This document shows positions 1 to 64,000 of a stretch of DNA of 64,000 bases, in pieces. The notes below the pieces were generated by a model, which made no database searches, had not been told where the DNA came from, and saw only the letters and a list, made by a program, of their open reading frames with translations. The DNA is taken from assembly GCA_964575955.1 (NCBI GenBank), contig CAZNTG010000006.1, forward strand, positions 384,001 to 448,000, read 5' to 3'. Origin of the DNA: an uncultured Thermoproteaceae archaeon. GTDB lineage: Archaea; Thermoproteota; Thermoprotei; Thermoproteales; Thermocladiaceae. Position 1 is the stretch's first letter. Each line of letters begins with the position of its first letter. Made by a program: the position numbers and the translations under genes.

Positions 1-147
1 GATTCTAGATGTACTAGATATGTAGTAATAACATACAATCCAACTATAGAAATATTTTCAACATCTAGAAAAATTTCTAAACTTATAATTGACATAGCTT
101 TGAAATACTTAGCTACAAGTGGTGAGAAAAAGCTAGTACTACTCTAC

Positions 148-1122
148 ATGAATATTGGAGATAGTAGATATGTTAAACTTACAAAAATACTAAGACATAG
201 GAGTGATAGTTTTTATATAATAAGTTCTAAACTTTGGAATTTTATTATAGCTTTAATTGCGATATTTGTAGCATTTCTATCGTCAATAGTGTTTAAAGAC
301 TTACTTCTAACAATGGTATTTGTAGTAATGTCATCAATATTTATGTCAACACTATCATTACTAAATGTGTATAAGTCCTCTCGTGGTATAGATATATTTT
401 CGAGAGATATATTGAAAATTTGTATATCATGTAGATTTGATACTCCTGAATCTAGAATTAGATCTCTCTTAAGGATTCTTAAAAATTTTGATGAAATATC
501 TAGAGATACTGTACATACTATAGATGCAATATCTAGGATAGTTTTAGGAGAATACTATCAGAATTTTAATATTGATAACATCTCGCTTGATATAAATGTT
601 GTTAATTTGTTAGATAAGTTGAAGACTAAGGTCTTATTAGTGAATTCTGATTATTGTAATGCGTTTACATTACCAATATTTAGACGTATTATAATTACTA
701 CTAAGCTATTAGCAGTCTTAAATAATCAGGAAATTAGTGCTGTAATTGCTCATGAGATTGGTCATATTGTTAATAATGACTTTATAAAATCTTTAATATT
801 GTTCATATTAAATTCATTCATTATATATCTAATTGTTAGGTATATGATATCTACATTCATGTCTATAATATTTATACTTTCAACAATGTTATTATACATA
901 TCGATATCTATACTCTTGTTCTTTGCTATTTTTAGAAAATTTGAAATTTATGCAGATAAGTATGCTGAGAAGATTGTAGGATCTGATAGTCTTGTGAATG
1001 CTTTGATTAAGGTTGGTTGGAAGTCTCTAATTTTGGAGATTGATAAACCTATAATGCTTATGTTGGCTAGAATTATATCAACACATCCACCTATACTTGA
1101 TAGAGTTCTAAGAGTCGTTTAA
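148..1122 (+). CDS. M48 (HtpX-like) membrane zinc metalloprotease
   Basis: NAF...AHEIGH zinc motif, E..AD motif, THPP..DR C-terminal motif, several TM helices; ATG at 148 preferred over TTG at 100. Confidence 0.85.
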   Translation: MNIGDSRYVKLTKILRHRSDSFYIISSKLWNFIIALIAIFVAFLSSIVFKDLLLTMVFVVMSSIFMSTLSLLNVYKSSRGIDIFSRDILKICISCRFDTPESRIRSLLRILKNFDEISRDTVHTIDAISRIVLGEYYQNFNIDNISLDINVVNLLDKLKTKVLLVNSDYCNAFTLPIFRRIIITTKLLAVLNNQEISAVIAHEIGHIVNNDFIKSLILFILNSFIIYLIVRYMISTFMSIIFILSTMLLYISISILLFFAIFRKFEIYADKYAEKIVGSDSLVNALIKVGWKSLILEIDKPIMLMLARIISTHPPILDRVLRVV

Positions 1123-1149
1123 ATAGTCTATACGAATTATTACACCTGA

Positions 1150-1548
1150 ATGTCTCTATATTCACTTATTAACCAGATTATACATCTTGCAGAGGCTAGA
1201 GGTGAGAGAGATATTCTATCTCTAGTTCTAGAACTTGAACGTGAGATGACTAAGATATTGGCTAAGTTGATAGAGCTTAGAATGGTTATTGATGATGTGG
1301 TTGGTGAATATGTACAACTTGATAAGACTCAATTAACTAAAGTTGAGCTAGATATAGTAGATATGTTAAAGGAACAGAATTGTAGATGCGTTGATATTAA
1401 TACTATTATAAGGAAGTTGGAAGGTTATACTCCTATAACTGTTATAACTGCTTTAAAGAGATTGAAAATTATGAAGATAGTTGATATTGATGTGGATGTT
1501 GACCAGAATGGTAAACTTAGTGTACGTGCATGTCTTAGAGTGAAGTAA
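1150..1548 (+). CDS. hypothetical protein, coiled coil plus C-terminal winged helix
   Basis: LT.VE.DIVDML...VITALKRL...IV wHTH-like pattern. Confidence 0.6.
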   Translation: MSLYSLINQIIHLAEARGERDILSLVLELEREMTKILAKLIELRMVIDDVVGEYVQLDKTQLTKVELDIVDMLKEQNCRCVDINTIIRKLEGYTPITVITALKRLKIMKIVDIDVDVDQNGKLSVRACLRVK

Positions 1549-1607
1549 TTTGACAGGTAGTAGAAGAACATTTTAAACCTCTACCACGTTTAAACATAAA
1601 TAGAGTT

Positions 1608-2285
1608 ATGTACGACGTACCTTTCGTACCATCACCTGAAGTTGTAATACGTAGAATGCTTCAACTTGCAGATGTTAGAGAGAATGAGATAGTGTACGAC
1701 CTTGGATGTGGTGATGGTAGAGTACTCATAATTGCTGCTAAGGAATTTGGAGCTAGAGCTGTAGGTATTGAGATTAGGAGAGATCTATACGAGCAATGTG
1801 TACGTAGAGTAAGAGATCTAGGACTTGAAGATAGAGTAAAAGTTTATCATGGAAACTTCTTCGAATATGATCTATCTGATGCAGATGTCATAACACTATA
1901 CCTACTAACTAGCGTTAATGAGAGGTTGAGACCTAAGCTTGAGCGTGAACTTAGACCTGGAACTAGAGTTGTTAGTCATGATTTTGAAGTACCAGGATGG
2001 AGACCTATAATAATTGAAGATCTATATGAAGAATGGAGAAGTCATAAACTCTACCTATACAAGATACCTGGAGCAGAGATACCAATACCTGGAAATGTAG
2101 AGCCAAATACTGACATGTTGACAGATATCGAGAAGAAAGTTATAAAGTATATTGATGGAAGTACAAGTATTGAGGATATTGCAAAGAAGCTTGGAACAAC
2201 ATTGAGAACTGTTAGAGAGATTGTAAATAAATTCTACAAGATGGGTGTAGTTAAAGAGATTAAAGTTGTAAAAGGTACACCATGA
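1608..2285 (+). CDS. class I SAM methyltransferase (crenarchaeal protein-lysine methyltransferase aKMT-like) fused to C-terminal wHTH
   Basis: VPFVPSP, YDLGCGDGR, LYLL..VN.RLRPKLE.EL.PG.RVVSHDF; extra ~60 aa HTH (SIEDIAKKLGTTLRTV). Confidence 0.85.
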   Translation: MYDVPFVPSPEVVIRRMLQLADVRENEIVYDLGCGDGRVLIIAAKEFGARAVGIEIRRDLYEQCVRRVRDLGLEDRVKVYHGNFFEYDLSDADVITLYLLTSVNERLRPKLERELRPGTRVVSHDFEVPGWRPIIIEDLYEEWRSHKLYLYKIPGAEIPIPGNVEPNTDMLTDIEKKVIKYIDGSTSIEDIAKKLGTTLRTVREIVNKFYKMGVVKEIKVVKGTP

Positions 2286-2289
2286 GGAT

Positions 2290-3243
2290 TTGAAATTAAT
2301 GGAGGTATACGAAGTTGGTAATCCAACGTGCAATATACATACCATAGAGGAGCTAGTTGAAACATATAGACAATGTGGAGGGTATATGGCAAAAAATGTC
2401 TATAAAGCATGTCGAATAATGTTAGACATGTTTACTAGTAATGAAATAGTAATACTCTCATTTCCTGCAGATATAATAGCGACAGGAATTAGATCAATAA
2501 TAGCAGACTTCTTAAGAAGAGGATTCGCAGATATAGTAATAACAACAGCAGGAACATTAGATCACGATATAGCTAGAGCATTTGGTGGAAAATATATATC
2601 ACATAAATTTGATGTTGATGATTCTAAACTTAGAGATGAAGGATTTCATAGAATTGGGAATATACTAGTCAAAATAGAGCATTATGGACCTATAATTGAG
2701 AATTTTATACATAACTTCTTAAGCAAATTAACTAGAGATGGTATTACTAAACTTGGAATTAGAAGACTACTATACCTAATGGGTAGACATATTGAAGACG
2801 AAAATTCCATAGTTAAGATATGCTCAATAAATAAGATACCGATATACGTATTTGGATATGTAGATGGTGCATTTGGTACAGCAATTCTCACATATAATGA
2901 AGTTCAGAGAAGTAGGGTTGACAGTAAGAAAGTAATTATAGATCTATATGAAGATGAGAGAGAGCTAGAGAAGATATTTAGCAATTTTAAAGATGTTGGA
3001 TGTATTATTATTGGTGGTGGTGTTAGTGGAAGACATGTCGAGTACATAATTGACAGATATGTTAGAAATATTAGACACTTAGTAACGATACTATCAACAC
3101 CATACGAGAGAGTAAACGTAAGATGTGAGAAAGGTACTACAATATACTCAGATGCAACAATCATAATACCAATACTATTCTCATATATCGTAGCCAAACT
3201 TAAAAATAGAGAGAGGAAATTGCTTGAGTGTTTAGAGTGGTAG
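2290..3243 (+). CDS. deoxyhypusine synthase homologue, apparently lacking the catalytic lysine loop
   Basis: ATGIR, TTAGTLDHDIAR, RIGNI, DGAFG, IIGGG and DATI motifs present; KHH replaced by GRH and DGSLSGA..EA.SWGK segment missing. Confidence 0.8.
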   Translation: MKLMEVYEVGNPTCNIHTIEELVETYRQCGGYMAKNVYKACRIMLDMFTSNEIVILSFPADIIATGIRSIIADFLRRGFADIVITTAGTLDHDIARAFGGKYISHKFDVDDSKLRDEGFHRIGNILVKIEHYGPIIENFIHNFLSKLTRDGITKLGIRRLLYLMGRHIEDENSIVKICSINKIPIYVFGYVDGAFGTAILTYNEVQRSRVDSKKVIIDLYEDERELEKIFSNFKDVGCIIIGGGVSGRHVEYIIDRYVRNIRHLVTILSTPYERVNVRCEKGTTIYSDATIIIPILFSYIVAKLKNRERKLLECLEW

Positions 3244-4214
3244 ATTTATCACTCTACTACATTCTAATACTACTAACTTCTCTAATATCTGTTCTATGTG
3301 TATCTAAATTACGAAGTAGCAAGATCTTAGCTATAGATGTTCATAAGCCAAATAAGGTTGAAATACCTAAAATTGGAGGACTATGCCTTCTAGCTAGCTC
3401 ACTCATTTCAATACTGCTAGACTATTTTCTCAATGTCATAAAGCTAGAACTACTACTCATAATTCAGCTACCTGCTATCATAGTTGGTATAGTTGGTCTT
3501 CTAGATGATCTTTATGATATAAAACCAATATTTAGAATACTGACCTGTATACTGACATCTATAGTACTTGTAGTACTTGTAACACCTACAGACTCATTTC
3601 TGATAGTGGGATCCGTTAGAAATGTATTCTTTTTAGATTCTCTATCTTGCATACTTATGATTATAATGTTCAATGCTGTAAATATGTTAGATGTTATGAA
3701 TGGTGTTGTATCTGGAGCATGTTTAATAATATTTACAACAATGTTAATATTAAGCATATTTTACGGCAATATAGATAATTTAAAGATATATCTACTACTA
3801 CTATGTCAAATAATTCCATTATTCCTATTTAACAAGTATCCAGCTAGAGTATTTTTAGGTAATGTTGGTTCATATATGCTTGGTGTATATATTGGAATTA
3901 CAGCATGTTATTGTGGGATGTTTGTAGAAACATTATTAGCATGTTTACCATTCATAATAAATGGTCTTCTAATTCTTGCATCAACTAGAGGTAGAGTATT
4001 TATTGGAGGTAGAAAATATGCATCAAGACCAATAATATGTAATGGAGGCATATTGTATCCAAATCCTGATAAGAATGCTACACTTAGTCTAGCAAGGATA
4101 TTTGTCATATATGGTTCAAATACAGAACCTAAGGTTGTCAAAAGAATATTAACACTATTCCTCATATCGTGTATCCTGACATTGATAATAGTTTTTATAT
4201 ATAGACTTATTTAA
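3228..4214 (+). CDS. MraY/GPT family polyprenyl-phosphate HexNAc-1-P transferase (AglH-like)
   Basis: D.HKP, P.IGG, GLLDD, NAVNMLD.MNG, FNKYPARVFLGNVGSY; multi-TM. Confidence 0.85.
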   Translation: MFRVVDLSLYYILILLTSLISVLCVSKLRSSKILAIDVHKPNKVEIPKIGGLCLLASSLISILLDYFLNVIKLELLLIIQLPAIIVGIVGLLDDLYDIKPIFRILTCILTSIVLVVLVTPTDSFLIVGSVRNVFFLDSLSCILMIIMFNAVNMLDVMNGVVSGACLIIFTTMLILSIFYGNIDNLKIYLLLLCQIIPLFLFNKYPARVFLGNVGSYMLGVYIGITACYCGMFVETLLACLPFIINGLLILASTRGRVFIGGRKYASRPIICNGGILYPNPDKNATLSLARIFVIYGSNTEPKVVKRILTLFLISCILTLIIVFIYRLI

Positions 4215-4221
4215 AGACGAC

Positions 4222-4506
4222 ATGTCTAGAATATCCCTAAATCCATACATAGCCTTCATAATATCATTTCTATTACTACTAGCTTTGATAAGTATTGCAG
4301 CCTATGTTAGATCAACATTTCTAGAAGAACTTCCAGGAGTTGTTAGAGCTATCTCATATTTAGCATTTGTATGCTTTATAGTCTGTGTATGGTCGTACAT
4401 TACCTATAAGATCTTTAGAACGGTTGAAAGAAGGGGGTTAAAAACTTCTCAAATATATTCTATACATGAAGATAAGGAGGGAGAAGAGAGGAAGTCTCAT
4501 ACTTGA
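4222..4506 (+). CDS. small 2-TM membrane protein
   Basis: two hydrophobic stretches, in operon with neighbours. Confidence 0.55.
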   Translation: MSRISLNPYIAFIISFLLLLALISIAAYVRSTFLEELPGVVRAISYLAFVCFIVCVWSYITYKIFRTVERRGLKTSQIYSIHEDKEGEERKSHT

Positions 4507-4684
4507 AGAGATTTTACTGATTGCAGTGTCTATAGCTGTACTTATAGCTTTGATAAGTATTGTTGGAGGTATACTAAGTCACATGACTAAGGGTATAGAG
4601 ATGTTGAATGTTGATATTGGAAAGGCTTTCCAAAATTTTACTAGTAAGATATGGCATGTGATAACGAGAGCATTCAAGATTTAG
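4466..4684 (+). CDS. small class III signal peptide (pilin-like) protein
   Basis: basic leader MKIRREKRG/ followed by SLILE (E at +5) and hydrophobic helix. Confidence 0.7.
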   Translation: MKIRREKRGSLILEEILLIAVSIAVLIALISIVGGILSHMTKGIEMLNVDIGKAFQNFTSKIWHVITRAFKI

Positions 4685-4812
4685 TTAATCGAGTTAGAAA
4701 GCTTTTGAGAGAGATTACTGAGATTGAGCATAGAGTATTGATGTTAGAGAATATGATTGAGAAGAGGAGGAAGATTATCGATATATTGAGAGAAGTTTTG
4801 GAGAAAAAGTAA
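4651..4812 (+). CDS. 53-aa coiled-coil protein (not in ORF track)
   Basis: my translation MACDNESIQDLVNRVRKLLREITEIEHRVLMLENMIEKRRKIIDILREVLEKK*; fills gap before pyrG, host-like codon use. Confidence 0.55.
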   Translation: MACDNESIQDLVNRVRKLLREITEIEHRVLMLENMIEKRRKIIDILREVLEKK

Positions 4813-4839
4813 ATACTAGTTAGGGTATATCTAATCTGC

Positions 4840-6465
4840 GTGGTAAAATACGTCTTCATTACAGGAGGTGTATTGAGTAGTGTTGGTAAGGGGGTTATTA
4901 CAGCATCTATAGCTAAGATATTGCAAGCTAGAGGATATAGAGTAACTACGATAAAGATTGACCCATACTTCAACGTTGATGCAGGAACAATGAATCCATA
5001 TCAGCATGGTGAAGTGTTTGTTACAGCTGACGGTGGTGAGACAGATCTAGATCTTGGTCATTATGAGAGATTTCTAGATGTTGAACTTACAAAGGATCAT
5101 AATATAACTTCAGGTAAGGTATATCTTAAAGTTATAACTGATGAGCGTGAAGGTAAATATCTTGGACAGACAGTACAGCTTATTCCACATGTTACAGATG
5201 AGATTAAGCGTGAGATTAAGTATGCTGTAGAGAAGTCGAATGCTACCATTGGAGTTGTAGAGATTGGTGGTACTGTTGGGGATTACGAAAGTCTACCATT
5301 CTTAGAAGCTATTAGACAGATGAGACTTGAAGAAGGTTATGACAATACTGTGTTTGTACATGTAGCTCTAGTACCTATAATTGAAACTACTGGGGAACCT
5401 AAAACAAAACCTCTTCAGCATAGTGTGTTTGAATTGAGGAGAATAGGTATACAGCCTGACATAATTATTGCTAGATGTAAAACATGGCTTGATAATGAGA
5501 TTAAGAGGAAGATTGCATTGTTTACAAATGTTCCATCAAGTGCAATATTTACAGCACCTTACGTAGATACTATATATAGGATACCTCTAATACTTGATGA
5601 GGAAGGTCTAGGAGATTATCTAGTTAAAAGGTTGAAACTTGAACCTCGTAGACCTGACCTTTCTGATTGGTGTGATTTTGTTAATAGACTTTCAAGTCCT
5701 AGAGATAGTGTTAAGATTGGTCTATGTGGAAAGTATGTTAAATTGAAAGATTCCTATCTGAGTGTTCTGGAGGCTTTAACACATGCAGGTGCAAAACTTA
5801 GAATAAAACCTGAAATTGTGTGGATTGATGCAGACTCTATAGAGAAGGGATCTGAAGAAGAACTTGAAAAACTTAATGATGTTCATGGTGTAATTGTACT
5901 ACCAGGATTTGGTATTAGAGGAGCAGAAGGTAAGATTAGAGTTATAAAAGAGGTTAGAGAGAGAAAGATACCATTTCTAGGAATTTGCTTTGGAATGCAG
6001 CTTGCAGTTGTTGAATTTGCTAGAAATGTACTAGGTTTAAAAGATGCTAATAGTACAGAGATAAATCCTGAAACACCACATCCTGTTGTTGATCTAGCAC
6101 CAGAACAGAAGATGATAGATAAGAAAGGTGGAACAATGATGCTTGGTAATAAGCCTGTTAAAATTATGAGAAACACATTAGCTTATAGGCTATATAACGT
6201 AGAGCTAGTGTATGAGAGACATAGACATAGATATATTATAAATGAGAAGTATATACCAGATCTAGAGAAGGCAGGTTTGAAAATTTCAGGAATAAGAGCA
6301 GATACTGAATACACTATAGTTGAGATAGTAGAACTTGAAGATCATCCATTCTTCATAGGAACACAATTTCACCCTGAGTTCAGAAGTAGACCATTGAATC
6401 CACATCCACTGTTTGTTGGACTTCTAGATGCAGCACTACGATTTAAATATGGTGAAAAGATATAG
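4840..6465 (+). CDS. pyrG: CTP synthase
   Basis: KYVFITGGVLSSVGKG, DGGETDLDLGHYERF, GICFGMQ, ERHRHRY, QFHPEF. Confidence 0.99.
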   Translation: MVKYVFITGGVLSSVGKGVITASIAKILQARGYRVTTIKIDPYFNVDAGTMNPYQHGEVFVTADGGETDLDLGHYERFLDVELTKDHNITSGKVYLKVITDEREGKYLGQTVQLIPHVTDEIKREIKYAVEKSNATIGVVEIGGTVGDYESLPFLEAIRQMRLEEGYDNTVFVHVALVPIIETTGEPKTKPLQHSVFELRRIGIQPDIIIARCKTWLDNEIKRKIALFTNVPSSAIFTAPYVDTIYRIPLILDEEGLGDYLVKRLKLEPRRPDLSDWCDFVNRLSSPRDSVKIGLCGKYVKLKDSYLSVLEALTHAGAKLRIKPEIVWIDADSIEKGSEEELEKLNDVHGVIVLPGFGIRGAEGKIRVIKEVRERKIPFLGICFGMQLAVVEFARNVLGLKDANSTEINPETPHPVVDLAPEQKMIDKKGGTMMLGNKPVKIMRNTLAYRLYNVELVYERHRHRYIINEKYIPDLEKAGLKISGIRADTEYTIVEIVELEDHPFFIGTQFHPEFRSRPLNPHPLFVGLLDAALRFKYGEKI

Positions 6466-6473
6466 TCATTAGA

Positions 6474-6522
6474 GTGATGATGCAGTTCGCATATGATAGA
6501 TGATTAAGCCCTCGAATACTGA
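6474..6522 (+). ncRNA. C/D box methylation-guide sRNA
   Basis: C box GTGATGA (6474-80), 12-nt guide, D' ATGA, C' GATGATT, 12-nt guide AGCCCTCGAATA, D box CTGA (6519-22), intergenic between convergent genes. Confidence 0.75.
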
Positions 6523-6528
6523 CTTAAA

Positions 6529-8277
6529 CTATCTAATCTCTATGACATCCTCATCCTCAATATCCTCTCTCTTCCTCACTCTGAGTTTTTCATTATGAAC
6601 TTTAAATATTCTCAATAATCCAAAAACTATGAGACATATTACACATATAACAAACATTATGATTATAATACTACCACAACTAAATGTTGGTATTGATATA
6701 GTTATAGTAAATTTACTAGAATTTACATAGATATTATTACTAACACTATACTCATCATGAACAATATTAACTCTATGATAACCACATAATACAACACATC
6801 CACCTCTACATAAATTACCATCAATATATACTCTAGCATTAATTGGAAGTCCAAACATGTCTACAGTATTAACATAGATTTTAGATAGACATAAATTTAC
6901 AACTATTCCATTTTGAGTATATACATAGGGTAGCTCTATCCTCTTTCCATCAACGACTGTGTATATTCTAAACTTAGATTTACAATATTGTAGATATGCA
7001 ATATTGAAAGTATTATTAAACTTATACACATAATATCTATAGTTTTTACCACATACATCTACAATTAATGGACAACCACTTTTACAAATACCTCCAAGAT
7101 TTATATGAACACTCATCTTAACAAATGGTAATTTCAATTCTACACCTCTCGTAATGTATATTTTCCCTAAACTTATCGTTCTATTATTAAACTTTAGATA
7201 TGCCGTGTATACACCTTCAACAACACATACATCTGGTCTATATGTCACTGTTATAGGTCCTGATAGTATTATTTTTACACTTCTGCTAATAGTCTTATAT
7301 GAGAGTGGAAGACCGTTCAGATCTGTAAGTATTACCGAACTTAGTGGTACTATGTCATTACTAATCTTAACACTATTACTAATTATTGAATCTAGATAGT
7401 ATGTCCTTACAGCTATATTATCAATTGTTAAATATATGAAACTCTTCTCATAACTAACAATAGATGATGAACATTGAGTGTTATTACATATCTGTACGTT
7501 ATTACAAATTTTCAATACATCATTACTTATATAAACCTTCACCTTACGCATTTTGTAGGTATTGTTGCTCTTCTCTACAGGTATTATGTAGTATGCTGTT
7601 ACATTAACTCTAGCTGTACCTTCAATACTTATCTCAATATTATGCATATAAGATTTTAAACATTCTACATATAACTCACCTGTATATTTCTTCTCTACAA
7701 TTTCTGTAAATAATTTTGGTCTATATGTTAGATTTATTGGTGCAATACTTACAATACATATCTTATAGTATAGTAAATACCCTAACTTACCATTTATTAT
7801 TGCTAAATTTGGAAATGTTGTTGACGATATGTTTAGTATATTATTATTCAATACGTACTGTCTAGATAAGCCGCTTAAAACTATTCCAAAATTATCATTC
7901 ATATCCGTCTTATATAGTAGTATTTTTATACAATTTACATAGTCTGGTACATATAGAACAACATCTCTAAGATTATACTTCTTCAATACAATATTATCCT
8001 CCTTATTTCCTAGAATTGTTATATATTCAACATTTCCTATAGCAAATTTTGAATTGTTTGATAAGTATATCTCTACTAGTCCATGTATATTACAAATTTT
8101 AAATTCAAATTTCGTATAGTTGTATGGTATGTATAGTGTTTTTACAATATTTTTCTCACTAGTTTTTATACCTATCTGCTCTATGTAGTATATTGATTGT
8201 TGACAATGTACTAGTTGAATGCTTGATGATATTAGTAGACATATGGCTAGTGTAATTATTATTAATGATATTCTCAT
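6529..8277 (-). CDS. secreted/surface protein, beta-rich, C-terminal TM anchor
   Basis: N-terminal signal peptide, many N-x-S/T sequons, TM plus charged tail at C-terminus. Confidence 0.7.
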   Translation of the reverse strand: MRISLIIITLAICLLISSSIQLVHCQQSIYYIEQIGIKTSEKNIVKTLYIPYNYTKFEFKICNIHGLVEIYLSNNSKFAIGNVEYITILGNKEDNIVLKKYNLRDVVLYVPDYVNCIKILLYKTDMNDNFGIVLSGLSRQYVLNNNILNISSTTFPNLAIINGKLGYLLYYKICIVSIAPINLTYRPKLFTEIVEKKYTGELYVECLKSYMHNIEISIEGTARVNVTAYYIIPVEKSNNTYKMRKVKVYISNDVLKICNNVQICNNTQCSSSIVSYEKSFIYLTIDNIAVRTYYLDSIISNSVKISNDIVPLSSVILTDLNGLPLSYKTISRSVKIILSGPITVTYRPDVCVVEGVYTAYLKFNNRTISLGKIYITRGVELKLPFVKMSVHINLGGICKSGCPLIVDVCGKNYRYYVYKFNNTFNIAYLQYCKSKFRIYTVVDGKRIELPYVYTQNGIVVNLCLSKIYVNTVDMFGLPINARVYIDGNLCRGGCVVLCGYHRVNIVHDEYSVSNNIYVNSSKFTITISIPTFSCGSIIIIMFVICVICLIVFGLLRIFKVHNEKLRVRKREDIEDEDVIEIR

Positions 8278-8351
8278 TGTGACGATATTGTTGACTTATC
8301 TTAATAGAGTAACTTTTAAATTAACGTAATAGAGAACTTCACCACATATAC

Positions 8352-10022
8352 ATGGTTAAGGAACATTGGATTGAATTGTTAGCTTCTAGGATTGCTGAAA
8401 GATGTTCTCGATTAGGGAAGGATGAGTGTGTTCTAAATGGTGGTTTAAGTGTTTCAGGACTTCAACATGTCGGTAGACTTAGAGGTGAAGTTGTTATGAA
8501 TGATGTATTAAGGAGAATTCTAGAGACTAAGTATGGTCTCAAGGTTAGACAATACTTAACATTATACACAATGGATCCGTGGAAAGGTAAGGATAGACAA
8601 TTGAGAGAGTTTAAAAATGTTGAAGAAGCTCTAAGATATGTAGAGTGGCCTCTTGAGTACGTTCCCGATCCATATGGATGTCATAGGTCATGGATTGAGC
8701 ATTATTGGGAAGATTTTGGTAATTATCTCAAAGATTTTGCACATGATATACAGATAGTAACTACAGGCGAGATGTATAGAAGTTGGAATTCTATGAGAGA
8801 ATTTATATTGAAAACATTAGAGAAGAGGATTGAAATAATTAAAGTCTTAAATAAGTATAGAGGTAGAAATCCATATCCTGATACGTACATACCGTTTGAG
8901 CCTAGATGTAGATCTTGTGGTAGAATTGGAAAAGCTAAAGTTATAGATATAGATGTTCATAAAGATAGAGTAGTGTATAGATGTGAATGTGGATATGAAG
9001 GTGAAGGTAGACTCAGCGAGGGTAAGCTACCTTGGAGAATTGAGTGGGTTGCTGTGTGGTATGTTCTTAAAGTTGATTTTGAACCATTTGGTAAAGATCA
9101 TGCAACACCAGGAGGTTCTAGAGATTCAGCTAAAGATCTTGCAGAGACTGTCTACGGTATAGAAGCACCATTAGGTGAATGGTATGAATGGGTTGGATAT
9201 GTTAAAGGTGGTAAAGATGTTGGAGATATGGGTAGTAGTGACTTCATAGGATTTACACCTAGAGAATGGCTTGAAGTTGCAGAACCTGAAGTATTGAGAT
9301 ACTACTACATATTTCATGAACCTCACAGAAGACTCGTTCTTGGAATTGAAAATGTTTACCAGTACGTAGATATGTACGATAGAGCTGAAAGACTGTACTA
9401 TGGAATTGAAAAGCCTAGTCCTGCAGAGGAGGAGTATATTGATCTAATTAAGAAGAGCTACATATATGCACAACTTAGACCACTGCCGAAAGAACCACCA
9501 TTCCAACTACCATACTTACATGCAGTTGCACTAGTGCAAACACTACCAGAGACAGATAATGTAGACGTAATGCTTGAACATGCAATTAAGAGATTAAAAA
9601 TGACTAAAATACTTCAAAAAGAGCTTGATGATTACTCAATAGAGAGATTGAAGAGAAGATTGTTAAATGCTAAGAACTGGGTTCAAAAATATGCGCCTGA
9701 AACATATAAGATTAAGCTAGTTGAAGATATTGAAGTAGATAAGGTTAAGACATTTTCAGAAAAGGCTATAGAGAAGATAAAGATTCTAATTGATAAACTT
9801 GAAAGTATTGATAGATGGGATGATGAAAGTATTAAAGAAGCTATGAAATCAATACCTAAAGAAGATAAGAAGATTGAAAGAGAGTTCTTCAAAGCAATAT
9901 ACATAGCATTCTTCGGTAAAGATAGTGGACCTAGAATTGCACCATACTTCGCAATTTTAGGTAGAGAATTTGTTATAAATAGATTAAGAAGATTAATACA
10001 GGTATGGCAAAGTACCAGATAA
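8352..10022 (+). CDS. lysS: lysyl-tRNA synthetase, class I
   Basis: HW.E..A, SGLQHVGRLRGE, GKLPWR.EW, FEPFGKDHA..GGS, MGSS, GPRI. Confidence 0.97.
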   Translation: MVKEHWIELLASRIAERCSRLGKDECVLNGGLSVSGLQHVGRLRGEVVMNDVLRRILETKYGLKVRQYLTLYTMDPWKGKDRQLREFKNVEEALRYVEWPLEYVPDPYGCHRSWIEHYWEDFGNYLKDFAHDIQIVTTGEMYRSWNSMREFILKTLEKRIEIIKVLNKYRGRNPYPDTYIPFEPRCRSCGRIGKAKVIDIDVHKDRVVYRCECGYEGEGRLSEGKLPWRIEWVAVWYVLKVDFEPFGKDHATPGGSRDSAKDLAETVYGIEAPLGEWYEWVGYVKGGKDVGDMGSSDFIGFTPREWLEVAEPEVLRYYYIFHEPHRRLVLGIENVYQYVDMYDRAERLYYGIEKPSPAEEEYIDLIKKSYIYAQLRPLPKEPPFQLPYLHAVALVQTLPETDNVDVMLEHAIKRLKMTKILQKELDDYSIERLKRRLLNAKNWVQKYAPETYKIKLVEDIEVDKVKTFSEKAIEKIKILIDKLESIDRWDDESIKEAMKSIPKEDKKIEREFFKAIYIAFFGKDSGPRIAPYFAILGREFVINRLRRLIQVWQSTR

Positions 10023-10369
10023 CAACTTTTGCATTAAGTTCAATATTACTAGCAGCTACACTACACATATACTTCAAAAGTCTTGATAATGTAGTTCAAT
10101 TATCATCATTAGTGTTTGGAGGATTTAGAAATTATCTCTCAATACTACTATGGTTAAGCATAATACTTTTTGCAACTAGTGCAATAACAAATCTCCTAGC
10201 TAGAGCAGACATTGAACATCACATATCTACAATGCATCCATATAGAGAGGAAGAGGAACTAACTATCATAACTATAAAGAGAATATTAACGTACAGTTCT
10301 ATAGGTATGATATTGACAAGTCTTGTGATACTACTATTAGCACTACTTAGAGCTTCAGTAATGTTCTAA
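10004..10369 (+). CDS. 3-TM hypothetical membrane protein
   Basis: hydrophobicity pattern; overlaps lysS stop. Confidence 0.6.
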   Translation: MAKYQITTFALSSILLAATLHIYFKSLDNVVQLSSLVFGGFRNYLSILLWLSIILFATSAITNLLARADIEHHISTMHPYREEEELTIITIKRILTYSSIGMILTSLVILLLALLRASVMF

Positions 10370-11778
10370 CCTCTAGTTAATTCCTCTAATCTTCTTCTCA
10401 ACTCATCTCTCTCCTTCTCAAGCTCTTCAACATATCTTCTTAATCTCTCAATCTCCTGCTTCTCCTGCATTAACCTATCTCTAAGTTCGATTAATGCACT
10501 TTCTCTAACGACTAGAGCTCTCTGATAGTTTATTAGCTCTCGCTCCTTCTCTAACAGCTTTCTTTCCCATTCAACAAGTCTTCTTTCTTCTTCTACAAGT
10601 TTTGTCATTAATGGTTCGATTTTTTCGAATAGTTCTTTCCTTCTCATACTTATCTCAGCATCTAACTTTCTAAGCTCCTCTTCACGCTTCTTCAACTCTT
10701 CTTCGATCTTCTCAATTTCCTGTTTCTTAGATTCAAGCTTCTGCTCTAGAATTTTCAACTCTTCTTCACGTCTCATAAGTTCAAGCTCTTTTTCAGCTAA
10801 CTCTCTCTCCTTCTTGAGTAGTTCTTCATATTTAGCTTTAATTTCTCCTTCCCTCTTCAATAATTCTCTAACACGTGCATTATCAGCTTCTAATCTAGCT
10901 GCTTCAATCTCTAGTCTTCTCTCAAGAGCTTTCAGGTTAGCTTCCCATTCTCTAAGCTTAGACTCCTTTTCTGAAAGTTCTCGCTCCTTCTCTATTAATC
11001 TACTTAAGGTTTCATCAAATTTCACTATCGTCTGTGACATTTGTGAAGATAAGTTTCTCAATTCTGAAAGCACGTTCCAAGATTCTGATAATCTCTTCTC
11101 TAATTCTTCAAGTCTTCTTCTGTCTTCTTCAATCTTCTGTCTCTCTCTTTCAATCTCCTCAGTCCTTATCCTAATCTCAGTCTCCTTCTCTGCTATTTGT
11201 CTAATCTTACTCTCAAATTCTGAATACTTCTGTAGTATCTCGTCTAGAGTCTGTTTAAGACCTTCAGATATTGAGCTTATCTTAATTATGTGTTCTGAAA
11301 CACTTTCCATCCTACTAAACGTATCTCTTAACTTCTCATCAAGTTGTGATAGTGTTGATGATATTGATTCAACACTAGTCTTAATACCTTCAAAACTTTG
11401 TGAAATATCTCTTGAAATGTTTGATAATGATGTATATGCTTCTGATAGCTTATTCATAATTTCTTTAAATGTGTTTGTTAAATTCTCTGTCAATTGTTTA
11501 AATGATTCTAAATATTGTGCAACACTTACAACTCTACTCTCAATATCTCTAACCATGTCGTTAATAAGTCTAACTAGATCTTGCAGAGTCTTGTCACTTC
11601 TACGTGATGCTTCTACTAGAGATTCTGCATATTTTTGAAGTATTGAAAGTCTGTTAGAGATGTCTGTTATAGTTGATATCTGAGTATTTGTTACGTTAAG
11701 AATCTCATCAAGACGATGAAGTATTGTGCCTATAGCAGTCTCTACATCTACTCTCCTACTACCTCTAAAAAATGACAT
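10366..11778 (-). CDS. long coiled-coil protein (470 aa)
   Basis: continuous heptads; E/R/K-rich 7-residue repeats in C-terminal half; almost no Pro or Gly. Confidence 0.85.
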   Translation of the reverse strand: MSFFRGSRRVDVETAIGTILHRLDEILNVTNTQISTITDISNRLSILQKYAESLVEASRRSDKTLQDLVRLINDMVRDIESRVVSVAQYLESFKQLTENLTNTFKEIMNKLSEAYTSLSNISRDISQSFEGIKTSVESISSTLSQLDEKLRDTFSRMESVSEHIIKISSISEGLKQTLDEILQKYSEFESKIRQIAEKETEIRIRTEEIERERQKIEEDRRRLEELEKRLSESWNVLSELRNLSSQMSQTIVKFDETLSRLIEKERELSEKESKLREWEANLKALERRLEIEAARLEADNARVRELLKREGEIKAKYEELLKKERELAEKELELMRREEELKILEQKLESKKQEIEKIEEELKKREEELRKLDAEISMRRKELFEKIEPLMTKLVEEERRLVEWERKLLEKERELINYQRALVVRESALIELRDRLMQEKQEIERLRRYVEELEKERDELRRRLEELTRG

Positions 11779-11819
11779 TCTCAGCTATATATGTGACATG
11801 AGGTATATAATACTTTTGT

Positions 11820-12335
11820 TCAAATGCTTTTTTGAGTAAATACTCTAGTTAGAACATCTTTAAGTGTATCAATAGATTCTCTTAACTTTCTAATTTCAAG
11901 TTTAATATCTTCTAAAAGTGTTAACATATCTTCTCTATACCTATTAATCTCATTTACAGCAGTCATAACTTTCTCTTCAACATCTTTCAAATATACTGTG
12001 AGGAGTGTCTTAACATCTCTGATATCTGTAGCATATGTTGACAAGTTTGTCATTAGTGAAGATATTGAATCTCTTATAGATGTTAAAAATTCTCTATGAG
12101 CTATTAGTGAAGTCTCTAATCTTCCAATAGATGTTGATAGTGATCTCAGGAATACAGAAACATCAGAAGACCTCTCTCTAGTCTGCACACCTGAAGATAG
12201 TTTTCTAACCTCATCTTGAACCTCTCTAATATTTTCACGTAATTCCTGTATAGACTTAGCCAATTCTTGAATAGTTCCAGAAAGTGTAGCTATATTTCTC
12301 AAAATTTCTTCTAAAAGTTCGATTGAAGATGACAT
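11820..12335 (-). CDS. coiled-coil protein
   Basis: heptad pattern throughout; internal ATG (MSSSIELLEE) likely start. Confidence 0.7.
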   Translation of the reverse strand: MSSSIELLEEILRNIATLSGTIQELAKSIQELRENIREVQDEVRKLSSGVQTRERSSDVSVFLRSLSTSIGRLETSLIAHREFLTSIRDSISSLMTNLSTYATDIRDVKTLLTVYLKDVEEKVMTAVNEINRYREDMLTLLEDIKLEIRKLRESIDTLKDVLTRVFTQKSI

Positions 12336-12373
12336 ATCTAGAATTTGAGATACTTGATATATAGATATTTCTA

Positions 12374-13378
12374 TCACTTTCTAGAAAATAGGAGCATAAT
12401 TTCATCAGGTATATCTCTATCAACTATGTATATAGTATCTCCACCTTGTCTATCTAGAACTCTGACATGTGGATTTTCTACATAATCTATAACTCTTCCA
12501 ATAATCTTAATCTCATCTTCAGGAACATACCTCTTGACAATCTCAACTACCTGATCAACATTCTTCTCATTAACTACTGCTAATAGACATCCTGAACTTA
12601 GAGATTTTAATGGATCTAGATTTACAATATTTAGAACTTTCTTAACATCTTCTCTAATCGGTATTTCTGATTTCCACAATTCTATACATGTTTTTGAAGC
12701 TTTGGAAATTTCAAAAACTCCTTGAATAATACCACCCTCAGTAGGGTCATGCATTGAATCTACATATGGAGTTATCTCTCTAGCTATCTGGACTACTGAA
12801 AGTTCTTTATAATAATTTTTAACTCTATCAATAACTTCACTATCAACGCTACCTAACACCCTCTCTGCAAAATCTGTAACAACTATCATAGATGCCTCTA
12901 TAGCGACACTTCTAATAGCTAGTAGTAGATCTCCAGGTTTTGCATTTGCTGTAGATATCGGTCTAATACTTGTGCCAATACATGTAGATACTATTATTGG
13001 TCTGTCAATACCTGGACAATACTCTGTATGACCACCAACTATGTCTATATTTAACATATTACATGCATCATTAATTTGTCTAAATATCTTCTCAATACCA
13101 TCTTCAGGATATTTTTCAGGAAGTAGTATACATGTACTAATCCATCTAGGATCACCACCCTGAACTGCAACATCGTTAGATGGTACAACAACACTAAGCC
13201 AACCTGCTAGAGATGTTGATCCAGTTATTGGGTCAGTATGAACAACTATGTATGGTATACCTCTAACATCTATTATTGATGCATCTTCACCAATTTTAGG
13301 ACCTAGAATACATCTTACATCACCTCTATGTACAATACCTATCAATTTTTCTAGAAGGTTACTCTCAAGCTTAACCAC
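12374..13378 (-). CDS. AIR synthase-related (HypE/PurM-like) protein
   Basis: GEDA, HTDPITG, NDVA, GGHTE, HDPTEGG, SSGCLL. Confidence 0.85.
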   Translation of the reverse strand: MVKLESNLLEKLIGIVHRGDVRCILGPKIGEDASIIDVRGIPYIVVHTDPITGSTSLAGWLSVVVPSNDVAVQGGDPRWISTCILLPEKYPEDGIEKIFRQINDACNMLNIDIVGGHTEYCPGIDRPIIVSTCIGTSIRPISTANAKPGDLLLAIRSVAIEASMIVVTDFAERVLGSVDSEVIDRVKNYYKELSVVQIAREITPYVDSMHDPTEGGIIQGVFEISKASKTCIELWKSEIPIREDVKKVLNIVNLDPLKSLSSGCLLAVVNEKNVDQVVEIVKRYVPEDEIKIIGRVIDYVENPHVRVLDRQGGDTIYIVDRDIPDEIMLLFSRK

Positions 13379-13418
13379 ATCTACATATATAAATGTTTAA
13401 CTATTTTAGAGTTAAGTA

Positions 13419-14126
13419 ATGAACTACATATCACAGAAGGCTGTTGTTAAAACTAAATACATATCTAGAAATGTCATGATATTTGGAAGAACTTATATAG
13501 GATATAGATGTATAATCTACCCAAATGTTATTATAGGACTACCTGTGAGAAGTAAGATTTTGAATATAGATTTAGAAAAGTTTGAAAGTATTGAAGAATT
13601 TTTTGATAATGTTAGTGAGGGATCTACTATAGGTGATAATACTATAATTAGATCTGGATGTATAATATATGAACGTGTTAAGATTGGTAATAATGTGGAG
13701 TTTGGACATAATGTTCTTGTTAGAGAAAATGTAGAAATTGGAGATAATTGTAAAATTGGTAGTTATGTAATTCTCGACTCAGATATTAAGATTGGTAATA
13801 ATGTAGTTATACAAAGTGGTGTGTACATACCTAAAGGTGTTGTAATAGAAGATGACGTATTTATAGGTCCATGTACAGTATTTACAAATGATAAGTATCC
13901 TCCAAGCAGGAAGCTTGTAGGTTCTAGAGTATGTAGAGGATCTATACTAGGTGCTGGATGTGTAGTACTTCCAGGTGTTAGAATTGGTGAGTATTCTGTT
14001 GTTGGTGCTGGTTCTATAGTTTCTAGAGATGTTCCTGATAAATGTGTTGTGTATGGTATACCTGCTAGAGTAGTCTATACCTATGAGGAGTATTTGAGAA
14101 AGAGGAAGATCTACGAGATGTCTTAA
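13419..14126 (+). CDS. left-handed beta-helix acyltransferase
   Basis: hexapeptide repeats, FTNDKYP, GAGSIVSRDVP...YGIPAR. Confidence 0.9.
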   Translation: MNYISQKAVVKTKYISRNVMIFGRTYIGYRCIIYPNVIIGLPVRSKILNIDLEKFESIEEFFDNVSEGSTIGDNTIIRSGCIIYERVKIGNNVEFGHNVLVRENVEIGDNCKIGSYVILDSDIKIGNNVVIQSGVYIPKGVVIEDDVFIGPCTVFTNDKYPPSRKLVGSRVCRGSILGAGCVVLPGVRIGEYSVVGAGSIVSRDVPDKCVVYGIPARVVYTYEEYLRKRKIYEMS

Positions 14127-14145
14127 GTATACGTTTACTACACGT

Positions 14146-14616
14146 CTACTTCTTTTCTTGAGATTGTTCTCCAATAACAATTACTTCTCTAGCTTTCTGC
14201 TTAGCTTCCTGTAATTTTCTTAAGAATTCTTCTCTAGCTTTTCTAATTCTTTCAATCATCTCTCTTCTCCTTGGATCTGATAGATCGAGATCAACTATAA
14301 CCACTTTAGATGGGTGGATTGGGTAGTACACTACTTCACCGTTAGCTTTTCTTAAAGTTGCACCTTCAACATATATTCTATATCTCTTCAAGTCTACTCT
14401 AATCACCTTACCTTTAACACCTTTGAAATCTCCTCTAACAATCAGTACTGTATCACCCTTCCTGACAGGTAGTCTCTTAATTCCATATTGCTTCTGAAGC
14501 TCTTTAGATAGTGGTGCTACCATGAGCTTCTGTCTCTTATGTAGTGGTGCGTTGTATAGTGCTTTCCTCTGCTTCCTAGGTTGACTAGACTTTACCCAGT
14601 TTATCATGTTTCTCAA
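14146..14616 (-). CDS. rpl24: 50S ribosomal protein uL24
   Basis: [39 protein letters not shown]. Confidence 0.97.
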
Positions 14617-14712
14617 CTTGAATGTCTTATTGGATTATTAAACTTTAGTCTACACATTCAACTTCAAGTAGAATGACTTATAAGTAGGAAAGTACATACC
14701 ACATACTTACCA

Positions 14713-15273
14713 ATGAGTAGTGATGTAGTATTACCAGGAGATGAGCTATGTGTAATTGAGGAATTCCTACCTGGAAGATACGCATATGCAGATGATAGAG
14801 GTATTGTCAGGTCAAGTGTTGTTGGTCTAGTTAAAAGAGACTTAAAATCTCACGATATTGATGTCATTCCAGTAAGAGGTAAACTCTTACTATCTTATGG
14901 AGATGTTGTGTATGGTAAGGTTGTAGCTATGTTAAACGAGAAAGTTGCCGTAGTTAAGATATGTGCTATACATGGTGATAATGGTAAGTTGGTAAGTCTA
15001 AAATATACATATACAGGTCTTCTACATATATCACAGATAAGTGATCAACCAATATCAACAATAAGAGAAGTATTAGGTATTGGAGATGTTGTTAGAGCAA
15101 GAATAATATCTAGATGGGGACCACCATACCTAATATCGATAAAATCTCAAAATCTTGGTGTAATATATGCAATATGCCCAACCTGTCATGTAGAAGCTAG
15201 AAGGAGAAATAGATTTTTCCAATGTCCATCATGTGGACAAGTTCTTAAACGTAAAGTTCCCATAACAGACTAG
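14713..15273 (+). CDS. csl4: exosome RNA-binding subunit Csl4
   Basis: VLPGD.L.VIEEFLPG, S1 domain, LGVIYA.CP.C...CP.CG...RK zinc ribbon. Confidence 0.95.
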   Translation: MSSDVVLPGDELCVIEEFLPGRYAYADDRGIVRSSVVGLVKRDLKSHDIDVIPVRGKLLLSYGDVVYGKVVAMLNEKVAVVKICAIHGDNGKLVSLKYTYTGLLHISQISDQPISTIREVLGIGDVVRARIISRWGPPYLISIKSQNLGVIYAICPTCHVEARRRNRFFQCPSCGQVLKRKVPITD

Positions 15274-15284
15274 AAGTGTAGATA

Positions 15285-16112
15285 ATGAGTAGACAGAAGT
15301 ACTACTATAAAAGTATAAAATTAACATTTGGAAGTAATGAAGAGGTAGTTAAGTTTCTAGAATTAATATCTAGAAAAATTAAAGTATTTCAAATGTATGC
15401 AAGAACTAGAGGTAGTAATAATGTTGAACTAATACTTCTAGGAGATCCATATGAAGTTAATCTAGCAATTTCAGAAATTAGAAAAATTGCAAAAATTGTG
15501 AAAGAAATGTATAGAAAGGTTAGAGGATTAGCAACATACGACCAGAGAATAATATTAGACACAGCTAAGCTAGAAGCTGCGATACCTCTAGATGTTGCTT
15601 ATAGAGTATTAGAATTTCTTGGATATCGTGTAGAGACTACTAGAGATGGTAAGTTACGTACAGATGCAACACTTAGAGAAATTGTAAATGTTGTAGAACA
15701 AGTATCTAGATTGTATAAAGAGATGATGGATATGGACATAACACCACAAGCTAAGAGAATAATAGCTATATATAGCATAGTTATGGATAGAGATATTGAT
15801 GAAGCAATATCAGATTTATTAAAATTTGAACTATTGAAAATATTTGAGAGTGAAGAACGTAAATTAATAGTCTTAGCATATAGTTATGAGAAAGCTCTAG
15901 AGAAACTTAAAGAAATTATAGCTAAAATTAAAGAGAAACCTGAACTACTTGAACATAAGGTTGAGATTGTTGAAAAAGTTGAAGAGGAAGAAGAGGAATA
16001 TGAGAAAATTCAGGAAATTAAAAAGAAAATTCTTGGTGAAAATGAGATTAAGCTTGAAGATATTGTAGAGTTTAGAGAATCTGATAAGGAGGGTAGTGAA
16101 GGTAGAGAGTAA
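15285..16112 (+). CDS. DUF2067-like conserved archaeal protein
   Basis: size and position between csl4 and rpoL; IPLD, ITPQAKRII pattern. Confidence 0.7.
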   Translation: MSRQKYYYKSIKLTFGSNEEVVKFLELISRKIKVFQMYARTRGSNNVELILLGDPYEVNLAISEIRKIAKIVKEMYRKVRGLATYDQRIILDTAKLEAAIPLDVAYRVLEFLGYRVETTRDGKLRTDATLREIVNVVEQVSRLYKEMMDMDITPQAKRIIAIYSIVMDRDIDEAISDLLKFELLKIFESEERKLIVLAYSYEKALEKLKEIIAKIKEKPELLEHKVEIVEKVEEEEEEYEKIQEIKKKILGENEIKLEDIVEFRESDKEGSEGRE

Positions 16113-16143
16113 GTACTTTAAGGATCGTTTATCTATCTAACAC

Positions 16144-16419
16144 ATGTTAACAATATCCATAGTTAAGTATGAGAAGAATTATCTAGAACTTCAAGTTAAA
16201 GGTGAGACACATACATTATTTGCCCCTCTAATCGAATATCTACTTAAACATCCTGATGTTGAATACGCAATGTATGATGTTGATCATCCACTTCTACAGA
16301 ATGTTAAGTTTAGATTAAAAACTAAGAGTAGAGATCCTGTTGAGGTTATTAAGGAAGTTGTTAAACAAATTTTAAATGATGTAGACACATTAAAAGAAGC
16401 TATTCTAAGTCAACTATGA
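16144..16419 (+). CDS. rpoL: RNA polymerase subunit L (Rpo11)
   Basis: GETHTL, VEYA.Y...HPL. Confidence 0.95.
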   Translation: MLTISIVKYEKNYLELQVKGETHTLFAPLIEYLLKHPDVEYAMYDVDHPLLQNVKFRLKTKSRDPVEVIKEVVKQILNDVDTLKEAILSQL

Positions 16420-16961
16420 TCCGTGTCGCAGTTGGTTCGAAAAATCCTTCTAAAATTGAAGGTGTTAGAAGAGCTTATGAATATCTAGGTATCGATGTTG
16501 AGATAATTCCTATTGAAGCACGTAGTGGTGTATCTAGACAACCAAAATCTATCGAAGAGACTGTCAAAGGTGCTTTAAATAGAGTACTATACTCTAGAAA
16601 TGTTGTAGATGCTGATGAGTATGTTGGTGTTGAGTCAGGACTTATGTATATACCGTACGTTGACAGAGTTGTAGATGTTACTGTTGCTATTATTGCAGAT
16701 AGAAATTTGAGAATTAGTATTGGTCTAAGTCCTGCATTTGAAATACCTCCAGACATAGTTAGAAGATTGTATGGTGAAGATTTAGAACTTGAAGATATCG
16801 TAGTTGAAATATCGGGAATTGAGAATATTGGTGAGAAAGGAGGTTTCATAAGTTATCTAACAGGAGGTAAGTATGAACGTAGTGAACTTGTTAGACAGGC
16901 AGTACTCATGGCTTTGACTCCAAGATTAAGCCCTATAAAAAGAATGTACAGGTTGGAGTAG
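16416..16961 (+). CDS. yjjX: inosine/xanthosine triphosphatase
   Basis: VGSKNP.K, SGVS.QP, ET..GA.NR, GVESG. Confidence 0.9.
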   Translation: MIRVAVGSKNPSKIEGVRRAYEYLGIDVEIIPIEARSGVSRQPKSIEETVKGALNRVLYSRNVVDADEYVGVESGLMYIPYVDRVVDVTVAIIADRNLRISIGLSPAFEIPPDIVRRLYGEDLELEDIVVEISGIENIGEKGGFISYLTGGKYERSELVRQAVLMALTPRLSPIKRMYRLE

Positions 16962-17064
16962 TGCAATACTTTTAATGGTGAGTGGTATTTAAATCGTTCG
17001 CTTGATAACCCATTGAGATTAACGACACTATGCTTATAAGAGCACTAATACTCAGTTATGTCAT

Positions 17065-17568
17065 ATGTGGAGTAGAATAGCAAAATACTTCATAAACTAT
17101 CCAGCACGTGCAAGAGTGGCTAGACTTCTCTTCGAGAGAGGCTTTCAGGTAAAAGAACCCTACAGAGTAGTCAGTGGTAATATAGAGATTCCACATACAC
17201 AGATAGCTAAAGAGGTAGGTGTTGATAGAAGAGTTGTTAGAGAAACTGTAGAGATGATACTTGCAAATGAAGAACTTAGAAAGATATTTGAAAATCTTAG
17301 ACAGGTATGTCTTCTCTCTGAAGTTGCTAGATACCTCAACATGGATACTATAGTCATAGTTCCTGAAGATGCTAAAAAGCCAGGAATAATATCAGAAGTA
17401 ACTTTGAGAATATCTAAGAAGGGTTTAAGCATTAGACAACTATTTGCTGAAGATCCTGAAGCATCAGAAGAACCAAAACTCATAATTGTAGTTGATGGTA
17501 GAGTACCACCTGACTTAATAAGTGAATTACGATCAATGCCAGGAATAGCAAGAGTCATACTACAGTAA
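17065..17568 (+). CDS. HTH plus ACT domain regulator of amino acid metabolism
   Basis: IA...GVDRRVV HTH, PGIISEV...I......IRQ ACT domain. Confidence 0.85.
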   Translation: MWSRIAKYFINYPARARVARLLFERGFQVKEPYRVVSGNIEIPHTQIAKEVGVDRRVVRETVEMILANEELRKIFENLRQVCLLSEVARYLNMDTIVIVPEDAKKPGIISEVTLRISKKGLSIRQLFAEDPEASEEPKLIIVVDGRVPPDLISELRSMPGIARVILQ

Positions 17569-17613
17569 CGTAGAGTGGGTAGAGATAGGTAACGTACATA
17601 TTCAACATATAGT

Positions 17614-20475
17614 CTACTTATTCCAAAATCTTCTTGTTTTTACATACTCCCTCTCAGCTTCTACAATAAGCATGAATAGTTCTTCATCAGATTTAGCTTT
17701 AGAAAGTACTTTCCTAATAGCAGTTCCTGCACCAATACCATGTGCTGAAAGTGCATATAGCCCTCTCTTACCATATTGTAGAATTACGTTAGCCCTCTCT
17801 TTCAACTCCTTAAATATCTTCTCTTCTTCACTAGTCAACTTCTGCTTTATCTTAACTTTATTAAGAATTTTCAAAACCTTATCTAAACTCTCATCTCTAT
17901 ATTTCAACATCGTTATAATTCTCATACCACAGACAGGACAGTACAGATCATCAGGAACATACTTCAACTTACCTTGAAAAGTCCAACCACATTTCAGACA
18001 TATTAATGTTATCTCTCTTTCTTCAAGTCTCTTCTTTACAAGTTCAATAATTAGACTTTTTGGAATACTTGTAAATGTAAATTCAAGTCTTGAATATAGT
18101 ACTTCCTCTGAAAGTGCTAGTAGTGAAAGTTCATCTCTTCTATCAATAACAACATCTACATAACCACTCCTGATATCTCTTATAAGTTTTAGTAATGCAT
18201 TATGATCAACCTTATCTACAAGTATCTCTCTAATAGTCTCATCTTCAATAATAGTATTTCTAAACATTTCACATATCTTATATGGATTTACTTCACTAAT
18301 CTTATCTCTAGATACTACTCCAAATCTACGAGCTACATGTACAATCCTATATTTAAACAATTTACTACTCTTAATAGCTTCTATAAGTGTTTTCATAACA
18401 TTATCCTCATCTTCTCTAAATGCTGATAATATTATATCTGGATTAAATGGTTTTGAAAATATTAATATTACTCTATATGGATCTGACCTATATGCAACAC
18501 CTATAAGATACTTCTGATTTAGATACTTTGTAAGGTATAGTCCAAGTGCTTCATTACCTTTACTACCAAGTCCAACATGAATTACGGCAATTCTACTACT
18601 ACACTCGATAACTATCCTATCTCTCCTAGGTATAACAATTTTAGAATCTTTAATCTTCTTTACATAATCTTTAACATATTCTATAAACTGTCTCTCAATT
18701 ATAAGTCTAGGATTATCTACATACTTTCTCAATATATTGTCAATATCTTCAGGATTTTCTAATAATCTAGCTCTTAAATCAACAACTTCTTGAGCAATTT
18801 CATATGGTACTGGTATCTCTTCACCAATCCATGCAGGTATTGCACCATGAATATCAGATACTGGCTCTATATATACTATCTTTTCGCTTGTATTAACATC
18901 TACAAGTCTCCAAACTCTACCACCAAGAACTATGTGAGTTCCAAGTTCTATAGACATTACAAATTCAGCATCAAGTTCACCAATCTTCTTCCTACTTACA
19001 ATATCTATTGCACTATACTTAACTTCATCAGGTATTGTTGAAGCATTTTCAATATAGTATATGTATGATCCTCTTCTAGGTTTAACATAATTATCTTCAA
19101 TCTTTACATAACCTCTCTCTTCTAAAAATCTTAAAACTCTAATAATATCTTCAACTGTTATATTTCTATATGGATGTGCTCTTCTAACAATATTATATAT
19201 ATCTTCAATTGTCACATTCTTATTATCAAGTCTTGATTCTAGTACAATTCCAACTATTTGATGTGAAAGTACATCAAGAGCTTTCTCATGATATTCTACA
19301 TCTTTTTCTAAATATCCTTCAACAGCTTTCTTAGCTATCACAAGACTTTCTAGAGAGTCATCTAGATCTGACGTTATTACTAGTCCTTCAGAAACTTCAC
19401 CAATCTTATGCCTACTCCTACCAACTCTCTGTACTAGTCTTGTAACTTGTCTAGGACTCATATATTGCATTACTAAGTCTATTGTTCCAATATCTATACC
19501 CAGTTCTAGACTTGAAGTTGCAATAACTAGTCTAACTTCACCATTTCTAAGTTTTTTCTCCAAACTTTCTCTCTCTTCTCTACTTAAAGATCCATGATAT
19601 ACTCCTATAGGATTTCTTGTTAATCTCTGTAATCTACTTCCTAGAAGTTCTGCTGTATCTCTAGTATTTGTGAAGAGTAGTACTGATTTTCTATTTTCAA
19701 TCTCTTCAACTATCTTTCTAAGTCTAGCTATAACGTCTGGATGAATTTTCAATTCTTCACTAATTCTATAATCCTCCTCTCTTGGTATTGGTCTATCTAT
19801 TCTTACTCTAAGATCTTTATGTCCTGATATAGATATGATTTTACATTTTCTAAAACTTCCAGCTATGTATTGAGCTGCTAACTCAACATTACCCACTGTT
19901 GCTGAAAGTCCAATTCTCTGAAAACCACCTGTCAATTCTGTAAGTCTCTCTAAAGTTATTGAGAGTTGAACACCTCTCTTATCATTTATAAGTTCATGAA
20001 CTTCATCAACTATTACAAATCTCACATTTCTTAACCATCTACGCATCTTAGGTGCTACAAGTAGAAATTGTAATGTTTCAGGTGTTGTTACTAATATATG
20101 AGGTGGTTCTTCACTCTGTCTTCTTCTCTCACTTTCAGGAGTATCTCCATGTCTAATACTCATTTTAAAATTAAGTCTTTTACAAATATTACTAATTCTA
20201 ACATATATATCTCTATTCAATGCTCTCATTGGTGTTATATATAGAACTTTAATACCTCTCAAATCTTTATTAAAATCTCTAAACTCTAACAACCTACTCA
20301 AGATTGGAAATATTGCAGCTTCAGTCTTTCCAGTTCCTGTTGGTGCTGTAATAAGAACATTATGACCCCTTAATACTACAGGTATAGCCTCTACCTGTAC
20401 TGGCGTTGGCTCTACATATCCAAACTCTTTGATAACTCTTCTCAAGTCTGGATGTAGAAGTTCAAATACATTCAT
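17614..20475 (-). CDS. Lhr-family DEAD/H helicase
   Basis: APTGTGKTEAA, HGDTP, DEVHEL, SATV, TSSLELGIDIG, QRVGRS. Confidence 0.95.
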   Translation of the reverse strand: MNVFELLHPDLRRVIKEFGYVEPTPVQVEAIPVVLRGHNVLITAPTGTGKTEAAIFPILSRLLEFRDFNKDLRGIKVLYITPMRALNRDIYVRISNICKRLNFKMSIRHGDTPESERRRQSEEPPHILVTTPETLQFLLVAPKMRRWLRNVRFVIVDEVHELINDKRGVQLSITLERLTELTGGFQRIGLSATVGNVELAAQYIAGSFRKCKIISISGHKDLRVRIDRPIPREEDYRISEELKIHPDVIARLRKIVEEIENRKSVLLFTNTRDTAELLGSRLQRLTRNPIGVYHGSLSREERESLEKKLRNGEVRLVIATSSLELGIDIGTIDLVMQYMSPRQVTRLVQRVGRSRHKIGEVSEGLVITSDLDDSLESLVIAKKAVEGYLEKDVEYHEKALDVLSHQIVGIVLESRLDNKNVTIEDIYNIVRRAHPYRNITVEDIIRVLRFLEERGYVKIEDNYVKPRRGSYIYYIENASTIPDEVKYSAIDIVSRKKIGELDAEFVMSIELGTHIVLGGRVWRLVDVNTSEKIVYIEPVSDIHGAIPAWIGEEIPVPYEIAQEVVDLRARLLENPEDIDNILRKYVDNPRLIIERQFIEYVKDYVKKIKDSKIVIPRRDRIVIECSSRIAVIHVGLGSKGNEALGLYLTKYLNQKYLIGVAYRSDPYRVILIFSKPFNPDIILSAFREDEDNVMKTLIEAIKSSKLFKYRIVHVARRFGVVSRDKISEVNPYKICEMFRNTIIEDETIREILVDKVDHNALLKLIRDIRSGYVDVVIDRRDELSLLALSEEVLYSRLEFTFTSIPKSLIIELVKKRLEEREITLICLKCGWTFQGKLKYVPDDLYCPVCGMRIITMLKYRDESLDKVLKILNKVKIKQKLTSEEEKIFKELKERANVILQYGKRGLYALSAHGIGAGTAIRKVLSKAKSDEELFMLIVEAEREYVKTRRFWNK

Positions 20476-21317
20476 AATTTTGGCACATGATCACCATATA
20501 TCTTTCTCATATTTTCAACACATATCACATATATAAGTTCTCTATCAAGTTTTTGCAATTTTCTAGCTAATGACCATGGTGGTATTACAGCTCCCGGTCT
20601 TTTTGGATCATCGAGATAATCACTTTCAGGAACGTATAATGGTCTACATCTTAATGCATCTTCAAAATCTTGTCTCTTTCCTACAGGTATTGATGGTACG
20701 AGTTTTCTATTCCATGCTTCTTCTATTATTATTGCTTCAGCATGATGAATAACTACACTATAATCTCTATTACCGATAGTATGTACAATATTTGAAATAT
20801 ATTCTAAAGTTTTCATACCATTTCTATCAAGGTGTAGATGTACTGGTACATCTAGATCTTTAGCATATTGTAAACATATTTTTAAAACTTCTTCATGAAT
20901 TTTTAAATCTCTCTCAGAAACATTCCAGTGAGGTCTACCTACTTCTCCAATGCCGTGAGCTTCACCATTTTTAATATGTTTTTCTATAATTCTTAAGCAT
21001 CTATATACGAAGTCTATAATCTTATCTAAACTCCATCCATCATCTATCATTTTTTGAATTTCTGCAGGATGAATACCTAACATGCATATAGCTTTAACAT
21101 CTTCACTATTAAATATTCTACATGATTTTATAGTAATTTCATAAAGTTTTTCAAAACTTTCAATCTTCATAGGTTCTAAATCTAGACTCCATGTTAATAA
21201 TGATACAATTACTGCAAATTTACCACCTTCCTTTCTAAATCTTCTAGCTACTTCTTGAGGTCCTAATCCTCTTATAGGATTTACATGTAGATGATTGTCT
21301 GATATGAATATGTCCAT
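20472..21317 (-). CDS. TatD-family metal-dependent hydrolase
   Basis: D.HLH, GIHPAE, IGEVGRPH, ESDYLDDPKRPGAV. Confidence 0.9.
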   Translation of the reverse strand: MDIFISDNHLHVNPIRGLGPQEVARRFRKEGGKFAVIVSLLTWSLDLEPMKIESFEKLYEITIKSCRIFNSEDVKAICMLGIHPAEIQKMIDDGWSLDKIIDFVYRCLRIIEKHIKNGEAHGIGEVGRPHWNVSERDLKIHEEVLKICLQYAKDLDVPVHLHLDRNGMKTLEYISNIVHTIGNRDYSVVIHHAEAIIIEEAWNRKLVPSIPVGKRQDFEDALRCRPLYVPESDYLDDPKRPGAVIPPWSLARKLQKLDRELIYVICVENMRKIYGDHVPKL

Positions 21318-21318
21318 T

Positions 21319-22422
21319 TTAGCTATATATTTTAATTACTCTATAAAAGTTATCTCTTTCAGCAGGTATTTGACCAATATCTCTAATAATTTTAACTATG
21401 TCCTCTCTAGTTAGTATTTTCATTTTAAATCCTGTTGATGGTATAACTTTCTCATTATATAATGTTCCTCCAAAATCATCTGCACCGTATAGTAGTGCTA
21501 TTTGTGCTATCTCTACACCATTTGTTAACCATGATGCCTGTATGTGTGGTATTAAATCTCTAAATACTATCCTAGCTGTTGCAACTATCTTTAGAAGCTC
21601 TATTGGTCCTGTTGGATATTTTAGATCTTTAACATACTTGTCTAGTTGTGTATTTCCAGGTTGGTAATTCCATGCTATGAATGAGTTGAATCCTCTAGTC
21701 TTTTCCTGTAATTTCAATATCTTGTATATATGTTCAGCTCTTTCCCAAATATTTTCAACATGTCCATACATCATCGTTGCAGATGTCTTAATACCTAGAC
21801 TATGTGCAACTTCCATAACTCTAATCCACGTGTTAGAATCAATTTTGGATGGTGATAATACTCTACGTACATTATCTACAAGAATTTCACCACCACCGCC
21901 AGGCATCGAGTCAAGTCCACTATTTTTCAATCTATCTAAAACTTCTCTATAACTCATTCTCTCTCTAACACTTAGATAATGAATTTCAAGTGGACTAAGA
22001 CCATGAATAGCTACATGTGGTAATGAATTTTTAATACTTTTAAACAAATCTTCAATATATTCAATAGTAACATCAGGATTAATACCACCTTGAACAAGAA
22101 CTTGCCTCACAGGACCATATACATAGTCTATATACTTCAAAATCTTAACAACATCATCAAAATTGAGAAGATAACCACTAGACTTATCACGCCAAAAAGC
22201 ACAAAACTTACAACGAATAACACAAACATCAGTATAATTCAAAATAACATTAACAACAAAAGTAGAAACATTACCAACAACACTAAGCCTAACAAAATGA
22301 GCAAACCTACCTAAAACATGAACATCAGTAAAAGTAAGAAAACGATAAACATCACAAACACCCCTAACACCCCTAACAAAAACATCCAACAACCTATCAA
22401 AATCACACTCCCAAACAACCAC
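21319..22422 (-). CDS. mqnC: CofH/MqnC-family radical SAM protein (probable cyclic dehypoxanthine futalosine synthase)
   Basis: NYT.VC...CKFCAF, QGG.NP, SMPGGGGEIL, ATMMYGH, QASW, GADDFGGTL. Confidence 0.75.
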   Translation of the reverse strand: MVVWECDFDRLLDVFVRGVRGVCDVYRFLTFTDVHVLGRFAHFVRLSVVGNVSTFVVNVILNYTDVCVIRCKFCAFWRDKSSGYLLNFDDVVKILKYIDYVYGPVRQVLVQGGINPDVTIEYIEDLFKSIKNSLPHVAIHGLSPLEIHYLSVRERMSYREVLDRLKNSGLDSMPGGGGEILVDNVRRVLSPSKIDSNTWIRVMEVAHSLGIKTSATMMYGHVENIWERAEHIYKILKLQEKTRGFNSFIAWNYQPGNTQLDKYVKDLKYPTGPIELLKIVATARIVFRDLIPHIQASWLTNGVEIAQIALLYGADDFGGTLYNEKVIPSTGFKMKILTREDIVKIIRDIGQIPAERDNFYRVIKIYS

Positions 22423-22461
22423 AAAAACAATAAGACAAGCAAAGAAAATAAAAATATACAG

Positions 22462-22513
22462 ATGATGAAGGCTGTCGGGACGACAGAAAAATGACGAACA
22501 CCTGGAGGACTGA
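22462..22513 (+). ncRNA. C/D box methylation-guide sRNA
   Basis: C box ATGATGA (22462-68), GC-rich guide, D' CAGA, C' ATGACGA, guide ACACCTGGAGGA, D box CTGA (22510-13). Confidence 0.85.
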
Positions 22514-23584
22514 TTGAAAGAATAACAAACACTCCACCCCTCAAACGCTAAACACCGTGATTAACAGGAAGTTGAAATACATTAAGACTCACTATCACGA
22601 TGTTGAGAAACGACCGAGAAGTGAATTACCTAAGATACCTAGCCAATTCTGCAACATAGCTAATCTCCAATAATAAGAGAGCAATCGTCAAGGGCATGAA
22701 ATATGCATCTATCCTAGAATGATAAGAAACTTCCTAAAATACTTCGACAAGCAGAGTATCGAAGATATTTACGAAAATCTATAAAGACATAATTCACAGT
22801 AACTTGAAGAGAATAGAATTATAAAAAAGTCAACAGAAAGACTCTGCAAAATGTTCGGAGTTTCCGAATTTTCTAATTGAAAAGGAGATCCATCCAAACG
22901 AGAAGCTCAAGCAAATGTATGAGTGAAGAATCCCTATCGCTACAACAAGCGCTATATGTACAATGACTAGCTCCAGAGTACGTAACATAGTGAATATATC
23001 TGTGTAGAATCACCTCTACGGAAGAAAGTGGAGAGTAGTCTTGCAATTGCTGGAGTAGTAGCATTATTACTAGATCTACAGGACAGACATGTTGTAAACA
23101 GGATGACATCAAAGACGGCAAACCACCATAGGACAACATAGTTCGTAAATTATTAAGGAAACTCTACAATGTGTGCCATGACTACTTGGATGGTTATTTA
23201 CCTCATTTAAAGCAGGACGTTGTCCTAAGTTTTGACGAAGGTTTCGGATATTGGTGACCCTCCACGTATGCGTTGCGTGCCAGGAATATCGTGTATGCAA
23301 ATCTAGATGAGACATGGCATTTGTTAAAACTAATCTGTACATAACACATGCCTGAGCTAATTTTCAGAACATTTAGTCGCAAAACATTGAAGTAGTGTTC
23401 ATAACATAAGACTATGGAGACCTATATGAATCGGAGATAGGTCATGTCCTACTAAACAATAGCGACATTACATGTCATAACGAGGCAGAGGTCTAAATAA
23501 GACTATTTAAGGACGAGTATACAATACTATGCAGACTAGTTTGTATATGCGAATCTTTATTAGGGTATGAGACTTGTGTGAACT

Positions 23585-23905
23585 GTGGTTAGGGCAGCCG
23601 ATATTGAGGCACTGTTTGATAAGTATTTAGAGGAGCATGACCTAGCACGTGCTGATACGCTTCGTCTCGTTCTAATGTACGGCTTAGGCTGTGGTGATAC
23701 TATACTGATACGATATGGCAAGATATCTGTGCTGAATGATGTTTTAGCGGAGCTAAAAGATAGGGATATCGATACATCAAGATTGGGAGATCATCTTGGA
23801 CACTTCGAGGACGTACCTATGACTATTAGAGATACCGTCTCAACCATGTTTAAAGTACGATTTCTCGATATATTACGTGAGCATCTAGTGAAAAATATTG
23901 CAGAT
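23585..23905 (+). pseudogene. N-terminal fragment of hypothetical protein
   Basis: first ~105 aa look like genuine protein, the rest of the ORF is the antisense of the HNH gene. Confidence 0.4.
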
Positions 23906-24394
23906 CTACCTGTCTTCCATATCTTAAATACCCCACTTACGACTTTACGTCCTTTGTTCTCATCTATACTGTTCACTCTTAGAAACCATGAGAATGCTTG
24001 GTCGAACTTTCCTGTAACAGTCGCATATCCCAGGTGCTTAGCTTTATGGCATAACTCGCATACTGGCCTAATATTGACAAGTACTGCTGTACCATGTTTG
24101 TCCTCTTCATGGATGTAATATCTCCAGTCTTCATCTAAATGTTTTGCATCATTGATGCTGCATATGGAGCATTTGCTTTGGCGAAAACTTGTGAAACCAT
24201 AATTCATATAATGCATCTAGAGCCTCTGCATAACTTTCATACTGATCCTCGGAGATCTCGCCTAGCTTTACAAGAATTTTCGATAGCATTGGGTCAAGTC
24301 TAGCAAGCGATGCAAGAGAGATATTCCATAACGGTGATGGTACAAGCCTAGGACATAGCCTAAATCCGTTGCAAATATTCTCATATGCTTCCAT
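23905..24394 (-). pseudogene. frameshifted, 3'-truncated HNH-type endonuclease
   Basis: two ORFs join to RLVPSPLWNISL...CSIC...DEDWRY...PVCELCHKAKHLG..VN; frameshift near 24195. Confidence 0.65.
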
Positions 24395-24700
24395 TACTAA
24401 CGAACATGTATTCAACCATTGCATAAATACGTTTTCTTAGGTAAGAAGCAGTTCTCTCTAGAAAAAACAGGGTGTTTAGACATCCAAGCAAGTATGTGAG
24501 ATCTGGCTAGCATACTAAATGAGTGAAATTACATTATGTGACATAGCTTTACGTGAAGACCACGCATTGTAGACAGAGCTCTATATCTCAGCCAGGCTAG
24601 TGTATTAGGAAATTTGTCTTCACATAACCGTAGTTACGAGCTAGTACTGTCAGGAGAAATTTTAGGTATGTGTACAGTCTCGTGAAGAGCTATATCGATA

Positions 24701-25222
24701 CTAACGTATTCCAAGTGTAGACCGTATCTCGTTGATAGTACTCTCCACACTACGTCTATCTTTAGTACAGAAGGTCAGTTCAATTTGAGGATATCCTTTC
24801 TCAGACCTTTGCTGAAGAGTCTGTACAGTCCTTATTCCTCTGGGTCTAATTACGTGTATGAACGCCCTTGTGAACTCAACTTGTACTCCTCCAAGAAGTA
24901 TTCTCGTTATTTTTCCACAAATTGCATTTATTTCATTCTGTACCTGTTTTAATTTCTTATTAAGATGCTTTCTAAGTCTCTCACCACGTGCAAATACGTT
25001 AGGGTCAGGTTCGTAGAAGTCGACTATAGCGACTTGTACGGTGGATCTTTCGGCTTGGCGGTATACGACAACATCTGGCACAGATATGCCTCTTGATTGA
25101 CCAACTTTGTCTAGAGTGTTAACATCAAAACACCATACACCTGGTACGTTGCTTAGCTGTCTGCAAATTTCTTCCGATAAGTCCTTTTCAAGTCGTCTTC
25201 TTCTCCCTGTATCTCCCACCAT
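24701..25222 (-). CDS. hypothetical protein with PD-(D/E)XK-like core, partner of the ATPase
   Basis: LE...helix, PDVVVY...AIVDF; 3 nt from the ATPase stop. Confidence 0.55.
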   Translation of the reverse strand: MVGDTGRRRRLEKDLSEEICRQLSNVPGVWCFDVNTLDKVGQSRGISVPDVVVYRQAERSTVQVAIVDFYEPDPNVFARGERLRKHLNKKLKQVQNEINAICGKITRILLGGVQVEFTRAFIHVIRPRGIRTVQTLQQRSEKGYPQIELTFCTKDRRSVESTINEIRSTLGIR

Positions 25223-25225
25223 GCG

Positions 25226-26968
25226 TTAAGCTTCTGAGCCTGTTTCTGTTGATTCTTCTCCTAACTTGGACAATAGTTGCAGTAATTTGTAGTGTTCTTG
25301 GATGAGCTTTTCTGCCTCGTATGCGAAGACTATGTCATCGTAAACTCCAGTGTCAGTAATTGGCAATTTTTCAACTATTACTCTTCGTCTGTCATCACGA
25401 TAGGTAAACTCGTACGCTACCATCAATGTAGATGGATCAAATTTTGTCTCAGCGATGGTACTTAATATCTCAGTAATGATATTGCGTTCTTTCTCTGACA
25501 ATTCTGTGAGTGTGAGTAGTGTGTCTTCTATACATGCTTGTACGTTATTGGGAGACTTATCGATACAAAGTCTAAGTAGTCTTAGTCTAAGAAGTTCATT
25601 ATTTAGTTGACATAGCAGGAATTCGCTATGTGTAGCAAATGTCATGAATAGTGGTCCTATAGATGTGATACCGTGTCTAAGCGCTAGTGCATGTCTATAC
25701 GCTATTATCAGCGTTATCACTCTTGCAAACTTACGTATAGCTGCTGGGTGTAGATGAATTTCAGGTTCGTCAATAAATACTAGCGGTGGTGTCCTTTCGA
25801 GTGCTGTTAATAGCAGTAGTGGTCCAATGAGTGCTCTAGAGCCAGAGGGAGCATTAGCAACATCAGTTTCAGCTAAGCCAGGTCTATAGCTCAGCCATGC
25901 ATCCCACATGTATAGATCCTGACCAAGACGTACAACCTGTGGATAGACGTCTGTTAGACCAAGCTCTTGCAAGACTTCTCTCAGTAGTTCGATAAGTACG
26001 CATTCTGGACGTTTAGAGAGCTGAGTATCCCAAGTTTCAGAGTACCGGCATAGTAGCATCATATTGTGGACTGTATGTGCAGCTTTGCCAACACGTGAGT
26101 AGGCATAAAACTCGGATATGTCGTGAGGCCAGAACGTTACTCTCGTGTCTGGAATGAGCACAACATTTCCTGGTCCAGCTCCTAGAATAGGAAATGATAC
26201 TCCAAGTAGCTCTGTAGCCAGCCCTGATATAAGCCTGGCAAACTGTGCAATACAGTTCTCCTCCGTTATCACGTAGTCTTCGGATCCCAAGCACGTCAGG
26301 ATTGGTCTATACTCAAGTAAGTACTTACCCTCTCGAACTTTAACGACATTAACGTTCTTTGTTAAGTAATTCTCCACAAGGCTGTGTGCATTTTCACTAA
26401 GTATATACACATTGCATTCCTTGAGGGAAACACGCTCTTCTTTCTTGCCAAGCTCAATCACAACCTTAGACTCAGCACCCTCATGCTCTACAATGAGCTC
26501 TATCGAACCTCTATCTCGATCTCTTCTAACAATAATGTCTACCAGAGGACTTGACCTTACTAGTGCTTGCACCCATGCTGTGGGATATCTGCACAGCACT
26601 GTGTAGCCAATAGCTAAGAAGAGACTTCCAAAGTTCGCAAATAGTTTATTCAAGAAGTTCAGTGTTAACTCAGTGAGAATCTTGCAAAGATTATCAACTT
26701 CGCCCTCTGCAGCTAACTTGAGAGCATTTATCAGGTCAGTAGCTTTCTGCATAGGCTCACTAGCTATGAAGACATCGACAAGCCCTGGCACTATTGTTGG
26801 TGCTGAAAGAGCGAGAGCATACAGCAGCCTTAGCAGGAAAGATTTACCCGTCGCATTTTTCCCCGTGAATATTGTTATTGATCTCAGCTCAACCTCTGTA
26901 CCATCATCAAATGGTCCAATCCCATCCAGTTTAACCTTGACACTTTTCGCAGTTATAGTGCTTAGCAC
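25226..26968 (-). CDS. ABC-type (AAA_15/AAA_21, AbiEii/OLD/PtuA-like) ATPase
   Basis: Walker A GKNATGKS, signature APSG, Walker B IDEPEIHLHP, H-loop ATHS. Confidence 0.9.
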   Translation of the reverse strand: MLSTITAKSVKVKLDGIGPFDDGTEVELRSITIFTGKNATGKSFLLRLLYALALSAPTIVPGLVDVFIASEPMQKATDLINALKLAAEGEVDNLCKILTELTLNFLNKLFANFGSLFLAIGYTVLCRYPTAWVQALVRSSPLVDIIVRRDRDRGSIELIVEHEGAESKVVIELGKKEERVSLKECNVYILSENAHSLVENYLTKNVNVVKVREGKYLLEYRPILTCLGSEDYVITEENCIAQFARLISGLATELLGVSFPILGAGPGNVVLIPDTRVTFWPHDISEFYAYSRVGKAAHTVHNMMLLCRYSETWDTQLSKRPECVLIELLREVLQELGLTDVYPQVVRLGQDLYMWDAWLSYRPGLAETDVANAPSGSRALIGPLLLLTALERTPPLVFIDEPEIHLHPAAIRKFARVITLIIAYRHALALRHGITSIGPLFMTFATHSEFLLCQLNNELLRLRLLRLCIDKSPNNVQACIEDTLLTLTELSEKERNIITEILSTIAETKFDPSTLMVAYEFTYRDDRRRVIVEKLPITDTGVYDDIVFAYEAEKLIQEHYKLLQLLSKLGEESTETGSEA

Positions 26969-27724
26969 AGTATCCAGATGTAAAATTTACTGTCAATCTT
27001 ATTAGCTTTCTAGAGATGTAAACTCTACGCTACGTTACAGATTCAACATTTCATGCAGACACTACTCATCTTTCTAGATTCATATTACCATAATGTACGA
27101 CCTCGTTGGTCTAGTTCTTGGAGTATCTCTTCAATCTAATCTCTATGCTCGATGTTGTATACGTAGACTTTACGTTAAAGAGCTCTTTTTACGAATAGTG
27201 AGAATTCGTAGAAAACATGACATCAACATTTTACATAAATCGCATTTTCAGAGCTTTCAATAAGACTTCTAAAACAGCGTGACATCACATCTTGAGGACT
27301 CTATGACAAACGCGAGAGAGATCGTAAACACACTAATACCGCTAGCACAATGATAGTCACGCAATCATCACAATTTTGAACTAGAGTATGAAAAGGAGAG
27401 GTCATAAGGATTTGAAGACGTTCTTACATAAAGATGTTAGGGACTCATAACAAAAGTACAGCCTCTATGATTGAAAGAATTTAAAATCGGCCTAAATGTC
27501 GGAAAGTTCTTCATACCTCTTAAATCGAAGGTAAGTACTGTTTAGACTATATTGCTAAGTCTCGTATTAGGTTTAGTGATAGGTTACATAATAGGTACTA
27601 GAAGAGCAAGAAAGAGGAAAACTGTACATACAGTACGATTGTAGATCTCTATATAAAAATTAATAGGTGATAAGTATGATGAGACTAGAATAAAGAATTT
27701 AAATTTCCATTAGGGATCTATACT

Positions 27725-28558
27725 ATGAATATCAGTTTTTTATCAAGTAAGTATTTGATTATTTTTACATGTCTAGTGTTTGTTGTAGGTATGTTTGTTG
27801 GATGTTTTGTTAGTTATATGTTTTTCTTATGTAAGTATCATGGTTATGGCTCGATTAGTTATTCTAAATTTGATTTTTATTTTTTGTCAAATTCTAAGAT
27901 GTTTAATAGATGTTCTACATATAGAGACTTTTTGAATAATTTTGTTGAGTGTTATTCTGTAATTCTCATACTTTTAAAGTATTTGACATATTTAAAATAT
28001 AGTTATCTTAAACTTGAGAAATTGTATAATTCTCTTAAGGTTAATTGTAGTAGTATTATTGAGAGATGTATTAAATATGGTTGGTCTAATTTGAGTGTTA
28101 AAGTTCTTTTTGATAGAGAGTATTATTATAGTCTTATTAGAGATATTGAACATGCTAATAAGAGTATATATGTTGCTATGTATGTTGTTAAGTACGATCC
28201 TCACGATGTTCATGATTGGGCTAATGATCTGATTAAAGCTCTTGTAAGAGCTAAGAAGAGAGGTGTTGTTGTTAAGGTTCTTCTTGAATATAGGACTTAC
28301 TTTGGTTATGTGAAGTATAACTATCTAGCTTATAGATATTTGAAAGATCATGGTGTTGATGTTAGACTTGACTTTAATCCTGATACTGAGCATATGAAGA
28401 TTGTTATTATAGATGGGAAGATTGTGTATATTGGTTCTCATAATTGGTCTGAAGCATCACTATACTACAATCATGAGGTATCTATAAGGATTGTTTCTAG
28501 AGATATTGCTAAAGAGGTTGAAAAATATTTTAACTATCTATGGAACAGGGCAGGCTAG
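27725..28558 (+). CDS. membrane-anchored phospholipase D-family (Nuc-like) protein
   Basis: single HxK(x4)D(x6)GSxN motif HMKIVIIDGKIVYIGSHN; N-terminal TM. Confidence 0.85.
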   Translation: MNISFLSSKYLIIFTCLVFVVGMFVGCFVSYMFFLCKYHGYGSISYSKFDFYFLSNSKMFNRCSTYRDFLNNFVECYSVILILLKYLTYLKYSYLKLEKLYNSLKVNCSSIIERCIKYGWSNLSVKVLFDREYYYSLIRDIEHANKSIYVAMYVVKYDPHDVHDWANDLIKALVRAKKRGVVVKVLLEYRTYFGYVKYNYLAYRYLKDHGVDVRLDFNPDTEHMKIVIIDGKIVYIGSHNWSEASLYYNHEVSIRIVSRDIAKEVEKYFNYLWNRAG

Positions 28559-29244
28559 TTGCTATAGTTACAGGTGGTTCTAGAGGTATTGGTTTTGCTA
28601 TTGCTAGAGAATTTGCTATTAATGGTATAAATCTCCTAATTACTGCTAGAAATGTTGAGAGACTTGAAAATGCTTGTAGAGAACTTTCTAAATATGGTGT
28701 TGATGTTATATATGTTGCATGTGATATTAGAGATAGAGAATGTTGTAAGAAAATTGTTAAAAGTTGTCTAGATCACTATGGTAGAATTGATATACTTGTC
28801 AATAATGCAGGTACTGCTGTAAGAAAGTATTTTCATGATATGAATTTTGAAGAAATTGACGAGATTATAGATACTAATGTTAAAGGATTGATGTATCTAA
28901 CTCTTGAAGTTGTTAAAATAATGATTAAACAGAGAAGAGGAATTATCATTAACATATCTTCAGGTGCTGGTAAATCTGGAATTCCTCAACTTTCTGTATA
29001 TTCAGCATCTAAAGCTGCTGTAAACATATTTACAGAAGCATTAGCTAGAGAATTATCAAGATATGGAATTAGGGTATATGCTGTATGTCCTGGTGGTACT
29101 GATACAGAACTTCATAGAAAACTATTTCCTGAACATAGATCTGAATGGTTATTAAAACCTGAAGAAGTTGCAAGACTAGTATTTAGACTAGTTAAGGAAG
29201 GTGGAATTGAAGGTTATTGCTATGAGATCTACAGACTAGTCTAA
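28540..29244 (+). CDS. short-chain dehydrogenase/reductase
   Basis: TGGSRGIG, NNAG, YSASK. Confidence 0.95.
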   Translation: MEQGRLVAIVTGGSRGIGFAIAREFAINGINLLITARNVERLENACRELSKYGVDVIYVACDIRDRECCKKIVKSCLDHYGRIDILVNNAGTAVRKYFHDMNFEEIDEIIDTNVKGLMYLTLEVVKIMIKQRRGIIINISSGAGKSGIPQLSVYSASKAAVNIFTEALARELSRYGIRVYAVCPGGTDTELHRKLFPEHRSEWLLKPEEVARLVFRLVKEGGIEGYCYEIYRLV

Positions 29245-29253
29245 CATTTTCAA

Positions 29254-29646
29254 TCACAGATACTTACTATACTCTTTCTCACAACCTTCTCTAAAATCAC
29301 AGGTTGAACAGTACTCATCAATCCAAATCTTAAGCTTAGACTTATCAGTAAGAATCCTACTCTTAACATCACTCCAACTAACCTTCATACCTACATTAAG
29401 ATTGAGTAATTCTAGAGCCTTCCTATCCATTTCACGAATCTCCTCTTCAGCATTTTCAGAATATCTACATACACCATCTTTAAAATATGGACATGATGTA
29501 CATACATCATCAGCACCTTCAACAATTTCAATCTCTTCACCCTTCTCAGCACGTGATACAACTTCAAGAACTTTATCTCTAAGCTTTTCAGGACCATCTC
29601 TAAAGAATTGTAGACATATTAAATGATGACCTCTTAACTTAATCAT
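29254..29646 (-). CDS. DUF1284-family Cys-rich protein
   Basis: LRGHHLIC, DDVC..CP, C..C motifs. Confidence 0.85.
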   Translation of the reverse strand: MIKLRGHHLICLQFFRDGPEKLRDKVLEVVSRAEKGEEIEIVEGADDVCTSCPYFKDGVCRYSENAEEEIREMDRKALELLNLNVGMKVSWSDVKSRILTDKSKLKIWIDEYCSTCDFREGCEKEYSKYL

Positions 29647-29727
29647 ACAGATACTACATATCTAGACATGTTAAGAAGTATTATCATAAACGTAAAATCT
29701 ATACAATATGTACATCTACACCACAGT

Positions 29728-30096
29728 ATGAGCTTGATAGATTATATAATCACATCAATAGCATTCGCATTCTTCGTAGTATGTCCAAGAATGGCAGGTA
29801 TGTGCTCAGTTGTATCAAAGATAAGGTCACTAAATCCATACATAGTATCCTGTCTTGGCACAGTAATATCAACACCATTAATAATATTGATGATGTATTT
29901 AACAACACAATTTGGAATAACCTCAGCAATAATATTAGCAGTATTGACAGACATAATATCATCAATAATAATGGGAATATTCAACATAAAATATGCTATA
30001 GAGATAGTGATAATAGCAATATTTGTATGGATTGGAGTTGTAGTAGCATCAAAGACATCAACAATGATAGTAAACATAATTAAAAAGATGTTATAA
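29728..30096 (+). CDS. small multi-TM membrane protein
   Basis: four hydrophobic helices, PRMAGM motif; ATG at 29728 likely start. Confidence 0.65.
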   Translation: MSLIDYIITSIAFAFFVVCPRMAGMCSVVSKIRSLNPYIVSCLGTVISTPLIILMMYLTTQFGITSAIILAVLTDIISSIIMGIFNIKYAIEIVIIAIFVWIGVVVASKTSTMIVNIIKKML

Positions 30097-30105
30097 GATA
30101 AATAT

Positions 30106-31068
30106 ATGAGTATACTGATAGTAGGTTTAGGATTTGTAGGTTTAAATTTAGCACTATATCTGAAGAAGAAAAATTTCAACATAAAAGTCATAGTTAGAAA
30201 ACCTAGAAGTAGTATTAGAAAATACTTCATACACATAGCTAAGAAATATAATATTGAAATTTTTGAAGTAGATACTCTAAATAGAGATAACATATTGAAA
30301 ATATTGAAAGAATACGATATTAAATATGTAATTAACTGTGTAGGAGCTTTAAGAGGTAGTTATGAAGATCTATATACTTCAAATATTAAAGTTCCATTAG
30401 AAATAGCTAACTCTATACTAGAATCAGGTAGAGATATATATCTAATTCACATAAGTACTGCATACCTATCTCAAACATCTAAAGAAGTTTTTGAAGAAGA
30501 TAATTATCTAGATGAAAGATTTTTCAAACCTAAGACAAATTATGAAAAAACTAAATATCTATGTGAGAAATATCTATATGAATACTCTAGAAGGGGTTTA
30601 AGATTAATCATCTTAAGACCTGTAATGATGCTTGGTAAATATTGTTATCATGACGAATCTAACATATTCATATACATGCTTAGAAGATTTAAATATATTC
30701 CGATAATTGATAAAGGCTTCAATATTCTAGATGTTGAAAATTTCTGCTATGTTGTTGAGAATGTAATTTCAAAAGTGTATAATATAAATTTTGAATTTAT
30801 GTATATTCCAGGAACATACTATACTTTAACTGAAATTTTAGAAGCTTTTTCAAATGCTTTAAATATTGAGCCTAGATATGTTAAGTTACCTCTAATTAGT
30901 AAGATCTTACCCATACTTACTCCTAGTGTTGTTAGACCTTACTTAAAGTATCTCGATGTTAAATTTATGAGTAAGAGATTGAGTAAGTATGTTTCAATTC
31001 CTAGAGATGATATATTGAAAATTGCTAACGATCAGGTAAGCTTTCTTAGAGAGTTGAGAGTTTTGTAA
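30106..31068 (+). CDS. NAD-dependent epimerase/dehydratase
   Basis: GLGFVG, YEKTK, ILRP. Confidence 0.85.
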   Translation: MSILIVGLGFVGLNLALYLKKKNFNIKVIVRKPRSSIRKYFIHIAKKYNIEIFEVDTLNRDNILKILKEYDIKYVINCVGALRGSYEDLYTSNIKVPLEIANSILESGRDIYLIHISTAYLSQTSKEVFEEDNYLDERFFKPKTNYEKTKYLCEKYLYEYSRRGLRLIILRPVMMLGKYCYHDESNIFIYMLRRFKYIPIIDKGFNILDVENFCYVVENVISKVYNINFEFMYIPGTYYTLTEILEAFSNALNIEPRYVKLPLISKILPILTPSVVRPYLKYLDVKFMSKRLSKYVSIPRDDILKIANDQVSFLRELRVL

Positions 31069-31190
31069 TAAGTAATGCATATATACTTAACAACATCTAC
31101 GTGATTAGCGATACTTAACATACTTATATTCAATGAGAAGACTAGAAGAATATTCATAACATTTCCAGGACCCAATCTATGCCATATACC

Positions 31191-33440
31191 CTTTCAATCC
31201 TCTTTTTGAGATTCAGGTTATAGACCACCTCAACGATATTGGTCTCGAAGAGTTTAGTCTTTCAATCCTCTTTTTGAGATTCTGTAGGTACCCCAGACAC
31301 AGGTTGCCAATTTGTCCAAGTCTTTCAATCCTCTTTTTGAGATTCTGCAGCTAAGTATTCAAATCTACCACTACCAGGACAAATAATGCTTTCAATCCTC
31401 TTTTTGAGATTCCTTTAATGGTCGCACGTTGGTAGGCATGTAATAGTATGAGCACTTTCAATCCTCTTTTTGAGATTCATCTTGCACATGTTTAACATAT
31501 GCGTTATGTAGTTGATAGTGCTTTCAATCCTCTTTTTGAGATTCCTCCCCAGTCTGAGGGTGGCAGTTTTATGTTCATTGCAATGTCCTTTCAATCCTCT
31601 TTTTGAGATTCGAAAATACAAAGCAGTTATGCTTCGATATTATATACGATATTACTTTCAATCCTCTTTTTGAGATTCCAGTACTGCATATACTACATCT
31701 GCATACTCGACACTGACATTGATGCTTTCAATCCTCTTTTTGAGATTCTGCAATATGTGACAAAACGTATGTCTACAATAGTCGTAGAGTACAACTTTCA
31801 ATCCTCTTTTTGAGATTCAATCAAACAAAATAAACAGCACTTATAATTATTATAAAATTGTCTTTCAATCCTCTTTTTGAGATTCTAATAAACGCATTCA
31901 ATGAGGTTGCCTCGAGCGGCGCAAAGTTGCTTTCAATCCTCTTTTTGAGATTCATAGTAGGAACTGTTGGTGATAGAGATGTTGAAGTTGTACGTAGCTT
32001 TCAATCCTCTTTTTGAGATTCTACTGTTATAGAACAAATTGACCGTTTTTGTCCTGAAAATGTCTTTCAATCCTCTTTTTGAGATTCATTGAAAATTTTG
32101 TACATTCTTTCAGTAACAATAACTGTCTTTCAATCCTCTTTTTGAGATTCGAAGGTATGGCTAGTGTATTCGAAACATTCATACTCTCTGAAGACCTTTC
32201 AATCCTCTTTTTGAGATTCACATATACATATTTGAAGGTGAGAAAGATCATGAAGACTAGGAGCTTTCAATCCTCTTTTTGAGATTCTCGTTGTACCTGC
32301 TACGACATTAATTATTTCATCAAGTATTGTCTTTCAATCCTCTTTTTGAGATTCTGTTTGGTTTGGTGTGGTGTTGGGCTTGGTTTGGCGTTGGCGCTTT
32401 CAATCCTCTTTTTGAGATTCCAGTGAAGCAGCATGGTAAGAGCATGTTACCAACCTTCCTAATTCTTTCAATCCTCTTTTTGAGATTCAAGTTTTGACTA
32501 CATAAAGAATGATTTCTGTCCATGTTTGTACTTTCAATCCTCTTTTTGAGATTCGAAAAAGCAAAAACTGCTTTTAAGAATAAGCAACTAGACTATGCAC
32601 TTTCAATCCTCTTTTTGAGATTCCACGAGGTGCGTGTAGCATACAACGACTACAAGACGATTGTACACTTTCAATCCTCTTTTTGAGATTCAGAATCAAA
32701 ATTGAAAGAAGACTTAGAGGAACTATACAGATCTTTCAATCCTCTTTTTGAGATTCCTAGATGAACTACCTAACGAGTTAGAGAAAATCTTTTCTAGTCC
32801 TTTCAATCCTCTTTTTGAGATTCCTCATCTTCACCATGCCAATGTTCAGCTGGTAGCCACGTATAGACTTTCAATCCTCTTTTTGAGATTCCAATATTGG
32901 AAACGTTTCTGGTATCATTTTTTCTAAAGCAAACTTTCAATCCTCTTTTTGAGATTCTCGTACATATTTGCAACAAGAGATGAACAGTTCTGGCAGACAC
33001 AGTACTCTTTCAATCCTCTTTTTGAGATTCTGTACCTTGTACAAAGTTTCTAAACCTGACTTGACATAGTCTTCTACTTCCTTTCAATCCTCTTTTTGAG
33101 ATTCTTGCAAAATTTGATAATCTTGACTATAAAAGTATTAAACACTTTCAATCCTCTTTTTGAGATTCCATAGAGATGCTAGTAGGAGGACTAGAGCTGT
33201 TACTACTGTCTTTCAATCCTCTTTTTGAGATTCAGATTGTTGAGTACTGTGTAGACCCCATGAACAAGATGTTTAACTTTCAATCCTCTTTTTGAGATTC
33301 CTAAGATATTGCTCTTACAGTGAGAACTACATGACTATTCAAGAGCTTTCAATCCTCTTTTTGAGATTCACGTGTATTTCTACATATACATCACATGCAA
33401 AACATTTGCATCTTATCTTTCAATCCTCTTTTTGAGATTC
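31191..33440 (-). CRISPR. CRISPR array 1, ~34 repeats / 33 spacers, repeat GAATCTCAAAAAGAGGATTGAAAG
   Basis: 24-bp CTTTCAATCCTCTTTTTGAGATTC every ~67 bp; ATTGAAAG end on minus strand; leader on the right. Confidence 0.99.
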
Positions 33441-33735
33441 AGAGATTGTTCATGTTTTGTGTTTTTCTTAAGTTTTTCCTATTTTACCATTAGAACATCC
33501 ATAACTTAACCTCAAATTACGACAAAGACTTCCAAAGAACAATTGAAAGTTTGATAATTCAGCTTTATTGTCTTTATAGTTTTTGTTTTATTCAGGTTCT
33601 GTAGTTGATTTTTCCTCTATATGTTGTCTATGAATATCTGTTCTTGATTATTTTTACTATTCCTGTCATGCTTTGGTAAGTTGTTTTTCTCATGTTTTGG
33701 TAAGGCAGATATTTTTTAATACATCTTTGTATTAT
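33441..33735. promoter_or_regulatory. leader of array 1 and divergent csa1 promoter
   Basis: AT-rich non-coding region with TATA-like elements; contains motif copy at 33590-33609. Confidence 0.75.
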
Positions 33736-34689
33736 ATGTTTTCTTTCAGAGAGTTGGCAAGGTATCTAAGGGTGCTTAGAGTTAGGGCGGTTTCTGACCC
33801 TATATCTGATGAGTATAGAGGTTGGTCTTGGTATAGAGAGCCTGTTAAGCCTCCAGGTTATAGGGGTTTGGCATTATCAGACATAGCTTATCTATATTGT
33901 CAATCTATGAGAAATGTTTACTTAAAATATGTTCTCAAGGTTGAACCTCAAGTTACTAGACCACTATTTGAAGGTTTTGTCTTACATAACGTTCTATATA
34001 GAGTTGTTGAGGATATTCGTAAGCATATATATGAAAATGTTGATATATCTAGACTTGCAAAACTTCTAGAAAATGTTAAAGATGTTGTTGAAGATATTAT
34101 AGAAAACTCTCTAAGTATTAAGAATGTAGAGATAGATAGCGACTATAAGAGAGAGCTTATGTTAAAGGCAGAGTCACTTTACATACATCTAGCAATGTAT
34201 TATGTAGGTGAGATCAGTCACGTATCTACTGAGATAGTAGATTTAAGACCTGATGCGTTAATATCTAAAGCTATACCTCAATTTTCTCAATTTCACGTTG
34301 ATGGTTATCTAGTAGGTCTATCAAGAAGACTTGTAGTTGATGCTGTACTATCCAATGTTATTGTAGAGTTCAAATTTGGAAATAGTGTAAATACAGATTC
34401 TGTAAGTACAGCACTTGCAGGATATGCAATAGCTATAGAGTCTGACTACGAGATTCCTATAGATTTTGGAATAGTATCTAAAATATGGTTTATAAAAATC
34501 AAAGAAGGTAAGTATGTGCCAAGATTTAACATAATTCCAGTATATCTTAGTAACGAGTTGAGATATAGATTCCTAAGTCTGAGAGATGAGGCATACGATA
34601 TAATATACTCTGAGAAAGATCCAGGTAAATCAAAATACTGCTCGGAGACGTGCCCATACTATCATATATGTGTGGGAGATAGCTCATGA
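33736..34689 (+). CDS. csa1: Csa1 (Cas4-family, type I-A)
   Basis: EYRGWSW...PVKPP, C...R.VYL, LAGYAIAIE, CPYYH.C; ATG 33736 likely start. Confidence 0.93.
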   Translation: MFSFRELARYLRVLRVRAVSDPISDEYRGWSWYREPVKPPGYRGLALSDIAYLYCQSMRNVYLKYVLKVEPQVTRPLFEGFVLHNVLYRVVEDIRKHIYENVDISRLAKLLENVKDVVEDIIENSLSIKNVEIDSDYKRELMLKAESLYIHLAMYYVGEISHVSTEIVDLRPDALISKAIPQFSQFHVDGYLVGLSRRLVVDAVLSNVIVEFKFGNSVNTDSVSTALAGYAIAIESDYEIPIDFGIVSKIWFIKIKEGKYVPRFNIIPVYLSNELRYRFLSLRDEAYDIIYSEKDPGKSKYCSETCPYYHICVGDSS

Positions 34690-35702
34690 AGACGTTGATC
34701 CTCTCAGGATATGGAGTGAAGCTTGGATTTAGGAAAGGTAGATTTGTCATATATAAGAGAGGTGAGAAAGTACATGAAGTTTCACCACTCGAGCTTGAGC
34801 AGATAATAATAACTACAAGTGGTATATGCATAACAAGTCGTGCATTGAGAGCATGTGCTAGATTAGGTATAGACTTAGTAGTGCTAGATCATAAGGGAGA
34901 TGTTACTGCTAGACTAATGCCCACATACGTAACACAGACAGTCGAAACTAGAAGATTACAATACTTAGCATTTATTGATAAGAAAGCTGTGGAAATTGCT
35001 AAGTGGGTAGTTCAAAGTAAGTTGGCAAATCAGGCAGAAGTCTTAAAATACTTCTCAAAATCACGTAGAAAGAGTATTGAAATATCTTCTAAACTACGTG
35101 ATCTTGCATATGAAATCGAGTTTAAATTGCTAGAGCTATCAAAAATTAACTCAGAAATACTCACAAGTGATGTTAGAGAGAAAATTCTAAGTATTGAAGC
35201 AGTTGCTGCAAGAGCATATTGGGAAGGATTTAGAATACTCATACCTGAAAAGTTGGGATTTGAGAAGAGAGATAGAGAATCAGTAGATATAGTTAACCTA
35301 TCACTAAACTACATGTATGGATTATTAAGACATGTATGTACAAAAGCAGCATTATTACTAAACCTTGACCCATATGCAGGATATCTACATGTAGATCGTT
35401 CAGGAAGACCAAGTCTAATCCTAGACATAATGGAGATCTTCAGACCTATAGCAGTAGATAAACCATTAATAACATTCTTATCATCAAATCACGACAAGAT
35501 TAATGCAATTGAAAATTGTAGACTAAGTCCAGAATATAGAGTAAGACTCATACAGCTATTTCTAAACAATCTAAAACAAACAGTTAAACTATGGTCAGAA
35601 AAGAACACACTTGAGTCATTAATATACAAAGCTGTTAAACATTTAAAAGACTACCTACACAATAAGGTAAAGTTGAAACTTTTCCACATATCACTATGCT
35701 AA
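34686..35702 (+). CDS. cas1: Cas1
   Basis: EA.AAR.YW, N..LNY.Y, LDPY.GYLH, L..D.ME.FRP..VD. Confidence 0.97.
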   Translation: MKTLILSGYGVKLGFRKGRFVIYKRGEKVHEVSPLELEQIIITTSGICITSRALRACARLGIDLVVLDHKGDVTARLMPTYVTQTVETRRLQYLAFIDKKAVEIAKWVVQSKLANQAEVLKYFSKSRRKSIEISSKLRDLAYEIEFKLLELSKINSEILTSDVREKILSIEAVAARAYWEGFRILIPEKLGFEKRDRESVDIVNLSLNYMYGLLRHVCTKAALLLNLDPYAGYLHVDRSGRPSLILDIMEIFRPIAVDKPLITFLSSNHDKINAIENCRLSPEYRVRLIQLFLNNLKQTVKLWSEKNTLESLIYKAVKHLKDYLHNKVKLKLFHISLC

Positions 35703-35980
35703 TCTTGGTAATATATGACATAACAGAAGATGAAGTACGCCAAAAAGTAGCAAACCTACTACTACAGTATGGATTTAAAAGAATACAAAGAAGTGCATAT
35801 ATAGGAAAAATACCAAACCACATACTGAAAGAATTAGAAATAAAACTTAGAAAAATAATGAAAACAGCACATGGAAATATACAAATATTCAAAATAACAA
35901 AACAACAATACAGAAGCAGAATAGAGATAGGATATAGAGAAGAACCACCACTAGATAGTGATATAGACGTTATATATTAA
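35696..35980 (+). CDS. cas2: Cas2
   Basis: LVIYDI, G..RIQRSAY. Confidence 0.97.
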   Translation: MLILVIYDITEDEVRQKVANLLLQYGFKRIQRSAYIGKIPNHILKELEIKLRKIMKTAHGNIQIFKITKQQYRSRIEIGYREEPPLDSDIDVIY

Positions 35981-35984
35981 TGAT

Positions 35985-36833
35985 TTAGAACTTATAGAGG
36001 TCTAGTTTTATAGTCTCAATATATTCCCTATCAAGTCTTGAGAACTTAAAGTCGCCTCTTACTATTTTAGCAGCTATCCTATCTGCAAGGATTATGATTC
36101 CGGACAATATTGAGTAAAGTGTTATTTTCCCTCCAGCTCTAGTCATAGATCCCAAGACCTCTTCTTTTATAACATTAATACATGTTCTGTAATCATAACA
36201 ATCTTTCAATATTTCTACAAGATACTTATCTATTCTCATGTCTAGATAATGTTTTAATACATCTACTTTTAATATGTCTGCTGACAATTCTAAAGCCTGT
36301 TCTGTAGCGTTACAAATATAGTAAATCGTTTTTTCACAAACACTCCACTTATCTGGAATATTTCCGTTTCTAGAATTAGCAATATCTTCTATACTTCTCA
36401 TAGCTTGATGATGACGCAAAACGGCTAACGAAAATATTGCAGCTAGATTTCTAGCAAGTTCTCTATCATTATACGCATCGTTAAATACCTTACAAAGTAG
36501 TCTAAATAGTATAGCCGAACTATATATCTCATGACCATAAAAACTGGCTACTTGTAATTTCCCGGACACTACATCCCTTACCCTGCTTTGGTATGCTTCA
36601 CAAACCTTACCAATATCGTGAAGTATTACTGCTAAAATTGTACTAACCTCAATAGGGCTAGTAGTGCCAATTAATTTAAATGTAGTCTTTAATCTGTATC
36701 TAATCACTTGCAGTGTACGTCTCAACATTAAACATGCGAAATATGTAGTGAATATCGCATGTTCCTTGAAGGATTCAATAATTACTACTCTTCTCTTATC
36801 TCTTTCTTTAGCTATAGCAAACGTTGCTAGCAT
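35985..36833 (-). CDS. cas3'': Cas3'' HD nuclease
   Basis: EH, LHDIGK...YQ, HE..S, HHQAM, LAD. Confidence 0.93.
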   Translation of the reverse strand: MLATFAIAKERDKRRVVIIESFKEHAIFTTYFACLMLRRTLQVIRYRLKTTFKLIGTTSPIEVSTILAVILHDIGKVCEAYQSRVRDVVSGKLQVASFYGHEIYSSAILFRLLCKVFNDAYNDRELARNLAAIFSLAVLRHHQAMRSIEDIANSRNGNIPDKWSVCEKTIYYICNATEQALELSADILKVDVLKHYLDMRIDKYLVEILKDCYDYRTCINVIKEEVLGSMTRAGGKITLYSILSGIIILADRIAAKIVRGDFKFSRLDREYIETIKLDLYKF

Positions 36834-36836
36834 GAT

Positions 36837-38723
36837 TCAATACCCTATAATTAGTCCTAAATCTCTACTATATGCTTCGTATTTCAAAATTGGGGCTATT
36901 AAATAGAGTCTCTCATTACCATTATGCTTAACATAACCTAATAATTTTCCAGCATTCTCTCTCCATCTTCTAAATATTTCATATAGATTTTCATCCTTAT
37001 CGACGACTATTTCTCCATTTTCTGTCTCATACAATGCATATACTTTATTATTATCTATAAGTAATAGATTTTTGTAATTTTTTACCAATATTTTAGCTTC
37101 TATAGGTACTAAGAATTTTTGTATATCTCGACTATTAACATATCTTTCTACTATATTCGTAACACATATGTGATCTACAGGTTCTGGAGGTACGAATAAT
37201 GGTAAAGCAATGTCATCTCTAATGAAGCTAAGCAGTTTCTTCAAGATGTTCTTAACATCTTTCATATCTATTAGAGGATTTTTAAAAATTTCAATTAGGA
37301 TTCTTCTATATTCACCATCCTCTTCTAATTCAATATTATTATACACGCTCTCAGCTATCTTAACGTAAGATTCGCCTCTCCAAGTGTCATACGGTAATCT
37401 CCACTCAATATTACCTATACTGCGTAGTTCATCGTATGTTTTAAGTGTTATATCGCTTCTGTACACCGAGTATAAGCCTTTGTTGACATCCATGTTTTCC
37501 CCTATGAGTATTACATGAATCTCTGCATTGTCTATCGATCGAACTTCAGGATCTCGTGCCACTCTGCCACAACGTTGCACTAATGATGTTATTGGGGCTA
37601 TCTCAGTTATCATAATATCGACATCTAAATTAATGCCGACCTCTACTACTTGTGTGGCTATAAGAACAAATTTTTCGTTCGAGGATCTCATTAGTTCGAT
37701 GAGCCTATTCTGAATGCGTCCTCTATCTAACATAGTGTATCTTGAATGTAGTAGAATTGTATTATGATGTGTATATTTGAGGTTCGAATAAATTTTCTGT
37801 GCAAGTTTTACACTATTCATTATAATTGCTACTCTTTTATCTAAATTCTCCCTTACTATATCACGTACATATTTCTCTAATTCCCCATAGTCCTTTACAG
37901 AATGTACGTAGGTGTTAATTCTTACTGATGTTATGCTATTTTCAAAATCTTTATCACTAACATTATGCTCTACAATTCTTATATTTGAGATATTTCTTAT
38001 CCTACTTTGATTTTCTCTACTTAGATTTACTAGTAATATGTCCATATTTGAATCTATTTCTTTACAGGCTTTGCAAAATGAAGATAGTATAATGTTGTCA
38101 ATAGCTTTCTTTACATACGTTGCAGATGAAAGCACTATAGGCACTCTACACACTGAGAGATTGTATATTGTTGAGACAAGTGCTGTCCATCCTCTTTTAT
38201 GTACGTTTACCGACAAGTATTCTCTCTCTGCACTATCTCCGGGAACGAGTATGTGATACTCATCAAAGAATACTAAAGATGTCAATATAGATGCTCTAGG
38301 TACATCATAATGTCCATAATCATACTCGTATTCGGGAACACATACCTTGTATAAATTAAACATGAATGAATCATACGTAGTTACTACGTATCTAGGTATG
38401 AAGTATGGAGCTTTTACAGATGGTTCAGCCCACATATGTTGAACAGCGTATGGGATTCCAATTATGCGAGCTCTTCCGCAAATGTCTTCGGCGAGTACTC
38501 TAGTTGGAATTACATGTATAACTCTATCAAAAAGATTATATGTGGAATTCCAAGCAGATCGACCTAACATCAGGCTAAGTGTGGATTTGCCATATCCAGT
38601 GGGTAGATTTAGAAATGCGTATACAGGTTTTTCTTCACAAGTTCTTTTATCGATATATTCGATGAATATATTAATTGCTTTCCTCTCACCTAATAGTTTT
38701 TCTATACCTTGTTCAAGCTTCAT
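36837..38723 (-). CDS. cas3': Cas3' helicase
   Basis: PTGYGKS, DEYH, SAT, LHSR, ATQVVEVG, QRCGRVAR. Confidence 0.96.
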   Translation of the reverse strand: MKLEQGIEKLLGERKAINIFIEYIDKRTCEEKPVYAFLNLPTGYGKSTLSLMLGRSAWNSTYNLFDRVIHVIPTRVLAEDICGRARIIGIPYAVQHMWAEPSVKAPYFIPRYVVTTYDSFMFNLYKVCVPEYEYDYGHYDVPRASILTSLVFFDEYHILVPGDSAEREYLSVNVHKRGWTALVSTIYNLSVCRVPIVLSSATYVKKAIDNIILSSFCKACKEIDSNMDILLVNLSRENQSRIRNISNIRIVEHNVSDKDFENSITSVRINTYVHSVKDYGELEKYVRDIVRENLDKRVAIIMNSVKLAQKIYSNLKYTHHNTILLHSRYTMLDRGRIQNRLIELMRSSNEKFVLIATQVVEVGINLDVDIMITEIAPITSLVQRCGRVARDPEVRSIDNAEIHVILIGENMDVNKGLYSVYRSDITLKTYDELRSIGNIEWRLPYDTWRGESYVKIAESVYNNIELEEDGEYRRILIEIFKNPLIDMKDVKNILKKLLSFIRDDIALPLFVPPEPVDHICVTNIVERYVNSRDIQKFLVPIEAKILVKNYKNLLLIDNNKVYALYETENGEIVVDKDENLYEIFRRWRENAGKLLGYVKHNGNERLYLIAPILKYEAYSRDLGLIIGY

Positions 38724-38725
38724 AT

Positions 38726-39964
38726 TTACTTTTCATAAATACTATATATCTCGTTCAGTAGATTTCTAATTAGAGATACATCGTAGGGACTCAATAATAG
38801 ATGTCCAAGCTTTCTACACTCCTGTGCTGAAGATGTTGCATATAAAAGTCCTATCCTAGCAATCTCGAATAGTAGTCTTTCACGAAGGATTACATTGTCA
38901 TAGTACTCTATAGCCATATACAGCTTCTCTAGTATTTCAAGTATAGTCTTTGATGCGGAGTCTGTATAGCCTTTAGCATATGCTCGTGATATCTCTTCAA
39001 CCATCTGTATAAGCTTCTTGAGTAAATTCTTAGCCCAGGCTTTATCTTGTGAGGCTTTATCGTACAATGTTTTTACAAATGCTATAATTGGGGTCTCTTT
39101 AATTCTCAGAGTAGACATACGTATCAGCTCCAATCTCTGTGTTTTGAAGGACTTTGAGCTATGTATCTCAAATATCTTATATACACCCGCTATCGTTGGA
39201 TGTTTCAGAGCTACGTATAGTAGTCTGACTGTCTCTGGGATGTAGTTTCGAAGAGTATTCCTAAGAGACTTATGTTCTTCAACTACCAGTTTCAAACTTT
39301 CAACTTTACCTACTTCCACTCTGCTATATTCTAGACACTCTGGAATTAATAAGAGAAGAGTTATACAATTTTCAGATACCGAACATAGACCTAGTATTGT
39401 CCCTACTATTCCCAACACTAACGTATGTAAACCAACTCTAAACTGCTTACTTATCTTTGTAGATGTAGCAATACTTCTCAAATACTCTGTATATTGAAGT
39501 TTAAATATATTTAGCGGTGCAAATTTATTATTCGGGTTCAACATCGATTTTAGATCATTTCGCATTTCTTCCAGAAGTTTCTCTTCATCTGTTATACCTA
39601 CGTACTCTTTATAGAGCTTTAAGAGAGTAAGTAACTTCTCCTTAGCTCCACGTAACTCTCCTACATCACTTCTCCTTACCAGACTTTTCAAATAGTCTAT
39701 TGCGCGAGGTATGACATTCCTGAGATCATTGCCTACGAAAGGTCGTTCTGCGGGTATTTCCTCTAGGAGTTTAATAGTTTCTTCAACTGTATCAATAAGC
39801 CCCCTTTTAATATCTATAGGGCTTATATTTATACTGTTATTACATACTTCTAAACTGCCATCTGAGTAGTATATTATGTATGCTATACTCGTCGTTAATA
39901 ATTCACGTAGAAGGAATGATCCTTCTTCTGGTAGATTTATGTTAATAATGGTAGATTTACTCAT
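38726..39964 (-). CDS. cas8a: Cas8a large subunit (type I-A)
   Basis: position between cas5 and cas3', size, P.N.FK..Y.EY.R motif. Confidence 0.7.
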   Translation of the reverse strand: MSKSTIININLPEEGSFLLRELLTTSIAYIIYYSDGSLEVCNNSINISPIDIKRGLIDTVEETIKLLEEIPAERPFVGNDLRNVIPRAIDYLKSLVRRSDVGELRGAKEKLLTLLKLYKEYVGITDEEKLLEEMRNDLKSMLNPNNKFAPLNIFKLQYTEYLRSIATSTKISKQFRVGLHTLVLGIVGTILGLCSVSENCITLLLLIPECLEYSRVEVGKVESLKLVVEEHKSLRNTLRNYIPETVRLLYVALKHPTIAGVYKIFEIHSSKSFKTQRLELIRMSTLRIKETPIIAFVKTLYDKASQDKAWAKNLLKKLIQMVEEISRAYAKGYTDSASKTILEILEKLYMAIEYYDNVILRERLLFEIARIGLLYATSSAQECRKLGHLLLSPYDVSLIRNLLNEIYSIYEK

Positions 39965-40833
39965 GTCTCTTCACCCGTCCATGGAATGTGTATAGTCTTG
40001 TCGAGAAATCTACATTCATAGAGTACGGTCTTCTCAGTACACCTAACCTTAGCTTCAACTCGAACTGGTTCTAAAAAGCTTCCTCTTCGAACTGGTATCA
40101 AAAACACCTTCGTCTTAATAGGTATTGTGTGTGTTCGTTTGCCATAGATGGTGTACCAGTTTTTGCTTGGTATTGGGAGAGGTTGAATTGTGATATAACT
40201 TCTGTAAAATTCTTCTATCTCAACAATACCAGCAGGACAGTAAAAAGATAACTCTATTTCTTTAATAGGCGGTTTATATATGACCTCTACACTATCTGTA
40301 ACCTCTACACTATCTATAGATACGAGACTCTCCTTCGACCCCAGCATCGTTATTGAATATGCACCTAATACTACATGATTGATGTCTAATGTCACTAATC
40401 TTGCTAACGATCTCAATAGTTCAATATCGATTATGTATAGTATCTCAAACGATACACTTGGGGAATATACTTTACCAAATCCGCAAAATCCAATGGGAGA
40501 TTTATCTTCACTTTCCCTTTGGTATGGAGCTCTTATTAACTTTACCGGATCCATATACGGCAATGGTAGTGAAATTGAATTATTATCATATCTAAATGTT
40601 GAAACTTTGATGCATGGTGTGAGTATTTCTGATGTGCTAACAATATTATTACCATTATAGTAAACTTCTGTTCTTGGTAATATTCCTACTTCTGCTAAAC
40701 CTCTTGCTAATGCTCCTACTAACGTAGTTGGTGGAGGTACGATGTAACTTTCTGCTGCTGCAGACGTACCTGGATATCTAATAGAAAAGCCCCAATGAAA
40801 GTGTCCTCGTACTAGTAGAGCTATAAGTTTCAT
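39961..40833 (-). CDS. cas5: Cas5 (I-A)
   Basis: HWGFSIR.P..SA...SY..PPPTTLVGALA, GSKESLVS. Confidence 0.95.
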   Translation of the reverse strand: MKLIALLVRGHFHWGFSIRYPGTSAAAESYIVPPPTTLVGALARGLAEVGILPRTEVYYNGNNIVSTSEILTPCIKVSTFRYDNNSISLPLPYMDPVKLIRAPYQRESEDKSPIGFCGFGKVYSPSVSFEILYIIDIELLRSLARLVTLDINHVVLGAYSITMLGSKESLVSIDSVEVTDSVEVIYKPPIKEIELSFYCPAGIVEIEEFYRSYITIQPLPIPSKNWYTIYGKRTHTIPIKTKVFLIPVRRGSFLEPVRVEAKVRCTEKTVLYECRFLDKTIHIPWTGEET

Positions 40834-40835
40834 AG

Positions 40836-41882
40836 TTACTTCTTCATGCTTTCCGAGAGCAATTGTACTATGTAGTGCTTTACCTCTTTAAATAACTCAT
40901 CTGGAGAGTTCATTAGACTAAGTTCCTTATCTTCAGGTAAGTCCACTATACTCCTATCAAGTTCATCAACGTATGCAAATACTCTAACACATGAGTTAGT
41001 GATAGTCCTGAAAGCGCTAGCACTTATTAAAGTGTCTCTAATATACGTCCTTCTATGTCCTGATTTAACATTAAATGGAAGTCTATCGCTTACTGCTACC
41101 ACTAGGCTAGCTACTTGGTAGTCTGGCATAAATCTACTTTGTTTTGCCCCAAACTTACCCTGTACAAGAACTAGGTATAGCGCGTCGAGCCCTGCTTCAG
41201 CTCTCTTAATCTTCTGTTCCGAATCTACTACGAGTTCTCTCTTAACCATCGAAGTCTCACCTACCCTAGATACGTCAAAAGCACATGACATCACGTAGAG
41301 AGCACTTCCACTTTCTACATAGAATATCATCTGTTCACGCTGTCCCCGCGCTACAGCTTTCACATGTCTTGTATGAAATTGTGGCTCAACTGTGGCTATT
41401 CCAGACTGTGATAAATCTTCCAATGCTGGTATAGCATATCCAAACATTATACATGAGGTTCTTCTCACAGGGACATTACCAGTATGCTCACCTGTGTGTA
41501 AAAATCCCCCTATATCCTCTACAACACATTCAGAGATTACCTTTTTCTCGTAAAGGTGTGCTCTATCCTTAGGATTTAGCCTAGTATCAACCTTCCAATC
41601 TTTAGGCTTATGATCGGGTACTCCCCTCTTAATAAACTCTTCACATTTGCAAAGCTCGCATACAGGTAGGTTTCTTAATTCAGATATCCTCGCTAGATGT
41701 GCTTGAAACGCGTGAGCGATGCATTCTCCAGATATCACTGGGACATACCTAATACTATACCCATGCTCTGTCTTTATAACTACAGGAGCTCTTCTATGTC
41801 TGGTGTAGTTTCCTATAGATTCAACCATATTCAGAGCTTCAACATTTATGAGGACTCTTGAAGATATTGAGAGCCAGACCAT
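40836..41882 (-). CDS. cas7: Cas7/Csa2
   Basis: NVEALNMVESIGNYTRHR, ISGE.IAH, EDIGGFL, FGAK.SRF.P. Confidence 0.97.
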   Translation of the reverse strand: MVWLSISSRVLINVEALNMVESIGNYTRHRRAPVVIKTEHGYSIRYVPVISGECIAHAFQAHLARISELRNLPVCELCKCEEFIKRGVPDHKPKDWKVDTRLNPKDRAHLYEKKVISECVVEDIGGFLHTGEHTGNVPVRRTSCIMFGYAIPALEDLSQSGIATVEPQFHTRHVKAVARGQREQMIFYVESGSALYVMSCAFDVSRVGETSMVKRELVVDSEQKIKRAEAGLDALYLVLVQGKFGAKQSRFMPDYQVASLVVAVSDRLPFNVKSGHRRTYIRDTLISASAFRTITNSCVRVFAYVDELDRSIVDLPEDKELSLMNSPDELFKEVKHYIVQLLSESMKK

Positions 41883-41884
41883 GT

Positions 41885-42445
41885 CTACTCACCTCTCTCA
41901 CTCTCCAATTCTTGTCTAGTAACCTTTGGTTTACTTAAAGCCAGGCTCGCAATAATGTGAGCAATATCTATATCTCTTCTCGCAGCATCTAAAAACCTAG
42001 CTATCTCACTCTCGGATGGATATACTATTCCTTCATTCTCATTCGGCAATGTATATACCGAATAGTATTTGCCTACTTCCAGAAACGGTTTCTCCGCATG
42101 TATGACTTTGCCTATCACGACTATGTCAGGAAATTGGTGAGAGAGGATTTTAATTCTCGAGTCAATATCATCATAACTGAAATATGGTCCTTCATAATCT
42201 AACGCTAGGATCTCTAGAATTTTACCCTCACCTAAGTCTAAACTAACTTTTGTAGCTTGGTTTAATAATGCTTGAAAAACTCTTAACATCTGAGTTATGG
42301 TCTCCTCAACTACTTCGTAATTTAACGCCGATGATAGTCTATCAATGTAGTTGTATTGCCTTCGAGCCACGAAGAATCTGAGCAATGTTATCAATCCTCG
42401 AAATTTACGTGCTGCCCGAAGATCTGTAACCTCTAGTGTTGACAT
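41885..42445 (-). CDS. csa5: Csa5 (Cas11 small subunit)
   Basis: Y.YIDRL..AL..E, P.E.E...FL, IASLAL; first gene of cascade operon. Confidence 0.85.
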   Translation of the reverse strand: MSTLEVTDLRAARKFRGLITLLRFFVARRQYNYIDRLSSALNYEVVEETITQMLRVFQALLNQATKVSLDLGEGKILEILALDYEGPYFSYDDIDSRIKILSHQFPDIVVIGKVIHAEKPFLEVGKYYSVYTLPNENEGIVYPSESEIARFLDAARRDIDIAHIIASLALSKPKVTRQELESERGE

Positions 42446-42671
42446 GTCGACCTCACAAGTTTTCTCTCATTCTCAAACTTAAATATTACTACACCATTTT
42501 TTTCCTCAAAAATATTTTGACTCAGGAAATGTAGTTGAAGTCTAGTGAAACATGCTGTATTGAAGAGGTATTGACTTTACGTTACTCATTCAAGTCTTCT
42601 TTAACAGCTTTTTAGCTCACTTCAACTTCACATTATGAAGAGGAGAGAATGTATATAAGACTCTAAATAGG

Positions 42672-43391
42672 GTGGTTTCTGTGCATCCTACATATTCTCT
42701 CTACTTTACTGTTGGTTTCTCACCTGAGTTTATAGTACCCAGATTATTGTCATTCAAGTCGAAGGATATTGACCAGGTTTGGCTTGTTAGAATTAGGACG
42801 GGTCGTTCTGAAGACAGAAAGTCGGAGTACGCTGCTCTGTTGGTGAAACAAGCGTTAAGTCTTAGCATAAAAGTTGGCGAGATTGTGCTTGATTCTCTAG
42901 ATGTTACATCCATGCTATGTACACTTTCAGAACATATGTTAGATAGAGTTATGCAAGGTCAAGGTCTTCTTGTAAATGTTAGTGGTGGTCCACGTATTTT
43001 ATCTATAGTCACCTTGCTATCTGCTGTCATAGTTAAGGCATTATCTGGATCTTCGTATGTAGATATTGAGATAGTACCTGAATATGCAGTTGATAAGGGT
43101 TATACTATAGACTTAACCTCACTTACTGAAGCATTTGTACATGGTCTTGAATATATCATTAGGAAAATTAGACAGACTAGACTTAAAGACATTCTATTGG
43201 CAGCTTCTGAAGATGGTAAGATAACTACTCGATATCTAGCAGATATTCTAAATATTAAAGAGAGTACTGTAAGTAATTACTTATACGAACTTGTTCAATA
43301 CGACCTAGTGAAGTCTATACAGAAGGGTATTTACGAATTAACACCTATAGGTAAGGTTCTATCTAAATTACTGAAGAAGTTGCACAGTTAG
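42672..43391 (+). CDS. csa3: Csa3 CARF-wHTH transcriptional regulator
   Basis: TVGF, VNVSGGPRIL CARF motif, C-terminal wHTH ending LTPIG. Confidence 0.9.
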   Translation: MVSVHPTYSLYFTVGFSPEFIVPRLLSFKSKDIDQVWLVRIRTGRSEDRKSEYAALLVKQALSLSIKVGEIVLDSLDVTSMLCTLSEHMLDRVMQGQGLLVNVSGGPRILSIVTLLSAVIVKALSGSSYVDIEIVPEYAVDKGYTIDLTSLTEAFVHGLEYIIRKIRQTRLKDILLAASEDGKITTRYLADILNIKESTVSNYLYELVQYDLVKSIQKGIYELTPIGKVLSKLLKKLHS

Positions 43392-43400
43392 ATCTATACA

Positions 43401-44258
43401 ATGAGTACCTACATAGTTGTTGTAAGAATATACTTAACACCGAAACATGATATCATATTGACAAACTTTACAGGAACTGTAGTTGAATCCTTTTTACTAA
43501 AGTTAATTGATAATGTCGAACCAGGACTTAGTGATAAACTTCACAATACTAGAGGTCCTAAGCCATTCTCTGTAACTCCCTTCTTCATAGGTAAAAAGCC
43601 TATAATAGGCATCAAACCAGTGCATGTACAAGCAGGTTCAAAATTGTGGTTTAGAATCTCGATTATAGGTGATCTAGCTATTAGAGCTATTCCACAATTT
43701 CTGGACCTGATAGATAAAGAAGTGACATTTTTTAAAAATAGCATAAAGCTCATAGTCGAGAATGTGGAAGTTGATATAGTTGACATTAACACACTATTTA
43801 ACAATGATGTGAATTATAAAGCATTTAAAATTAATTTTTTAACACCTACAAGATTTGCATTAAGAAGACCGAGAAGATCTAAAAGAGCTAGATTTTGCTT
43901 TTGTCCAGATGCTTGGAGAATTATTAAGTCAAGTCTTAAACATTGGAGATACTTCACTAACATACACATATCTGACAAGGTAATACAATGGGCTTACCAA
44001 TATGTAATACTTGCCGACTTTGGACCTTTTAGAGGTGTTAAATCTAACGTAATCACCGTTAGATTACCTAGAGGAGGTATTGCAAGAGGTTACGTGGGAT
44101 TTGCACTTTACCAAATACTTGGACGTAGAAGATTAAGTGAATTTTGGGCTCTGATAAGATATGCAGAGCTTATGAATGTAGGTACTGGTAGGAGTATGGG
44201 TCTAGGTGTCATTAGTGTTAAAAAGCTTGAGTGTAGGAAAGTTAAAACGACATCTTAA
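43401..44258 (+). CDS. cas6: Cas6 endoribonuclease
   Basis: LH....KPFSVTP, FLTPTRF, GTGRSMGLG glycine-rich loop. Confidence 0.95.
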   Translation: MSTYIVVVRIYLTPKHDIILTNFTGTVVESFLLKLIDNVEPGLSDKLHNTRGPKPFSVTPFFIGKKPIIGIKPVHVQAGSKLWFRISIIGDLAIRAIPQFLDLIDKEVTFFKNSIKLIVENVEVDIVDINTLFNNDVNYKAFKINFLTPTRFALRRPRRSKRARFCFCPDAWRIIKSSLKHWRYFTNIHISDKVIQWAYQYVILADFGPFRGVKSNVITVRLPRGGIARGYVGFALYQILGRRRLSEFWALIRYAELMNVGTGRSMGLGVISVKKLECRKVKTTS

Positions 44259-44868
44259 CACAATATTTTCTAAACCAACAATTAGCACATTTCCATGTAC
44301 TAGCTGCTCTTCTAGGTATATCTCCATAAATTAAACACTTTCTCAATTTCTCTATCTCATCTATAACTAGCTTCTTCAAATCTTCAGTTATATCTACACG
44401 TACAAGCTTGTCAGACTTAACATAGTACAGATATCCTTCACAAACAGCTCTTCTAAACATCTCCTCAAGACATAATGCATATGCTGTTAATTGAGCTTTA
44501 TGATGAATAGGTATATCCCTACTACCCAACATACTTAACTTAATCTCTATTGGTATTGGAATACCATTACGAAATATTAACATATCTAGAATACCTTTAA
44601 TACGAAACTTCTCACAATACACAAATACTTTCGAGACCTTTCTATCATATTTAAACCTTCTATAGAACAAGGTCTTTCTAAACTCCTCATAATTAATTAA
44701 ACTATTATGAAGATCTCTACCCTCAATTACATATTCAAACGGAGGTTCAGACATACCTAAAACATACCTAAAATAGACATATCTAGGACAATAAAACCAC
44801 TGTTTAATAAGAGAAATATCTATATAAGACTGATCACTCAATACAGGATCAGACACAGAATATGACAT
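44242..44868 (-). CDS. cas4: Cas4
   Basis: YCPR, G..D, P.EIK, QLTAYAL, KC.NCWF...C. Confidence 0.95.
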   Translation of the reverse strand: MSYSVSDPVLSDQSYIDISLIKQWFYCPRYVYFRYVLGMSEPPFEYVIEGRDLHNSLINYEEFRKTLFYRRFKYDRKVSKVFVYCEKFRIKGILDMLIFRNGIPIPIEIKLSMLGSRDIPIHHKAQLTAYALCLEEMFRRAVCEGYLYYVKSDKLVRVDITEDLKKLVIDEIEKLRKCLIYGDIPRRAASTWKCANCWFRKYCVKMSF

Positions 44869-44947
44869 CTATCTGAATATCTATAAACACTACCAGATTT
44901 AACATTTTCGAAAAAATTCGAAAGATAATTCACACATCCTCATCTTA

Positions 44948-45022
44948 TGGTGGGCCCGCCGGGATTCGAACCCGGGATCACCCGCGCGTCAGGCGGGCAT
45001 CCTGCCGCTAGACTACGGGCCC
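44948..45022 (-). tRNA. tRNA-Val(GAC), intronless, CCA encoded
   Basis: GGGCCCG acceptor stem, CCCGC-CTGACGC-GCGGG anticodon arm, GGTTCGAATCC T arm, ACCA end. Confidence 0.97.
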
Positions 45023-45088
45023 TTCTCTATCCAACACATGGACTAAACCTATTTTTATTTGTTTCTTCACGTATTACCATTCTCAGAG

Positions 45089-46743
45089 CTTTCAATCCTC
45101 TTATAGAGATTCTTACAATCCAAATGTGCATAAATGTACGATAGTGCACATGAATTTTCAATCCTCTTATAGAGATTCCAAGTACAAACACAAAAGAAGA
45201 AGTACAGAGTATACGGAGAAGTACTTTCAATCCTCTTATAGAGATTCAACTTTTCTATGACGTTACTGTCAGCTAGCTGTACATATATCTTTCAATCCTC
45301 TTATAGAGATTCAGAATGCTACTGCCATCAGGGCTCTTACTTCATAGTAATAACTCTTTCAATCCTCTTATAGAGATTCCAGGACTTTTCTCAAGAACCC
45401 TCCTGAGCTCCTGCACCAGCATCCTTTCAATCCTCTTATAGAGATTCCGTACCTCATGTTCAGGCAGCCTCGTTGCTCTCCTAATGCTCTCCTTTCAATC
45501 CTCTTATAGAGATTCCATCTTTATGACATTAGCATTCTACATTATACCTTTATTAACATTCTTTCAATCCTCTTATAGAGATTCCTCTCAGGAACATCAA
45601 TAGCAACACCAGCAGTCGCTGGAGTACCTTTCAATCCTCTTATAGAGATTCTATGTTGCTTCATTTTGCTAGCGATTTTCTAGAAAATGTATTACCTTTC
45701 AATCCTCTTATAGAGATTCGATGGGAAAATGAGGACATTTGTAAAGATAAGAAACCTGAACAGTTTTCTTTCAATCCTCTTATAGAGATTCCTCTTGAGA
45801 ACCCAACCATAGACATACTCGTCATTGTACATTCTTTCAATCCTCTTATAGAGATTCGAGGCATGGGCAAGCGTGAGGAGGGCCTTGAGCCTAATCTTGA
45901 AGTACTCTTTCAATCCTCTTATAGAGATTCCAGTGTACCGCTAGGATTTGAAATATTCATAGTTGAGAAGAAGAACTTTCAATCCTCTTATAGAGATTCA
46001 AGATTTCCTATGAATAGGAGAAACTTTCTCATAAATGTTCCAAGCTTTCAATCCTCTTATAGAGATTCTCTCAATTAATCTACCTAGACTTGCACTTTTG
46101 TGCTTGAGATACTTTCAATCCTCTTATAGAGATTCTCTTTCTCTGTCTTCTATCTTATAGTTGTACCCCCATGAAAATGCTTTCAATCCTCTTATAGAGA
46201 TTCATCATTTAAAATATATGATTTTTAAAAATATTCGTGATGAGGATCTTTCAATCCTCTTATAGAGATTCTTGATGCAGGATGAAAAACTTTGGACATC
46301 AGAGATTGATATTGACTTTCAATCCTCTTATAGAGATTCTCTATATAAAATGTTTCTATTGCTATACATTCTATTAATATTGCCTTTCAATCCTCTTATA
46401 GAGATTCTCTGGATCAGTTAAGATATCTAATAAATTTCAATCAATTTTTAACTTTCAATCCTCTTATAGAGATTCGTGTAGAGGTAGGAGGATAGTCGTG
46501 TATAGACCAACACTATTCACCTTTCAATCCTCTTATAGAGATTCAAGAACGTCGTTAGAAATCGTAACACCGTCAAGAGTTGTGCACTTTCAATCCTCTT
46601 ATAGAGATTCAAAGCAATAATGTTGACAAAATTTAAGAAACCTAGTATCTGTCTTTCAATCCTCTTATAGAGATTCGGGAACATTTACCTGATTGGTTAA
46701 AAAATGCTTTTGAATATATCTTTCAATCCTCTTATAGAGATTC
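45089..46743 (-). CRISPR. CRISPR array 2, ~25 repeats / 24 spacers, repeat GAATCTCTATAAGAGGATTGAAAG
   Basis: 24-bp CTTTCAATCCTCTTATAGAGATTC every ~68 bp; one variant repeat near 45155 at the trailer end. Confidence 0.99.
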
Positions 46744-47176
46744 GGTTTCTCCTGATTCTCTTTTTGTTCTGTGATTCTTTCTTACTGGTAGTTTTATGCG
46801 TTATCCTTTGGAACACTTACTTTATTACTTTACCGATTATCATCGTGTTCTCATGGTCTATTGTTGAGGATATTCGATATTGTTGAGACAAGATATATCT
46901 ATCCTTATGTAGTGTGATGACACGACAATCGATGTTAGCCTTGTAAAGCGATGGTCTTAGAGTTCTCATCGTATGAATTTGCTATGTTTTAGGCATTCTC
47001 GAATTAGGCTTTGTGTAGAGGAGTAAGGTTGACATTTCTTGCTTATTCCATTTAGTTGTTGTTAGTCTTTGCTGTAGGTAGCGCTATTTCAATTACAAAT
47101 CCTGAGTGAGGAGGAGTAAAAATCTTATCATGAGACCTTACTACTTTAATATCCATGTGCACTAATATCTACATCT

Positions 47177-47341
47177 ATGTCCTTAGAGAAGAAATGTCGA
47201 ACACGAGATCTAGATGTGAACAGAGTTAAGGAACTTGCAAAATTAATAGCTAAACACTATCTTAGAGAAGAGAGATATTCCATCACTGATCGTCTTGTAG
47301 TATCTCCTTTAGCATTATGTTTTTTGTCTCTTAGATTTTAA
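47177..47341 (+). pseudogene. truncated Csa5-like N-terminal remnant
   Basis: my translation MSLEKKCRTRDLDVNRVKELAKLIAKHYLREERYSITDRL.. resembles the Csa5 'RQYNYIDRL' region; upstream motif shared with the csa5 promoter. Confidence 0.5.
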
Positions 47342-47401
47342 TTTTCTGTTCTCTATCTCCTATTTAGGGATAGGCATGGAGAGCTTGTTGTGGAGAGTTT
47401 T

Positions 47402-47450
47402 TCAGTGCTGACCGCGGTCTTCATTTTTCAGTACGTCGTAGGTTCATCAT
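47402..47450 (-). ncRNA. C/D box methylation-guide sRNA
   Basis: minus strand ATGATGA-ACCTACGACGTA-CTGA-AAA-ATGAAGA-CCGCGGTCAGCA-CTGA, canonical boxes and two 12-nt guides. Confidence 0.92.
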
Positions 47451-47491
47451 TTGGGTTTTGTTTATTTATTTCTTATTTCTCTTTTTCTTGT

Positions 47492-48055
47492 ATGTGGTGT
47501 GTCTTGGTTGTTGATATGTTGTATGAGTTTGTTTATGGTAGGCTTAGTTCTCCTTCTGCTAGGTCTATTGTTTCTAATGTTGTTAAGATTGTTGATTGTG
47601 CACGTAGTTTAGCTATTCCTATTGTTCATCTTGTTGATTCTCATCTCCCTGTTGATTTAGAGGTTAGGAAGATTTGGGGTCCACATGCTATGAAGGGTTC
47701 TCCAGAGGCTGCTATTATTCCTGAGCTTAAACCGAGTAGTGATAGGGAGTTTGTTCTTGAGAAGAGGTGGTATAGTGGTTTTAGAGGTACAGGACTTAAT
47801 CAACTTCTAAGAGATTTATCTATTAGTAAGGTTGTGATTACAGGTATTGCAACTAACATATGTGTTCTACATACAGTATGTGATGCAGTTTATGAGAGAT
47901 ATGATGTATATGTTGTTAAAGATGCAACAGCTGCAATACCAATAATTTTTGAAGATTCTGAGAAAGAACATGAAGCATTTATAAAATATATGGAGAAAGT
48001 CTATAAAGCAAATATTGTAAATACAGAAGAGATATTAAAGATGTTTAAAAGCTAA
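47492..48055 (+). CDS. isochorismatase/nicotinamidase-family cysteine hydrolase
   Basis: VVDM..EF, WGPHA..GS, K.WYSGF.GT.L, G.ATNICV; true start ATG 47492. Confidence 0.9.
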   Translation: MWCVLVVDMLYEFVYGRLSSPSARSIVSNVVKIVDCARSLAIPIVHLVDSHLPVDLEVRKIWGPHAMKGSPEAAIIPELKPSSDREFVLEKRWYSGFRGTGLNQLLRDLSISKVVITGIATNICVLHTVCDAVYERYDVYVVKDATAAIPIIFEDSEKEHEAFIKYMEKVYKANIVNTEEILKMFKS

Positions 48056-48061
48056 ATCTAT

Positions 48062-48853
48062 ATGAGTTTAGAAGATTGGAGAGAGATTTTAAAGATTGAA
48101 ATACCTGAAAATCATCCAAGAAGAAGAAGTTTACTAATACGTGAAAAACTTGTACAAGGATTTTTAGATGGGTATGTAGTTCCTCAAGGATTAATAGCTC
48201 ACGGTAGAGGTGAGGCTTTTGACTACATAATTGGTGAAGAAACTACACAATATGCATTAGAAGCAATAAAGGCAGGTGTAGCATCACTACTTTTAGCTAA
48301 ACATCCTGTAATATCTATAAATGGTAATGTTGCTGCACTATGTATAGAAGATGTTGTAGAACTTGCAAAAGAGGTAAATGCTAAAATTGAGATAAACCTA
48401 TTCTACAGAACTTGGAGTAGAATTGGAAAAATTGCAAATATAGTTAGAAAATTTGGAATTGAACCACTTGGAGCAGATGAAGAACATATATGTACAATAC
48501 CTGAACTACATAGTGAACGTAGAAAAGTAGATTGTAGAGGAATATACATAGCAGATGTAGTACTAGTAGCAATTGAAGATGGAGATAGAACAGAAGCATT
48601 AAAGAAGATGGGTAAGAAAGTCATAGCAATAGACCTAAATCCACTATCAAGAACTGCACAATATGCAGATATAACAATAGTTGACAATGTTGTTCGAGCT
48701 ATACCAAAAATGGTAGAGATAGCTAGAGAATTTAAAAAATTATCAAGACAAGAACTTGAGAATATAGTTAAGAAATTCGATAATAAGAAAAATATTAAAG
48801 AAATGTTAAAGTATATGGCTAATAGATTGATAAGTCTAGCTAGACAAGAATAA
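48062..48853 (+). CDS. pps: 4-phosphopantoate--beta-alanine ligase
   Basis: HPR..SL..RE, GLIAHGRGEAFDY, EDGDRTEAL, IDLNPLSRT. Confidence 0.95.
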   Translation: MSLEDWREILKIEIPENHPRRRSLLIREKLVQGFLDGYVVPQGLIAHGRGEAFDYIIGEETTQYALEAIKAGVASLLLAKHPVISINGNVAALCIEDVVELAKEVNAKIEINLFYRTWSRIGKIANIVRKFGIEPLGADEEHICTIPELHSERRKVDCRGIYIADVVLVAIEDGDRTEALKKMGKKVIAIDLNPLSRTAQYADITIVDNVVRAIPKMVEIAREFKKLSRQELENIVKKFDNKKNIKEMLKYMANRLISLARQE

Positions 48854-48863
48854 ATCTTAGAGA

Positions 48864-50711
48864 TTAATCATGTACGTATCTAACTAAAACTTTCTCACTA
48901 TCTTTATGAATTATCTTAACAAAACCATATCTAAATATCTGTACTATACTACCAACATTAACATCTATAATATTCTTCTCAACATATCCATACTCTCTCT
49001 CAAACTCTCTCGATGTTAATGGTGTTTTATCAACTCTCTCAACAATAATTTCAATCTTATCTCTATATGGAACCCATTGGATTATATCTAATCTCAATTT
49101 TCTAGCAGTATCGAGACTATAATCTACAAGTTTTGTAATTATCTTACCATCTCTCTCACCTACATATTCAACATTCATCAACTCCATCAATCTAACTTTA
49201 CCATTTCTCTTCAATAGTTCAACATCTCTTCTAGATATGTAAAGTCTTGCCTTACCATTCTCAACAGGAATCTCTATTCTTCTCTTACCTCTATCTGGAT
49301 AAGATGGATGGTAAGGTATTTCAGTAATTAGTAAATCTTTATCGATACCTTCAATCTCTATCAATACTGGATCTATAACTGCTAGATATCTATTAGCTCT
49401 CTCATCTAGATATTTCCTATTTATTGAATATAGATTTGCTAAACTAATTTTAGCATCTGTAGACTTAATACCAACATTTAACATTATTTCCCAAATAGCT
49501 TCTGGAAGTATTCCACGTTCTCTTAAACCTGATAGTGTTGGTAATCTAGGATCATCATACTTCAAACCAAGTTCTTTAAGTTTAGATTTACTCAATGTAG
49601 CACCTTCAATATGTAATCTTCCAAAATGTATTGTTTCAGGTTGTTCCCATCCAAGATATTTAAATATGTATGACTGTTTTATAGTATTTACACGATGTTC
49701 CTGTGCTCTTAATACATGTGTAATATTCATGAAATGATCATCAACAGCAACAGCAAAGTTATATGTTGGCCAAACTTTAAACTTCTCAGCAAAATTTTCA
49801 CCATACTTCAACACAAGTCTTGGATGTGGTGTATCCACAATTCTCAAGGCAACCCAATCACGTACTGATGGATCAGGATGAGACATGTCAGTCTTTATTC
49901 TAACAACAGCTTTACCTTCACTAAACTCTCCATTTAACATCTTTTCAAAAAGTTCTAAATTATCTTCAACACTTCTAGATCTACAAGGACATTCTCTCTT
50001 CAAATCTCTATAATTTCTCCAAACATCTTCAGGACATGTACATACATATGCATTTCCACTCTCTATAAGTTTCTTAGCAATATTGTAGTATAAACCTTCA
50101 ACAACTCTATCACTCTGTATATACACTGCATCAGGCTTAATACCAAGCCACTCAAGATCATCTATAATAAATTTATACTCTAACAGCTCTCTCTCACTAT
50201 ACCTCTCTCTAACATATGGATCATCTATGAATGGTCTCTTAATCTTAGGGTCAGTATCTTCAAAACGAAGAATAAACCTACTCTCCTTACCTAACCTCTC
50301 ATACTTCAACTTATACGCATAGTTAAGTATGGCTGGTCTAGCATTACCGAGCGTAAGTACAAAATCTGGATTTGGTGCAAATCTCAAAACTATACTACCA
50401 TACTTATAGTCATTTGGTAAAGGTGGTAAAGTCTCAATATCTTTCCTAACTTCCTCTCTCTTCTCTTCGAGAAGTTCAGGCCATCTCTCTCTCAAAATTT
50501 TCAACTGTTCTTCAAGAGTTAGAGAGTTTACATAGTTAACAACATCTTCAACTATACTCAAGACATTTCGTGCTATTTTTCTCAAATCTTTACGTTCAGC
50601 CATTATTTTAGACATAACAGCATTTTTGTTAGCCTTACCACCATACTTCACAGCATTAGCTAGTGCGTATTTCAATGCTAATTCTCTAATCTCAACATCA
50701 CTAATAGTCAT
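48864..50711 (-). CDS. gltX: glutamyl-tRNA synthetase
   Basis: RFAPNP, LRFEDTDP, WPTYNF..AVDDH, LSKS, Q.FRYGF. Confidence 0.97.
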   Translation of the reverse strand: MTISDVEIRELALKYALANAVKYGGKANKNAVMSKIMAERKDLRKIARNVLSIVEDVVNYVNSLTLEEQLKILRERWPELLEEKREEVRKDIETLPPLPNDYKYGSIVLRFAPNPDFVLTLGNARPAILNYAYKLKYERLGKESRFILRFEDTDPKIKRPFIDDPYVRERYSERELLEYKFIIDDLEWLGIKPDAVYIQSDRVVEGLYYNIAKKLIESGNAYVCTCPEDVWRNYRDLKRECPCRSRSVEDNLELFEKMLNGEFSEGKAVVRIKTDMSHPDPSVRDWVALRIVDTPHPRLVLKYGENFAEKFKVWPTYNFAVAVDDHFMNITHVLRAQEHRVNTIKQSYIFKYLGWEQPETIHFGRLHIEGATLSKSKLKELGLKYDDPRLPTLSGLRERGILPEAIWEIMLNVGIKSTDAKISLANLYSINRKYLDERANRYLAVIDPVLIEIEGIDKDLLITEIPYHPSYPDRGKRRIEIPVENGKARLYISRRDVELLKRNGKVRLMELMNVEYVGERDGKIITKLVDYSLDTARKLRLDIIQWVPYRDKIEIIVERVDKTPLTSREFEREYGYVEKNIIDVNVGSIVQIFRYGFVKIIHKDSEKVLVRYVHD

Positions 50712-50773
50712 ATACGTGTTAACAAGTGTAAATACCTTAATAAACCATATCTAATTTTCAAAATTTCATAATT

Positions 50774-51250
50774 ATGAAACTTGAGAAATATGTAAGACAT
50801 ATCAACAATGTGAATACTAACCTCATGAATATTTTAGAAAAATTTAGAAACATGGCTAGAAGTGTGGTATGTAGAGGTAGTAAGTTGATTATGAATGTTG
50901 ATAAAGATAAGATTAGAAATGTTGTAGATGTATTAAATAGTGAAGGTTTTGACACAATACTCTCAATAACTGTTGTAGATATTCCTGATAGGAACATGTT
51001 TATAATTAGATACATATTTTCAAAAAGGGTATTAGATAACTATCCAATTAGGAGAGTTATAGTTCAAACATATGTTAGTAGAGATAGACCTGAGATAGAT
51101 AGTATTAGTGATATCTACCCATTTGCTAACTATCTAGAACGTGAATGTTATGAGATGTTTGGTGTAAGATTTATTGGAAATGATAGATGTAGAGGAACAT
51201 TCTTTCTAGACAAATCTCTAGAGGGTAAGTTTCCTCTTAGGAAAATATGA
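50774..51250 (+). CDS. NuoC-like subunit (complex I / Mbx / Ech family)
   Basis: SI..IYP.A..LERE.YEMFGV.F.G, FPLRK. Confidence 0.85.
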   Translation: MKLEKYVRHINNVNTNLMNILEKFRNMARSVVCRGSKLIMNVDKDKIRNVVDVLNSEGFDTILSITVVDIPDRNMFIIRYIFSKRVLDNYPIRRVIVQTYVSRDRPEIDSISDIYPFANYLERECYEMFGVRFIGNDRCRGTFFLDKSLEGKFPLRKI

Positions 51251-52218
51251 TACCTACAAAACTCATAGCTACATTGATAGTTCCAGGACTTGGTGCTGCA
51301 TTTATATTTGCACTACTCTTAGTATGGCTTGAGAGGAAGTTAACAGCATTAATACAACATAGATATGGACCACTACGTGTAAGTCCTCTTGAAGGTATAT
51401 TACAGCCAATTGCAGATTTTATAAAACTTCTAATATCTGAAATAATAATTCCTGAAGAGAGTATTAAGATATTGTTTATACTCCTACCTGTAGTATTTAA
51501 TATAGTTGTACTACTATGCATAGCCTATATACCTGCAACATCGACATTATACATAGCTAGGTCAAGTATTAGTCTTATAATAGTGCTATTCTTACTCTTG
51601 CTAGCCTCTACCATAGTTGCAATTATTGGATGGTCTGCAACTGACAAGTTTACATATGTTGGTGCTGTTAGAGAGGTACTTCAATCATTATCATATGAGA
51701 TACCTCTCATAATAGTGTTTGCAAGTATTGCAATAATATGTAAGAGCTTTGATATATATAGCATAGTTCTATACCAGAAGAATATACCAATAGCATTACT
51801 AGACCCACCTGCATTTATAGTATTCTTCATATGTTCACTAATGGCTACAAGTAGATTTCCATTTGAAGTTCCTGAAGCTGAGACTGAGATAGTTTTTGGA
51901 CCATATACAGAGTATTCAGGTATTCTATTTGCACTATCATTCTTAGGAATATACTTGAAGATTTATGTATATAGTCTACTTGCATCATGCCTATTTCTAG
52001 GTGGGTGGTTTGGACCTTTATCAAGTTTAGAACCTCTACAACTATTTTGGACATATCTAAAAGCTGGAATATATGCTATAGTCATGGTTCTTACACGTGC
52101 TGCATATCCTAGACTACGTATTGATCAAGTACTTAAGATTGGTCTTGGTAAGTTGACAATTTTAGCTATATGTGCACTAGTGATAGCTATAGTTGTTAGA
52201 ATATTCATTCCAAGATGA
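51247..52218 (+). CDS. NuoH-like membrane subunit
   Basis: ERK..A.IQ.R.GP, LQPIAD.IKL, PFE.PEAE.EIV.G..TEYSG, PR.RIDQ. Confidence 0.9.
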   Translation: MIPTKLIATLIVPGLGAAFIFALLLVWLERKLTALIQHRYGPLRVSPLEGILQPIADFIKLLISEIIIPEESIKILFILLPVVFNIVVLLCIAYIPATSTLYIARSSISLIIVLFLLLLASTIVAIIGWSATDKFTYVGAVREVLQSLSYEIPLIIVFASIAIICKSFDIYSIVLYQKNIPIALLDPPAFIVFFICSLMATSRFPFEVPEAETEIVFGPYTEYSGILFALSFLGIYLKIYVYSLLASCLFLGGWFGPLSSLEPLQLFWTYLKAGIYAIVMVLTRAAYPRLRIDQVLKIGLGKLTILAICALVIAIVVRIFIPR

Positions 52219-52256
52219 GCATATTTATTAGCTAGATCTTCCAAAGATTAGCTAGT

Positions 52257-53171
52257 ATGGAGATTAAACTACTAGCATTTGACAGTTTTGGTGTTAGATC
52301 TATGTCAACATTCATACAGACTAGAGATGTCCTTATACATATTGATCCTGCAGTCTCACTCGCACCACAGAGATATAAACTTCCTCCACATAGGAGAGAG
52401 GTTGAAAGATTGCTCGAGTGTGCTAGAGAAATTGAAAAACATGCAAGAGATGCTGAAATAATAATAGTGACACACTACCACTACGATCATCATGATCCAG
52501 GTAAGCTAATTCCAATTGAAATATATAGAAATAAGATAGTCTACATAAAAGATCCACAAAACAAGATTAATAGAAGTCAAATGCAAAGAGCTTCAAGATT
52601 TCTATCATTAGTAAAACAGGTTGCTAAAGAGATAAAAATTGCTGAAGGAAGTGTTATAACTATAGGTAGGACAACTATAAAGATATCTCAGGCAGTACCT
52701 CACGGTGTTAATGATAGATTAGGATATGTTGTTGAAGTATCTATACATGATGGTGAAATGAAAATTCTATACACATCAGATGTTGAAGGTCCACCACTAG
52801 AAGAGCAGGTAAAGTATATACTTGAAGAGAAGCCTGACATAGTGATACTTGATGGACCTATGACATATATGCTAGGTTTTAGATATAGTAAAAAAGCACT
52901 TGAAGCAAGTATACAAAATATTAAGAAGATTATTGATATCGGTGTCAAAACTATAGTAATAGATCACCACTTCATGAGAGATATAAAGTATAGAGAGAGA
53001 CTTGGAGATGTGTATAAATATGCTGAAGAGAGAGGTGTTAAAGTTATGTGTGCTGCAGAATTTATGAATAGACCAATAGAGATGCTTGAAGCACTTAGAG
53101 ATAAGCTATATCAGGAGGAGAATGCTCCTGGAAATATTCCTGAAAATATTAAAGAAATTCTCGAAGAGTAA
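52257..53171 (+). CDS. metallo-beta-lactamase fold hydrolase (UPF0282-like)
   Basis: DS.GVRSM, THYHYDH, SDVEGP, DHH..RD. Confidence 0.88.
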   Translation: MEIKLLAFDSFGVRSMSTFIQTRDVLIHIDPAVSLAPQRYKLPPHRREVERLLECAREIEKHARDAEIIIVTHYHYDHHDPGKLIPIEIYRNKIVYIKDPQNKINRSQMQRASRFLSLVKQVAKEIKIAEGSVITIGRTTIKISQAVPHGVNDRLGYVVEVSIHDGEMKILYTSDVEGPPLEEQVKYILEEKPDIVILDGPMTYMLGFRYSKKALEASIQNIKKIIDIGVKTIVIDHHFMRDIKYRERLGDVYKYAEERGVKVMCAAEFMNRPIEMLEALRDKLYQEENAPGNIPENIKEILEE

Positions 53172-53255
53172 TACATGAGGTATAGTTTTTTAAACGCTTC
53201 TCAATACTAAGACCTTTACTGAAGGGTTTATACGCTTCTGAAACACGTATAACAC

Positions 53256-53588
53256 ATGGGAACGAAATCTCTAACTCCAGAGGAGATAATTAGAGAGTTT
53301 GTTAGATTTCTAGACTTACTTTCACAAGAATCGATACATGTAAAGATAATTATAGCATTAGCAAGAAGAGGTTGTCTATCACTTAGAGGAATTGCTAGAG
53401 AAGTTGGAATGGCACCAAAAAATGTTAGAAAGTATTTAGAAAAGTTGGAGAGTCTTGGAATTATAGCATGTATAAAGCCAAGTAGAAGGATGTTTCTATA
53501 TAGACTTAGTGATGAGTACTCATGGTTACAGGAGCTTATTAAAAGAGTAGAAGATCAAGCAAAACCAATACCAAGACCTACAAGCTAG
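53256..53588 (+). CDS. winged-helix transcriptional regulator
   Basis: SLRGIAREVGM...NVRKYLEKL...GII. Confidence 0.8.
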   Translation: MGTKSLTPEEIIREFVRFLDLLSQESIHVKIIIALARRGCLSLRGIAREVGMAPKNVRKYLEKLESLGIIACIKPSRRMFLYRLSDEYSWLQELIKRVEDQAKPIPRPTS

Positions 53589-53593
53589 AACTA

Positions 53594-53854
53594 CTATCTA
53601 GATGAAGTTAACATTCTAGTAAATGCTTGATAAGATTCTTCAGTAGGTAGTGGAATTTGTATAAGAAACATATACTCAACATCTCTAACTTCTCTATACG
53701 CAAACTTTAGAGCTTCATCTCTACTATCAAAAACATGATATTCATCTCTAATAGGAATATACAGTATCCACTTACCCTGTAATTCCTGTTTCATAATAAA
53801 TTCCTTCAAAACTTTATCTAAAAACTTCTCTATCTCTCTCTCAATCCTATCCAT
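53594..53854 (-). CDS. small hypothetical protein (DUF5678-like)
   Basis: GKWI......V.DS..EAL..A pattern. Confidence 0.5.
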   Translation of the reverse strand: MDRIEREIEKFLDKVLKEFIMKQELQGKWILYIPIRDEYHVFDSRDEALKFAYREVRDVEYMFLIQIPLPTEESYQAFTRMLTSSR

Positions 53855-53862
53855 AGCTATAC

Positions 53863-54387
53863 CTATCTAGACTCTACTTCTTTAATAAGTTTTACAATAT
53901 TCTCAAGATTCCTTATTAGACTAATAATCATAAAATTTCTAAGATCTTTAGAATCTATCTTAGATATTATATTGTTAAGTTTTTCAAATTCTTTATTAAC
54001 ATCTTCACCAACTATACACATTCTCAATACTCTATCTATTATGTATGTTATATCTGTTAGATTTTTCTCTAATATAGCCTTCTCATAGTCTATATCAACT
54101 TCATAATTCTTATCTTTGTATATAAATATTCTACATAGTTCATATAGTATGTGATATATTGATGCAATATTTATAAGATCATACTCTCTACCTCTCAATA
54201 TCTCTGTATCTGAGAGTACGTATGTCTTTTCATCATGTATTAGTTGAGATATGATTTTCAACTCTTTCTCTCTATCTCTGAAATCTAGAATTGTCTTAAT
54301 TAGATTTTTGATAGCATTTTCATCTCTATTCTCACTTATCTTCTTTAAAATATCCCTAATATATGATAATAACATGTCTAGATTCAT
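53863..54387 (-). CDS. hypothetical helical protein
   Basis: ORF with host codon usage. Confidence 0.6.
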   Translation of the reverse strand: MNLDMLLSYIRDILKKISENRDENAIKNLIKTILDFRDREKELKIISQLIHDEKTYVLSDTEILRGREYDLINIASIYHILYELCRIFIYKDKNYEVDIDYEKAILEKNLTDITYIIDRVLRMCIVGEDVNKEFEKLNNIISKIDSKDLRNFMIISLIRNLENIVKLIKEVESR

Positions 54388-54443
54388 GTTAGATACTAAG
54401 TAGCTATGTTTTATAAGGCTGATTTATCTAACATAAAATTACA

Positions 54444-55519
54444 GTGAAGATTGAGGAAGTGTATGAGACTGCTTATCAATTATTAATATCTGAAAATGTG
54501 GATGTTGTAGTTAGAGATGCATATCTCAGATATGGTGATGAAGCCTCTAGGATAGTTGAAGAGGCTAAGAAGTTAGTAGATAGATTACTTTCAGAGTATG
54601 GAAGTAGAGAGGATGTTATTAATTTCATAATAATGAATTTTGGGAGTAGTATTGTAGATTTAATAACTTCAAGATTTCCAAATTTTGAAAATGTTATACC
54701 AATAGTTAAGTATTTTAATAAAAATGCACATAGACCTTCACCATATCAGGAAGTTCTATGCGTTGTTAAAGTACTAGAGCTAGACTTAGATATTGATAGC
54801 CTGATCAAGATTGGAGTATTGATGCATGTAGATGAGAATAGTCTAGTAGTACCACACTACTTATCTACATATGATGAGTGTAGTGTAGATATTGAAAATA
54901 TTCTAGATTTAGTATCTCAAGATTATGCAAAACTCTCTATAATTGAAAGTATTGTTGAAAATGTTAAACCAAGTAGAGAGATGTTTCAAATACTCTACGG
55001 TATAGATATTGAGAGTCCTGAACTTTACGAGGTTAGTAGAGTTATGACATATTGTGAATATACTAGCTCTCCAATTCTAAATCCATGTATAGATACTCAT
55101 GAGTTAAGAAGAATATTGCACGAATTTAAACAAGCTCGTGCTAGAAGACTTTTCAGAATTATTGAACCAGGTATGGGACATGTTAAGTATAGTAAGAAGA
55201 TTGGTGCATTAGTAAGTTTCATAATGTTAGGACCTGGAGAACATGGTATTTTGATGTTCATGCCTTGGATAGTTCCTAGTAGAAGAGTTGAAAAATATTA
55301 TGCATCATCTCCAAGACTAATAATAACTTCAATACCATTTAGAAGAGAATTTGCAGAATATTTTCATAATGTGTTAGAAGATACTAAGACTTTTAAAAAT
55401 ACAGCATTCATATTCATACAGGAAGGTGTTTGTTATCTAGTTTCTCCAAGTAGGAGAAGTAGAACTCTAGACTCACTATTAGATATTATATATAGAGCTA
55501 ATCTTGAAGTTCTAGAATT

Positions 55520-55523
<4 letters not shown>
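54444..55523 (+). CDS. hypothetical protein
   Basis: 359-aa ORF coupled to dph6. Confidence 0.7.
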
Positions 55524-56194
<671 letters not shown>

Positions 56195-56209
<15 letters not shown>

Positions 56210-56890
56210 TCTCAAGTCTGAAATTTTCAATCTCTCAACATTTCTACGAAATATCTCCAACTTAACTTTCTTAACATCTGAAATACCTTTAGATGACAAT
56301 GTTTGACTATAGTCAAGCTCAGGAATATCGACAACACATCCTGACATGTATGCTATATGTATAGCTCTATCACCATCTGTAAATCCTGGACAATATTCAA
56401 CATATCTAAATGTATGCACTACCTGACATGTACCACATATATTACAAAATTCTAAATCCTCAATATTATGAAGTTTATCAACATTATCACCATGTGCATG
56501 AACTACAACTATAGGTTTAACATAGTTACAAAACATTTTCAAACATTTAAAGTCTGAATCTAGATCAGTAATTAAGATAACACTATCAATATTCTTAATA
56601 TGATTAATAATTTCACTATTTGAATATAGAAAATCTACAACACTATCAACAACAATAACACAATCATAATCTCTCAATACATACTTAGTAATCTTCAAAA
56701 TACCTCTAGTTGGCATTAATATTAAACATTTACAGTATTTAGACATCTTCAATACTAATTCTCTAAGTCTTACTACACCGTTAGTACAGTCTAGGATATC
56801 ATCTAAAACTTTAGCAGCATAATAATCATCTCTAGTATTTATGAAACCTCTAAGCAAATTCTCAGCCTCTACAACATATATACTATCCAT
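56195..56890 (-). CDS. mptE: 6-hydroxymethyl-7,8-dihydropterin pyrophosphokinase-like (DUF115)
   Basis: TDLD, VVHAHGDN, GFTDGDRA, K..KL. Confidence 0.75.
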
Positions 56891-56941
56891 ACGATAACTT
56901 AAGAAAGTTTATCAATTTTAGAAATTTATAACTATGCCACT

Positions 56942-57109
56942 ATGAGCGAAAGTTATGTAATATGCTTCTTCTGCCTTAGAAGAGTTCCATATAGCTATGT
57001 TAAAGTTATAGATCTGAAAATTCCACATATAGACATGAAATTTAGGGTATACATATGTCAAGACTGTGTCAAAAAACATAAAGATAAAATCTTAAAAACA
57101 CATCTTTAA
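56942..57109 (+). CDS. 55-aa zinc-finger microprotein (not in ORF track)
   Basis: my translation MSESYVICFFCLRR...VYICQDCVKKHKDKILKTHL*; two CxxC; TTTATAA ~25 nt upstream. Confidence 0.7.
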   Translation: MSESYVICFFCLRRVPYSYVKVIDLKIPHIDMKFRVYICQDCVKKHKDKILKTHL

Positions 57110-57767
57110 TATCGTGGAAATTTTCTATAAAGCTTCTCAATTTCCATATAGGAATTATTAAGATATTTAGATTCATATTCAATACATGTTCATGTACGGT
57201 AATTATTGTAGGATATATCTCGTAAATACCACTCTTTAAGCCAAGTCTAGTAATTAATTCTTGTCTAAACTTCTTACACAAACTCTCAATACTATTAACA
57301 TAGTCTAATATATCACTTACCTTAATTCTAGATTTTAAATATCTCTTAGCATCTATCATAAATATATAACTATCTTTTATAGCAATCATATCAACCTCAA
57401 ATCTATGTGAATTTATTGGAAATCTAACCTTATGTATAACATTAAAGTTAAATTCTCTAAAGATAATCTTGATAAGCTTTTCAAAATCATTCCAACTCAA
57501 ATCTCTACTTATCCTCTCCAAATCTATCATATATCCAAATTTTAACAACTTTACCATAATGCTAGCTTTATCTTCTTTCAAGATTATTGTATTATTCTTA
57601 ATCTCAACTATGCCTATCTTCTCAATATCTTTCAAAGTTTCTAATGTTAATTCTTCATCTATCTTTAATTCTCTTACTATATCTTCAATATTTATTGTGG
57701 AATTTCTCTCATGCTTTAACAATTTTGTAATTATCTTATTTAGAATTCTCTTTTTGAGATTATTCAA
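57069..57767 (-). CDS. wHTH plus Mrr-like restriction endonuclease domain protein
   Basis: LSW.DFE, EVD.IA, IDAKRY PD-(D/E)XK motif; N-terminal wHTH. Confidence 0.8.
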   Translation of the reverse strand: MNNLKKRILNKIITKLLKHERNSTINIEDIVRELKIDEELTLETLKDIEKIGIVEIKNNTIILKEDKASIMVKLLKFGYMIDLERISRDLSWNDFEKLIKIIFREFNFNVIHKVRFPINSHRFEVDMIAIKDSYIFMIDAKRYLKSRIKVSDILDYVNSIESLCKKFRQELITRLGLKSGIYEIYPTIITVHEHVLNMNLNILIIPIWKLRSFIENFHDIKDVFLRFYLYVF

Positions 57768-57818
57768 GATTTATAATTTTAAGAAAGAAAGTGTTTGGAG
57801 AATATATTATTGAGTGTT

Positions 57819-58265
57819 TTACTTCTTGAGTTTTGGAACTTCTGGTACTCCAAGCTTCTCTGGTTCGTGGCTTAGTACTGGTTCTTTGAGCTTTGCTGGG
57901 TCTGGTTCTGGATATTCTTGTGGTGCTTTTATTGATCCCCATGGTGTTGTTCTTATAACCATCTTAAATCTTAATACTTTTCCTGATCTGTAGATTACGG
58001 TCCACATTATTGAGTCTGTACCTCTCATTGGTACTAATCTACCTCCAAGTGGTGCAACATCTGTATAGTGTCTAATCTCGATTGCTCCCTGTGGACACAT
58101 CTTTGCACATGAGAAGCATTCCCAACACATGTCTGGCTCTATGTTATATGATTTTCCTGTTGTTTTGTCAAGGTGCATTAGATCGTTTGGACATATGTAG
58201 TTACATGCTGGTACTGCAAGTGCTTTACAACCGTCACATTTCTCTGGATTAACTACAGGGGGCAT
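57819..58265 (-). CDS. aprB: adenylylsulfate reductase beta subunit
   Basis: KCDGCK...AC.YICPNDLM, EPDMCWEC.SC.K.CPQGAI, WT...RSG...RFK..IRTTPWGS. Confidence 0.97.
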   Translation of the reverse strand: MPPVVNPEKCDGCKALAVPACNYICPNDLMHLDKTTGKSYNIEPDMCWECFSCAKMCPQGAIEIRHYTDVAPLGGRLVPMRGTDSIMWTVIYRSGKVLRFKMVIRTTPWGSIKAPQEYPEPDPAKLKEPVLSHEPEKLGVPEVPKLKK

Positions 58266-58372
58266 TGTTGTGATATGTGTAGTCTATTGCTTTTAAGCTT
58301 CTTCCTCTTCGTGTAAAGGAGACATGTGATGGTAATAGTTAAATGAATTAATCAAGATTTAGGGTATCAAGT

Positions 58373-60244
58373 ATGCCATATCCAACAGGTGTAGAAAAGG
58401 TAGAGTGTGACATTCTAATAATAGGAGGTGGAATGTCAGGATGTGGAGCTGCATATGAGGCAAAGTATTGGGGTAGAAAGCTAAAGGTAGTTCTCGTAGA
58501 GAAGGCAGCAACAGAGAGAAGTGGTGCAGTAGCTGCAGGATTATCAGCAATTAACCTATACCTAGGAATGAGATGGGGTGAGAATACACCAGAAGACTAT
58601 GTTAGATATGTGAGAAACGACTTGATGGGTATTGTTAGAGAAGACCTAGTATATGACGTAGCTAGACATGTAGACTCAACAGTACACCTATTCGAAGAGT
58701 GGGGTCTACCAATCTACAAGGATCCAAAAACTGGTAGATATCTAAGAGAGGGTAGATGGCAGGTACTGATATCAGGAGAGTCATACAAGCCAATTGTTGC
58801 AGAGGCAGCAAAGAAGGCTGTAGATGCACTATATGAGAGAGTATTCATAACACATCTCCTACCTGACAAGAACAATCCAAGAAGAGTAGCTGGAGCAATA
58901 GGATTTGGTGTTAGAGATGGAAAGCTCTACATATTCCTAGCAAAGGCAGTAATAATGGCAGCAGGAGGAGCAGTACACATATTCAGACCAAGATCACATG
59001 GTGAAGGTATGGGTAGAACATGGTATCCACCATGGGACAGTGGTAGCTCATATGCAATGATGATAATGATGGGTGCAGAGATGACACAGATGGAGAATAG
59101 ATTCGTACCAATGAGATTCAAGGACGGTTATGGACCAGTAGGTGCATACTTCCTATTCCTAAAGTGTAAGGCAACAAATGCAATGGGTGAAGACTACTTT
59201 GCAAAGGGTGTCGAGAAGTTAAAGCAGATGAAGGACAAGTATGGACCATATGTAGAAGCAACACCACTACCAACATGTCTAAGAAACCACATAATGCTAG
59301 AAGAATTGAAGGAGGGTAGAGGACCAATATTCATGAGACATGACTTAGCAATTAAGGAGGTAGCAGATCCAAAGGAGAGAGCAGCTAGAGAGAGATGGTG
59401 TTGGGAGGACTTCCTAGACATGACACCATCACAGGCACTATTATGGGCATGTATGAACATAGACCCAGCTGAGAAACCATCAGAGCTAATGGTAGCTGAG
59501 CCATACATCATGGGTTCACACGCAGGATGTGCAGGAGCATGGGTAAGCGGTCCAGAAGACATAGCACCACCAGAATACCAGTTCGCATATAACAGAATGA
59601 CAACAATCGAAGGACTATTCGCATGTGGTGACGCTGTAGGTGCATCAGCACACAAGTTCTCAAGCGGATCATTCACAGAGGGTAGAATCGCAGGTAAGTC
59701 TGCAGTAAGATTTGTAGTTGAGAAAGCAGCAGACTACAAGCCAGAGGTTGATGAACAGCTAATTGAGAATCTAAAGGTCAAGATATTTGAACCATTAGAG
59801 AGATATGAGAAGGGTAAGGCAACAACAACAAGACCAGACCTATCATTTGAGTACATACTACCACAGCAAGGATTAAGAAGACTACACAAGATAATGGACG
59901 AGTATGCAGCAGGATACTCAATGTGGTACACAACAAACGAGCCAATGCTACAGAGAGGTCTAGAGCTAGTACTAATGCTTAAGGAAGACCTTGAGAAGCT
60001 AGGTGCAAGAGACCTACACGACCTGATGAGATGTTGGGAGCTAGTACACAGAGTATGGACAGCAGAAGCACACATAAGACACATGCTATTTAGAAAAGAG
60101 ACAAGATGGCCAGGATACTACTATAGAGCAGACTATCCAAATGTTGATGACCAGAACTGGAAGTGCTTCGTAAACTCAGTATACGATCCAAAGACTGGTG
60201 AGTGGAAGCTATTCACAAGACCATACATACAGCTAGTACCATAA
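58373..60244 (+). CDS. aprA: adenylylsulfate reductase alpha subunit
   Basis: RSGAVA.GLSAIN.Y, GESYKPIVAEAAK, RFKDGYGPVGA, HKFSSGSFTEGR, ETRWPGYYYR.D. Confidence 0.98.
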   Translation: MPYPTGVEKVECDILIIGGGMSGCGAAYEAKYWGRKLKVVLVEKAATERSGAVAAGLSAINLYLGMRWGENTPEDYVRYVRNDLMGIVREDLVYDVARHVDSTVHLFEEWGLPIYKDPKTGRYLREGRWQVLISGESYKPIVAEAAKKAVDALYERVFITHLLPDKNNPRRVAGAIGFGVRDGKLYIFLAKAVIMAAGGAVHIFRPRSHGEGMGRTWYPPWDSGSSYAMMIMMGAEMTQMENRFVPMRFKDGYGPVGAYFLFLKCKATNAMGEDYFAKGVEKLKQMKDKYGPYVEATPLPTCLRNHIMLEELKEGRGPIFMRHDLAIKEVADPKERAARERWCWEDFLDMTPSQALLWACMNIDPAEKPSELMVAEPYIMGSHAGCAGAWVSGPEDIAPPEYQFAYNRMTTIEGLFACGDAVGASAHKFSSGSFTEGRIAGKSAVRFVVEKAADYKPEVDEQLIENLKVKIFEPLERYEKGKATTTRPDLSFEYILPQQGLRRLHKIMDEYAAGYSMWYTTNEPMLQRGLELVLMLKEDLEKLGARDLHDLMRCWELVHRVWTAEAHIRHMLFRKETRWPGYYYRADYPNVDDQNWKCFVNSVYDPKTGEWKLFTRPYIQLVP

Positions 60245-60369
60245 AAACAGAAGTCTAAACTACAAAAACTCTACATATATTTCAATCTTCATAATTTTCT
60301 TAATTACTAATCTTCTAGATATCTTTCTGAGTATTCTTTTTAAACCTCTAACATGACTATAATCTAGGT

Positions 60370-60765
60370 ATGAGTACAAGTCCTGAAGCTTATGTTTCAG
60401 AAGCAGCTATTCTAGATCTGAGTAAGGAGTTTGATGAGGAGTTGTATAAGGCATTTATTAAGAGGTATGGGATCGATTTTAAGGCATGTATGCAATGTGC
60501 GACATGTGTATCAGTATGTCCACTATCTGACATAGTTCCTGGAATGCCTAGACTAGACATGCTTCTTGCAGGTCTTGGACTTTTTAATGAGATTGCACGT
60601 AGATTATCACCATGGATATGTGATCAATGTATGGAATGTTCTAGAAATTGTCCACGTAGAGCAAATCCTGCTAAGATTCTTGCAGCTCTTAGAGAGATCT
60701 TAACAGCAATGTACGATCCTACTGGAATTACTAAGCGTGTAATTCTTGGTAGAGCTAAGAAGTAG
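60370..60765 (+). CDS. QmoC/HdrC-like 2x[4Fe-4S] soluble domain (stand-alone)
   Basis: CMQCATC...CPLS, PR..ML.A.LG, W.C.QC..CS..CPR.A.P..I.AALR. Confidence 0.85.
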   Translation: MSTSPEAYVSEAAILDLSKEFDEELYKAFIKRYGIDFKACMQCATCVSVCPLSDIVPGMPRLDMLLAGLGLFNEIARRLSPWICDQCMECSRNCPRRANPAKILAALREILTAMYDPTGITKRVILGRAKK

Positions 60766-60818
60766 GTTTAGTATTGATAAAACTAAAAAATAGTTTAGAC
60801 TTAACATCTACGAGTTAC

Positions 60819-63290
60819 ATGACTAAAGTTGGAGTTTATATATGTACTTGTAGAGCTGTTACAGAAGTTATAGACGTGAATAAGCTTGCTGAAGATGTTA
60901 AGAAGATTGAAGGTGTTGAACTTGTAAAATTCATAAAGTCATGCTACGACTATGATGAGATTATTAAAGATTTACAGGAGAAGAGGATTGAGCGTGTAGT
61001 AATTGCAGGTTGTTCTCCAAGATATGTTCTAGATATTGCAAGAGAGAGAATTACACTAGCAGTACCTGACATAAGTCCATTATGGATTGAGGTAGCACCA
61101 ATACGTGAACAGGCAGCATGGGCATTTAGAAATGATAGACAGAGAGCTCAAGAAGCTGCATTAACATACATAAAGGCATATGTATCGAGAGTAAAAGCTG
61201 CAGAATACATACCTAGAGAAGTTGAGGTTGAGAGAGTTAGAAGAGCATTAGTGATAGGTGCAGGTATTGCTGGACTTACAGCAGCTGTAGATTTAGCAGA
61301 TATGGGTATAGAAGTCATAGTTGTTGAGAAGAGACCATATGTAGGTGGTAAAGTCGTACAATTAGCAAGGTACTTCCCAAAGATGTGTCCACCATACTGT
61401 GGTATAGAGTTCATACTTGGAAGACTTAAAGCAAGAGCAAACCCACTCATAAAGATATACACAAATGCAGAAGTACTAGAAGTATATGGATCACCAGGAA
61501 AGTTCAAGGCTAAGATTAGAGTTAATCCAAGATATGTAGATCCTGAGAAGTGTTTAGCATGTGGTAAATGTAGTGAAGTATGTCCTGTAGAAGTACCAAA
61601 CGAGTTTGATTTTGGACTATCTAAGAGAAAGGCAATATACCTACCTCACGAACTTGCATGGCCATATGCACATGTTGTAGATCCTGAAAATTGTCTAGAA
61701 ATTAAGAATCCCGGATCATGTGGTAAGTGTATTGAAGTCTGTCAATCAGGTGCTATAAATCTGAAAGAGCAGCCTAGAGAATTTGAAGTTGAGGTTGGTG
61801 CTGTAATCGTAGCAACAGGATGGGAGCCTTACGATGCTAAGAAGCTTGAACATCTAGGATATGGAAAGTATCCAAATGTCATAACTAACGTACAGATGGA
61901 GAGACTACTAGCACCAAATGGACCGACTAAAGGTGAGGTTATAGTTCCAGGTCTTGGTAGAAAGCCTAGGAAGATAGTATTTATACAATGTGCAGGTCAG
62001 AGAGATGAGAATCATCTACCATACTGTAGTGCTGTATGCTGTGCAGCAACTGTGAAGCAGGCAATTACAATAGCTGAGAGATGTCCAGATACTCAAATCT
62101 ACATATTCTACATTGACGTAAGAACATTCGGACTCTACGAACTATTCTACAAACAGGCAGGTAAGTATCCAAACATATTCTTCATACGTGGCAGAGCTTG
62201 GAAAGTTGAGCAAGATCCAGCTACTGGAGAACTTGTAGTATATGCTGAAGATACAATACTTGGAAGAAAGGTCTCAGTTAGAGCTGACCTAGTAGTACTA
62301 GCTGTGGGTATGGTACCATCATTGAGAGTTAATCCACCATCATGGTATAAGTCAGGTGTTGGTAGATCATGGGAGCAGGAACTACTACAAATACCAAGAC
62401 ATCAGTACTTCGTTGAGAGTGACTACATATGCTTCCCAATGGAGACTAAGAGAACTGGAATATATGCATGTGGATGTGCTATGTGGCCAATGGATGTTCA
62501 GACTAGTGTAGCAACAGCACATGCAGCAGCTATGAGAGCTGCATCAGTAATACTTGGAAAGGCTAGAACAGAATACTCATATCTAACAGATCCAAACCAG
62601 ATAAAGATAGAGACTATAAAGTGTACACAATGTAAGAGATGTACTGAAGAATGTCCATTTGACACATACTCATTCGATGAACGTGGATATCCAAAACCTG
62701 ACCCATTGAAATGTAGAAGATGTGGTATATGTGTTGGTGCATGTCCAGCAGTTGCACTATCATTACCATATCACAACACTGAGCTAATAATGAGCATGAT
62801 TAAGAGTATAGATATCAAGTCTGACAAGCCACAGGTAATAGTGTTTGCATGTGTAAATGATGCATATGCATCACTAGACATAGCACTTAGACAAGGTAAG
62901 ACACTACCACCAGAAGTTGAGTTGGTAATACCTGTACCATGTATAGGTAGTGTAAACATGAGATGGGTAACTGATGCACTATCACTAGGATTTGACGGTA
63001 TACTACTACTAGGATGTAGAAGTGGCGAAGCAACAGCAACACAGCAATGCCACTTCATTAGAGGACCCGACTTAGAGAGAACTAGAATAGAGAACTTGAG
63101 AGATACATTACAGAAGATGATGATTGAACCAGAGAGAGTTAAACTTGTAGAGATAACATTAGAAGACTATAACAAGGTTGTGGAAGTAATACGTGACTTC
63201 GTTGAGCAGATAAAGAAGATGGGTCTAAACCCAATGAAGCAGTTTGCTGGAGGTGCTGGAATGGAGTACGGATTTGGATACACATTCTAA
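60819..63290 (+). CDS. HdrA-family flavoprotein, QmoA/QmoB mosaic with MvhD-like C-terminal domain
   Basis: GVYIC/AGCSPR N-domain, FAD motif, YFPKMCPPYCG, QCAG.RDENHLPYCS, ICFP.ET.RTGIY, CTQCKRCTEECPF, NDAY..C.GSVN..CHF; ATG 60819 likely start. Confidence 0.9.
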   Translation: MTKVGVYICTCRAVTEVIDVNKLAEDVKKIEGVELVKFIKSCYDYDEIIKDLQEKRIERVVIAGCSPRYVLDIARERITLAVPDISPLWIEVAPIREQAAWAFRNDRQRAQEAALTYIKAYVSRVKAAEYIPREVEVERVRRALVIGAGIAGLTAAVDLADMGIEVIVVEKRPYVGGKVVQLARYFPKMCPPYCGIEFILGRLKARANPLIKIYTNAEVLEVYGSPGKFKAKIRVNPRYVDPEKCLACGKCSEVCPVEVPNEFDFGLSKRKAIYLPHELAWPYAHVVDPENCLEIKNPGSCGKCIEVCQSGAINLKEQPREFEVEVGAVIVATGWEPYDAKKLEHLGYGKYPNVITNVQMERLLAPNGPTKGEVIVPGLGRKPRKIVFIQCAGQRDENHLPYCSAVCCAATVKQAITIAERCPDTQIYIFYIDVRTFGLYELFYKQAGKYPNIFFIRGRAWKVEQDPATGELVVYAEDTILGRKVSVRADLVVLAVGMVPSLRVNPPSWYKSGVGRSWEQELLQIPRHQYFVESDYICFPMETKRTGIYACGCAMWPMDVQTSVATAHAAAMRAASVILGKARTEYSYLTDPNQIKIETIKCTQCKRCTEECPFDTYSFDERGYPKPDPLKCRRCGICVGACPAVALSLPYHNTELIMSMIKSIDIKSDKPQVIVFACVNDAYASLDIALRQGKTLPPEVELVIPVPCIGSVNMRWVTDALSLGFDGILLLGCRSGEATATQQCHFIRGPDLERTRIENLRDTLQKMMIEPERVKLVEITLEDYNKVVEVIRDFVEQIKKMGLNPMKQFAGGAGMEYGFGYTF

Positions 63291-63417
63291 AAATAATTAT
63301 TTAAGGTATTAATAACACTATGATACATACTAATAAATTAAACATTCTATCTCTTTTCAGTTTCATATGTATCTCACATGTTAATATTTTAATAATGTAA
63401 AACAACTTCTACTCGGC

Positions 63418-64000
63418 ATGTCAACAGGAGACTTTATACCATACTACTCCTACTATGTTGATCCCGTACTAGTATTAATACTTGGTGCAATATGCTCAAT
63501 AATACCTGCAATAATATTGATAATAGGATTATATAGAATGTACCAATTTGTAAAACCATCACTTGGAGATCGTAGACAGAATGTTATTAAAGCATTTTTC
63601 TATACATTAATTGAAGAATTTATAATACATAGAAATCTTTCAAAATGTAGACCTGAATGGACTAGATGGATTTTACATCAGATGGTTCTATGGGGTATGG
63701 TTATTCTTGTCGGCTGTACAGGTTTTGACGCAATTGTCGATCATGAAGATATTCTCCTCTGTGGTCTTGCAAATCCATACCTAAAACCTATTGCTGAAGC
63801 AATGTTACCACCATATCTACACAATGTTCCTCTAAGTGCTGCAATTGCTGCATGTGGTAGAGTTATGCATACACTTGCAGACCCTGTAAAGATTCTATAC
63901 AACATTGGTGGTATATTACTAGTAGCTGGATGTATAGGTCTTATTGTTAGAAGATTTGTAAATAAGGATGCTCGTGAATGTGTTATAGCATACGACTGGT
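63418..64000 (+). CDS. QmoC-like membrane cytochrome b domain (runs off window)
   Basis: my translation: TM helix, EEFIIHRNLSKC....RWILHQMVLWG, DPVKILYNIGG; follows Qmo genes. Confidence 0.75.
   Translation, partial: MSTGDFIPYYSYYVDPVLVLILGAICSIIPAIILIIGLYRMYQFVKPSLGDRRQNVIKAFFYTLIEEFIIHRNLSKCRPEWTRWILHQMVLWGMVILVGCTGFDAIVDHEDILLCGLANPYLKPIAEAMLPPYLHNVPLSAAIAACGRVMHTLADPVKILYNIGGILLVAGCIGLIVRRFVNKDARECVIAYDW

What the first reader, a model, noticed from the sequence alone, without database searches (positions are those of the whole stretch)
60370..64000. Non-canonical Qmo complex: single QmoB-A-B mosaic subunit flanked by a split QmoC
Canonical QmoABC has two HdrA-like flavoproteins and one QmoC (Fe-S plus membrane). 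Here one ~820-aa chain has a QmoB-type N-domain, a QmoA-type core (YFPK.CPP.CG, ferredoxin insert, RDENHLPYCS) and a QmoB-type tail (ICFP.ET.RTGIY, CTQCKRCTEECPF, MvhD-like), with only one FAD site. The QmoC Fe-S and membrane parts are separate genes on either side. Qmo is required for APS reduction and is rare in crenarchaea. Inference: a simplified or pre-duplication electron-transfer module in a possibly new sulfate-reducing crenarchaeon, with MqnC supplying menaquinone.
Basis: partly seen in the sequence, partly recalled or inferred. Interest (0 to 1): 0.8.

Follow-up and report, generated by a model that had tools for sequence, protein, structure and literature searches.

The report
Single-flavoprotein Qmo-like module beside APS reductase
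Next to its APS reductase genes this hydrothermal-vent archaeon carries an unusual three-gene version of the Qmo electron-transfer complex, with one complete HdrA-MvhD flavoprotein instead of the usual QmoA plus QmoB and with QmoC divided into two genes; it is a real, conserved variant, not a patchwork gene.

Summary
At 60370-64272 lie three co-directional genes: a 131-aa HdrC-like Fe-S protein (the N-part of QmoC), an 823/838-aa flavoprotein, and a 284-aa NarI-like membrane protein (the C-part of QmoC). They follow aprA, with aprB divergent. The same order recurs in six related Thermoproteales genomes.

No second HdrA/QmoA-like gene exists in this 94.7%-complete genome. A second assembler's contig reproduces the locus.

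The "QmoB-A-B mosaic" reading is not supported. The protein is collinear with solved HdrA over residues 18-675, plus a fused MvhD domain at 685-824. It keeps every cofactor motif that canonical QmoA and QmoB each retain only in part. In trees of N-domain, core and tail it forms its own clade, outside canonical QmoA and QmoB.

Whether it split off before the QmoA/QmoB duplication is unresolved (AU p 0.49).

The genome also has sat, dsrABC, two dsrMK-like pairs, a dsrN-like gene and menaquinone genes.

Best reading: a homodimeric HdrA-MvhD with separate HdrC-like and cytochrome-b subunits links menaquinol to AprAB. This is a new variant of a known kind.

The parts
57819..58265 (-). aprB, APS reductase beta subunit (148 aa), transcribed divergently from aprA
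   Evidence: TIGR02060 aprB 199.1 bits against a cut-off of 135.65; PF12139 E 7.1e-27. The divergent orientation is conserved in L011, L012 and L017.
58373..60244 (+). aprA, APS reductase alpha subunit (623 aa)
   Evidence: TIGR02061 aprA 1003.7 bits against a cut-off of 641.75, profile positions 1-616 of 616.
60370..60765 (+). HdrC-like Fe-S subunit, equal to the N-terminal module of QmoC (131 aa), with two CxxCxxCxxxCP motifs
   Evidence: NF038018 qmoC model positions 4-99, 86.8 bits (cut-off 300); HdrC TIGR03290 45.2 bits. It aligns with the N-part of fused QmoCs and ends at the linker before TM1.
60774..63290 (+). HdrA-MvhD fusion flavoprotein. It is 838 aa from the TTG at 60774; the likely true start is the ATG at 60819, giving 823 aa. 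It is the only HdrA/Qmo-type flavoprotein in the genome.
   Evidence: 5odc_A residues 5-645 against query 18-675, E 2.6e-130. NF040770 HdrA2 profile 1-773 of 777, 639.7 bits (cut-off 1100). No paralogue was found by tblastn.
60819..61223 (+). HdrA N-terminal domain (residues about 16-150) with conserved Cys 24, 26, 57, 80
   Evidence: Aligned to the 5odc_A N-terminus with the Cys conserved. C24 and C80 are conserved in QmoB 18/18 and typical HdrA 6/6; the domain is absent from QmoA.
61245..61358 (+). The single FAD-binding Rossmann motif (residues 158-195, VIGAGIAGLTAA...)
   Evidence: Pfam Pyr_redox_2, NAD_binding_8 and FAD_binding_2 all hit only here.
61521..61778 (+). Inserted ferredoxin domain (residues about 250-335, eight Cys, two [4Fe-4S] motifs)
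   Evidence: Fer4 at 254-274. The eight Cys are present in 6/6 of this clade and 13-17 of 17 QmoA; they are absent (gap) in 18/18 QmoB.
62571..62813 (+). C-terminal ferredoxin domain (residues about 600-680, eight Cys)
   Evidence: Fer4_7 at 616-659. The Cys are present in QmoB 18/18 and absent (gap) in QmoA 17/17.
62835..63224 (+). MvhD/FlpD-like domain (residues 688-817; four conserved Cys at 693, 723, 748, 759)
   Evidence: PF02662 E 3.6e-35. MvhD chains of 7bkb, 8rvu and 5odc match query 684-824.
63418..64000 (+). NarI/HdrE-like membrane subunit, equal to the C-terminal module of QmoC. It is 284 aa in full and runs on to window position 64272, beyond the window end.
   Evidence: The full ORF is L003 7418-8272. 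PF02665 E 2.5e-7. It is collinear with the membrane part of fused QmoCs. His 71, 87, 243 and 261 lie in conserved motifs, and there are about five hydrophobic segments.

Best explanation
This is a Qmo-like, quinone-linked electron-transfer module dedicated to the adjacent APS reductase. It is built from three separate proteins.

Proposed path: the membrane subunit (a NarI/HdrE-type cytochrome b with four conserved His, enough for two bis-His hemes) exchanges electrons with menaquinol. The 131-aa HdrC-like protein, with two [4Fe-4S] motifs, relays them. One complete HdrA-MvhD flavoprotein passes them on to AprB/AprA. That flavoprotein carries FAD, Cys motifs for six [4Fe-4S] clusters and the MvhD Cys set.

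The flavoprotein probably acts as a homodimer. It would then fill the place that the QmoA-QmoB heterodimer fills in canonical QmoABC. As proposed for QmoABC, a low-potential co-donor (ferredoxin or a hydrogenase docking at the MvhD or ferredoxin domains) may be needed for confurcation.

Shown here: gene content, domain and cofactor-motif completeness, absence of any second HdrA/QmoA gene and of HdrB, conservation of the cluster, and the presence of the rest of the sulfate-reduction gene set.

Inferred: complex formation, the homodimer, the direction of electron flow, and the dependence on menaquinone.
For: Architecture:
- Collinear with HdrA plus MvhD.
- All cofactor Cys are kept.
- Both QmoC modules are recognised by the qmoC model. 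They align collinearly with fused QmoCs, with conserved His and CxxCxxCxxxCP motifs. The membrane part hits PF02665.

Linkage:
- The order aprB(-) aprA qmoC-N hdrA-mvhD qmoC-membrane is kept in L010-L014, L017 and L096, at 70-93% protein identity across two genera.
- In 72 of 80 loci fetched with this protein, the homologous position holds a QmoA-like plus a QmoB-like gene. Of the rest, 6 are this type and 2 are a Desulfobaccales type.

Sole flavoprotein:
- tblastn of the genome finds no other HdrA/QmoA-like gene.
- G061, G069, G071 and G073 each have one match. G068 and G072 have two, which are pieces of one gene at contig ends.
- Only two CCG-domain proteins exist, both DsrK-like, so there is no HdrB partner.

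Pathway:
- sat is over its cut-off. dsrA, dsrB, dsrC, dsrK, a NarI-like 333-aa neighbour and a dsrN-like gene are present.
- MqnC-like, UbiD-like and MenA-like genes are present.

Phylogeny:
- The protein belongs to the same supergroup as canonical QmoA/QmoB (support 100/99), apart from typical HdrA and the Vulcanisaeta-like type II.
- AprA shows a parallel deep position.

Homodimer:
- Complex prediction on the core (residues 134-585, two copies) scored 0.77, best of 3 controls 0.00.
- The mark was reached by 20 of 30 proteins solved as pairs of one chain and by 1 of 23 solved as single chains.
- The runs agree in at least 80% of contacts, and the partner pLDDT is at least 82.
- My own alignment was used, so these counts hold only roughly.
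- HdrA homodimers are solved, so the pass may reflect likeness rather than binding.

Literature (passages read): QmoABC is required for sulfate reduction, QmoA contacts AprAB, and confurcation has been proposed (PMC3333476).
Against: - There is no experimental datum for this lineage; all members are MAGs.
- The scores against curated equivalog models are below cut-off: qmoC 86.8 and 52.2 against 300, and HdrA2 639.7 against 1100. It is a member of none of these named families.
- Close undivided relatives work in other contexts. One example is beside an FrhB/FpoF-like gene in an Archaeoglobi-like MAG (L120). The fold alone therefore does not imply Apr coupling.
- aprB is transcribed divergently, so a single operon is not shown.
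- Confamilial genomes carry aprA without any HdrA-like gene: g4 0 of 4, and G062 none. Apr can therefore exist in this family without such a partner.
- Heme binding, quinone type and direction (reduction or oxidation) cannot be read from the sequence.
Confidence: 0.62

Rival explanations
1. Secondary simplification or mosaic. The gene arose from a canonical qmoA-qmoB pair by recombination or fusion (B-type N-domain, A-type core, B-type tail), and qmoC was secondarily split and one half moved.
For: By identity the core is closest to QmoA (42-56%) and the tail to QmoB (42-51%). The AU test does not reject a tree in which the core sits on the QmoA side of the duplication (delta lnL 0.54, p 0.488).
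Against: - The chain is collinear with HdrA plus MvhD, with no junction.
- It is never nested within QmoA (clade 97/95) or QmoB (clade 100/100). It is also outside the QmoB+P6 clade in the tail (SH-aLRT 99) and the N-domain (99).
- Many other undivided HdrA-MvhD proteins of the same supergroup carry the same full motif set (18 of 18 rows for nearly all Cys). The undivided state therefore needs no fusion.
- The N-domain groups weakly with typical HdrA, not with QmoB.
Confidence: 0.1
2. A general HdrA-MvhD electron-bifurcating module that links a hydrogenase or ferredoxin to the quinone pool or to DsrC. It would not be specifically the donor to AprAB, and its position beside aprBA would be incidental or one of several roles.
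For: Relatives of the same supergroup sit beside FrhB/FpoF-like genes rather than apr (L120). The genome has several [NiFe]-hydrogenase large-subunit matches. MvhD domains dock hydrogenases in the solved Hdr-Mvh complexes (molecule names).
Against: The adjacency to aprBA is conserved over two genera down to 70% identity. No HdrB or CCG partner lies nearby. The flanking genes match the qmoC model better than HdrC (86.8 against 45.2 bits). In canonical loci the same position holds qmoABC beside aprBA.
Confidence: 0.15
3. The module is the same, but it runs in the oxidative direction (sulfite to APS, with electrons delivered to menaquinone), as in sulfur oxidisers or disproportionators that use Sat-AprAB-Qmo in reverse.
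For: Qmo and AprAB are reversible and are used oxidatively in some bacteria (passages in PMC10504309 and PMC3333476). Sequence alone does not fix the direction.
Against: Archaea with the Dsr pathway are so far described as reductive only (passage in PMC10591310). No dsrEFH or dsrL search was run here, so this point is untested.
Confidence: 0.1
4. Assembly artefact: a collapsed or chimeric qmoA-qmoB.
For: None found.
Against: The same single gene of 821-831 aa is found in several separately assembled MAGs (L010/L091, L011/L092, L012/L093, L096). A Logan contig of 14,962 nt is identical over 60208-64000 without joints. The ORF is uninterrupted and collinear with HdrA.
Confidence: 0.01

Closest known systems
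Canonical (type I) QmoABC of sulfate reducers and some sulfur oxidisers (Desulfovibrio, Archaeoglobus, Chlorobaculum)
   Same: It sits next to aprBA. It has HdrA-derived flavoprotein(s), a C-terminal ferredoxin plus MvhD-like domain, an HdrC-like Fe-S module and a dihaem-type membrane module. It belongs to the same phylogenetic supergroup (100/99). It shares supergroup-specific residues such as C205/C209 with QmoA and C553 with QmoB.
   Different: It has one flavoprotein instead of two. That protein keeps both the inserted ferredoxin domain (lost in QmoB, 0/18) and the N-domain, C-terminal ferredoxin and MvhD (absent from QmoA). QmoC is two polypeptides whose genes flank the flavoprotein gene. 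aprB is divergent. It branches outside the QmoA and QmoB clades.
Type II Qmo of 'Ca. Vulcanisaeta moutnovskia' and Ammonifex (Chernyh 2020, not held; known only from passages in PMC10504309 and PMC8477390)
   Same: It is an archaeal, Thermoproteales-family Qmo-like system with HdrA-like subunits.
   Different: The confamilial genomes that I take to be of this kind (g5, g3, g7; unnamed) carry a separate mvhD, a QmoA-like 444-459-aa gene, an HdrA-like 648-686-aa gene and a QmoC. These lie far from aprA (for example 630 kb away in G082) and are 32-41% identical to the protein here. They fall in the other major clade, with typical HdrA.
HdrA2 (HdrA-MvhD fusion) of Methanosarcina, NCBIfam NF040770, and solved HdrA of HdrABC-MvhAGD (5odc, 7bkb, 8rvu)
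   Same: The domain order is the same end to end: N-domain, FAD/thioredoxin-reductase-like domain with inserted ferredoxin, C-terminal ferredoxin, then MvhD. A homodimer is predicted.
   Different: There is no HdrB or HdrC heterodisulfide-reductase partner in the genome. The score is below the equivalog cut-off (639.7 against 1100). The partners are QmoC-like modules and AprAB.
Undivided HdrA-MvhD proteins of the same supergroup (P0006 of Archaeoglobus veneficus and relatives; Desulfobaccales L015/L016)
   Same: They are single-chain proteins of 764-802 aa with the full motif set, 39-52% identical in core and tail.
   Different: Their contexts differ. L120 sits beside an FrhB/FpoF-like gene. 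L015 sits beside an AprA-like paralogue plus AprB and a 193-aa HdrC-like protein, with no membrane gene seen.

Membership tests
QmoB (canonical, type I) | HdrA-like FAD domain followed by a 2x[4Fe-4S] ferredoxin domain and an MvhD-like domain | tested here: met
   Pfam and PDB matches. The Cys of the C-terminal ferredoxin and MvhD are shared with 18/18 QmoB.
QmoB (canonical, type I) | Falls within the QmoB clade and pairs with an adjacent QmoA | tested here: not met
   It is outside the QmoB clade in core (100/100 clade), tail and N-domain. There is no QmoA gene in the locus or the genome. It keeps the inserted ferredoxin domain that 18/18 QmoB lack.
QmoA (canonical, type I) | Short (about 405-445 aa) FAD core with inserted ferredoxin, without N-domain, C-terminal ferredoxin or MvhD | tested here: not met
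   The protein is 823 aa with all extra domains. It is outside the QmoA clade (97/95).
QmoC (NF038018) | One polypeptide joining an HdrC-like 2x[4Fe-4S] domain to a haem-b membrane domain, scoring over the 300-bit cut-off | tested here: not met
   There are two genes separated by 2.5 kb, scoring 86.8 and 52.2 bits.
QmoC (NF038018) | Two CxxCxxCxxxCP motifs, and conserved His pairs in the transmembrane helices | tested here: met
   Both motifs are in the 131-aa protein. H71, H87, H243 and H261 are aligned with conserved His of fused QmoCs. Haem binding itself is not testable here.
HdrA / HdrA2 (NF040770, NF041778) | Full HdrA domain order with FAD and six [4Fe-4S] Cys sets (plus MvhD for HdrA2) | tested here: met
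   Profile positions 1-773 of 777. 5odc_A residues 5-645 of 654.
HdrA / HdrA2 (NF040770, NF041778) | Equivalog score, and partnership with HdrBC for heterodisulfide reduction | tested here: not met
   639.7 bits against a cut-off of 1100. The only CCG-domain proteins in the genome are two DsrK-like ones.
Dissimilatory APS reductase AprBA | Scores over the TIGR02061 and TIGR02060 cut-offs | tested here: met
   1003.7 against 641.75, and 199.1 against 135.65.
Qmo function (electron donor to AprAB, quinone-linked) | Physical interaction with AprAB, and hemes reducible by menaquinol | not testable with these tools
   Only conserved adjacency to aprBA is shown.

The most novel reading that the evidence does not exclude
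This small hydrothermal Thermoproteales clade preserves the undivided, pre-duplication state of the canonical Qmo complex. In that state a homodimeric HdrA-MvhD works with still-separate HdrC-like and HdrE/NarI-like subunits, co-evolving with a deep-branching AprBA. It would be a living intermediate between methanogen-type Hdr modules and QmoABC. It would also show that one kind of flavoprotein is enough to couple the quinone pool to APS reduction.
Probability: 0.3. Interest if true: 0.75.

Novelty: new variant of a known kind. Interest (0 to 1): 0.55.

Why it matters
QmoABC is essential for sulfate respiration, yet the separate roles of QmoA and QmoB, and whether confurcation is needed, remain unsettled (passages in PMC3333476). 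A natural system does the job with one complete HdrA-MvhD subunit and unfused QmoC modules, in a hyperthermophile-type lineage. It offers a simpler and probably more stable target for biochemistry and cryo-EM. It also gives a calibration point for how the Hdr modules were reshuffled into Qmo.

It adds a third state of APS-reductase coupling within one archaeal family: no partner, type II Qmo, or this form. That bears on how often archaea acquired sulfate reduction.

Tried and rejected
- Chernyh et al. 2020 is not held. Supplements of PMC10504309 are closed. Its Qmo synteny figure may already show this arrangement.
- Five full-text searches and passages of PMC10504309, PMC8477390, PMC10591310, PMC3333476, PMC11237513 and PMC9872577 gave no description of a single-HdrA Qmo with a split QmoC. 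PMC8477390 does mention Nitrososphaeria MAGs with only QmoB and QmoC.
- No RNA holder was listed by the look-up of sequencing runs, so nothing can be said on expression. Run X2 gave only short low-depth pieces, with parts of the stretch uncovered.
- High G+C as a sign of a transferred island: rejected. aprA, sat, dsrA, dsrB, dsrK and the hdrA-like gene, at three loci, all lie in the 88th-99th percentiles of 625 long ORFs.
- The AU test to prove 'pre-duplication' was inconclusive.
- The tail and N-domain trees are 'quick' trees only, and the N-domain has 137 columns and poor resolution.
- Type I sequences in the trees come from the 80 best of 392 loci, and 19 of those loci were used, so sampling is biased towards relatives of the query. 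No named methanogen HdrA could be added. Typical HdrA of other Thermoproteia served as outgroup.
- A full-length homodimer (1646 residues) exceeds the limit of complex prediction, so only the core was folded.
- The word-based search with the membrane subunit found only 9 proteins. That search is insensitive, so rarity of split QmoC is not proven.


Full report
**What is there**

The window is G000:C6:384001-448000. The genome is 1.52 Mb in 15 contigs, about 33% G+C, 94.7% complete and 0.5% contaminated.

From 57.8 kb onward the ORFs are as follows:

| Gene | Window coordinates | Strand | Length |
|---|---|---|---|
| aprB | 57819-58265 | - | 148 aa |
| aprA | 58373-60244 | + | 623 aa |
| Fe-S protein | 60370-60765 | + | 131 aa |
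| flavoprotein | 60774 (TTG) or 60819 (ATG) to 63290 | + | 838 or 823 aa |
| membrane protein | 63418-64272 (runs past the window end) | + | 284 aa |

Downstream come unrelated genes: a small protein on the minus strand, a RadA-like gene and others. No further qmo gene follows.

AprA and AprB pass their curated cut-offs: 1003.7 against 641.75 bits, and 199.1 against 135.65 bits.

**The flanking genes are the two halves of QmoC**

- The NCBIfam qmoC model matches the 131-aa protein over model positions 4-99 (86.8 bits). It matches the membrane protein over positions 152-297.
- In an alignment with fused QmoCs from fetched loci, the small protein ends at the linker before the first transmembrane helix, and the membrane protein begins there.
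- Both CxxCxxCxxxCP motifs are present.
- His 71, 87, 243 and 261 lie in the motifs conserved in fused QmoCs. About five hydrophobic segments are seen.
- The full membrane protein hits Pfam Nitrate_red_gam (E 2.5e-7).
- The split is not a frameshift, because the 2.5-kb flavoprotein gene lies between the halves.

**The flavoprotein is a complete HdrA fused to MvhD, not a mosaic**

- It aligns in one piece with solved HdrA: 5odc_A residues 5-645 of 654 against query 18-675, E 2.6e-130. Four other HdrA structures align likewise. Residues 684-824 align with MvhD chains.
- The HdrA2 (HdrA-MvhD) model is matched from position 1 to 773 of 777.
- There is one Rossmann/FAD site, at residues 156-204.

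I aligned 80 sequences: this protein and 5 relatives; 18 QmoA and 18 QmoB from canonical loci; 18 other undivided HdrA-MvhD; one Desulfobaccales protein; and 19 typical HdrA or type II proteins of other Thermoproteia.

| Feature | Canonical QmoA | Canonical QmoB | This protein and relatives |
|---|---|---|---|
| N-domain | absent | present | present |
| C205/C209 pair | 17/17 | 0/18 | 6/6 |
| Inserted ferredoxin domain (eight Cys) | 13-17 of 17 | 0/18 (gap) | 6/6 |
| C553 | absent (gap) | 18/18 | 6/6 |
| C-terminal ferredoxin | absent | 18/18 | 6/6 |
| MvhD Cys | absent | 18/18 | 6/6 |

Almost all other undivided proteins of the group also carry everything. A complete protein therefore resembles QmoA in the middle and QmoB at the ends.

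**Segment-wise trees**

*Core (query 159-578, 401 columns, careful IQ-TREE)*
- A supergroup (support 100/99) separates from typical HdrA and the type II proteins.
- Inside it, this clade (6 rows, 100/100) is sister (90/75) to a clade (99/93). That clade is made of QmoB (18 rows, 100/100) plus [the A. veneficus-type undivided group (7 rows) + QmoA (18 rows, 97/95)].
- The AU test does not reject holding this clade together with QmoA and the veneficus-type group (delta lnL 0.54, p 0.488). The order of branching relative to the duplication is therefore open.

*Tail (600-824, quick tree)*
- This clade (SH-aLRT 99) lies outside the clade (99) of QmoB plus the veneficus-type group.

*N-domain (16-150, 137 columns, quick tree)*
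- This clade is on a long branch, outside the QmoB plus veneficus-type clade (99). It groups weakly (67) with typical HdrA.

The three segments agree: it is one lineage, nested in neither QmoA nor QmoB.

**It is real and conserved**

- The search for related loci kept 80 loci out of 392 relatives. Six of them (L010-L014, L017; Thermoproteota or Thermoproteales MAGs, 86-93% identical) show the same order, as far as their contigs reach.
- L096 (G061, another genus of the same family, 70% identical) does too.
- Of the other loci, 72 of 80 carry a QmoA-like plus a QmoB-like gene, some fragmented and one cut by a contig end. Two (L015, L016, Desulfobaccales) carry a single HdrA-MvhD beside an AprA-like paralogue, AprB and an HdrC-like protein.
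- tblastn of the whole genome finds no other HdrA/QmoA-like gene.
- In a search of 120 genomes of the class, genus g1 has the gene in 5 of 6 genomes besides G000; the miss is 69% complete. Genus g2 has it in 1 of 1. Each has a single copy or two pieces of one copy.
- A 14,962-nt contig from another assembler is identical over 60208-64000 without joints. Its run may be the source sample.

**Family context**

- aprA occurs in 25 of 31 genomes of the family, G000 included. The partner differs between genera.
- Genus g5 and some g3 and g7 genomes have a separate mvhD, a QmoA-like gene (444-459 aa), an HdrA-like gene (648-686 aa) and a QmoC, far from aprA. I take this to be the published 'type II'.
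- g4 (0 of 4) and G062 have no HdrA-like match. This recalls the published statement that Caldivirga maquilingensis lacks qmoABC (passage in PMC3333476).
- The AprA tree puts this clade (97) in an unresolved trichotomy with confamilial AprA (100) and with Archaeoglobi plus bacteria (95). That parallels the flavoprotein tree.

**The rest of the pathway**

- sat is over its cut-off.
- dsrA (470 aa) and dsrB (424 aa) are divergent. dsrC, dsrK and a 333-aa NarI-like neighbour are present, along with a cobyrinate-diamide-synthase-like (dsrN-type) gene and a uroporphyrinogen methyltransferase.
- MenA-like and UbiD-like genes lie in one locus with these.
- A second DsrK-like gene lies on C15.
- Three MqnC-family genes exist, one of them in the window at 21334-22344 (419.4 bits, cut-off 428.1).
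- There are several [NiFe]-hydrogenase matches.
- There is no HdrB: the only CCG-domain proteins are the two DsrK-like ones.

**Mechanism proposed**

Electrons would pass from menaquinol to the cytochrome-b subunit, then to the HdrC-like subunit, then to the HdrA-MvhD dimer, and then to AprB/AprA. A low-potential co-donor is possible, as proposed for QmoABC (passages in PMC3333476).

The homodimer is inferred from HdrA structures and from a fold of the core. Complex prediction on residues 134-585 in two copies gave:
- score 0.77, best of 3 controls 0.00;
- the mark was reached by 20 of 30 proteins solved as pairs of one chain, and by 1 of 23 solved as single chains;
- the runs agree in at least 80% of contacts, and pLDDT is at least 82;
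- my own alignment was used, so these counts hold only roughly;
- a like complex is solved, so the pass may be from likeness.

**Novelty**

The literature I could read describes four cases: type I and type II Qmo, QmoAB-HdrBC, AprM, and MAGs with only QmoB and QmoC (PMC10504309, PMC8477390; passages only). It does not describe a single complete HdrA-MvhD flanked by the two QmoC modules beside aprBA (searches). Chernyh 2020 and the supplements could not be seen.

I rate it a new variant of a known kind. Its members are few: five protein clusters at 70% identity or more, after which identity drops to 45%.

Noticed in passing
P0006-P0009, P0012, P0013, P0015; L120 (G121:C68): The Archaeoglobus veneficus-type undivided HdrA-MvhD group is discordant between segments. 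Its core is sister to QmoA (98/96). Its tail and N-domain are nested among QmoB, next to Archaeoglobi QmoB. This group, rather than the window's protein, may be a true QmoA/QmoB chimera or a product of gene conversion. In L120 it sits beside an FrhB/FpoF-like gene.
   Followed up: partly
L015, L016 (Desulfobaccales MAGs): An AprA-like paralogue (NF005331 over cut-off, TIGR02061 under it), AprB, a single 790-aa HdrA-MvhD and a 193-aa HdrC-like protein lie in a row. No membrane gene was seen. This is a bacterial single-flavoprotein arrangement.
   Followed up: partly
Window 57819-60244: aprB is transcribed divergently from aprA, with 107 bases between them. Every canonical locus examined had co-directional aprBA. 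The divergent order is kept in L011, L012 and L017.
   Followed up: partly
G078, G081, G082, G083, G089, G090 (same family, genus g5): Open frames of 1129-1260 aa match the query in permuted order: core 141-575, then N-domain 3-230, then 322-800. They look like fused QmoA-like plus HdrA-MvhD-like double proteins. Compare the double-HdrA fusions described in PMC11237513.
   Followed up: no
G000:C8:35962-55895: Six long ORFs have 44-51% G+C (GC3 45-63%), against a genome median of 33% (GC3 20%). This could be foreign DNA, a mis-binned piece or a recent transfer.
   Followed up: no
G000:C15:14731-17442 (L142 731-3442): A second DsrK-like protein (547 aa, 306 bits to the DsrK model) follows a 344-aa protein of no known family. 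It may be a second DsrMK-type pair.
   Followed up: partly
G000:C6:250954-262198 (L008): The dsr locus is flanked by UbiD-like (SCO4490-type) and MenA-like menaquinone genes and by a uroporphyrinogen-III methyltransferase. dsrA and dsrB are divergent, like aprB and aprA.
   Followed up: partly
G000:C6:869-1111, C1:863-1108, C6:620458-620964, C5:18339-18869: [NiFe]-hydrogenase large-subunit pieces lie at contig ends in matching pairs. This suggests a duplicated hydrogenase gene that broke the assembly.
   Followed up: no
G074:C23:21932-23824; G084:C9; G085:C4: aprA in some confamilial genomes carries in-frame stops (7 in G074; 1 each in pieces of G084 and G085). These are possible pseudogenes or poor assemblies.
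   Followed up: no
Window 63418-64272, residues about 110-150 of the membrane subunit: A loop insertion between the second and third hydrophobic segments is absent from fused QmoCs. It contains two Cys and two His.
   Followed up: no
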